From contig CP075494.1 of the NCBI GenBank assembly GCA_021613535.1, forward strand, positions 8,432,001 through 8,496,000: 64,000 bases of DNA, in the 5' to 3' direction. The translations under genes and the position numbers were made by a program. This document shows positions 1 to 64,000 of this stretch, one piece after another. Below the pieces are notes generated by a model, which saw only the letters and a program-made list of their open reading frames with translations, did not search any database and was not told the DNA's origin. This DNA is from Adineta vaga. Lineage: Eukaryota > Animalia > Rotifera. Position 1 is the stretch's first letter. Every line of letters starts with the position of its first letter.

Positions 1-466
1 AAATAGATGGATAAGTGAGTAATAAGCAATGCTTTCTTGTGGACTTGATAAACATTTATATTGTGAGCTATTTGTACATAACGACAGATGTTCAATGGCA
101 AAAGAATGTACACTTTGAGAATGTTGAAATAATTATCAACGGTTGCTTCAAAATAACATACAAACAGGATCCACGTCGGATCTGGATAACAGTCTCTACT
201 CGTTGTACGAACAATATAAGTAAAGAAGAATCGAAAAAGTAGAAGAATATCGGTGATGAGATAAGCATAGATCCATTGCATTGACTTTTGTCGAACCGAA
301 GAACAAAATGCAAGCTGAAACCAAAATACCGTATGCAGGAATACTGCTACTATGCAAACACACAACCGTGATGCACGACTGTCGATATTCGTGTCCATAG
401 AAGTGGTGCCGGACAAGTGTTGTTTGTATTGTTGAATATTATTGATTGAGTTATAAGTATATTCAT
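1..466 (-). pseudogene. Rhodopsin-like GPCR, third tandem paralog; two 1-bp frameshifts (~393, ~357); 3' part lies outside the window
   Basis: Manual translation gives MNILITQSIIFNNTNNTCPAPLLW / TNIDSRASRLCV / CIVAVFLHTVFWFQLAFCSSVRQKSMQWIYAYLITDILL...LNICRYVQIAHNINVYQVHK, colinear with the paralogs at 1265 and 3245. The frameshifts could be assembly errors. Confidence 0.65.
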
Positions 467-1264
467 CACTAATACTATGTTTCAATATGAAAGTAGTCTT
501 GTAAGAATAGACCATATATGAGTATTTATTGTATGTTGTTACTGGAGTAAGGAAATAATTAAATGATGATGGAGTATCATTCAATAATTGAAAATACACA
601 TGTAAACAGAAAAAGATTGACGTAGTATTTTCTATATCTAGATTTCGTTTATAAATAATTACTAGAGTCATATTCATCATGGCATATTGAAGAGAACTAT
701 TTTATGAAAGAGTGTAAAATATGGTTATTTGTTGTGTTGTGTGGTGTGATAAAAATGAATCAGAGAATTGCGCGACAAATATAAATTATCGATTTTTTAA
801 ATGCGTACTACTTATGATGTGATCAACACTATTAATGTATTTGATATAACAATGACGTTAAACATGATATTGATCAGTATCACTATGACATCATCATTCA
901 TATTAAACGTGTATAAGAAGCACTAAATGGAATTCGAATGTGTGTACGAGGTGGAAGTACAACCTAGTGGTAAGTATAGTTCGTCTTCATGGAAAAATGT
1001 TGATTTATCTGTTTACTTCGAAATATGATCATCATAAATCATAATCAACAATACATACGAGTTATTCATTATCTAAAATTGTAATTCTTACTTGCATGTG
1101 ACTTTTCATTTCTTTACTCAAATACTAAATGATGAGAGACTCTAGATAAGCATAGTGTTTGTTTATTAGAATTAAATATAGATATTACGGGATACCAGAA
1201 TATTAGTCAATCTAGTTTTGGAACTGAAAGGTATTGCAGAAAAATGACATGAAGAAAAACTAGT

Positions 1265-2296
1265 TCAAAGTGCTGTTGTTCGTGGTTGTGTTGTTTTAAT
1301 CGAAAATACATTTACTCTTGTTGTTGTGGGTAAGACTCGTCCTGTAGTTGAGCCATGCTGCAAAACTTCTATTTTCACGCACCTCCATATTTTCTGCCAT
1401 GCTTGCCAAAAACGTACGTCCAATGCAGCAATAATTATTGGATCCAAAGCTATTTCAATGAAATTTAACAGACGAAAAGTGCCCGTTAAGTTTCCACCAC
1501 CAGATATTTGATACAGAATAACGTTCGGTGCCCAAAGTGCCACCCAAACGGTATAAAACAGGAGAAATTGAATTACTAATGATCGATTGTATTTTTCACG
1601 AGCAGAAACATGCGTTGCTTTTTGTAGTGTTGATGCCAAACGAACATGACGAGCACTCATATAGATAACAATGACGTTAAGAAAGATTGGAATAGCAAAT
1701 GCAGTAGCGATATTGAATATTTGAATGTATAGATTAGTATATGTTACTTGACATGAATCTCGATAGTAAATAGTTAACTGTGACCATTCTAATATAAATT
1801 GTAGGACCAAAGAAATTGCTGTTGACACATATATAGTGATATGAGTGATAGCCAATAATTTTTTATGAACTTGATAAACATTTATATTGTGAGCTATTTG
1901 TACATAACGACAAATGTTGAGTACGAGAAGAATATAAACTTCAAGAACATTGAGATAATTATCCACTGTTGCTTCGACATAGCATACAAAGTAAAACCAT
2001 AATTTCGTCGGTTCACATTCGGTAGCTGTTCTACGAACGATATAAGTGAAGAAAAAACGAGCTAACAAAAGAATATCGGTAACGAGATAAGCATAGATCC
2101 ATTGCATTGATTTTTGCCGAACTGAAGGACAAAATGCAAGTTGAAGCCAAAATATTGTATGCGTGAATACTGCTACGCTACAAGTAATCAGTCGAGGTTG
2201 TCGATCTTTGGTAGCCTCAACATCCCAAAGTAGAGGTGTTGAACAAATAACATCTGTCTGATTGAACATCGAGGATTGTGTGGTGAATTCATCCAT
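1265..2296 (-). CDS. Intronless class A (rhodopsin-like) 7TM GPCR, orphan, 343 aa
   Basis: Seven hydrophobic segments, TM2 Asp (LVTD), CRY in place of DRY, TM6 LWAP, TM7 DPII. Confidence 0.85.
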   Translation of the reverse strand: MDEFTTQSSMFNQTDVICSTPLLWDVEATKDRQPRLITCSVAVFTHTIFWLQLAFCPSVRQKSMQWIYAYLVTDILLLARFFFTYIVRRTATECEPTKLWFYFVCYVEATVDNYLNVLEVYILLVLNICRYVQIAHNINVYQVHKKLLAITHITIYVSTAISLVLQFILEWSQLTIYYRDSCQVTYTNLYIQIFNIATAFAIPIFLNVIVIYMSARHVRLASTLQKATHVSAREKYNRSLVIQFLLFYTVWVALWAPNVILYQISGGGNLTGTFRLLNFIEIALDPIIIAALDVRFWQAWQKIWRCVKIEVLQHGSTTGRVLPTTTRVNVFSIKTTQPRTTAL

Positions 2297-3244
2297 GGTT
2301 GTATAAAAACGAAGCTGTCAGTAAAAATGAGGATTGTATATGAATAATTCAAAATGTATTGTTAAATGACGAGAATAATAATTGAAATTATACATGTAAA
2401 GAGAAATAATAGAGTAGAATGTCATTTTGTATAACTATATGTCATTAGTAGATGATGAGGGGAGGCATGAAATGATTTCAATACGTAGTTCCGAACAGAT
2501 TATGAACATTATTTGTTGAATCGGATATTCATTAATGGAAGTATGAAAAATCTATCTTAAAATGAAACCTTTTCAAAATTGACTTTGGTTGTGAAGAAAT
2601 ACTCTTACTTTAAGTCTACGAACAGATACATCCTGTTCAAGGTGATTGTAGTAGTAGTAGCAGATGATACGCACATGGTATTACTCTAATATATAAATAC
2701 GATGACTGCCCTCACGGTAGATTACGTGTACATTTGGACGAAATCACGCCAAATAGGACATACCCTTCTCTTATTCCTTTTTAATTCTTCAAGAGAACAT
2801 TTTATCGGAGGTCTCTGAAGCAGAAATTTTTATGTCAACATAATCTCTTGATTCTGAAGAAAGATTTGTACCTTTTTAATTATTCGAACAAATTTTTCTA
2901 TGTGCAACCGTACTCTATCACGTTGCTGTTAAAAGATTTTGCTCATATACATTTCATTACTTTTCTATTTTAGCTTGTGTATCATAAGCGAAAAACTTCA
3001 CATCTTCACGTACATTATACTCTGTTGCCATCTTTTATAACATCGAGCAAAATTATCATTTTATGCGTCTATGATGATGCAAACAGATGACAACTTTTCT
3101 TTTAAATATAGTACTGAGAGGCTTGATGATTTTATTCTGCATTAGAAAAAAATAGAAATACTAGAAACCAAAAAAATTTGTTTAGTTAAAACTTCATTCG
3201 AAAAACATAAAATGACAATAAGCAGGTTCAATAATGTTCAGTTT

Positions 3245-4279
3245 TTAAAAAACAGTTGTTCGTAATTGTGGAGTTTTAATCGACAATGTATTGAATCTGG
3301 TTGTTGTTGGTTGAACTTTTCCAGGATTTGGACCATGTTGAAAGATGTATACTTTTGCATACTTCCACCATTTTTGCCATGCTTGGCAAAAACGTACGTC
3401 TAGCGCTGCCAAAATGATTGGATCCAAAGCTATTTCAATGAAATTTAACAGACGAAAAATGCTCGTTAAGTTTCCACCACCAGATATTTGATATAGAATA
3501 ACATTCGGTGCCCAAAGTGCCACCCAGATAGTATAGAAAACAAGAAATTGAATTACTAATGATCGATTGTATTTTTCACGAGCAGAAACATGCGTTGCTT
3601 TTTGTAATGTTGATGCCAAACGAATGTGACGAGCACTCATATAGATGACAATGACGTTAAGAAAGATTGGAATAGCAAATGCAGTAGCGATATTGAATAT
3701 TTGAATGTATAAATTGGTATATATGACTTGACATGAATCTCGAAATATTACATATATCTGACACCATCCTAACACAAATTGTATGACTAAAGAAATCAGT
3801 GTAAATGAATAAATGCCTAAATGTGCAAAAACTAAACAACTTTTATGAACTTCGTAAACATTTCGATTGTACGCTATTTGTACATAACGGCAGATGTTAA
3901 GTGCCAGAAGAATATAGACTTCGAGAACATTGAAATAGTTATCAAATATCGCGTCAAAATAGCATATAAATATGACCCAGGCTGGACTTGGTTCACATTC
4001 GGTAGTTGTTGTGCGAACAATATACGTGATGATAAAACGAGCTAACAAAAAAATATCGGTAACGAGATAAGCATAAATCCATTGCATTGATTTTTGTCGA
4101 ACCGAAGGACAAAATGCAAGTTGAAGCCAAAATACTGTATGCGTGAATATGGCTATCATAAAGACAATAAGTCGTGGTCTACGACTATCGACCATTTCTT
4201 TTGGCCAAAGAAGTGGCATTGGACAAGTGATGTTTGTATCATTGAATATCAAGGATGACTGGGTTGTGAACACATCCAT
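3245..4279 (-). CDS. Intronless class A 7TM GPCR, tandem paralog, 344 aa
   Basis: Same motifs as 1265..2296 and highly similar to it. Confidence 0.85.
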   Translation of the reverse strand: MDVFTTQSSLIFNDTNITCPMPLLWPKEMVDSRRPRLIVFMIAIFTHTVFWLQLAFCPSVRQKSMQWIYAYLVTDIFLLARFIITYIVRTTTTECEPSPAWVIFICYFDAIFDNYFNVLEVYILLALNICRYVQIAYNRNVYEVHKSCLVFAHLGIYSFTLISLVIQFVLGWCQIYVIFRDSCQVIYTNLYIQIFNIATAFAIPIFLNVIVIYMSARHIRLASTLQKATHVSAREKYNRSLVIQFLVFYTIWVALWAPNVILYQISGGGNLTSIFRLLNFIEIALDPIILAALDVRFCQAWQKWWKYAKVYIFQHGPNPGKVQPTTTRFNTLSIKTPQLRTTVF

Positions 4280-4878
4280 ATCTGTAAATCTTAACCTTGT
4301 ATTAGAATATAGAAATAACGATCGTATGAGAGTATTTAAAGTACAGTGCTATGAGAGTAAAAACATAATTAAATGATGACGGAAAGTCATTTGATGATTG
4401 AAGACAGGCATGCTTACAGAAGTATATATATCAGAATATCGTTTATATACAAAACTAAATATCATCAAATCACGAAATGATCGGTCAACATAAGCAGATA
4501 ATCAATCTTAATTGTTCAATCGTGCTTGAAGGTCATTGAGCTTATATAAAAGTAAAATATAACAAGATAGTCCGATGTGTGACAAAATCGTGTTTAAAAT
4601 TAGACATTATATTATTTTTGCACAAAATAATAATCATAGTAAGCTGCCAATATGTCATTAGTCAAGTCATTAAAAATATTCTTCCAAATACATGAATTGA
4701 GAAGAAAAAAAAAGTACTTTGAATACATTTTCTTGTTATGATTCAATTAATCATCATAACTCTGTATATATACCAATTAATAATTGAACAATAACAAATT
4801 CTTCTCATCGGTGTTTTTGATTATCCATCTTATACAAAGGATGATATTCTACTTTTTCAAAAAAGTACGAATAGCACG

Positions 4879-4952
4879 GCTCTTGTGGCGCAATTGGTTA
4901 GCGCGTTCGGCTGTTAACCGGAAGGCTGGTGGTTCGAGCCCACCCAGGAGCG
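4879..4952 (+). tRNA. tRNA-Asn (anticodon GTT)
   Basis: Acceptor stem GCTCTTG/CAGGAGC, A box TGGCGCAATTGG, anticodon loop CTGTTAA, B box GGTTCGAGCC; matches the eukaryotic tRNA-Asn consensus. Confidence 0.96.
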
Positions 4953-4955
4953 TAA

Positions 4956-4961
4956 TTTTTT
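4956..4961 (+). terminator. Pol III oligo-T terminator
   Basis: T6 run starting 4 nt after the tRNA 3' end. Confidence 0.75.
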
Positions 4962-5266
4962 ACTTTTATTCTTGTAAAACAATACTAATCAAATATATAG
5001 TATCAAAGATTTGATAATATCGTTTATTTCAAAAACAATTCTTTTTAAAACTTACAAAAGAAAATTGAGTGATATTTCATCGGATGATGTCTATGTTGAA
5101 GGAAAGTAAAACATATTCAAAATTAGATTAGAAAAAAAATGAGAAGTTTAAGTTGGAAATAAGCACCAAAATAAAATAAGAATTGATATCGTTGATGATA
5201 TTTATCCAGAAGAAAAAGGCAAATTTTGTTTCTTTTAAAAAGAACATTAAGAATCTTGAAGAAATA

Positions 5267-8200
5267 TTAAATTTTTAATGTAAGTCTACCATACGTTCCA
5301 TGATTAGATATAACATCTGTTTGAGCTTTTGCTGCTTCTTCTAATGGATAGATTCGACCAAGTAAAGGTCTTAAATATCCGTATTTTAAACCTTGTTGAA
5401 GATAAGCATTAATCATCTCAAATTCTTCCTAAAGAAAAACAAATATTTATCCAACAAAAGACTATTTCATTAGTGTCTAGAGCCAAATCTTACCTCATTT
5501 GAACTGAATAATGTCACACCACAAATACTTGTTTCTTTCGCCATCAAAAGTCGAGGATTTATGTCAACTGTACCTCGATTACCGATAACAACGACTCGTC
5601 CAACACATGATTTGAGTAATTGTAAATCAGCATTCAAATTTACATTTGCTAACATTTCAAGTATTAAATCAATACCTTCATTATTAATTGAAGCAGTCTA
5701 TATCAATATAAAATCTGTTTTCTTTTCATTATGAGAACAAAATGAACGACAAAACATACAGCAATTTCTTTCAGATATCCTTCTTGTTTATGATTGAAAA
5801 CAAGATCAGCACCTTGATCACGAATTGCTTGTAAACCTTGTTCAGTTGATGCTGTACCAATGACACGCATACCCAATGTTCTAGCTAATTGAACTGCAGC
5901 AATACCAACCTGAAGAAAAGAAATTCGTTGATGTAAATTTTCTCATATTTAACTTACTCCACCACTTGCTCCATGAATTAAAACCGTTTCATTCGGTTTT
6001 GCATGTCCTCTAGAAAGCAACAGAAAGCAAAAGAAAGATAAATGCAATTAAACAATGACAAAAAAAAACACGCAACATTTTGTTGTCGTTTTCTTCTTAT
6101 CTTTTTCTTACATTTATTATCATAACATCTAACTATCACATCATGGATGACCATGATGCTCTATTAATTGCTTTGCTTGTCGCACTCGTAATTTTACTGC
6201 TCATTATTGTTGGTTTTATAATTTGTTGGTGTTCACGAAAACGACGAGGTTTTGTTCATTTACAATCATCTTCTACATCTGATGAAACACCTTTACTCGA
6301 TCGTTTCTCTCAACCACGTATTGACCGTGCACAAGCACAAGAAAATGCCTCACTCTTAACGTGTCATTTCTATATTCGAACAACAGGTGAATATACATTT
6401 CATTCACAATTATCTCAACTTGGATCCGATCCAGAAAAGAATTGGTTTTTAATAGCACCAATATCGAAAACAAGTACAATATCATTCAACACAGCGTCAC
6501 ATATTCTTACGTTACAACCAAAATCTGATCGATTAAATCATTTAATTGATGAAGAAAGTACTGCAACATATGTTCGCACCTTGAATAATCTTGTTAGTCG
6601 ATTATATCATCCGTATTGTGGAACCTTTATTGAAATTAGATATTCTATATACACAAAAATTAATCGTTAAAGTTAGACAATATCAACGTTTAGGATCATT
6701 AAAAGATTTGTTGCATGGAGCTGTACCGACTGCTACTTTTCATGTAATCTCTTTATTTTCTACTTTATTAATCGTTGTTTGTTTTATTGTCTCTTTTCTT
6801 TATGTAGGGTAAATATTCGTATCGAAGTTCTGGTTTAGCACTTAATCGTGTTCGAGTGTATTCTTGTCAATTGTTGGAAGGTCTTCTTTTTCTTCAATCA
6901 AAATCAATGCCACCAATTACAGATTTACATAGTGGAAATGTAATCGTAGCAGGTTCATGTGTTCAAATTGGTTCATATGAATATCAATTTTTAGAACAAC
7001 GTTCACGTATTTATCCATTAACAAAACGTGCCGCTTCATCATTGATTCTTCCTGAAGGTATGACAAAATCACAAGCATGTGAAGTCTTCTGTTATGGTGC
7101 ATTAGTATTTGAAATGTTAACTGGCTATGAATTAGGTGAACATTTACGTGGTTTAACACCAAAACATTGGCATGATTGTGGACGTGATCCAGATGCACGG
7201 CAAATGCTAACACGTTTATTCGATATAACACAGCCTGTGTTAACTCTAGCTGAACTTCGACAATATCCCTATATTGCAAATAATATGTCGAAATTAAAAG
7301 AATTACAAGGTTTTACGGCAGTACCAGGTGAGTATTCTAGTGATGTTAAAAATTTACTGGAACAATGGACAAGTACAATGCGACGAAAACGAAATTCTAC
7401 TGTCAAGACATCAACTATGGACAGACGAAAAAGTACAACTGTCTCAAAACCAACAGAAACGTCAATCATTAATCTAAGTTATTCACCATCAATTCCTCCG
7501 ACAACACCAACGACTCCATCGGCAACAAGACCTAATCTTCCAGGACCACCATCCGCATCAACTTCATCACCACCACTTCCGCCAACACAATCAATGGTTC
7601 CTCCACCGCCTCCTCCTCCTCCTCCACCACCACCACCACCCCCTGCTCCTGCAGCTTCATCATCTGGTGGTTCAGGTGATCGTTCTGCTCTTCTAGACAA
7701 TATTCGTATTGGTACAACTCTCAAAAAGACAGTTACAAATGATCGAAGCACTCCCAAATTTAAATAAATTATTTAAAAACTCTTAATTTTAATAAATAAC
7801 AGATGAAAAAAACCAAACTCTTTTACTTACTTTATAACTAGAGCTCGATATGCTGTAAAATAAGGCACACCAAGTGCCGAACCTTGTTCAAATGAAACAT
7901 TCGCGGGTAGAGGAAAAACGAAATCAGCACGTGCAACACAATATTCAGCATAAGTGCCCGTTATAGTATTGACTGTAAAAACTCGATCACCGATCTAAGT
8001 AAATATAGACTAGTTTACCGATCGAAAACAAGAATGATCTGTATAGTTACTTTAAATTTTGTAACTTCAGCACCAACTCTTTCGATTGTTCCAGCTGAAT
8101 CAAGTCCGGGAATATAGGGTAAAGTAGGTCGACGACTATATGAACCCGAACGAATATATGTATCGACTGGATTAACACCAGCAGCATATACACGAATCAA

Positions 8201-8409
8201 TACCTATATAGATTTTTCAGTTATAATTGTACTTTTTCTTTAGTTCAACAGACTTCTCGAGGTTGAATGTTAGGAATTGGTACATCTCTGATTAATTGAC
8301 AGACATTAGCATCACCTTAGAATAGTGTAAAGTTTCAAAAAAATTCATTATGAAAAGTGATTGATTATTTACCAAATTCTTTAACCACAATTGCACGCAT
8401 AACGCTCAT
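5267..8409 (-). CDS. CRYZ: NADPH quinone oxidoreductase / zeta-crystallin (MDR family), multi-exon, with a 1821-bp intron at 6010..7830
   Basis: Spliced translation [13 protein letters not shown]...[20 protein letters not shown]...[10 protein letters not shown]...[32 protein letters not shown]|VGIAAVQLA...[12 protein letters not shown]...[10 protein letters not shown]...YGRLTLKI*; GT-AG junctions stay in phase. Confidence 0.92.
6143..7767 (+). CDS. Slob/PXK-like pseudokinase with N-terminal TM segment, polyproline and C-terminal WH2; nested in the CRYZ intron; one intron (~6744-6807); apparent +1 frameshift ~6617
   Basis: [26 protein letters not shown]; HPY(V)EP...GSLKDLLH; [20 protein letters not shown] (Slob/PXK-type degenerate catalytic loop); Pro run; WH2 [26 protein letters not shown]; AATAAA at 7791. 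Confidence 0.8.
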
Positions 8410-9210
8410 TTTTGAAAAATATACTTGAAGAATAAATCAATAAAATTTTCTTTCTTTTATTTCTACCGTTCGTTTCCTCGGTAAAATATGCATTAAAACT
8501 ATTTGTTGGCATGAAAAGGCCAATACAAAAAAGTAATGTCAATCAATGTCTTTGTCGCTCATATTCAAATGAATTGAAAAAATTAAATTGATGCGTTTTT
8601 ATTTCACGACTACGTTGTCAACGACCGAGTATAAGTTTATAATTGCACAATCAAAAACAAGTTCCAACTTGTATTTGAAATAGTTTAATTTTAGATTGAA
8701 TTTCTAGTAAAATTTATTCGAGAAAATGAATCGCGACTTTCATATTTGACATTAAGAAAATATAATCTGCAAACTAATTAGTTGACTGCATATTTCTCGA
8801 AAACTCTTTATTGTAAAGAAATCCGTCTTTATGTCCCTGAACTATTGTATAGGAGAAAATAAGCAGCCCAATTAATAATTTATTGTGTTTATTTTATAAT
8901 TAAATACTTTGAATTAAAAACACGTTCTATATGAAGATACATAAGAAAATTAAACTTTAATGGGACATACGCTTAGCTGATATAATGCTTGAAGCAGTAG
9001 ACTCATTTGAGATATAAATGTTTGTTTATGAAAAAAACAACTAATATGAGTCCGAAATATTATTGCTTTTCACATATCATACATCCGTTTATGCAACAGA
9101 GGCAAAATTAATTAAATCAATTATCATATCGTATGAAATATAAACAAGAGTAGAATACCTTTATAAATACTCGTACAATATAATCATTCAATAAGTCAGT
9201 AAACAGCACC

Positions 9211-10497
9211 ATGAATGATAGTTCTTGGAATTCAACATATGTTACCACTCTTAATATCAACGGATCCGGTCAACAACTCGATGGCGACTCACCACCTAGT
9301 GGTTCACGTCAAGATAGTAATGCAATTATACCATTTGTGACTACTACTTTTCAACGAAATTTAGCATTATATGGTTATATATTTCTTTTTATATTCGGAT
9401 TCTTTGGTCATCTGAATAGTATTATTATCTTTTCACGGCGAACTCTTCGTTCAATGTCAACAAGTTGTTTTTTTTCATTTGCGTAGCAATATCAGATATC
9501 ATCTATTTATTAGTATGTATTTATGATTTTCTCTATACTGGTGTTGGTCTAACACCTATTAATCCAGATATTTATCCAAATTTATCCGATGAACTTTGTC
9601 GTTTTCGATCATTTATTCAATCCGTAACAATGTGTTTATCTTCTTGGCTTCTGTTAGGTATTGCTATAGATCGATGGCTTCGGGTTCGATTTCCATTTCA
9701 AGTGAAGAAATTATGCACTCGAAATCATGCTCTTCTTAGTGTTTTAATCATGTTAATATTAGACACAATACTAAATTCTCATTTAATTCTACCATCATTT
9801 GCTACTTTATCAGGTTCAAATTTATGTGGTCCATTATCACCTACAACATATTCATTTTTCTTCAGAAAGGTCTTTCTTTTTTCTTTTTGAATTGAAATTT
9901 GTTATTATATATTAAAAAAATCTATTTAGATCTGGGGAATTCTATTTGCATTATTACACACGGTTCTACCTACAATAATTCTAATTATTGTGACGATTGA
10001 TATATTTCGTCGTCTTCGTTTACAACAAAAACGAAAATTAAATGGACCTCATCGTCGTCGTGCTTTTCTTGATCGGCAAATATTAATTATTATGTTAACA
10101 AGTATATTTTTATTCTTCGCAACACAAATTCCATTAAGTTTATTCAACATACTTTTATCACCAGTACTCAGATTTCGATTATCAATGACACAAGCTCTTG
10201 AAATCACATCAATCTGTACTTTTATTGCTTCAATTAATTTTGCTGTAAGTATAATCTCGAATTATCGTAAAGGTAACTTGATATTTTTGTCTGATTTAGA
10301 CAACATTTTATGTTCATTGTTTGACAAGTAAATTATTTCGAAATGAATTCTATTATATTAAATCTTGTCATCGACGAAGACGTGTTGGTGTGATTGCAAA
10401 ATTGTTAGATAGAGATGCTACCCAAACACGAACTCAAGATATTCGTATGAAAAGAAGAGGAAATCAACAAGATTGCTCAATTGAAACTGTACATTAA
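9211..10497 (+). CDS. Peptide-receptor-like class A GPCR, 3 exons; homopolymer frameshift ~9470
   Basis: GFFGHLNS (TM1), AISD (TM2), AIDRW (TM3), TQIP (TM6), ASINFA|TTFYVHCLTSKLFR (TM7/H8); introns ~9870-9929 and ~10246-10299. Confidence 0.82.
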
Positions 10498-10549
10498 CTA
10501 TTGTAATTTGTAAATCGTTTTTAATTGTTGTTTATTAAATAGAAAATAT

Positions 10550-11462
10550 TTATCGGTTAAATCGTCTCATAAATAGATGCACCATTAATGCAATGGCAGA
10601 TAGAGTATAGAAGATTTGTGTTAATAGTTTTCTTCCTTGATTAGAATCTTCAGAAAATTCACTATCAATATCGCCACCACAACAATAAACTTGACGATTT
10701 GTTTCTTCTTCACAACACTGATTATCTCCGGTTGTTGTATAACATTGAATTTCTGTTGAATTACTAGTATCCATTGTACAATAGTAATAAGAACCTGAAC
10801 TAGTCGCTGGTGTTGTATATCGATTTGATGAAGAACGTGATCGATAATGATAAAATCGAGAGACTGGAAGAAAAACATGTCGAGTACGACTCCATAACCA
10901 TCCACTTGGACGAGAAATCACTGCTCCAGTACGTGTATTACGATAGCGAGTAGCAATGGAAGATGATCGCCGACTACTACTTCGACTACTTCGGCTCGAT
11001 ACACGAGAACCACCACGAGACCTAGATCGACGAGGTTGATGAATTTTTTCCACATGTACTTCTAAAAAAAACAATACTTTTAACAAGATGAACTAGCGAC
11101 TCTCTCTCATCATATATGTATACAGATGTCCTTCTCAATTCAACTGCTGACCTTTCCCTTTCAATACGTGTTCGATAGACAGATGTATTGAATGTTTTAT
11201 TTTAAAATGTTAACTTACCATCGAGTATATTTTGATTTTCTTGTTGATGATGATGATGATGATTTCTTGATTTCAACCATTTTTCACAAAAATTTTCCCA
11301 ATGTCGATTTTCAATGGACGATAAATCTTCATCATGTAAATCATCACAGATATTTTCTAATAAATGCTTCACTTTCTTTTCTGACTGTTTTGATGCAGTA
11401 ATATCTCGAATTTCATAAAATAAGAATACAGTCACAGTTAATATTAATACTTCAGTTCTCAT
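10550..11462 (-). CDS. Uncharacterised secreted/single-pass membrane protein (signal peptide, His run, RS-rich region, Cys domain, C-terminal hydrophobic segment), 2 exons
   Basis: MRTEVLILTVTVFLFY signal; phase-1 intron 11218..11062 joins ILD-EVHVEK in frame; YYYC...C...CC...CC; C-terminal IFYTLSAIALMVHLFM. Confidence 0.7.
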
Positions 11463-12372
11463 TTCGATCAACACGATTTGAGTAATAAAATGAATGATAT
11501 GCGAGAAGAAATAAGAACAAAATATATATATACATATATGTTTTTTTCTTTTCGTTTCTCTATACAATTGCACAGGGCAATAGATGTATGTAGAGAATAT
11601 AATTCAACGATATACTTATGTTTCAATGTCAGCTTATACATAGAAATATATATTTATCGAAAGGAAGAAGGTGGAATTACATATAATCATTCGACTGAGA
11701 TTTTATTTATTTGTAGATCATAAGCTTGTGATAGTTTGTTTCATCTGTCGTAATCATCAGATTGTTTGAATGGTAAGATGTATGAAAATCTATGCATTGT
11801 TTTTATTCTTCGAAAATTAATTAAATGTTTCGTTTATATGTTGTTTTTTGTATGTATGAATGAATAGTATTTACTTAAATAGGCTATCTAGATTAAATGA
11901 ATGCACACAAAAGGTTATTCTTATGTAAGAAATCAAGTCATAAATAATGATTTTACTTAACTTGATATATTTACTTGTTTTGCAAATGACAAAACAATGA
12001 TTTATCAATGATACTTGTGTAGTATTGATCATTCTTACACTCGCTTAAATACGATCAATAAATTTTTATGCTGTGATGAGAATGTTCATCTATCAACTAT
12101 TAATCGAACATAACAAGACTTTTTGATAGATAACTTTGATAAAATGGGAGAGACGTGTATAGTTAAAAAATGCGTCATTGAGCCAGAAAAAATAGTAACG
12201 GATCGATACATTCTTGGTATAGACAAAAATAAAAGAGTTCCTTTGAAATCTTTAACTGTTCACTATCAATACTTATGATATATCATATCTAAAATTCAGT
12301 ATTTATTTTATTTAATGAATAATGGTCGAAGTTGTATTGATCGTTCTTTTCACATCAACTTTTTTCTTATGA

Positions 12373-12637
12373 TGACTCAGACTATTTGATTGATGATTGA
12401 TCATAAGAGCAATAGTACAATTGTTTCGTACTGAATGCTGTGTCAATTGTTGAAATACCATGAAATTCTTCATTTTTTTGTGCCGACTGACTCATCACAC
12501 GCCCTTACTTGAATCACTGCATTGTAATCGTTTACTAACATGACGAAGGGATTCATTGAGAGCCTGTTTTTTTTCTGTTTTTGATGAGTCATATATAAGT
12601 TTTGGTTGTGTTCTCTTGCGCATTCTCCCTATATAAG
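12373..12637 (+). promoter_or_regulatory. alpha-tubulin upstream region with three AP-1 consensus sites and TATA-like boxes
   Basis: TGACTCA at 12373 and 12488, TGAGTCA at 12585, TATATAAG at ~12592 and ~12630. Confidence 0.4.
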
Positions 12638-12692
12638 TAGGTCACAAGTTATGATAAAAAGAATTTATTTTCATTAAAAAGCACAAAATAAG

Positions 12693-14466
<1,774 letters not shown>

Positions 14467-15087
14467 ATATTTCATTCTGTTTGACAGTTTTTTTTATATC
14501 AACTAATAATAACGAATATTTGTAAGATGTTTTCAATCAAAATGAAGAAAATTAATAAATATCAGTACAGTAATGATTAATATCAATGCAGATAAGATCT
14601 TTTCATTTCAATACCTTTTGATAAACAAATAACTTCAGACTATAGTATTGAATATGTTTGTTGATGTGGAACTTATGATATACAAACATTCATGTAACAT
14701 CTTTCAGTTATTTCATACGATTATGAATAAGATAAGAATGATATCAAGGCAAAATCATTCAATATTAATCAAAATATTTCATTACCATCAATCTATATTT
14801 AACTTCATTTCGATTGCTAATAGATGATTGAAATTTCGAAATGTGAAAATTTGTATTCTTATCAATATTTTGAGTCATTATCAATATCTAAATAGAACCA
14901 TTAGTACTTACGAAAGCTGCCAATGTTTGTCATTGGCTGATGCAATAACTACAATGACGTACGCCACTCTATTTATAAATGCTACTGATATTTTCAACGT
15001 TCTACAATCCATGTGCGATCGAAAGAGAATCGTTCTTTTCTTTTACTGTTTTTACAGTCCAAGCATTGTTGTTTATTTTTCAGATAG

Positions 15088-20353
<5,266 letters not shown>

Positions 20354-20853
20354 ATTGGATAGAGGAAGAAATTTGATGCGTATATATATCTCATCATTCA
20401 TATTCGGATGTTGATACTTGTTGATCAGATGTGCAACGAATTATTGTCAAGAATCAATAAGGAAAATAGAAATTTTGAAAATAATTGAAAAGTAGCATAT
20501 CACAATGTTATGTATTCTATTATCAAAAAATAAATTCGATCATCAGTAATAATCAATTCTTCGAATTCATTAGGTCCCTTTTGCTATACAATATTCTTTA
20601 TTTATGGATACGTGATCTACTTGTTTAAATTGTCACAATTAGATATTAAAAAAAAAGAAAACAAGAGAAGAACTTCCTGAAATCATCACTTATTTTACAC
20701 ATTGATAACAAGAGACTAAAAAGAGAAGCACATTATCTGAACAACAATTAAGAACAAGAAGAAAAATAAGCTACTGAGTGTTTATGATTAATCAGATATG
20801 AAATGACTAGATTTTGAAAACAATGAAGAAGCAATAAAAAACACAGATGTCAT

Positions 20854-23800
20854 CTATACATTTGGACTAAGAAAACTTGGTCCACGTTCGAAATTTACTA
20901 ATGACGATGGATTAGAATCATCATGTTGCTGAATATCTGTATCAGAAAAGATTGAACCTTCGCTGCTCATATGATTTTGTTCTTGAGTTGATTTGATTGA
21001 ATGATTATGCTTATCGGTTGATGTAGAAGATATACTTTCGAGATGATTACCATTGATTGAACCTGCCCATGAAGTTATAATGGCTTCTATTATGTAAAAT
21101 ACACAATTTATCTTGTTATAAAAACAAAACATATGATACTGACCTTCACCTACTGCTTTCATCATTGATAAATCAGAAGATTGATGTTCAATTCTGAAAA
21201 GATAAAACGAGTATATTCAGTGTTATCTATAGATTCGAATATGCAAAGACTTACGTTACAGGACTGTTTGTTAATAGTTGATTATTCTCAGTATTCATTT
21301 TGATCATTTCATTTGTATTTGTCATTGGAAATGTATTTGTTGAATTATTATTATCATGATGCATTAAAGATGTTGGAATTATTCGATGTGTTGATGATGG
21401 TGTATGTGGATGAGATTGTGATGTACAATGTAGACAATGATGACGATATTGACCATATGATGTACGTGACTGAGAACGATATTGTAATGTTGAAGATGAA
21501 TGATGATCTAGCCAGGGTGGTTGATATTGTACTGAAGTTGATGATACTGTTCTTTGTTGTTGAGAATCAAATAATTGATGAGGTGATGATATTGGTGTAT
21601 GAATTGTTTCCGACTAAAAAATACAAATGAATAAATAATCGTAAATTTCAAGAAAGATTATTTACATAAATCGGTGTTGTTTGTTGAAATATGCCTGTTG
21701 TTGCATATGGATTTAATTGTTGTTGTCGAGATTCATGTAACAAGGCATTGATTGGATTTTTATGTATACTCATGGAATAATGTTCGCTATTACTACTCGC
21801 TGATGCTGCAGTGGTCGAACAACATTGAAGACGAATACTATTTGGTATTGAATCCAACCATAAGGCAGGTACTGGTGGTGGTGGTAGTGGAGTATCTTTG
21901 ATTAAATCATAACGATTTCCATTACTTAATGTTTTATGAATAGGTAATTCAACTGATTGATTCGATGACGAGGGTGAATTATTAAATTTCATTGGATGAC
22001 GATGTTGTTGAGTTAAATAATGAAAACATAACCATATACCATAGGAAAATGCGCAAGTAAAACAAATACTGGAAAGAATAATAACTGGTAAAAACCATGG
22101 TTCAGATATGAATTGACGTAGACGATGTCTAAATCGACTTTGATTGATATGTAAAAATTTCGTGTCTAAAATAAAACATTAAAAGATTTTTTCAATCAGT
22201 AAAATCATTGTTCTTACTCATTGTAACACAAATCGGTTGAGAATAGCGTCCATAACCTATTCGTGTTCGTGCAGCGATACTAATACAATATTCGGCATTT
22301 TCAATGAGACTTTTAATGAATAATCCTTTGACATCTGAACTAATATTTGTTAAACGTATTGAATTTGTTTCATTTGTAGTTAAACAATGAATCTTATAGG
22401 CAATAATATCTCCGTTGGTTTCATTTTCTAATGGTGGATTCCATCGAACAGAAAGACTAGTTATCGATAATAATTGAACATGAATATTTGTTGGTGCTGT
22501 TAGAGGAGTACTTTCTAATGTTCTTGTAGTAATAGTATTACTTGAGCGACCTGGTAGATCCATCATTGGTACTACGTAAATAGAATAATCTCGATTTGGT
22601 CGAAGATTATTGATGGTATAACTTGTAACAGAATTTGTGATTGTTTCAATACGTTCATTTGCTTCTTTGTCATTAATAATATAAATAGAAATTCGTTTGA
22701 TTAAATGATTTTTTTGTAGAATATTCCATTTTATTGTCATACTTGTTTCTTGAATAGTAATTGGATCATATAAATAGATTAAATCATCATTTGATGATTG
22801 ATTCGTTCGTGTTTCGATCAATTCTGATAAGATCGATGGTGGACCATAACCAAATGAATTTCGTGCACGAATAAGAAATTGATACGTTGTATTTGATTTC
22901 AGATTATTGATCATTTGTTGAGTGTTCGAAGTTTTTGTGATATAACGTTCCCATTGAAGATTTTTATTCATTGGATTAAGATCAAAATATTCAATAAGAT
23001 AATCCAGAATATCTGTTGATCGAATATTCCAAGACAATTCAATTGAATTACTATTTATTGTCATAGGTAATGGTTGTGATGGAGCTGATGGAAGATGTTT
23101 TCGTTCAATACGATCCAATTTCGTATCTGAACGTGTAACTTCAACAGTTAAAGTAGCAGTCCATACAGTTTCTTCGTGATTTGTATTTGTTGAAATACAT
23201 TTATACACGCCAGCATCATTTCTGAAAGGCATTTATTAAATATTAATAGAGAACAAAATATCTTTTATTTACTTTTCTGAATGTCGAATAATTAAGTCAT
23301 AATTGATTTCAATACGATATTTTCGATTCTCTTCAATTCGAATTGTTTTATGTGGACGATAAGATGATGTAAACCACCATTGAACAGTATTTTCATCATT
23401 TGATTGACATGAAAATATCACTTGAGTACCAAGCGGTACAGTTTGATTATTTGGAACATAGAAAACAATCGGTGGTGGTTTGATTTTTTCGACATTTAAT
23501 TCAACTAAACCTTGACTTTGATGATCATTATTTTGATACGAACATCGAAATAACATATGATGATAAAATTCTCGAATAGAATCAATCCGAAAACTATATT
23601 GAGTTTGATCAATAAAATCAAATGTAAAATTATTCAATTCAGTTTGATTATTAATTATCCAGGAGATTTTCTTTTCCGAATTAAATGGTAATGGACATTC
23701 AATAACTGCTGATCGTCCAGCATAAAGTGTTAGATTTGTTTGACTATAGAAAATTTCTTGATTATTCAACGTGTCTTTTTCATATACAGCAAGAAAAATT

Positions 23801-24745
23801 TGTTTAGTAAAAACATGTTGTTGTAAACGAGCCATACAAATATAAATGCCACTTCGATTGAATTCAATTGATGAAAGATCAAGAGTAGAATTTCGAATTA
23901 TCGTAGTTCGAAAATGCCATTCAAGTTCATATTGATCATTATCTGTTTGACATTGTAAATGAATGGATTGTCTAGCACGTAGATCAACGCGTGATGATGA
24001 TGGTTGAATAGTTAATTTTGGTCGATGAAATTCAGTTAAATACGCTGGAGATGATTGACGAATAAGACCATTCGATGCAATACAACGATAAGAACCAAAA
24101 TCAGATCGTTGTACTGATGACAAAACAAGATCATAACGATCAAGAGGGATTGATAAATTTTTGTTATCTTTTGACCAATATACTTTTGGACTTGGTGAAC
24201 CATACGGTGGCTGACAAGATAAACGAACTTGTTCACCAATTGAAACACTTGTTGACAAAGGTGAAATAATAAATTCTTTCTCAAGTTCTACAAAACATAT
24301 TTTCATTAGAAAACGTTTTTTTTTTTGTATTAAGTTTAAACATACTTAAAAATTGTATTCGTGCTTTTCGACTTTCTGTTTGTCCATGAGAATTCTTTGC
24401 AATACAATAATAAATACCTGCATCTTGTGGCATGGTATTAATTACATGTAATGCCATAAATTCTGTAATAATTCGTGCATTTGGATCAATTGTTACTAAT
24501 CGACCATCTTTATACCAATCAATTTGAAGATCATCTAATGTAGATGATTCTGCACGACAATGAATGGCCATGGGTTTATCTAATTCTGCAGTTATATCTT
24601 GAGGTTGTTCGATAATAACCGGAGGATTGTTATTACTTTGACATAAATCTAATATATACATCGATTTTTAATAAAAAAAAAAGAACTTTCTCTTGTAAAT
24701 CTACTTACGAAATAAGAATAAAACGAAAAGAAATTGAATCATCAT
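20854..24745 (-). CDS. robo: Roundabout (Robo)-family receptor: signal peptide, ~5 Ig, 3 FN3, TM, cytoplasmic tail
   Basis: MMIQFLFVLFLFHLCQS signal; Ig1 PPVIIEQPQD..WYKDG..DAGIYYC; Ig5 PPPIVFYVPNNQTV; FN3 YQFLIRARNSFGYGPPS; EPWFLPVIIL TM; CC1-like PYATT motif. Confidence 0.88.
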
Positions 24746-25654
24746 GCTTGAATAATACTAATCATCAATCTGAAAGTAAAAATAGACTAGAAAAAAAGAG
24801 AATGTTTTTTTATCTTCTCATTAAATTGATCCTAAGTATCAACTATCGATGACCACTGTCCAAAGCAAAAAAAAACGATTAATAATCGCTAATTTATTCT
24901 GCGACTGGTGCCGCGACGACGAAGACAGATGGAATGCCGACAAGAAATATTTGAGACTGTTGCCCCAGTCTTCTTTGTCTTGCAGACAATGATGATGAAA
25001 AGACTAATATAAATGAACGATGCAATGATGATATTTGTCTCGCATACTCATCTCATCGAACTTCGACTCGTTTGTCAACAGAAGAAGAAGAAGAGGAAGA
25101 TTACACAATCATATGAGAAAAAGAGAAAGATAGAGACGACAGACAACGAACTATATGAATCACAGTCACGGACATCGATCCAGCGTCATCGCTTGTCCAT
25201 CTTACTTGCAATTAACATTTTTTCTATTAGACACGTACATCATCACGACGTGATATATGTAAATGACACTTGCCAAACACTTTAGATCACAGTTTAATGA
25301 ACAATTCAAGTGGTTTTCTCTTCTTCTTTTTTTAATGTTAGAAAAAAAGAAAAAAAATATTGATGCTTGATTATAAAACGCATTAATGTGGAAGATTTTT
25401 TCTTATCTGAATAATTATTTTATACTTCAACTCACTTGTCGGCATGCGACTAAATTAGTAACGATCAATACACACATTTTAGACGAAATCTATACCGGTA
25501 ATTATTGTTTCTTCTTAGTACATCATTCATAGAATTGATTAGGACGGAAAAAGAAAGTTTCGACATAACACATATACACACACAATGATCTTGTTAATGA
25601 AGTTATACAGAACTGTCCATGAATTTTGAAAGAACATATGTTTGTATTTAGAAT

Positions 25655-25678
25655 TCAATCAATCAATCAATCAATCAA
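25655..25678. repeat. (TCAA)6 microsatellite
   Basis: Read directly from the sequence. Confidence 0.85.
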
Positions 25679-27024
25679 AAAAGAAAAGAAAATAACTAGA
25701 CAGAGCAAGGTAAATGTACAATAAAATAATCTGTTTGTTAGAAAGAAAATGTTGAACAGACAAAGACTAACTCGTTCTTATTCAATGATGACATGATTTA
25801 TGAGACAACACACTAGTAACAATCAAATGCATGAGACCAAAAAACAATTAGAGAACAGTCGAGTGAGATAGAAAGAAGAGGGAAAAAATGGATGGATTAT
25901 GAATAGAAAGAACAAATGTGTTAAGCCGATATAACCATTTTTACTTGACACAGATGACAAAGTGACCATTACGATTTGTAATAGGATTGAGAAGAAAGAA
26001 AACGAACAATAGCTGATATTCTCTTGTATGACAGATTAAAATGTGAAATTCATTCAATGTTTTATCTCGATAATGTATTTAACTTCATACTCAAATATCT
26101 CTTCATTTTCTCTCTCTCTCTCCCTCTCTCCATTCAAATTGAAGGTTAAAGGAGCATATTTCAAGAGTTGAAAAGAGATTGCGTATGTAATTGTACTTAT
26201 CAATATCTATATACTTTTATAATGTATATTTGTCAAGTAATACTAAAGAACTCAAATCATATCGTGTAATGAAACAGAAAATATCAAAAAAAGTTTCATC
26301 ACTGATGATGTCATACGAGAAAAGTTCTGTCAGTGTGTATAGACATATAATGATGAAGTTTTGTCAATGTTCATAATCTTCTTGTCGATTTATGCAATAG
26401 ACATAAATGATGTTTACATTAAATCATATCAGATATATGAAGGTTATCAGAGAAAAAAAGAAACAGCAGTCATTATCGTTAATACGATTTGCTTTCCAGC
26501 TGCTCTGTTTTGATACAATATATAAATATATCAATTAAATTAAGACAAGAGAGAAGAAAAATCGATGATTTCCGTCGAGATGTCAAAATACAATTTTATT
26601 CAATCGGAAATGAAAATATTTTCCTATGCATATTTAATCGATCATTTGTAATCGAATTATTTAACTTACGTGTGTATACATACGTAGGACAATTGTTCGT
26701 CGATGAAAAGTAAGAAGAAGAAAAAATGGGGTATATGTCTGGCATCGAGACGTTCATTTACTCTGGTTCATGTCATTGTCGACATGCTCTGAACGATAAG
26801 AACATTGACGAACAAAATGAATGCTCATAAAAAAAGAAGATTTTTTTGTTCACATATATAAAAAAAAGGAGAGAAGAGGGAGAGAAAGAAACGATACGAA
26901 GGGAAAAAGGAAGGAGATCGTTGCGTAAGAAAGAACTACCGCATACTGTCAAAGTGATTAATCTTCATTGCTTCCTGGCACACTCTATGTCGACATACAA
27001 AAGAAGCTAAATGAAGGAAGTTAA

Positions 27025-27048
27025 AGAGAGAGAGAGAGAGATAGAGAG
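27025..27048. repeat. Imperfect (AG)n microsatellite
   Basis: Read directly; similar runs at ~26110, ~37314, ~52976 and ~57255. Confidence 0.8.
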
Positions 27049-28101
27049 AAGAATAGGGCGTATCATATATTAATATTTATGTATCTTTTCTTGAGGTTAG
27101 TCAACCTTGATTCATTTCAATTAAACGATGAAATGTTCCCATAGGAATTTAATATTTATTTATCAGGGGTTAAAAGACAACACAACAAAGGCATCGTCTT
27201 CTGATTACACGTACTAACCTTGCATAGGTGTCATTTGACAATAGAATTAATCGAAAGACTATCGAACGGATGCATCATTCCCAAGACAATTATGTTTCTG
27301 AAGAACAAAGCATAGGAAACGGAAATAGATATTTATGAATATGTAAGAAAGATATTCTCAAGGATTTAACAAGAGAAGTTGTCTTTCAAAAGAAATCCAT
27401 TCCTAGCAATCAAATAAGGACAACGATGTTGTCTATAATTGACCCAGTTAAACAGACAGTTTAATAAAAGAAAAGAGAAGAAAAAGTTGAACGAGATTAA
27501 TGTGCGTGACAAGTTCTTCTTTCTTATTATTTCTCCGAACGATGATGACAATGTGCTAGACCAATTAAACAATCAAGAACTGAATGTAAAATAAAAGTCA
27601 CTCTGGTCATATCCTGTTTGTCTATTTTTTTCATTGGATGTTATATATAAACTTTATCTTACTGTATATTGTCGATGGACTATCGTGCACAATTTTAGAA
27701 CATCCTTGAATAGTCAAGACGGATGAAAAATAATGAGATGTTTGCAATTGGGAACTGTCTATGTCTGCATTTGCCTTCAATCATAAATTGAACTTGCTTA
27801 AGGCTAGTTGCATTAAATGATGTATGGACGTTACTACCGCTTTCGCCGACGATAGAAACGATAATGATTTTGATTGTATTTTGACTGTATGAGAAAAAAT
27901 TCCATATGAACTAAGAAAAGAGACAGAATGATGATGTGTGACTAATAGAGTTAGAACGAGAGAGGAAAATTCAATTGACACTTGCTTCTCGATGATCGAA
28001 TGATAGTAGAGTCTCTATCATAAATCATTATTGTTACTTTCGTTTTTTGTTTCTCTCTCATGTATATTCTTCAACAGATCCAAGAGCCAATTTCATTAAC
28101 T

Positions 28102-28145
28102 ATCATCGTCATCATCATCATCTTCTTCTTCTTCTTCTTCTTCTT
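28102..28145. repeat. (TCA)n-(TCT)n compound trinucleotide repeat
   Basis: Read directly from the sequence. Confidence 0.75.
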
Positions 28146-28327
28146 TTAGTTCATACTAAAAGGTTAATGTTGTAACTAGCATGTGCTATCTAATGCAATG
28201 CAGAACATTAACAGTATAATGTATACTGTTTCCTTTTTTGTATAATGAAGAAAAATGTCGGTTGTCAGTATGATATGAGTTAATCGCTATGCGATGATGA
28301 AGACACAGATCATTTCAAGCTTAGAAT

Positions 28328-28967
28328 ATGTATCGGCAGGAAGTTCTTGTTCTCCTTATTTTATGTCTTGTTTCTATTCAAGCAAATCCTGATCGAGGAT
28401 TAGTATGCATACGTAATTTGAAAATTAACGGTACAAATTTAATAACTGATTATCGTAAACAAATACTTGTTTTGGGTGTTACCCATCTTGGATGTCAAGC
28501 TTGTCGAAATCAAGCTATCAGGTAGAATATTGGATGTTTTATATTTCTTCTATAAGATTATCTAAAATAGATACAATGATCTGTATCGTGATCTTGAACA
28601 TCATAATATACGTGAACCAGATGTACGTTTAGTACTTGTTAATGAAGAAACAGCTACACAATACTTACCTGGAATGAATTATGGTAAAATTCGACTATTT
28701 CAAGACAGTTATAGAGATCTTGCCATTGACAAATTAGGTTATTATGGTCAACGATTAAATAATCTTATATTCGGAAGGTGAAAAAATGATTTCCTTATAT
28801 AGTTATATAATTATAATAAAGATTTCCTATTTAGATGTGGTTATCTAGTTTATTCTCAAACCTATCCGCAATCAAATCTTGAAGAGGAAACAAATTATCA
28901 ACAACTTCTTCGAATTATTATTGCAGTTGCTAAATATAAACAACCTTGTCCAACAATGTGTAGTTGA
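28328..28967 (+). CDS. Secreted selenoprotein-P N-terminal (thioredoxin-like) domain homologue, Cys form (CQAC), 3 exons
   Basis: Spliced: signal peptide...ILVLGVTHLGCQACRNQAIR|YNDL...VRLVLVNE...IRLFQD...NLIFGR|CGYLVYSQTYP...YKQPCPTMCS*, colinear with SelP VVALLQASUYLC..QA, IVVN, FLIYDRCGRLVY, CGNC. Confidence 0.75.
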
Positions 28968-29855
28968 ACTGAATTCTTTTTTTTCCTTTTTGCTCTCTTT
29001 CTCTCTCTCATATATTAATAGCGTAGTTAAAATAGCATTTGTTTGATCAATAAATATGAAATATTTATGTAGTAGAATGAATGATTTCTTGATATTCTTT
29101 GCTATCTAATATTAAGTCATTTGTTTTGCTTCTTCAATAAGTATGATAGATAAGATAAAGGTTGTTTTTCCGATCTTGATGGAAAGGAAAGATATATCAT
29201 AGTTCGATCATACATGTATGGAAATGATCTTTGACTTCTATGAATACATCCTTTGGAAAATCAGTATGTTTCCTGACTGTATGAAATGTGATAACAAATA
29301 CATATATTTTTATTTAATTGTAGTGTTGCTCACGCTATTCTAAATAATGTGTACATATGTTTATTATGCCAAAGATGATTTATGTGTGTGTGTGTGTGAG
29401 TCTAAACTTATGCGCACTATTATTATAAGAAAACGAACGAGAAAGAAAAAAAACTGAATGAGGTCAACTCACAAAACCAGCAGAAACAAAAGAAAAAGCA
29501 AAAGAAGATTATCAATACAAGGACAAAAAGCAATCGAAGTTTCTTCGATGGAAACAGAAGAAGCCAGACAAACGAGAGAAAAAAAAACGTGGAGAAAAAG
29601 AAAAAATCAATACAATTATCTTTTTCTTTTTTCAATCAAACCTTCTTTTGCTACATTTGAGATCAATAGATGCAATAAGAATAAACACACACACAACAAT
29701 GAAAGCTGAGAGCTACACACAGAAGCAAAAAATGCGGGTATTATATACGAATGAGTATCTCGAGAGGAGAAGAAGAAGAAGAAGAAAAAGAATTGTCTAC
29801 AAAAAAAAAGAACAACACGACAACACTAGATGATAATGAGCAAATTTTTCATGGT

Positions 29856-32800
29856 TTATTTGTCAGCTTTATCTTTGCTAGCTGATTCTTTCTTTTCCTT
29901 ACGTTTTCGAAGAAATGATGGTGTACGAAATTTCGATTTCTTTTCTTTCTTTGTTGAATCATCGCCAGTTTTACTACCACTTGTACGATTTGGTGAAGCC
30001 TAAATCAATAAGATTAATAAAATATCTATTCGAACGCAAAAATAAATCATGCTATCAATAGGTAGCCAGCGTCCCCTTAGGAAGCAAGAAGAAATCAGGG
30101 TAATCACAATATACTGACCAAACTTTGAGCTCGTACTACTGGTGATAAAACAGCTGGATGCTGTAGAGAAAAATATTGCTCAAGTATATCTTTCTACATA
30201 TTGAAGAAAAAACGATCAACATAGAATCAAACATACTTCTCGACTTGATGCAGCTGATGAGGATGTTGTTGATTTGATAGTATCCGATTTACTTGTTACT
30301 TCTAGAAGTATTCAAGGAAAAAAATGCATGAATATGTAAAGAAAATAAGTTCATAAAGATCTATATCAATTCATACTTGCAGCAGCACTCGCACTGCGTG
30401 AAACGGTTGCACGACTTTCACTCTCACCATCATTACCTTTGAAAGACATGCACATGCTTAATTCATGCATATTTATCATTAAAATTACATACTCTGTCCT
30501 GATAAAGTACGAGGTAATGTGACATTTTTATCCGGAGTTGTCAAACTATGACCACCTGTACTTGTTGTCAATGGTGATCGACCTAAAAATTGAATTGTTA
30601 TTTATATGATATATTTCGATCAAATAAAGGCGCGTGTTTCTCTTGCTCCCTCTCTCTCCATCTGTTTGTAAAGATAGATATACGGATTGAAAAGAAATTG
30701 TGTATAGAAAAGAAAATGATAGAAATAAAAAGTATAGTACAAAAAAGAAAACACGAGATCACAACGATTAATAGCGAATTTCATCGTTTTCGTTGATGGA
30801 TTGAAGTATTTCATGTGTTTCCTGAAACAGTTCGAGCCGATGGAAATGTATTGGCAATTAACATAGCAGAACTGAGACTTGATGATGATGGACTACGATC
30901 AGCAGATTTCGTTGAAAAATTGGAACGTTTCTTCTGTTCTTGTTCATTGTATTCATAGAATTCACGTCTTGTAAGTCCATTTTGAACATTATAATAATTT
31001 CCAGGCGATCTTGATCGATCTCGAACAAGATTTTCATTCGATACTTGTGTTCTTCGGTCGACTAAATGTGATGATGAAGATGATCTTCTCGTTTTCTCTT
31101 CACTTTCTTGAACAAGTCGTTCCGCATGAGTACGTGCCATTTTTTGACATAAATAATTAAAATATTCATTTCTAGATGAAAATTTCAACATTTGACGAAC
31201 AGTATGGGATGTTAATTCAACTTGTTTTGTCGTTAAATATTGTGCAAGATTTTCATAACAAATCTCTTCGCCATGTTGACGTATAAAAACCGGCGCATCT
31301 CGAAGTGTTGCATCTCGAAATGATTGTGGAGTAATTAGTTGTGGTTGTGTTTGTTGAACAGAATTAGAATTGATATTCACCGTCGAGTCAGATTCAGATG
31401 CATATTGAACATAAAAGCGTGTTGTACGATTCGAATTTGATTTCGAATCGTTATCAGGTATAATAATTATACGTGGTCTTCGATGTTCAGATGCTTGTTT
31501 ATGTGTAGAATTAGTTTTCACTGTATTTTTTGTATCAGTTTGATTATCTTTTCTATAAAATATTTGTTGATCATCCATTACTGATGATAAACTATTAGCT
31601 GATTTTGAATGTTGTAATAATGGTAGATTTGAAGAGATACGTGATGGACGTATTGGTGGTTTTAAAATTTGATTCTGTGGAGATGAATCAGAATCAACAG
31701 AACGATCGATTGATTCTTTCGATATTTCAATTGATGTTTTACCCACTGTTATTAATAATCCACCAGATTGATTCGATTGAACTTTTCCTATACGATGTAT
31801 TAAACGTGCAATAATCGTACCCGTACGTTGCGGTGATGTATTAATTGCTTCTATTGAACTAACAGCATCAATTCGAGGTATGACGATTTCATTTGTACCT
31901 AATTTGATAACTAAACGACCAATTTGATCTTGATAGATTGTACCAGCACGATGAACATAATTTGCAAGCATTAATAATGGATCAATAGTATAACCATTGG
32001 TTTCATCAGGTTGCTGAATATCTAATGTTGTTGTTGATGATGATTTTTGTATTAAACGTAAAGATGTATTAAATGGAAAAAGTAATTCTAATTGACGATC
32101 AGTATTTTCAGTTGTTGAAGAAGTTAATGGTAAATGATAGATTTTATTTCTATATGTTAATTGTATGACACCTTCTGATGATGTATTGATTTGACTGGAA
32201 TGATCTAATAACCATTGGGATAATTGTTGACTAGTAAAGGGAAGAATATCATCATTAGGTGAATGAAAAATTTTAATATTCAAAATTGAACGTAGAAGAT
32301 CAGTAGGAATTGTTAAGATTTGATTCGTACATTGAATTCGAACTAATTTCAATCGTTTATTACAAGTAATAAAACCATGATTATACATATATTCAATCGT
32401 CGTATGATATCGAGGAAGTATCTCATTTGAAGTTTCATGTGAAAGCTTGATACATTGATCATTATAAAATAAAAGCCATTGATTGAATTCATTCTGTTTC
32501 AATTGACTATGTTTTTTCAAGATATATTTCATATCTTGTCGTCGATACTTATTCTCTTGAATAAATTGCGTATGTTCAGGAGTTAAATATAATTTTAAGC
32601 CGTCAAATGGATTTTCTAAGACTAATAAATTATTTGTATTATCATATTGAATACCATTTTCATCATTTACATATTCAACAAAATTATCGATAAGATTTTC
32701 ATGAATTGATTCTGTCGTATTCTGTGAATGATTTTCATTCATTTGATTAGATGAAAGTATTTCATGATCAACAGAAAAGTATTTTTCTTTCGGTGTATTG

Positions 32801-35800
32801 TAAACATATGCATAGTTTCCTGTATTAACTTCATAATGAATATTTCCATTTTCAAATAAATAATTCGTAACGATCTGTACATCATCCGATGGAGACATAT
32901 ATTCATATGGGATACGAAGAATTTGTGTATCTTGTCCATCAAATAATTCAATTTCAGTTTCTTGTATATTGTCAAGTAATCGAATTGAACGTATAATTGA
33001 TTGTAACCAAGTTAATTCACTTGTATCTAAGGTTATCTGTTGTTCAGGAAAGATCAATTGTCCAGATGAATATTGAACAAAATTATAAAGAAATAAAATA
33101 CGTGCAATATCATTCATAGTAATTGCTATCGCGTGACTTTTTCTTTCCATATATTCTTCAACATATTCATGTTTGATAAAGATTTGTTGATTAGGATGAT
33201 TTGAATAGATGTGAATATCATTGTCATCATTGATATGAATATGTTGTTGATCATTTAATTGTTGAAGCCATTGAGATAAGATTTGAATATGATTATCATT
33301 GGAAATTTTTAAATGTAAAATTTGATTTTTAAATGTTAAAATGAATGAATGATCATTTTCATCTTCTTCAATTTGACAAATTTCCAATAAAAGTTCAGCT
33401 AATTCATGAGCATTTAAAGTTTCTCCTTGTTGAGATTTAATGCGAAGTGCTGAAAGATATTCATTCGGTATAATAAAATCATCTGTTATGACCAATGAAC
33501 CATTTTCATTATCAAAATGAATATGATTTAATGAACGAAGAATATTTGTTAATCGTTCAATAAGTCCTGATGATGATGATGATGATGATGTAAATAGACG
33601 TTGCGCGTCCAATTCACTATTAGCGATATGAATCAACTTACGGTTATCATCGTATGAAATATAACCAGTCCGCATTAAATATAAGAATATTTCGTTCGAA
33701 GAATTGGTTTGAAATTGTCGAATTTGTTGTGAATCTAATCGACCAAGAAATGGAATAGTTAAACCATCGATATGAAATTCATGAGTATCTAATGATAATA
33801 TAGCATGATCAGTAAGCCATTGTTGAATAAATGGAATTAATTGTTGTGGAATCTTTCGATTGACACGTTTCAATTGTTGAATCCATTGAGCTTGAAGATA
33901 TTTATTACGATAGATTAACCATCGATCAGCTGGTAAAATAATAATTGCTCCATAGATAAATATGACTAATTCATTTGTTTCAGTTTCAAATGGTGAAAGA
34001 TTGTTTTCAATTGCATCCGAATGAATTAAATTAGTATTCGATGATGACGTTCGAATTTGTTGTCCATGAATAGAAAGAATTAATGTTCCATCAGTCGAAC
34101 GTGTTGATCTTGCATTAGTAGAAAAATAATCATTAATAAATTGTTCGTAACTTAATGGATCTAGTTTTGGTTGTTTTTTCGAAGAATCTATTCGATTAGT
34201 TGTCGTACCAGGAGGATGAATAGGTGATTCTTCGATAATTGTGTTTGAATTTGGTCGGAAACGTTGTTGATCATCAGCAGAACCATAACCAGATTCAATA
34301 ATTGTAATTTGACTATCAGTTCGTTTATTTGTTGTTAGTGTCTGTTGTTGTTGATTGAGTGAAGATGCAATTGATTCTTGTGAACCAATTTTTGATGAGG
34401 CAGAATTCGGTGCTGAACCAAATACGCTTACAGATGGTTGATTTTCATGTATAGTATTTACTTCTGTATATTTTGTTATACCGGATGGCACTGTTGATGA
34501 TTTTTGTAGTTGCCATGAGCCAGCTGCAGTCATACTAATGGTTGATTTAAAGCGTTTGGTTTCATATGATGATGCTGATGATGAGAGTTCGGAATCATTT
34601 TGAATTAATGAATGATCAAGATTATTTCGAGTAGAAGTTAATTGTCGCTCAAATTCTTTCAATTGATCACGTTGAGATGTTGTTAAACTTAACCAAAAGA
34701 TTTCATTCCATTGCCAAGTATGACCATCCTATGATGCGTATAAAATATGTTAGATATAAGAACAAGAAAGTGAACTGCTCAATAGGAGATGCCAGATGGT
34801 GCATTGTATATGAAAAGAAATATCTGAATAGCTTCTCAGTGGTTGATTTTTTCATTTGAAAGTAATTATTTAGAAATCTTATTAGATTGTCAATCGACAT
34901 GTTACAATTTCATTTTCAAGTCAATATTTCAAAAATGACTCAAGGCATAAAATAAGATCGTATGAATTCGTGATATTTACCGGCAAATAATGTCCAACAT
35001 CATCAAGATTTTTCAATTGTTTGCCAGTAATCTGTCGTATTTGATCAAGTTGAGTTGGAACAGTTATTTGTTTTGTAGAAGCTGTGGGATTTATTTTATC
35101 TTGAATAACTTTTGCTGGTTCAGCATGATGAATACCTGACGAATTCGTGTCTTTAATACGAAATCGAATTTCATCGCCATAACGTGTTGGTTTTTCTTCA
35201 GGTTCCTTTCGTCGATCTTGACTAATTGGACTACTTATCGTTGATGAGTCAGATGAACGAGAAATTTCTTGTTCAAACTTTGAGCGTAATGTATCGACTC
35301 GATTTGTTGTGGTATTTCCTTGAATTTCGGATTGATTCAATTGTGTTTTAATCCATTTCGATTGATTAATCGGTCGATAATCAAATCGTTGTAATTGTTC
35401 GCGAACAATTTGAGGATCAACATTTGTTGATTTTGTTTGTTCTTTGATCTGTGTTCGAGGAATAATGGCAGGTGGAGTTGTTGATTCATCACTTAAACTA
35501 TTTGTTGTTGAAGGTGGTATAACATGCACTAATTGTTCAGAAAATTGTACACGTGATGCACGTTTTTCTTCGTCATTTTCATATTGAACATCTAATATTA
35601 TAACGTCATCTGGTACAGGTGGCCAACTAGATACTCGTTGGTTTTCTTGTTTAATTGGTGTACTCGTTAATAATGATTGATTATTTCGTACATCAAAACT
35701 TAAATTTGATGTACGATCCGAATCTATTTCTCCATCTTGAGCGATTACAGTAGTTACTGATGATGATGAAGATGAAGATGTTCGATTATGTTCTTTGTCC

Positions 35801-38800
35801 ACTTGTACTACATATTCTTCATAGGAATATTTGGATTCTTCGAGTAATTCATTTGGTAATGCATGTTGATCACCGATTGTATTCGATAGATTTTGACTAC
35901 CGGAATGAATTTTTACATGTTGATCATATTTCACATTGGCATTTTGATTTCTATCGATAATTAATGTTGAACCATAAGTTGATAAAGATGGTGATGTCTG
36001 AGTAGACCTTGATGACAATAATGGATCATATGCACCACGATAACGTACCGGTTGTCGATCTTGTTGTTCAACAAATATGCATTTATCATTTGTTGAAGGA
36101 TTTTTTGGATCTAAACTTGGATAATAAACGGATAATAATTGAGTTTCCGCAAAAGATGGAACAGGTTTTGTCGGTTGACTTTCTTGATTTGTTTGTGTTT
36201 GAGAGGTACGTCGAATGGTAGTGGATAGTAATGGTGATGAGGGTGTAATACTTAGAGGTAAAGTATGTTCACTCGTTTGTTCTGAACTACGAATTAAAAC
36301 TCGTGATAATGATTCATCCGATGAGGATGTGCGAAAAGTTTGTTGTTGTTGTTGTTGCATTGAAAACTATAAAACAAAATATTGATTGAATATATTTCAA
36401 TGCTTTTTTCTTTTTATAGCATATAGACATATTTAAATCATCCCTACCACCTTTTATTCTCTTGCTTCTTCTTTTTTTTCTTTAAGAACTTGTCGTGTTC
36501 TTTTCCTTTCCTCATTTTACTAAGCTAACACTACTTCAACGAATAGTCAGGATTAGTTCTTCTCTCGCAACGATGTTAAAGTAAAAGAAGAAGAAGAAGG
36601 AAGAGGAAAAAAATTTGCAGTGTCATGTCAAAATTAGAACTGAAAGAATACAATTGTTAGAACCATTTTTTCTTCTTTTTTTCTCTTTCTTATGAAATCA
36701 TAGAAATATTTGGATTATTTTCCCGATCGATGAAACCTTCAAAAAACAGATCGAACTACTCGTACTCACCACATTCAGGTTAAATATTTATATATCTGAA
36801 TAAAATAATAATAAAAAGTGAAAGCTCGATGGTACTTGACACTTTATCTGACCGTCAATAGTCTAGAAGAAGTATTCACTATTATCTTTTTTTTTGTTCT
36901 CTCTTTCTACTTTAAAATAAGTCTTCACTTTTTTTTTGATCAAAAGAAACTTTCTTACCTTTATTTGATATTGGATACTTGTTAACTTGTTCTTGCCATA
37001 TTTATTCGATTCCAATATGAATATATATTTTCAATGATGAATCATAAAAAATGATGCATAGCGAGTATATGCCGGTAACATAAATGACATTTTTTTTTTG
37101 TTGAGTAAAGACAAGAGGAAGAAGAAGAAGAAGCGAAAGAACAAAAAAAACGAGAAAAAAAAACGTGAAGAACAAGAGACATTAAACTCGTGTTGATCTT
37201 GGAAGAAGTGGGGGCACGAGAGAATGAATCACGTTCTGTATACTACCTAAGATTCTTTTTTTGTGCCAAAATGTTTGATTCATAATTACAATGAATCATC
37301 ATCAGATGAGGAGGAGAGAGAGAGAGAGAGCGAAGTACATTTGACCGCGTTATACTTACCTCGACTATCATTGTGATCATCATATTGAGAATCACCACCT
37401 ACAAAACAAATAATCTCAATTAGTTGATTGTGTTCGTTAACAATAGAATAGAAATGGAGAATTCATGCTTTTGAAAGAGTAAATAGGGGATTGAAGATAT
37501 GATCAAATTTCTTTAGAAAATCGTTGCAATAGATAAAAGATAAATAGATTTCAAGGTGGCTGAGAATAGGTCATTATTAGGAAGTTTCATAAGGAAAATA
37601 AAAGCAAGAGATTCGTGCAGAATGTTGTTAAATGAAATGAAAAGAATCGAATAAAACAAGTCAAACAGAAGTGTTCTAAGTTTGGATATCTGTTTAATTC
37701 ATTGTATTTAATTTTGAATAGAAAAAGAAGAAGGCAGATATTATTCTTAATTTAAATGTAGGAAATCTTTGTAATAAATCTCCATGGCGTGTGTTGTTTT
37801 CTAATTAACATTCAACACTTTTAAAAACACCCCTCAAGTGAAACCAATTATTAATTCAACGTACATACACGGACAAGGTTTTCATTTGCCTGAATACCTT
37901 TACTTTCTCTTTCTAATCAATACTTGTTATTGATCGTTATGTTGTACGGAAAGTATATGTTAGAAAGTCTCTTCCGTTCTTATTCATACAGGCAGGTAAA
38001 GAAAATTTAAGCATGCTTATTAACTCCAAGCAAGAAAAAATAAGTCTGCTGCACACCGGTGCGAGTTATGTTAGAAGATTTTGTCTGTAAATTTTTGCTC
38101 CCTAATGAAAATAAGGAAAAAACAATCACAGAAGTGAATCCCTGTATTGTGGTGAATAGTTTTAAGCGATAAATATATACCCTTTCGAATTTCATCCAAA
38201 AGTGCATTTTTCTTAAATGCTGAATGAAGAAAATATGTATGAGAAGAATACAAACTAATAATCGATGATTTTCAACAGACCTTGTTCTCGCATTTGATTT
38301 TGTTCCACTTCTCGTTTATATTTTTCGATTTCTTGATTATCCATATGAGCAAATGGATTTTGAGCGTAATAGGTTTTATAAACAATAGCATTGTTTTGTT
38401 GATCACGTTTAATAATACCTTTTGATGCTGCACCAACAACAACGACAGCTTCTGTTGTAGGTTGATGAGGATCCTAAGAAAATTTAAAAAAAAATTCATT
38501 TCAACATTTTTTATTCTAATTCAATCAATACGAAATCCTCTTTCTTACTTTCATTTGTGTAGCATCATCCCACGAAGCATTATCAAGAAGTTTAGATTGA
38601 TAACCAGCAGATACTTTTTCATTAAAACGATCTTCTTTCATTTGTTTTTGGTGAGTTTTTAATAGTTTAGGATCAACATTACTCGGAGCAAATTGATGTT
38701 TTGTATCGATTTTTATTGGAGTCGAATGTTTTAATCCAGTATCTGGTACCCACTAAAAAAAATTTATTATACAATTGTATCGATCTAGTGTCCAATGTAA

Positions 38801-40899
38801 GAGCACAAGATGTTCCGCTCTGTCTTTTGCATATCATTCAATTCACAGATTGATAGTTAGAGCTGTTTTCAAGTGTTACGAAATAAAAAAAGCAAACAAT
38901 AGCAACACATTCTTTCTTTGCTAATCATTGTTATAACACCTAAACTGATATTATCATGTAGACTTTTATGATTTTGAAATAGCCTTGCAAAACGAGATTA
39001 GTCATTATTAAAATATTTGAAGCTATTTAGATAGCGTATCTCGATCATTATAGGACTAGCATGTTAAGTTATCTGTATCTGAATTCAAAACTCACTTTTT
39101 TATCAAAAAGAACTCAATCATTGAACAAAGCACAAACTATGATATAGAAATCTTTTCATGTTTTTCTCATTGAGAAGATCGAATGACATGTATTGAAACG
39201 ATGAATTTACCTTAGTAACTTTTTTTGGATTTGGTGTTCCTGTTTCTTCTACTTCTTGTCGTAAATAAGCATTTGGTGAATTACGCCATTCAGTTACACG
39301 TTGACCTTGACGTGTTGGTGAACTAAATGAAATCAGTGAATTCAAATCCAATCTTCTTTTTTTTTCGTTTTTCTATGCACTTACTAAGCTTCGGGATGTA
39401 ATTGTTCGACAAATGATGTAGCTGATGAAGCAGCTGGTGGAACTTCTACATCTTTAAATGTTGTTGTTTTATCAATTGTACGAATTAATGGTTGACGATA
39501 AACATAACCCGTACGAAAACCAGCATTATCCAAAATGCGCATTAGACTTTCAAATTCTAATTCACCTATTTTCCATTTTTTATCTCCAGTTGCTTCATTT
39601 ACATTTCCTTGAAGTACATCAGATATCTAGAGAAACAAAAATCAAAATATCATTTCTTTTTCTTTCGATTCATAAAGGAAAATATTTTACTCGTTTCTGT
39701 TGTTCACTCGATGGTAAATACAATTGATCAATACCAAGTGGTGCAGCACGTACTTGAACTTCACAAGCATTAATAACATTGTAAGCATATTTCCATGCTT
39801 CTTCAATCGTTTCACCACATGCAACAAATCCATGATTACGTAATATCATCACTTTATTAATTGGACCTAAATCTTCGACAAGAAGTTTCTTAACATCATC
39901 TTCAATTAATATGCCACGATAATCATGATAAGATATTTTACCACAAAATAGAGCATCTTGTGATAATGGTAATAAACCACATTTCATTGCTGATACAGCA
40001 GCAACAGCCGGCGTATGTAAATGAATAATACATTTTAAATCCGGTCGTGCTTTATGAATAGCTGAATGAAGTGTATAACCAGCACGATTGATTCCATAAG
40101 TTGTACTGCCAGAATCGATAATATTACCTATAAAAGATGAGATCAATAAAAAAACATTCTAGAAGTTATTAGTTGGTTTCGACCATACCAGCAATATCAA
40201 CTTTAACTAAACTTGAACCTGTTACTTCATGATACATTAAACCAAATGGATTAATTAAGAAATGTTCTTGTTCTTGATTGACACGAGCCTGAAAAGAAAC
40301 CAAAAGTTAGATCGTTACTACTTCGAATGTTTCTAAGAGATGATTGTATAAGAATCTTATCGTAGAATTTACTGACTCTCTCGTTACTGTAATATTATTT
40401 ATATAGAAATTTTAAAAAAACGAACCGTAATATGATTATAAATGCCTTGTGACCATCCGAATAAATCGACAAGCCGATAAAGCGATGCTAATTTACATCG
40501 AAGTAAACGTTCACTTTTTGAATAACCTTGTGAATCGACACCTCGTATATCATTAATTGGTACAATAACAGATCCACCTGCACGTGATAATGAAGAAACA
40601 GTTGTCCAACGTGATGTATGTGGTAATAATAATTCAGAAATTTGTTGTAAAGCAATCAATGATGCTGGATGAGGTCCATGTTTTAATGCATCCGTAATAA
40701 TTTCCTCGAGTTCATCACGAAATTCTTTTGAATTTAAGATTGTTTTTACACGCTGTCTTTGTCCCATTTGTCGCATATCTTCGACAACATCAGCTGGTCG
40801 ATCCAGTTCTCGACGATCATCATCGTCATTGACATCTTGATGATAAGATTGATTTTTGACAGGTGATCCAATATGTGCACCGTTTGTTGCTATTGGCAT
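29856..40899 (-). CDS. hts: Adducin (hts/ADD): class II aldolase-like head, neck, tail and C-terminal MARCKS-like domain
   Basis: [71 protein letters not shown]; terminal exon [18 protein letters not shown]. Exon 37398-37360 splices in phase 1 to exon 30582. Confidence 0.93.
30811..36360 (-). CDS. Two giant same-strand exons (36360-34981 and 34728-30811; ~1765 aa) inside the adducin intron: giant adducin isoform or nested gene
   Basis: Stop-free ORFs of 479 and more than 1283 aa in AT-rich DNA; donor CCG|GTAAAT and acceptor CATAG|GAT join HYLP-DGHTWQW in phase 0; acceptor TTTTATAG lies 6 nt upstream of ATG 36360. Confidence 0.8.
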
Positions 40900-41160
40900 T
40901 TTTTTTGTATAGATTGGATTTGTTAAAAGAAAACAAAGAGAATTATCTAGAAAATATTCATTATTTTTTGTTCATCAAACAGGTTATGTGAAAAAGGTGT
41001 GGCGTATAAATATAAAGTCGAAAGACTTTGTGCATTGCACGACAAAAACCAATTATTAATTTGAGAGATTAATATAACAGAAAGAAAGCAAAACAAGGAA
41101 GGGTAAGACACACATACACACGCACACACATATATATATATAAGGTTGTTTCATATTTCA

Positions 41161-43462
41161 TTAATTTTTGTCAATAAAACGAATTAACGGTTCACGATAA
41201 ATATAACCAGTATGATAACCCTGAAATAAACAAACAAAGACGAATTGTAATTTTAATCCAAACGATGCAATTTAAGTCTTCTCCTCAACTATCAACATAA
41301 TGTTTTCTCAAGATAGAAATACAAATAAATAAATTCTGCAACGAAATATCATTAAGTCATTTATAGTCTGATTTGCGAATCTTTAATATCAATCAAAATA
41401 CTTCTTTCTCTCTAAGTTATCTCACAATTAATTCAAAAGATAAACATACTGCTCTATCTAAAACGATCATTAATGTTGACCATTCAAGTTCACCAACTGC
41501 CCATTTAACATCTGTTGTGTTAACTCCACCACCACCTGCGCCAACAGTATTTGTTACCTAAAAATCAATGGAATAGAAAATCGATTTTATTCTTTCAAAT
41601 ACTATTGATATTTACTTGTTTTGCTGATTGATCTGATGAGATAATTAAATTATCAATACCCATTGAAACTGCTCTTAGTTGTGATTCGCATGCTAAGATC
41701 AAATGAAATATTACATGCCATGCTTCTTCAACACTTGTACCACAAGCCAATATTCCATGATTTGGAAGAATCAAAACTTTAGCTGTTGATTGTTGAATAT
41801 TCTCATCAAGAGATAATCGATTTGTAACTAAATCTATCTGTATTTCATGCGTAGTTGCTTGTCCACATATAAGTGCTTCTTGACTAAGTCCTAAAAGACC
41901 ACATTTCATGGCGGATACAGCTGTGACAGCTGGGGTCTGAACATGAATGATACAATTTATATCTGGACGGTGTTTATAAACAGATGAATATAACGAAAAA
42001 CTAAGTGCATTAACACCAAATGTTGTACTACCGGGATCAATTCTTGAGCCTGTGGAGAGAGAGAAAAAAAAGTAACGATCTGTTATAAATTGTTAATTTT
42101 AATAAATTTTACCATTCGCATCAATTTTTACTAACGATGAACCAGTGACTTCATGAAAACCTAATCCAATAGGTTTCATAAGAAATTGATCTGTACTATT
42201 ATTCACACGGACCTGAAAGAAAATTTCTTGAAAAGTTTATATTCGGATAGAATCTTACAGAAACATGGTTATAACATGTACTATAATTCCAACCATAAAG
42301 ATCAATAACACGATAAAGTGAAGCTAATTTACATCGTAAATAACGTTCATTTTTAACATATGACCGACTATCGATACCGCGTATATCATTAACGGGTAGG
42401 ACAGGACCTAAAATCGAAAGTTTTAATTGTATTTTTTCAATACAATATTCAATTTTACCTTTACAAACAGTTGCATCAAGTTTAGTTATTGGTAAGAGTA
42501 AATTCGAAAGTGTTTCAACGGATTCTTTATTTCCGTCACTGATCAATAAATTGGTTAATTCAGTATGAAATTCAGGTGAATTCAATAATGTTGTTGCTGA
42601 AGGACGATCTATATAATGAATGAATACTAGAGAATGATATCCTATTACAACGTTAACTATTAGAGAGGATTCTAGCTATTTAACCTTCGATATTAATGAT
42701 ACTATGGAAATTGATACAATAAACACGAAATACAATTTCATCGTCTAAACTCGTTCATCTCAATACCTCTAAAAAAAATAATTGATCACTTCTGAGCGAA
42801 GACTATACTCGTTATTTAACCCTATTGAGATTAGAGAGAGCATAAAATTGTATACATGTCTTATTCAAAAGTATTGGAGGCCAAATGCAAAGAACATACT
42901 TGAACCTGATTTTATATATAGATATATATAAAGATATAGCAATATATAAGGATAAAAGAAAATACCTCAATAGTTTTATCGAAAACTCATTATTACAACT
43001 AACTATAGATTCGATATATAAGATCATCGATTCAATAGGGACAGACTTAATGAGTCATCAAGAATTTGATGTATGAAGACGTGAGCTATTTCACAGATAT
43101 TCATATAACAAGAAACTATTCTGTCGTCTTTTTGACATGAAATAACAACAATTGAGAAGGCCATGTGTTCATCGCGTAATATACACTCGATATAAAGACG
43201 GTTATTTATTGGATTACGACCTTTTATATCCATTCCGTTTCGATGGTAAGAAAATTGTTTCAATATGTAATATTCTCATAGCTATATAAGAAGCGTATCT
43301 AACAGATATTCTGTCAATCTTCTATGATTCATTGAAGTTCAATGTTTAATTACAATATCGATATACAACCTCCCTTTTTCCTTCTTTCTTCAAATAAATA
43401 AATCTAGACAAATATTTTTATTTACCATTCAACGTTGTTTGATTCTCACCTTCACCCGGCAT
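41161..43462 (-). CDS. Short head-only adducin paralog (class II aldolase-like domain, no tail or MARCKS domain)
   Basis: Spliced MPGE|DRPSATTLLNSPEF...PVNDIRGIDS...[17 protein letters not shown]...[10 protein letters not shown]...LPNHGILACG...WAVGELEW...|GYHTGYIYREPLIRFIDKN*. Confidence 0.82.
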
Positions 43463-45206
43463 ATTATCTGGAAAGAAAAAAGAAAAACATTCAGTTTCTT
43501 CAACAACAAATTTGATGTTCGATCTATTGAGAGAAAATAAAACTGTCCTAAATGTTTCATCTGCATCTAGATTGCCTGAAATAGTCATCAAATGTATATT
43601 TGGTGTTCAGTTACATTATAGAACAGAAAGAAGAGAAGAAGAAAAAATACAAATCACTATTACGATTTGTGCCAGATGGTTTCGTACTATCTCAACACAT
43701 CACTCGCAGGGGAAATCGATATTTTGTATAGACATAATAGTATATTTTCTAGACTATATACTCATTTTTTTAGTAAGATAAAAGGATCATATAGAACATA
43801 CAATGACGAAGACGAAGACGACGACGCCGTTCACAACAAGAATATGCAAAGCATTACTATATGTACTACTATTTTTACACATATCCAGTATCAGTCAAGG
43901 CGAGGTCATCAGCGGCAGCGATGTGAACAAATAGAAGAAGAAAAGAAAAGAACGAATGTGCAAGTATGCATTCGCCTATACAATAAACGGAACATAAAGA
44001 AGCGATTATCTTTTGACGATGATGGTGATGGTGGTGGTTAGAAAAAGAACAGACGAAAAAAAAGATGCTCTGGTTAGTCTGCGAGACTGAATAGAAGAGA
44101 GAGAGAGAAGGAAACTAAAAATAATATATATTCATTAATGACGACGATTGCTCTTCTTTCTCTCTCTCCTTCTCCTTCTTCTTCCCAATTTATCAAACAA
44201 TCAATCAATAGAAGACTAAGTAGACATGAAGGTGTCGATATTTGCAAAAGAAACATGTCTAGAAAAGATAGTCTAATCTTGGCGAAAGAAGATGTTACCA
44301 ATAAAAATATCTACTTTCTTTCAAAGATATCAAATCATAAGAAGACTTACAGTTGAATAAAAACGAGAAAAAAATGAATTATTTAAAAATAGTATTCGAT
44401 GCCACATCTGTGCAATAATGATTGACTGAAATTCAGAGTCATTCAATAGATTTAAATGATAATCAAGTTTATGAAAACATATAAATAAAAGGTTAATCTA
44501 TTTGGAAACGAAAAATAATGCAGAGAGAAAGAACAAGAGAATTCAATAACAAGTGGTTGAAAGCCGCAAAATTTGGGTCAATAACGGCCATTATTATTTT
44601 CTAGATGTCATTGTCGAACCAATAAAAAATTGATGACCATCCCTAAACTTTAATCATTGTTTTAAATAATTTTTATTTATTTACATAATTTCTTTTAATT
44701 AATCTTTCATATTTTTTCAATATCTTACGAAGATTTTGTTACCTATAGATGTCACTAGTTAACATCTTACTCGCATTGACATATATGCCCATGTCTTTTA
44801 ATGACTTGGCTATAGTATTGATTTTCTTCAAATTGATGAAAGTAATGATTCTACAGTAACTTTTAACAGTAAATCCAGAATTATTTTTTTCTATCAAAAA
44901 AATTGATTTAAATGATATATTTCTATTCCATTAATAGCTTGTTATCCGCTTGAAGTCTCATGTCCTTGAATAAATAAACATTTTCGATAAATATAAGATA
45001 ATTTAAAACTTAGATTGAATCTTTGTCTCTTTGAATCGGATAGAAAAATTTTCCATTTTTATTCAACAATTTATGCATCAGTTCATTTCCTTCTATGGAA
45101 ATTCAATCACCTTATAAATGATTTTGCTTCATGATGCATACATAGACATAAAAAGACGGTGAGATACAATAGAAGCTTTTTTTCTTAGCTATTCGTTCTC
45201 TTGAAT

Positions 45207-45371
45207 ATGAATAATACAACAATGACAAATATTGATGAATCAACAATACTTATCTTTGACAATCCATCAAAATTTATGTTCTTCTTGTTTGTTTTATCTT
45301 TGTCAATTCCAACTATTGGTTGTATTATATTCTTAATTTTTCATATGGGTCGAATTTATGTACGTCCTTAA
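45207..45371 (+). pseudogene. Truncated GPCR N-terminus/TM1 fragment (54 aa)
   Basis: MNNTTMTNIDESTILIFDNPSKFMFFLFVLSLSIPTIGCIIFLIFHMGRIYVRP*; N-glycan sequon plus an IPxxxC TM1 like that of the 60769 GPCR. Confidence 0.5.
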
Positions 45372-45567
45372 ACAATTGTCACATATATAAACTGAGAACA
45401 ATGAATGTATTAATTTAGTTTATAGAAAAACAAGAAATCAAATTTTATTTTACTGTTTATTTGCGATATCACTTTGTACTTTTTATCACAGTTTATACAT
45501 ATATATTTATACTTTCAAGAAGTCAAGAAAGTACATACACAAGTATTAAGAACAGAAAATAACTTAT

Positions 45568-47301
45568 TTAATGAATACGTTCGATAAACTGAGCTGGAAT
45601 ATTCAATTGTTTGAGTAGGTGTCGTTGATCAAGCAAACAACTTCGATCAGAAACACAATTTAAAAAACGATTCCAACACAATTCTCTTAAACTAGAAATT
45701 TGACTGTCCATTTTATATAATGTAGAGATACGTATTTCAGTTCTAGGTGCCGTAGATTCGTGTACAACACCACCATGTGACCATATTTCTCCACGCTAAA
45801 ATAAAATTCGTTTACTTTTCAATTGAGATCATAGATATTAAATAATAACGTACTTGATTTATCGTAGCAGCTTGAAAATAAGACCGTTTCACCATAGTTA
45901 AAGACGGTGATCTAGACCATTCTAGCTTTTCAAAATCAAATATCCACAGTTTTCCATCAGTAGCTATATGATGACTTGCCGTTTGATCAAGATGAGCACC
46001 ACCAAATATGAGGATTTGGTTTTTACGGAAAGGAAATATTGAATGAAATTTTCTCGCAGAAGGATAATCTAGACGTTCATAATGAATATATTCCAATTAC
46101 GTTGCACAATAAGTTTTTCTTTATACATCAACTAATCAACTTAATATGTATATTTTATTTCTCATTGACAAGCTAATCTCATATTGAGTATGTACTTACT
46201 ATGAATTGGATCTGGATTCGTATGAACAAAAGACCAATTGTGAGTGTTTAGATCGAATACTGGTAACTAAATTTCGAAGTTTTACATCAATTAAACGAAT
46301 CAATATATTCAAATACTTACGTATTCAAGAGAAAAAGTTAAACCAGAATTGCTACCTCCACCAAATAAGAAGATTTGATTATCATGGATATGTGCTTCTT
46401 GTCGATATCTAATCAAAATTCAAAATTAATCATTCAATTTTCTTCGAAAACTTGATTTTTCTACCTTCCATTTCCAGAAGGATCTTCGGTCTCATCAAAT
46501 GTATATCCAATTTGTGTTGAGCGCATTGTTGGTAAATGAATTTCATATACATTCGAGTGATAATGCCAGCTACTTGTTCCACATAGTATATATAGATAGT
46601 CATCTTTACCAATTATACTCTATCAAAGAATAAAAAAATAGGATTGATATTAAAATTCAAAAAAAAATCAATCTTACTGCGCCATAAACCGCTTCGGGTG
46701 GTTGATTTTGTAATTGTATTCGTTTCCAATGAAGTCGCTTTAAATCAAGTATAAATAAATCATTAGAAACAACACGCCCAAATGGATATCCGGTACCACC
46801 AAAAACAAAGACACAATTTCGATGTAAACACACTGATAGAAACAAGAAAATTATAAAAATTTGGTGAAATAGAAAAAAATGAAGATATACTTGAATGTGA
46901 AGCAAGTGTTGAATTTGGTACATCGCCTGTCGTAGGTTCTAATGTCCATCGTCGAAGAGCATAATTAAATCTCCAAAGCTGAATACAATGAATATAAGAA
47001 AAGTCAATCTACTAAATCTTTTTGCTCATACTTCAGCAAACATGGGTGATCGTTCAGGATTATTTGTTGGAAAGTAACCGCCCCATATCCAAACATCTGA
47101 ATCTGTCGCGACAGCACGATGACCTGAACGTGCGTGTGGTTGAGTTTGTGAATTGAAAGGTTTTATTTCAACAAACTGCATTAAGTTTCTTGGTGTGTTA
47201 TATTGAATTAATGGATATCCAGTTCGTTTAATATTTATGGAATCATCTGTATCTAATGATTCTCTTGAATTATTTTGATTCGTTATCATTTCATTCTCCA
47301 T
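45568..47301 (-). CDS. KLHDC10: Kelch domain-containing protein 10 (slim) homologue, multi-exon
   Basis: RSGHRAVA..WGGYFP..PMFAE|LWRFN, LASHSMCLH..FGGTGYPFG, YPSARKFHS, C-terminal SSLRELCW...QLNIPAQFIERIH*. Confidence 0.85.
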
Positions 47302-47642
47302 TAGTAATGATGATACCTATTCAAATATAACATTCTTTTGTAAAAAGAATAAATTGATTAAGACAGAGACTGATCGAAAATAGAAGGAGAGAAAAATATT
47401 GCCAACATTTCAGAAATAGATGTAGTTCATCTTTCGTCTATTTGTTTGATAAGCATAAGCTTGGACATCAATAAACTTTTTTTCGGAATATAAATGAAAG
47501 ATTAGCTACTGTCTTTCACTTACGCAGAACAAACATAGAAAGAAACAAGTTCAATTGATTGTAAAATAATGTAGACGAAATTGATGTCAAAATAAAATAA
47601 ATCTAAAACAACAAAACATAATAAAGATCGTTATAAATATCT

Positions 47643-49135
47643 TCAGAATTTTTCATGATTATAACCAGCAGCAATGCCAGTTATTCCTTCTTTTAGTTCA
47701 GCTATAGGATGTTTTTCTTTTTCATCATTTTTATCCTCATCATTCATCTGTAAACCCCACCATTTCTGAGTATTATCAAGTCCTCTATTAATTCCATCAC
47801 GTTGTTGTAATACAAGGGAATTTGGATGTTTCAATACTAATGATTTAGTTTCGTCTACTTTGTTCGTTATATCATTGTCATCGATTGGTTTCATCGTTGA
47901 TAGAATTTGTTGTAAATCAAATGAATAATTCATTGATAAATTTTCATCCGTAGTCTCAAATGCTTGAACAATATCAGCTAAACTAATTAATGGTATATTG
48001 AATTGTTTATGTTCCGGTGATAACCATAGACTTTCAGGACATGATGAACATAGAACAAAGGTATCAATATTTCTTTCGAAATTATTCAATTTCGTGATTG
48101 ATAATGTATTCATAAGAAATGTATAATATTGACGATTATTTTTATCAAATACTGATTTGATACGATCAAGTAATGTATGAATAGTTGAAGGAAGATTGAG
48201 CAATGAATTCGAAGAAATCAATAAACCATAGGATGAACCATTTCGAGCACATTCAATTGCATACATACGTTTACTTATTAATTTACTACTTGATATAGAA
48301 CTCGATGGAAATGAACTATGAAAAACAAGAAATAAGTTTTAATTAAAAAAGAAAATTTAAAATCGAACTTACTAAAATTCATAAGCATAGAAATAAAGAG
48401 CAAAATTATGTAATGATGCTTTTGAATGTGAGATGAATATGATCGAGTAATTGCTTGGATCAAGTGTAACTGGAAGATGTACCGAACGACCATACAAAGA
48501 GAAACACGATGAATCAGTAATGTTTTCATTGTTAATTTTTGAAAATATCAAATTGGATGACGATGATGAATACTGTTCAATAGCATCACGAAAACATGGA
48601 TCGAAAAAAACAAGACGATAAGGTTTATTATCATTATTATCATCGCTTGTCGAGAGAAACGTGGATGCATCCGACCTGTTAAGAAAAAGATATTGATATG
48701 CTGCTATAGAGAATGTAGAACATTTCTCCTCAGTCAAAATAAAAATGAGACATATACTTCTGAATGTACAATGTGTATCAATGCCTTTGAAGAAATTTCT
48801 TAATTATAAACATACGGTAATGATCTTTGATAGAAAACATAGAATATTGATATTGATTGTTGTTTATCATCTGATGTTGACGAGAGGCATGAATGTCCGA
48901 AATGAATCAAACCTTGTGCTTGACAATATTGTCCATTTAATAAATCATTACAACATGGTGAACATCCATCGCCAACAAGAAAAAATTCAATATTTTCATT
49001 CTGACTAGAAGATTTTAATCTATCGATTAGATCATGTACTTTATCAAGATCATCGTCTGGTACTTGTAAAGCAATCTTTTGAAAATTCTTTTCGTCAATC
49101 CATTTTACACAAGCATCAATTTCAAACTTGTCCAT
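47643..49135 (-). CDS. DPH2: Diphthamide biosynthesis protein 2
   Basis: KIALQVPD, CSPCCND...LIHFGHSCLS, KLNNF..IDTFVLCSSCPE, WWGL...EGITGIAAGY C-terminus typical of Dph2. Confidence 0.82.
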
Positions 49136-49392
49136 CTGAAATACATCGAATAAAGCATAGATATACACGTAGAGAGTTTGTTTTCGTTTCTGAAGTTTTT
49201 CTTTTACTTTTTCTTTCGTATACAAAATCAAGAACTACATATGAATAATAATTAGAACAGACAAAATCAAGAAAAGAATTCTTCGACGGAAAAAAAATGA
49301 AAATGAAACGTTAATTGTTTCTGATCTGACTTGGACAAAAAAAATATTTCTTTTTCTCTGTATAACATTTGAGTGCCGTAATGATTGAATTT

Positions 49393-51776
49393 TTAGGATG
49401 GTCGAGGACGTTTATTTGGATTATTAGGATCATAGGAGGAGTCATAACTACGTTTATCACCACTTTGCATTAATGATGGGGGTCGAGAACGATTGTAAGG
49501 CGCTTGTTGATGGTATGAGTCACCAGGCATGGGAACATTCGGATAATGATTTCCATGTTGTGGTTGATGTTGAGAACCGTACGGCGGTCGATTGGACGCA
49601 GATGACGATGATGGTGGAGGTAGTGGTGGTTGAGGAGGATGATCATATCCATGAGGAGGAGGTTGTGGATGTCTGCGATCACCGGCTAAAAGAAACAAAT
49701 CAATAATTGGAATTTTCAAAACAACTAACTATTACCGTGTGGAGGAGGTGGAAGTGGTGGCTGCTGTGACGATCGGTTTGGAGGCGGTGGTAGAGGTGGT
49801 GGTTGTTGTGATGATCGATTTGGAGGTAGTGGTCCAGATCGAGCTGGTTGTGGTGGATAACGAGAATGTGGATTATAATTGTTATTATGAGGAGGATGAT
49901 GAGATTGATAATGTGAAGAAGATGGAGGAGGATGTGGATATGGTGGATGTCGAGATAATGATGATGAAGATGAAGTTGAAGATGATGAGTTATGATGGGA
50001 TGGCATGGGTGGACGATTCGAAGATGGATATGGCAGAGATGCTGTTACTTCTCGCTTAATATCATTCGAAAACATTTGTGATGATGCAGGAGGTGGTGGC
50101 TGAACCAGCCGACTTGGTGGCAATGGTGGTTGATTAGGTCGAGGTTCATTTTTTACATGAGCAGCACCTTGTGGAACAACACTGTCTGCTACATCTATAG
50201 GACGAATTAAACCAGCTGATGCCGATGAATGATGTTGTTGTTGAGAATTCGATGCACCTTCATTTGATGTGGACTGTGGCTGTATTGAAAAAACAAACAG
50301 ATTAAGATAAATCGAGAGAAACAAAGATAACAAACTCGTTCATTTTGGTAGACAAGTTTTTTCTTGATTTTTTCTGGACATTTGGCGTAGATTGCAAGAA
50401 ATTCATCAGCAAGTTCTAGATGATTAAAAATAAACTATTTCATTTTTTTTTCTATTCAAATCTTTGTATCCTTGTTTACCTCCAAGTTGTTTTTCAGTAA
50501 AAGATTCATTTACAAAATGAAACCAACGTTTATTTGGTGTGCTTTCTGTTACTGTCGTATCAGATTCATTAGTAGTTGAGCCTTGTGACGATGTTGGCGG
50601 TGAAGGAATCTAAAATCGTGATTCGGACGATTAGAAGAAATCTGATGAAATGCAGATTGATATTTACTTCAATTTTCAGCCAAGCAGCCGCCAAATGAAT
50701 ACAAAAACAGGCGATAAGATCAGGTGGATATTTCACACAGAATGAAGTGAGTAAAATACTAGAAGAAAGGATTCGGTGACTATGTGTGTTTATTCACAAC
50801 AAAATCACCACCTTTTCGTTGCTAAATAATATGCTGTTTGAGCGAGTTCACGAGGTGCTAAAATGCATATATATTCATATTTTACTGACTAATTTCAAAG
50901 AAATATTCTTACTTTTTTCCGGTAACGACTGAATTTGACCTAAAAAGAAATATATATCAAAGAATTAACTAATTAATATCGAATGAAAACATTTAACAGA
51001 CTTCCAAGTGCCTGAATTGTTTTAATAATAATCGGATGTGGATGATCAACCATCAATGAGAATCCTAAAGAAAACAAAATATGATTTGAATTGAATTGGA
51101 AATTTCAATTGGATTCTTTTACCCAATGTTGATAAAAGAATATTTTCATGGAGAACAATATCATCAGTATATTGAGCGATTATCTAAATAAATTTAGAAG
51201 ATTTTTAAAAAGAATTTTCTCACGATTTTGTTTATTACTTCCGGTGTAAATTCTTCAGCTTTTTTGCGTCGTAATACTTTTCCCGTATTTTCAATCACAT
51301 CCCGTAATGTCCGAGGAAATTCTTCGACTTTACATGCTAGAAACAATGAAGACGCACATACTCTCTAAAATATCATCATATAAACAATGAAATTGATTAA
51401 AAATTTTCGTTCATTTTACTTGTCGAGTAAATCGTTTGAAGGAATTAATCATATAAAAACGATGCATATAAACAACCGCCGTATTTATACAGTAATGTGG
51501 CCTTTAAGATAAAAATTATACAGTTTTTTATAGAAAAAAAGGTAATCATACATACACTTTTAAATATGTACCTAATTCATAAATAAAAACAGCTGCTTGT
51601 TGTCGTGAAGACAGTTCTTCTTCAGCTGGTATTCCATCACGATTTGACGGTGTGGAAATAAATTTATCGGCTGGAAAGATCCAACTAAATCTAGCTTTCG
51701 GCAAGGCTGGACCAGTTGTAACCGTTGATGATGTTGCTGTTGTTGTTGATGATGATGATGATGACGTTGTTTGCAT
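49393..51776 (-). CDS. CCNT: Cyclin T (P-TEFb subunit) with Pro/His/Ser-rich tail
   Basis: ELSSRQQAAVFIYELG...INTAVVYMHRFYMINSF, LFLACKVEEFPR, HENILLSTLGFSLMVDHPHP. Confidence 0.88.
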
Positions 51777-53607
51777 TTTTATATTTAATTGTGTTATAAA
51801 CTGGATGAATGAAGAAAGAACATGAAGTACACATTGGGAAAGAATGAATAGGTGTTATGTATAGGACGACACAGTCAATGAGTATTTCATGTTGATTGCA
51901 GTGACAACATATGGATGTGGAGGACGATAGATGCCTATTTGAAGATGGTGGAAAAAAAGCAGAGAGAAATAAAACAATTGAATATGATGAGTCAAATAAG
52001 AGAATAATTATTCATTCAGGATCAAGAATATTTGGACATATATTTCATAATAACATATAATAGAAAAGATCAGATGTTTTTAATAAAACTATATTGATGT
52101 CAGAAACGTGAATATGCAAAAATAGAAAATTGTCAGCTATAACACGAACTATGATGTATACAATTTGACTGTATTATTACAAATATATGAAAATGAATGA
52201 ACTCCTGTCAATCTCATATTAACATATAATCATAAGATTGAAACATGATTGTGATATAATTGATCTGTATATACTAAAATCTTCTTTTAACGGACAAAAA
52301 AAGATATTATAATCAAGTGTTAGAAAAATCATAATATTTATCTAATCAATTTAAATACTATGGTGTCTCACTAGTATTTATTGTTATACTGAATATTCTC
52401 AGCTTTGTATAATTGATGTTCAACTCAGATCAATTTGTATATAATCAACTAAATCAATTAGAAAAACTTTGACTTAATATCGATTCATTTTTCTTTCAGA
52501 TTGTTGATAGTAAATGGAAAAATTAGAGAATTCGATGATAAAGTATTTAATCAGATATTATTATAAACATTGGCATGTATTAACAAGCGATTTTGGAGAT
52601 GGTTGTGCCAAGAAGAAGTTAAAAGGTACGCTCTTAGATTTACCTTTTTTTCCTGAATCATTTTTTATTGATGGAGAGTCGTAACACTGTCTTAATATTA
52701 TTGTTGATTGATATTAAACGATAAAGTTTTATTTCATATTTTAAAACTAGAATACTCATTATTTTGATCTAGACAGCAGCAGTCAATTTCTTTTTTCCTT
52801 TCTTGCCGTTCTATTATTATTAGAGGATTTTTTTTCTTTCTCCATTTTATTTTACATCGGGTTCGAGGACGAGAGACAGAATACTATTGTAACAACAACA
52901 ACATGAAAAAATAGTTTCGCGTTCTTGCTTGTTGTCAATAGAAGGTCGTTTGCAAGAACGAGCACAAATGCGGTTTCTCTCTCTCTCTCATTTATCTGCG
53001 GTTCTATTCATCTTAGTCCTATTGTTATTTATTAGTAAATTCTTTCTTTTTCTGAATTTTTAGAATTATTTTATCGAGTTAATATTTATCGTACATCGTA
53101 GTTATCATCGATTCAAGTTGATGTATATTAGGTGTTAATTGATCGTGTAAATCTCTATTGGTGAAACACATCAAATCAAGTTGATTTAATTTAGAAGTGG
53201 AAGAATTATTTTTCGGAAATATAACATATTGAAACCACAAGGATTCATCTGTATTTTCATATAAGTCGATAAGAAAATGAAGGGAAGTTTATCTTTATTA
53301 ACAATACCTCTTCTAGTGATACGGTTGTAGCAGCATTCAATTCATTTATACATTGTTTCGATACTTTTGCACAATCTTTTTGTATTTCTTATTAACTGTT
53401 AGTGTTTTCTGTTCAATTCTACATTCAACCAACCAACTAGATCACCATCATCATTGTTCATCGTCAACTTAACCTCCTTCTTCTCTTTCTTCATCGCCAT
53501 CACCATTGTCCAATAGTAGGCAGTGTTCATTTCCTATTCGTTCATTGATAAAACAATCGTTGACACAGACATATATTGACAATTATTTTTGTTACATCCT
53601 TACAAAA

Positions 53608-55459
53608 ATGCAGTCAGCAAAACCTCCAATTGACATTATACGTATTGACAAACGTCTGTTTATGAATGAACATTTATTGAAATCGAAACGTATCAAAGTC
53701 GAACCAACATTATACTCTAATTTACATTCACCTTTAAATTTACCACCAACGCCTGTTTCCTACTTACCAAATGGTCGTATTCCAACACCACCACAACCAC
53801 CAAAATATCCTCCACTTGATTTGAATCCTCCTACGCCAAGTGTTATTCTAGAAACACGTCGTGAAGCTACGTCTGCACAATTACAACAATATTGTTTATC
53901 TCAACCAATTTGTGTTGTACGTGGTTTAGCTAATGTTCTTAAACTTGATTTAGGTTTATTTTCTACGAAAACATTGACTGAAACTCAACCTGACCATCAA
54001 ATTGAAGTACGTACACAAAGACAACAAGCAAGTGATGAGAATATTGATTTTACATCATCATCAACACCAATTAAAAACGTTTGGAAATGTGAATCAAGTC
54101 GATCATATACAACCATTGCTAAATATGCTCAATATCAAGCATGTTCATATCATGATATGATTAAAGATGATTGTAATGAACCTTTAGTTTCATCAACAAC
54201 GAATGGATCTTCAAAAAATTCATCACGTAAGAAAGAACAATTATATTATTAGAATATAAAAGCATCGATCTCTTTTGTTTATAATTTAGATCACTCATCA
54301 TTAGGTTTAGCAGCACGAACAATTAAATTCGGTACGAACTTAGATCTATCTGATGAGAAAAAATGGGTGACACAATTAACTGAATTAAATAAATTACCAC
54401 CGTTTATGCGTGTCGTATCAGCAGGCAATCTGTTGTCACATATTGGATATACAATCTTAGGAATGAATAGTGTACAATTATATATGAAAGTACCAGGATC
54501 ACGAACACCGGGACATCAAGAAAATAATAATTTCTGTTCGGTCAATATTAATATTGGACCAGGAGATTGTGAATGGTTTGGTGTTGCAGCAGAATATTGG
54601 GGTGTAATGCATACTTTATGTGAAAAAAATGGTGTCAATTTTTTAACTGGGTCATGGTGGCCAATATTGGATGATTTGTACGATGCAGGAGTACCTGTCT
54701 ATCGTTTTATACAAAAACCAGGAGATCTTGTATTTGTTAATACGGGGTAAGCATAGTTACGTTAATAGGATCTGAAATAAGAACCATACATTGAGGAAAA
54801 AGTAGCTACTTGAAACTGTTTCTTCTCTGAGTCTTGAAAACTTCAGAATCTAAAGCCAGTTAGGAGTGAAAACGATATTTTTTTCTAAATAAAAAAACAA
54901 GGTCATATAAGGTAGTATCTTTCTACTTAGATGTGTTCATTGGGTACAAGCCATTGGTTGGTGTAATAATATTGCTTGGAATATAGGTCCATTAACCTAC
55001 AGTCAATTTTATGCTGCTATAGAACGTTATGAATGGAATAAATTAAATTCTTGTAAATCGATAGTACCTGTTATACATTTAACTTGGAATATTGCACGTA
55101 ATATTCGTGTTAATGATCGTGAACTATTTGACTTAATTAAATTTATTCTTACACAATCCTTAAAATATATTCAATCGACATTAACTTATTTAGAACAACG
55201 ATTTGATGATACGATTGATATACGAAAACAATTACGTACACCAGATGAGCCTGCACATTATTGTATCACATGTGATTGTGAAGTGTTTAATATCTTATTT
55301 GTTTCTGAAATGGATCGTAAACATGTCGTACGTTGTTTAGATTGTTCATTACAATTTGATAAAGATTTTGAGCATGTTGTTATTTTATATCAATTTCCAT
55401 TAAATGACCTACAAACAGTAAATGAACAATTTCAACTATATTCATCGATTTCAATGTGA
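53608..55459 (+). CDS. KDM6: KDM6-family (UTX/JMJD3) H3K27 demethylase, JmjC plus Zn-binding domain, 3 coding exons, no TPRs seen
   Basis: [87 protein letters not shown]. Confidence 0.93.
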
Positions 55460-56830
55460 TCAATATATTTCTCTGTGTTATTTATTAAATTCTTTTTTTC
55501 GTTTTTTGTTTACTTGTTGTCTTGTACACTTAGACAAAAACAAATATCTAGATTAGATACGTCATGTTTAGGGAACAAATTCGTTTCGTTTTTTTTTATA
55601 TTGTATTGTATTCTCAATTTTTACGAGAAATATTCCTATCAGGGTTTTCTTCTACTCTTGGAAAGAAAGGATTTGTATGTCTGTAAAAATATCGAAATAT
55701 TTGTACATGAATTTGTTTTCTAGGCAAGAGACAGTGGGTAGTTTTGAAATAAAATAAGTTCTGTTCAACTTCGAACGTGAAAAGAAATCAAGCAATGAGA
55801 ATTATATCTATGACCCCAATTCAAGTACGTGAACTGAACCTTGAAGCGATCAAAGGTTGTTCTCTCTCTCTTTTCCTTGAATATGAGTGCATATATATGT
55901 CTAAGACTCAAAGTCAATCGCCGACAAGAATAAAGACGAACAAGAAGAAGAAGAAGAGAGAAAAACTTGATGCAAATGAAAGAGAAAAGAAATTATATTT
56001 GTTTGTGTTATGTTGTCTTGTTGCTATTACGTTGTTTCGAAGGTTCTGTTGTTCGACGAGACATCAATTCTGATCGATTTCAATGATCATCTTCACTATC
56101 ATTTTCTCTTTTGCTTATATTCTCTATTGACCTTTTTCTATTTAACTCTTCCTACATTATTTTATTCGTACTTGTTCTCTTCATTTTCTATATACTTCAT
56201 TTGAATATCTTAGATTAGTAACTATCGTTCTTGTTGTTGTTGTTTTTTGAATAACCTTCACATTCCGGTCTTTTTCTTTTTTTTTCTATTTATCTTAGGG
56301 GAAAATAATCAAATTTGATGACTGGCTATTTCAGACAATATGATTCTGATTATATGGTAATATAACAATCTATTTCTAGTACAAGAAAGAAACGTGGTAT
56401 TGAGATCTTCACACGCTTCCATTCCAATCGTTGTCTGCCTTCGTTACCCACATCAACAAACGAAACTCTACACATACAGATATACAAGCTAGAAGGCAAA
56501 AGGAAACAGAAGACGACATAACAGCAGTACACGAGACAAGAGAGAAAAAAAGCAAGAGAAGAAAAAACGCGAACGAACAATCGACTCAATCGAGAGAAAG
56601 AGCAAAAAGCAGGTCACCTCTTTCTTCAGTGTCGTCTACACTGTTGTCGTCGTCTTTGACGCACTTTATCAGCCACAACACGTTACCTTTCTCGAACATA
56701 CATAGTACATATTTATTTTGTACCAGAAGGTATGAATTAAAAAATTGATAGTGGCAAGAAAACAGTACAATTTTTTAAACAAAACAATTATCATCTTTTC
56801 ATACAAATTGCAAAACCTATCTATTTTTCC

Positions 56831-59800
56831 ATGGGACGAAGAACAGACATTGATAATGATGATGATGAACAACAATCCACTTCATCAACAACATCATCAT
56901 CATCAACACGATTAGCACATGAATCTCAAACCAATCCGAATATGAATTCCGATGAAGACAAATTAGACAATGATCTTTTAATACATGATACTGTTTTACC
57001 TCATCGAAAACGAATTCGACGAGATACTTTACTTTCCATTCAACAACAATATCCACAACAAAACTACATTCAACCTCAACAATTAGAATCGTCAACAAAA
57101 TTCTATAAACTTGATGATGTAAGTTCAAATTTTCTTCATTTGTTGATAACAAAGATATTAACTTGTTCGAATCCTATGTTATTGTGTAAACTTTACAACA
57201 ACATATCCATAAATCTGACCTTGAACGCGCTTAGTAAGCAATAGTAGCGTCTCAAGAGAGAGAGAGAGAGAAAGTATAGATGTAGAATTGAAGAAAAAAA
57301 GAATGAGATGGCAAGGACGATAAACGAGATGTGAGGGCGGCAGCCTTCGTCGGTGAAGGTCGAAAAACACTGGCGGCGACCTTGTTCTGACTGCTACGAT
57401 GTCTAACTCATACTATCTGGATTATTAGAAAAAAGTCTATTATCGAAGGTGAACTAATATTTCAATGAAAATATTGGTCATATCAACAAAAAAACTTTCT
57501 ACTGTCCTTGCAAATTTTAATTAATCATGAGAAATGATTACATAAACAACGAAATATCTTAAAATGTTTGATAATCTTTTCTCTTACGAAAATACATTTT
57601 AGTCCAAGGTTATTTTTTATTCTTCGTCCGTTCTATCAATAAACAACTATTCATAATAGACAAAAATTATTTGAAAAAGAAAATGCGAGCAAAAAACGTT
57701 TTTCATCGACTTTTTTTTAGATAACATAATCACAAAAAATTCAAATATCATCATATTTATTTGAGAAGAAAATCAAGGTTATTCTTTTTTTTGTCTTTAT
57801 TTATTATGATAATAAAAAATAACTACTCGATTTAAACTCTTTCACTCAGTACAGATACTTGTATCTATTGAAAACATAGCATGACTAGTTCACTATGATA
57901 AAGATCATAATTAAGTTCAATGACACTATAATTAGTTGATATTCTATATTTAGAAGAGAAGTAACTTTAAGGGTCGATGGTTGATTAGTAAATTACAGGT
58001 TTTCAAAGGTCTTCTGTTTTCTAGGATGATAATCATAATTGTGCTAATGATCAACTAAATCTAATCAATGCAACAAGGACACCTCATTCGAATCAAATTA
58101 CAGCAGCAGCTAATGGTCTTCTTAGTCTTTCAAGTACATTAAATAGTTTTCCATTTGATTTTTAGAAAATTCATTGTTGTATTTTGTCAAAACTAGATTC
58201 CTTACTAATTACGAATGATGAACATAATGATTGTCATTTAAATATTTCAATCGGTGATGGTACAACAACATCAACAACAAATGGAGATTTAACATCATTA
58301 TGTTGTGTTTGTCAAGATCGAGCATCGGGCAGACATTATGGTGTTCTTTCTTGTGAAGTAAATATTCTATTGATCTATTTCAAATCAGAAACTTTGCTTT
58401 CTCTCTAGGGTTGTAAAGGTTTCTTCAAACGAAGTATACGTAAACAAGTTTTATATACATGTTTAAGTACCAAAGATTGTCCGATCAATAAATTTATGCG
58501 AAATCGGTAGATAGAATAAACAAAAACACAATGGAATATTCTTTTATCATTTCATATTTTTAGATGTCAATATTGTCGATTACAAAAATGTCTTCAAGTT
58601 GGTATGCGTGTCGAAGCTGTTCAAAATGAACGACGACCTTATACAACTAAACATGAAATGATGACGAATGGAAATCATAATCAACATTTACGAAAACCAA
58701 ATGAAACAAATGTAAAGAAAAAACCTTTTTCTCTGTACAAAAGATTGATTATTTTTTTGATCTAGATGTTAAATCCATCTTCAAATGATCTTCATACATA
58801 TTTAAATAATAATCGAAATGATACAATGAGAGCGTTAATGAAAATAAAACTTTACATAGTATTTTAACATCATCATCATCAAGAGTGCAAACACCTACAA
58901 CACGTATGTTTTCTCAATTTAGGTTTCTTTCAAAAATCCCTATTTCATTTTCTCATTAGCGGTATTTCTTTCACCACCATCATCATCATCTTCATCATCT
59001 TTGTTGAGTACAACTACAACCAGTCTACATATTGATTGTAATATTAAAACAGAAACAACAAATAATCAAAATGCAGCAGCTATTTCAAGAGCATTTGATA
59101 ATTTAGCTAAAGCTGCATCACAAGTAATTTAAATTTATTCTCGATACTCATGTTTGTTTGTTTTTTCTTCGAATAATTATTAGTCACGATCGAATACAAA
59201 CAATGAAGCATTATCACTGATACAACAGCAATATCTTCTCAATGAAAAACATTATTGGAGACAAATTGAACGTAATTTTCTTTGTTTGAAAACTTTTATA
59301 ATAAATATCGAAAAATCCAATAGGTCCATTGATAACTGATGAAACAAGTCTATTTACAATAACACCACCAAGTCCACCACCAAATCGTGATATTCAACCA
59401 TCGAATAGTTTTATTTGTGAATCAGCATCACGTATTCTATTTCAATCAATTGATTGGATCAAAAGTAATTCATGTTTTCAAACATTAGAGTAAGGTTTAT
59501 TCAACATGATTGTTTTATTCGTATAAAATCTGTTCTTCTCTTCTAGTACAAACATTCAAATTATTCTAATGCAAAATAATTGGCTAGCTTTATTTATTCT
59601 TAGCCTTATTCAATGTTCACCAGTTGTTAATCTAACAACTATTTTATCTACATTACTGACAAGTCAGTTGTTCAGTTTGAATTCTTTGCATCTTATTCGT
59701 TGATATAATTTAGAAAAAATGGATAATCTTGATGCAAATAAATATCATCAATTACGACGTATTCAATCTCTTCTATACGAATTTGATCGATTACAAGTTA

Positions 59801-60307
59801 CACCAACAGAATATGCTTATCTTAAATTAATTGCAATTTTTAATCCAAATAATGATATTGGTAGATTCTTTCTTTTTAATTTTTCATTGATTTTATACTG
59901 AAATGATTTATATATATATATATAGAATGTATACGAGTACATGATCAAATTGATGCCTATCGTATATTAACATATAAAGAATTACATGATTATTTACATG
60001 ATCATTTAGTCGCTACATCCTATGATGAATGTCGATTAGGTCGAATCTTACTAAAACTATCATCTCTAGCTGAATTCAATACAAATATTATTGAAGAAAT
60101 CTTTTTTGTTGGTTTGATTGGTATGTTTTTCATAACTAAAATGTCCTTTTTTTAATATCGTTTCTTTCTTTTTCTTTTTTTAAAGGTTCGGTTCAAATTC
60201 ATAAAATCATTCCATGTATTCTAAAAATGAATGTTGCTTCATCATCACCACCTATGATTAAATGTGAGAAAACTGATCAACAAACACTCATATCATCATC
60301 CTTATGA
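56831..60307 (+). CDS. NR2C: Nuclear receptor NR2C (TR2/TR4/Hr78) homologue; apparent 1-bp deletion ~58825
   Basis: [34 protein letters not shown]...AVQNERRP; [10 protein letters not shown]; [10 protein letters not shown]; [25 protein letters not shown]. The first exon (56831-57118) is less certain. Confidence 0.88.
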
Positions 60308-60768
60308 ATCAATCAAACCAACAAAGATATGATCCGGTGTTGATATTGTTCTTTCTGCTTGTTTTATTTTGTTTTGTTTCTTCATTTATTTTATTATCTC
60401 AGGCTTGTGTGTTTATCCCCGTATTTATTTCATTTGTCTTTTGCCTTACTATTATTTTTCTTTCAATGACTGACTGGTGCAGTCGTTGTTGATGAGTGTA
60501 TTTTTCTTTGGTTGGCAATAGATAATAAATTGACAACTATCTCAGGAAATTAATGAGAAAAACGTGATCTGTGTCAGTTATATATAGATTAAGAGTCTGT
60601 GTTGATTAGTATCTTTTTTCAACTATAGCTCGTTTGGAAACGATTTTGACATTTCAATTAAAAAGAAGAAGTGTTGAATAATGTTGTTGATCTACCTGTT
60701 TTCATAACAAAAATATAGAGGATTGAACTTGCATGATGATATAACTCGTTTTTATCTATTCTATAATA

Positions 60769-61695
60769 ATGAACGGCAACTCTGTCGTGTTTGTAATTCT
60801 TACAGCGATTCAAATTCCTTCAGTTTTTTGTGCTATTCAAATTCTTCGATTCGATCGACGAAATAACCCATTAGCACGTTTACCGAATCATCTACTTGTG
60901 TGTCTGTTATTAGTATCAATTTGGACACTTGTTATTGATCTACCATTTACTCAAGCATTTTTATGGTTCGGTTCTGTACCAATTCAAACAACTTCAATGT
61001 GTATTTTTTATAATATATCCTTTTTTAGTATGACCGGATTGAATCGTATGTTAATGGCATTTATGTCGATTGAACGACATTTTCTTGTGTTTCGTTCACA
61101 ACTTTATCATACACATCGTTCACGTGTCCTAGTTCATTATATACCACTTTTAATATTAATATTATTCGTTTTAATGTACTTTATTTTTGTGAATACTTTC
61201 TTGAAATGTACCGATGGAAGCTTTGATTATTCTCGTTTCATGTGTGGTTATACATGTAGCGTTCGTGTACAAGAATTTGGAACAGTTCTTATTTGGGTAT
61301 ATATTTTTCTTCCAACAGCAATAACAACTATTGCCAGTGTATTACTACCAATTCGATTTGTAATTCAAAAACGAACAGCAAATCATTTAGAATGGAATCG
61401 TACACGAAAAATGATTATACATACGAGTGTAATTGCTAGTGCATATATTATTTGTTGGTTTCCATTCATAGTTATTCTCCAGTTATCTATCAATGGAATA
61501 CTATCATTTGATGATTATAATATCATTCAATTTTCTATCTATGGCCCATATGCCACTTCATTATTAACACCATTTATTGTTCAACATACCATACCAGGTT
61601 GGATAAATAAAGAAACGTTCAGACAATTAAAACGTTGGTTGCTTCGAAAACATCAACGTACAGTTCAAGCACAGCCACCTTTGATTGTGCAATAA
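60769..61695 (+). CDS. Intronless class A orphan GPCR, 308 aa
   Basis: Seven TM segments, DLP (TM2), MSIERH (TM3), CWFP (TM6), LLTPF (TM7). Confidence 0.85.
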   Translation: MNGNSVVFVILTAIQIPSVFCAIQILRFDRRNNPLARLPNHLLVCLLLVSIWTLVIDLPFTQAFLWFGSVPIQTTSMCIFYNISFFSMTGLNRMLMAFMSIERHFLVFRSQLYHTHRSRVLVHYIPLLILILFVLMYFIFVNTFLKCTDGSFDYSRFMCGYTCSVRVQEFGTVLIWVYIFLPTAITTIASVLLPIRFVIQKRTANHLEWNRTRKMIIHTSVIASAYIICWFPFIVILQLSINGILSFDDYNIIQFSIYGPYATSLLTPFIVQHTIPGWINKETFRQLKRWLLRKHQRTVQAQPPLIVQ

Positions 61696-62261
61696 TTGAT
61701 GATTGTAGATGGACTACAGGTCATAAGAATGTTCTTGATATAATGCACCTTTTGTCAATTCAATATTCTATGTTCAAGACAGACTTCATCACGTACAGAT
61801 CAAGAACAAAAACAATCTTGTCTGTCATTATTTTATGTTTTCAAATTCAGTTGTAAAAAATTGTGTATTTCAAGCTAGAATTGATTTTGTCACTAAATAT
61901 TGTAGATACCAAAACGAACTGGACACATATAATTCAATGTTTTTGTCAATCCATTCTATTTATAGTATGACATACATTCATAAGAAATCCTTAAAGATAG
62001 CATACTTTTATATTAAGACCTAAGCAAAGGAAATAATTCATTCTTAAGAGAAGACAAATGAAGCGTAACGATGATCATTCGTTCGAATATTTCTATAATT
62101 ATATTTTTGACAACATTCAAAACATACTTCTGTCCACGTGTTCTTTTTCTGGCAATGTATATATGTATATAAGCAATTTTACATGATGCAGATAAGAACA
62201 CATTACTTTTTCTACCTATACACTCGCATGGTTTTTTATTCTTATTTTGAAATTCCAACAA

Positions 62262-63533
62262 ATGAATTTGTCGTCGTCTATTGAAGTACTCCTTTCAAAA
62301 ATCAATGAATTCTCACGAATTAGTTCAATAGATTCCAATGAAACGATAAAATATGCTCTTCGACAATTACTTTCTTATTGGTCGGATGTTCTTGCAGTAG
62401 CTGATCAAGCATCTGATGATGAATTATTTTTCTTGAATACAAGTCGAGCTGTTCTTTCAGAAGTGTTTATTCTTACTTTAGCGAAAGATTGTTTTGACAG
62501 TGATCATTTATTTACTCATGAAATTCTTCGCATTTGTTTTAATCTTCTTATTGATTATATCAATGTTTTTATCGATCAAAATACAACATTTCTCATATCA
62601 AATATATGTTTAATTATGTCAATTTCATCAACATTGACTTCATCAATATTATACACTGATATGAATCTATTTAATGAAAATGAAAATCATTTATTTGAAG
62701 TAATGCGTCAATATATTGATAAGGATTTTACACATGATAATCTAACTGATGGCATTATTTCTTTCGTTTGGAATTTAAGTGATAATACTCTACTTGTTCC
62801 ATTGTTTCTAAAAACAGGTTATGCAAAAAGTCTCATCGACTGGATTCATGTTTGTCAAAAGAAATTTCGAGAAGATAAACAAATCGCTTTATTATCAATT
62901 CTTATCAATATGTTACGACATGATGATGGAATTGATCAATTCAAGACTTTTGATACAATCAATGCTATTGAAAATATACCAATGGATTCAACTAAAATAT
63001 TGGAACGTTCAATGATTGAAATACTTCTATCGGATGTTTATCATATGAAATTAGAATCAATGGAAATTGTCGATGAACTTCTTCGGATAATTATTGCTGC
63101 AGCTGAAGATGCTAAAAATTGTTATGAAGGAACGCATATTAGTGAAGCATTAGCAGTTTTAACAAAATTATTTTTTAATGATAAAATATTACTAGATACT
63201 CTTGGTAAAACTGATATTAACCTACCATCAACAACAAAACATGGAATTATTGAATTTTTTGCATCATTATTGATTAAATTTTATCCAAATTTATCTTTTA
63301 CAAATAATCCATCCGATAATTTTACATGTGTTCTATTATTAAATGTTCTGGAGCTTATTTCCTGTCATAAGGAATATAGACAGATAATTTCTACGAATAA
63401 ATTCTTGATGAAGATTATTGGAAGTGCTGCAAATAATGAAAAAAATTTCAATGATTCATTTATGCCACGAACAATGAAACGTATACAAGAAGCTGCTGTA
63501 GAAATTCAAAAAAATTTAACTAAAAAGAACTAA
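62262..63533 (+). CDS. Intronless ARM/HEAT-like alpha-helical protein of unknown function
   Basis: ~423-aa ORF with ARM-like motifs ISFVWNLSD..LVPLF..G and LSILINMLRHDDGI. Confidence 0.65.
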   Translation: MNLSSSIEVLLSKINEFSRISSIDSNETIKYALRQLLSYWSDVLAVADQASDDELFFLNTSRAVLSEVFILTLAKDCFDSDHLFTHEILRICFNLLIDYINVFIDQNTTFLISNICLIMSISSTLTSSILYTDMNLFNENENHLFEVMRQYIDKDFTHDNLTDGIISFVWNLSDNTLLVPLFLKTGYAKSLIDWIHVCQKKFREDKQIALLSILINMLRHDDGIDQFKTFDTINAIENIPMDSTKILERSMIEILLSDVYHMKLESMEIVDELLRIIIAAAEDAKNCYEGTHISEALAVLTKLFFNDKILLDTLGKTDINLPSTTKHGIIEFFASLLIKFYPNLSFTNNPSDNFTCVLLLNVLELISCHKEYRQIISTNKFLMKIIGSAANNEKNFNDSFMPRTMKRIQEAAVEIQKNLTKKN

Positions 63534-63809
63534 TATTTTTCACTTTTCGTTAGTAATCACACTTGCTAGTAAGTCTGTATGAAAAAAAACATGCTTTGAT
63601 TTACTTTCAAATTAAATATGATAATGTCTTCAATAAATCTAATATTATCACAAATGATGATTCATAGTATTTACCATTTATGACTTTATTTCGACTAATA
63701 TGTTGTCAGAACGCGATTTTTTTTTCTTCCTACTGTGTAATAACATGTTGTTTTACATGTCATCATGCATTTGTGTTGAAACAGTGAAGAACGTTAGACG
63801 TCCCAAAAG

Positions 63810-64000
63810 ATGACGTCTGTTGCTTCACTTGAGAAACATTATGCTGAAATAGCTGCAAAAACAGCTGCAGCAATAGCAGCTGAAGGACCACCGCACAATA
63901 TTTTGAGCGAACCAATAATTCAAAATTCGCTTCCTCAACTACCACGCTATATACCACCGCCACCAATCGATCGCTTTGGCATGTTCGCGAACCGAATGGC
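63810..64000 (+). CDS. 5' part of an unknown protein, open at the window edge
   Basis: MTSVASLEKHYAEIAAKTAAAIAAEGPPHNILSEPIIQNSLPQLPRYIPPPPIDRFGMFANRM..., higher GC than the flanks, no stop before the window ends. Confidence 0.5.
   Translation, partial: MTSVASLEKHYAEIAAKTAAAIAAEGPPHNILSEPIIQNSLPQLPRYIPPPPIDRFGMFANRM

Follow-up and report, generated by a model that had tools for sequence, protein, structure and literature searches.

Two giant exons within an adducin intron of the bdelloid rotifer Adineta vaga: a probable same-strand nested gene

The window analysed here, a 64,000-nt stretch of contig CP075494.1 from the bdelloid rotifer Adineta vaga, carries on its minus strand a gene identified as adducin by its Aldolase_II matches. 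A literature search returned no paper naming adducin together with bdelloids. The last adducin exon ahead of a long intron is a 39-nt mini-exon (37360–37398), visible in the sequence, which ends in a phase-1 donor (G/GTAAGT) and is kept in the A. vaga C2 ohnolog, A. ricciae, Rotaria magnacalcarata and the rotifer contig L016. The first tail exon (30493–30582, ending in SGQS) has this mini-exon as its upstream partner and a tail exon starting at 30436 as its downstream partner. In RNA contigs of three runs (X1, X8 and X10) it shows loose ends at 30584 and 30490, the former being the reverse complement of the mini-exon, and an adducin contig runs for 173 nt through the mini-exon, unbroken and unbranched, into the tail exon. 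The mini-exon is the sole partner of 30582 seen in the RNA contigs. Because it splices directly to 30582, the host intron (30583–37359) measures 6,777 nt. The last adducin exon (29859–29999) encodes a MARCKS-related basic segment and the stop, and is kept in all compared loci. A direct splice from 37398–37360 to a tail with a MARCKS-like end, as proposed in a preliminary description of this DNA, is therefore borne out by both the sequence and three RNA runs.

Inside this intron, on the same strand, lie two long stop-free blocks (34924–36366 and 30814–34728). The first harbours an exon at 34981–36366, which follows an acceptor AG at 36368–36367 and comprises a 6-nt leader, an ATG at 36360–36358 and 460 codons; the in-frame TAG upstream of this ATG overlaps the acceptor AG itself. 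The second exon (30811–34728) contributes 1305 codons and a TGA at 30813–30811, and encodes tandem alpha+beta3 modules (approximately 34150–31700) followed by a conserved C-terminal region and end. They are separated by a 252-nt GT..AG intron (34729–34980), and joining the donor 34981/GT to the acceptor AG/34728 yields a continuous frame of 460 + 1305 = 1765 aa. The in-frame union of the two giant exons and their TGA at 30811 had been predicted beforehand, and the sequence and the RNA contigs agree on both. The phase clash between the acceptor at 36366 and the phase-1 donor of adducin is likewise genuine. It had been suggested that a 1-nt error in the homopolymer at 36363–36366 conceals a fused frame; this idea fails, as the TTTT run is intact in an independent 2013 DNA contig spanning 34209–36484 gap-free, with no indels listed.

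The RNA evidence consists of assembled contigs from the three runs, each from its own study, with run X6 serving as the DNA comparison. Contigs were aligned to the region 30485–36484 with the CAA repeat at 36333–36365 masked, and overhangs are known by their length. The predicted junction 34981 to 34728 is present in X1, X8 and X10 (as a joint at 34727/34980), and the 252-nt intron is retained in the colinear X6 DNA contig. Coverage of the giant reading frame is continuous from 36332 to 30660 or 30697, passing through both a donor annotated at 30871 and the TGA. The giant ORFs are real and expressed. Adducin mRNA skips both of them via the 37360 to 30582 splice, and mini-exon k-mers belong to the adducin contig, exclusive of the giant contigs. 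Neither a head-to-giant junction (37360 to 36366) nor a giant-to-tail junction (30871 to 30582) was assembled in the three RNA data sets, the contigs being unbranched through 30871; Logan contigs lose rare variants, and the absence of a junction at this level covers major isoforms.

At the 3′ end, the RNA extends 114–151 nt past the TGA, marking out an apparent 3′UTR of 30660–30810. The contigs stop at 30697 in X1 and X8 and at 30660 in X10, in each case lacking a loose end, and the sequence ahead of these points shows no canonical AATAAA. Depth arithmetic leaves 30585–30659 devoid of RNA coverage, a contig-level figure that cannot define the poly(A) site. The NCBI model I4U23_024599 differs from this picture: it uses donor 30871 to join the giant ORF to 30582 and the MARCKS tail, giving 1889 aa, and is probably a merge error. 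The adducin tail is appended to the giant ORF in public models of A. vaga, A. ricciae and two Rotaria species, and also in P0041. Public models of this kind, which leave adducin truncated, are probably annotation merges. Correcting them would mend a systematic error in bdelloid annotation, in which adducin loses its regulatory MARCKS tail, shrinking to ~600 aa, and an unrelated 1765-aa protein gains it.

At the 5′ end, giant RNA contigs reach past 36332 by 146 nt (X8) and 148 nt (X10), and none of this sequence falls on 36367–36484. It follows that the acceptor at 36366 is used and that the upstream exon sequence amounts to only ~112–114 nt. Such an overhang is compatible in length with a 5′ exon in a conserved non-coding block at 36959–37187, delineated by a three-way alignment of the present locus (C5), C2 and L016 together with blastn blocks. 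The block contains a pyrimidine tract, an invariant AAAAAAA..ATGTCATTT (about 37098–37082) and a donor AAAG/GTAAG at 36959/36958, and may, judging by these sequence features, represent a putative core promoter and first 5′UTR exon. The preliminary description had also named a candidate 26-nt second 5′UTR exon (36770–36795), which displays splice-like signals (AG/ATATAT...AATGTG/GTGAGT); in the comparison with the C2 ohnolog, a 37-nt element just downstream of it (36766–36730) reaches 81% conservation. Conservation of the upstream 1 kb is unusually high, with identities over ~970 nt of 80.6% to A. ricciae and 62.5% to Rotaria, and the internal intron of the giant ORF shares 66.5% with A. ricciae and is unalignable with Rotaria. 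Overhang length, k-mer logic and upstream conservation together suggest that the transcript most likely has a promoter of its own.

The same nesting is found in the C2 ohnolog, A. ricciae, Rotaria magnacalcarata and the rotifer contigs L016 and L015. Both of these Logan contigs are genomic, which ruled them out as transcripts of relatives. The ATG is conserved 5–6 nt past the acceptor in five loci; in three of them (C2, Rotaria and L016) the spacing is 5 nt, in phase with the adducin phase-1 donor. When read from that donor, the present locus is out of frame, C2 and R. magnacalcarata meet an in-frame TAA and A. ricciae a TGA, and L016 alone is open. A codon alignment of the joined giant exons against A. 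ricciae gives a dN/dS of 0.16 overall and 0.13–0.26 for the 30811–34728 exon. Family members share the peptide past the annotated donor 30871 (..S.MLIANTFP..), and reading through the donor reveals it in A. ricciae as well. Apart from this locus, the A. vaga genome contains only the syntenic ohnolog and a single fragment of 565 aa. Searching 1.84 billion sequence clusters with a repeat-region profile retrieved only 41 matches, all of them belonging to this family or its fragments; P0055, a low-complexity tandem-repeat protein matched over one 30-residue stretch, was rejected as unrelated. The nested gene and its protein are confined to bdelloid rotifers.

In the N-terminal third of the 1765-aa protein, which is rich in Ser, Thr and Gln and likely to be disordered, short motifs are conserved. 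This third is followed by ~14–16 tandem modules of ~50 residues, each comprising one helix and a three-stranded sheet in structure models (two-module model, pLDDT 95). These are modelled as beads on a string, and a conserved C-terminal segment and peptide would complete the protein. Pfam and NCBIfam searches of the giant exons returned nothing, and no PDB sequence-profile match to either the repeat or the C-terminal region fell below E 0.8. Compared with PDB, VIA-wide and the Atlas, the two-module model reached at best a VIA Z of 4.3, a Foldseek E > 0.1 and an Atlas TM < 0.5. The top fold match, KTSC (Z 4.3), was dismissed as falling inside the stated noise range of the tool. Foldseek with an 841-residue multi-domain model (pTM 0.32) produced only noise, and an ESM Atlas feature search with the C-terminal region gave no usable match. 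The protein shows no signal peptide, membrane segment or catalytic signature. We infer that it may act inside the cell as a large scaffold or structural protein. The family is thus bdelloid-restricted and defined by a confidently modelled helix-plus-three-strand module without recognisable relatives, which makes it a candidate lineage-specific structural protein.

Taken together, these data indicate that the giant ORFs are likely an independent protein-coding gene, nested on the same strand in the 6.8-kb adducin intron. The host mRNA splices over the unit, and the unit has its own start and stop in mature RNA, two marks of a nested gene. In the proposed course of events, the adducin pre-mRNA would be spliced across the whole nested gene, as the 37360 to 30582 contigs show. 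Transcription of the nested gene would most likely begin at a promoter of its own, located in the conserved ~1 kb that immediately follows the mini-exon. A short 5′UTR would then be spliced to the acceptor at 36366, with translation presumably beginning at the conserved ATG at 36360. Removal of the single 252-nt intron and use of the TGA at 30811 would follow, both seen in RNA, and the transcript would end 115–150 nt past the TGA, ahead of the next adducin exon, as the contigs suggest. One of the two readings in the preliminary description was a separate gene on the same strand that uses 5′ exons of its own; the gene fits all the evidence, and its 5′ exons stand as candidates consistent with the ~112–114-nt overhang and the conserved donor at 36959.

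Its other reading, a giant Ovhts-like adducin isoform in which head and neck exons splice to 36366, directly or after a 1-nt assembly correction, to give a MARCKS-less protein of ~2400 aa, appears very unlikely. The strand and position of the ORF would suit an alternative terminal exon, Drosophila hts provides a precedent, and the acceptor–ATG spacing is in phase with the donor in C2, Rotaria and L016, the last of which is open. Nevertheless, the required 37360 to 36366 joint is missing from the assemblies of X1, X8 and X10 alike, the adducin contig passes unbranched from the mini-exon donor into the tail exon, and the TTTT run is backed by independent DNA. Four of the five loci, moreover, place a stop or frame shift before the conserved ATG, and the overhang of ~112–114 nt ends at one place in two studies, at a length that does not match adducin. 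We also considered an isoform that starts at an internal promoter and shares the adducin tail, donor 30871 joining 30582 in phase to give 1889 aa with the MARCKS end. The public models cited above, P0041 included, end in this tail, and the donor (CTCA/GTTCTG) is phase 1, like that of adducin. It is however weak, the junction residue it predicts differs between species, and the peptide beyond it is conserved across the family; contigs of three RNA runs continue unbranched through 30871 and through the stop codon, with no joint to 30582. The sharing of the tail is thus quite improbable.

An origin of the giant mRNA without any promoter of its own was weighed as well. In bdelloids, more than half of the mRNAs receive a 23-nt leader by trans-splicing (PMC1925144), and an acceptor 6 nt ahead of the ATG is typical for trans-splice sites, so that the message could be cut from adducin pre-mRNA by addition of the leader at 36366 and polyadenylation at ~30660. 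The overhang of ~112–114 nt, found in two studies, is far above 23 nt, and a cis donor (AAAG/GTAAG) closes the upstream block, donor and block both being conserved; such an origin is accordingly most improbable. An ORF of this size in an intron, with no known domain, might finally be suspected of being a transposon, a viral remnant or a non-functional frame. This can be practically dismissed in view of its single syntenic locus per subgenome, its constant position in adducin across bdelloid families, a dN/dS of 0.16, its splicing and expression, and the lack of transposon-type domains and terminal repeats. The match to a transposon named in the preliminary description as a refuting outcome did not appear: there was no Pfam hit, and no dispersed copies were found beyond the ohnolog and the 565-aa fragment.

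Alongside the nested-gene reading, we speculate, with little confidence, that adducin and the giant protein could form a functional unit as old as the bdelloids, a split counterpart of fly Ovhts, with the giant alpha+beta3-repeat protein acting together with adducin in the membrane skeleton or in syncytial and germline structures of rotifers. Rare mRNAs in which the mini-exon is spliced to the giant acceptor would then encode a tail-less adducin terminating immediately past the junction (C2, Rotaria, A. ricciae) or, given the open frame of L016, a true adducin–giant polyprotein. If true, the MARCKS tail of adducin would be regulated by whether the host is spliced or the nested gene transcribed.

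The arrangement recalls several known systems. Giant ankyrins and other giant-exon cytoskeletal isoforms likewise combine a multi-kilobase exon, a repetitive or disordered polypeptide and a membrane-skeleton gene; those exons are however spliced internally and in frame into the host protein, whereas the A. vaga giant exon is joined to the host on neither side in assembled RNA. Another parallel is Drosophila hts (Ovhts/HtsRC), where an adducin gene also contains a large, lineage-restricted coding exon on the same strand, alternative to the MARCKS-tail exons and of unassigned fold, and where annotators similarly fail to tell a separate transcript from a portion of the adducin message. Neither insect proteins nor HtsRC occur among the 41 matches of the repeat-region profile. 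Fly transcripts join this exon in frame to the adducin head, yielding a polyprotein that is subsequently cleaved. The A. vaga ORF, in contrast, shows no head junction, its frame to adducin is blocked in most loci, and it has a conserved ATG, an intron and a stop of its own, probably along with separate 5′ exon(s) and a separate 3′ end.

Same-strand nested genes of animals resemble the present case in having a complete coding unit in a host intron over which the host mRNA is spliced. Most described nested genes lie on the strand opposite to their host. The A. vaga gene differs from typical ones in sharing the host strand, in being very large (5.5 kb of exon) and in apparently ending only ~80–115 nt before the next host exon. 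It would offer a good test case for how transcription of a host gene proceeds past a promoter and poly(A) site in its own intron. Its position has persisted through the genome duplication of bdelloids and is shared by both ohnologs and by at least two families, which would also make it an unusually stable same-strand nested gene.

The window (Adineta vaga chromosome-scale contig C5:8432001–8496000, GC ~31%) carries on its minus strand two adducin-type genes in tandem, both possessing Aldolase_II head domains. The downstream gene spans ~40971 to 29859 (−) and terminates in a MARCKS-like basic segment. Its shorter adducin-like neighbor is located immediately upstream (41164–42675, −); in A. ricciae and Rotaria magnacalcarata a ~345-aa counterpart sits at the corresponding position, and none was found beside the A. 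vaga ohnolog locus C2.

The last exon of the downstream gene before its 6,777-nt intron (37359–30583) is a 39-nt mini-exon (37398–37360, −) ending in phase 1. The intron holds two stop-free blocks on the minus strand, 34924–36366 and 30814–34728, which the preliminary description assigned to two giant exons joined in frame. Sequence and spliced RNA contigs bear out this structure. The first giant exon follows the acceptor AG 36368–36367, overlapped by an upstream in-frame TAG, and has an ATG at 36360; donor 34981/GTAAAT and acceptor ATAG/34728 join 460 + 1305 = 1765 aa in frame, and the ORF closes with its own TGA at 30813–30811 (−).

Contigs of four sequencing runs were placed on 30485–36484. 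X1, X8 and X10, from three different studies, are RNA, since they contain the spliced form, which is absent from the DNA run X6. The predicted splice from 34981 to 34728 appears in all three as the joint 34727/34980 (252 nt skipped, GT..AG on the minus strand) and is missing from X6. RNA contigs tile the giant ORF from 36332 to 30697 (X1, X8) or 30660 (X10), run colinearly across its stop codon and terminate without a loose end; depth arithmetic over the first two bins leaves ~30585–30659 without an RNA contig. RNA and DNA contigs both break at 30696/30697, beside a 15-nt A-rich tandem repeat (30702–30747), which is probably an allelic length difference and complicates defining the 3′ end of the nested gene from assemblies. 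The contig of the first tail exon (30582–30493) bears a loose end whose reverse complement, TTCTCAATATGATGATCACAATGATAGTCG, is the adducin mini-exon (3/3 RNA runs, up to 173 nt); the canonical adducin mRNA therefore skips the entire intron, by the direct splice to 30582 proposed earlier. At 30490 a second loose end leads into the following adducin tail exon.

The giant ORF is expressed and under purifying selection, with a Nei–Gojobori dN/dS against A. ricciae of 0.16 overall, 0.17 in the N-terminal third, 0.13 in the repeats and 0.26 in the C-terminal part. Its product has no match in Pfam or NCBIfam. A profile of the repeat region, run exhaustively against 1.84 billion cluster representatives, returned 41 proteins, and the named matches among them all belong to Adineta, Rotaria or Didymodactylos. 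Residues ~650–1480 comprise at least 14 recognisable units of ~50 residues, each an ‘LxxWLxxxG’-type helix followed by three short strands. The AlphaFold model contains ~16 helix+EEE units (mean pLDDT 74, low pTM), a prediction that suggests beads on a string. The best-conserved unit pair (residues 1376–1472) is modelled at pLDDT 95 and pTM 0.85, with no convincing structural match (best VIA Z 4.3, Foldseek E > 0.1, Atlas TM < 0.5). The sequence displays neither a signal peptide-like N-terminus nor a hydrophobic segment, and we infer an intracellular scaffold role.

Two models had been proposed for these exons: a ~2400-aa MARCKS-less adducin isoform, or a same-strand nested gene. The former has to overcome a phase mismatch, present in the sequence as described, as the giant acceptor at 36366 requires phase 0 and the mini-exon donor is phase 1. 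Deletion of one nucleotide from the TTTT run at 36363–36366 would fuse the frames; this repair is without support, since no insertions or deletions are listed for the contigs of the four runs on 30485–36484 and X6 record 22 covers 34209–36484 gap-free, so that the run is genuine. Moreover, the mini-exon donor is in phase 1 in 5/5 loci compared, and an open frame across the junction is not conserved. Read from the adducin donor, the acceptor is out of frame at C5 (ag/ttttcaATG), gives a TGA in the donor frame in A. ricciae (ag/tgtgaaATG) and an in-frame TAA in both C2 and R. magnacalcarata (ag/tttaaATG), and is open only in L016, a Logan genomic contig from another rotifer (ag/ctgaaATG); conservation is limited to the ATG. 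In X1, X8 and X10 the adducin contig has no branch at the mini-exon donor. Contigs drop minor isoforms, and splicing from the mini-exon to the giant acceptor could occur at such a level, which in most loci would give a tail-less adducin stopping right after the junction. The giant adducin isoform is thus not supported, and the nested gene, skipped by the adducin mRNA and read to its own stop, is supported.

At the 5′ end, giant contigs overrun 36332 by 146 nt (X8) and 148 nt (X10), with nothing on 36367–36484. Subtracting 34 nt to the acceptor leaves ~112–114 nt for the upstream exon (the CAA repeat 36333–36365 is masked). This overhang probably does not consist of the mini-exon and the adducin exon before it, because k-mer assembly puts each word in one contig and the mini-exon words lie in the adducin contig. 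The bdelloid spliced leader, at 23 nt (PMC1925144), is much shorter than this overhang. Within the ~1 kb from mini-exon to acceptor, 979 nt align with A. ricciae at 80.6% identity and 969 nt with Rotaria at 62.5%; for comparison, the 252-nt intron of the giant gene reaches 66.5% with A. ricciae and is unalignable with Rotaria. C5, C2 and L016 share an upstream block with invariant AAAAAAA..ATGTCATTT and a donor AAAG/GTAAG (36959), as would be expected of a promoter and first 5′UTR exon. A start near 37085 predicts an overhang slightly longer than observed. The nested gene presumably has its own promoter and 5′UTR exon(s) within this kilobase, and its own 3′ end. Just downstream of a previously proposed 26-nt exon lies a 37-nt element, GAGTAGTT..CTGTT..TTGAAGGTTTCAT (36730–36766, −), 81% identical to C2 between diverged flanks; it may have a regulatory role or belong to an alternative 5′ exon.

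Several public gene models probably merge the two genes. NCBI I4U23_024599 (1889 aa) starts at ATG 36360 and exits the giant exon at CTCA/GTTCTG (30871) into the adducin tail exons. Models from A. ricciae, two Rotaria species and P0041, which is closely similar to Didymodactylos protein P0020, likewise carry adducin-tail sequence after the giant ORF, but leave it at differing residues; other models terminate at its own stop. Giant-plus-tail models are probably merge artefacts, because the peptide after the supposed donor is kept family-wide (in A. ricciae too once the donor is read through) and RNA is colinear through 30871 and the stop. As the giant-plus-tail models take the tail exons, the adducin models are shortened to 601 aa (A. 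ricciae) and 593 aa (R. magnacalcarata). These end in the short peptide and stop obtained by reading through the donor of adducin exon 38473–38258. The following ~300 nt (37942–38250, −), at the start of the 859-nt intron 38257–37399, are 76% and 72% conserved in these two species, respectively, and may represent the 3′UTR of a short adducin isoform lacking the tail, similar to ShAdd in flies.

The order adducin head exons, mini-exon, giant ORFs, tail exons is constant at every examined locus: C5, C2 (whose second giant exon is a 2358-codon open frame), A. ricciae, R. magnacalcarata and Logan genomic contigs L016 and L015 from other rotifers. The nesting is therefore older than the bdelloid genome duplication and the Adineta/Rotaria split. 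In C2 (L010:7024–9164 = G000:C2:9327024–9329164, −) the N-terminal part lies in two overlapping frames (MHQQNQ... at 9164–8835, the second at 8961–7024) with no plausible intron between them, reflecting either a genuine frameshift or an assembly indel. An isolated 565-codon frame on C4 (L014:2757–4451 = G000:C4:9372757–9374451, −) aligns only with repeat modules from the middle of the C2-type protein (37–46% identity). No adducin exons lie near this frame, and its neighbor is an unrelated 351-codon ORF. It may have arisen by partial duplication or be a distinct, shorter member of the family.

The main value of these results lies in an annotation correction and a new lineage-specific repeat protein. 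Among known systems Drosophila hts comes closest: its adducin polyprotein includes the product of a lineage-specific terminal exon, HtsRC, which is then cleaved off (bioRxiv 10.1101/2020.04.24.060186). The bdelloid locus is alike in layout, but shows neither defining feature, the head-to-exon junction or the conserved open frame, and the profile of its repeat region brings up no relation to HtsRC. Its place is among same-strand nested genes, where it is unusual in its size, in ending so near the host's next exon and in its long conservation.
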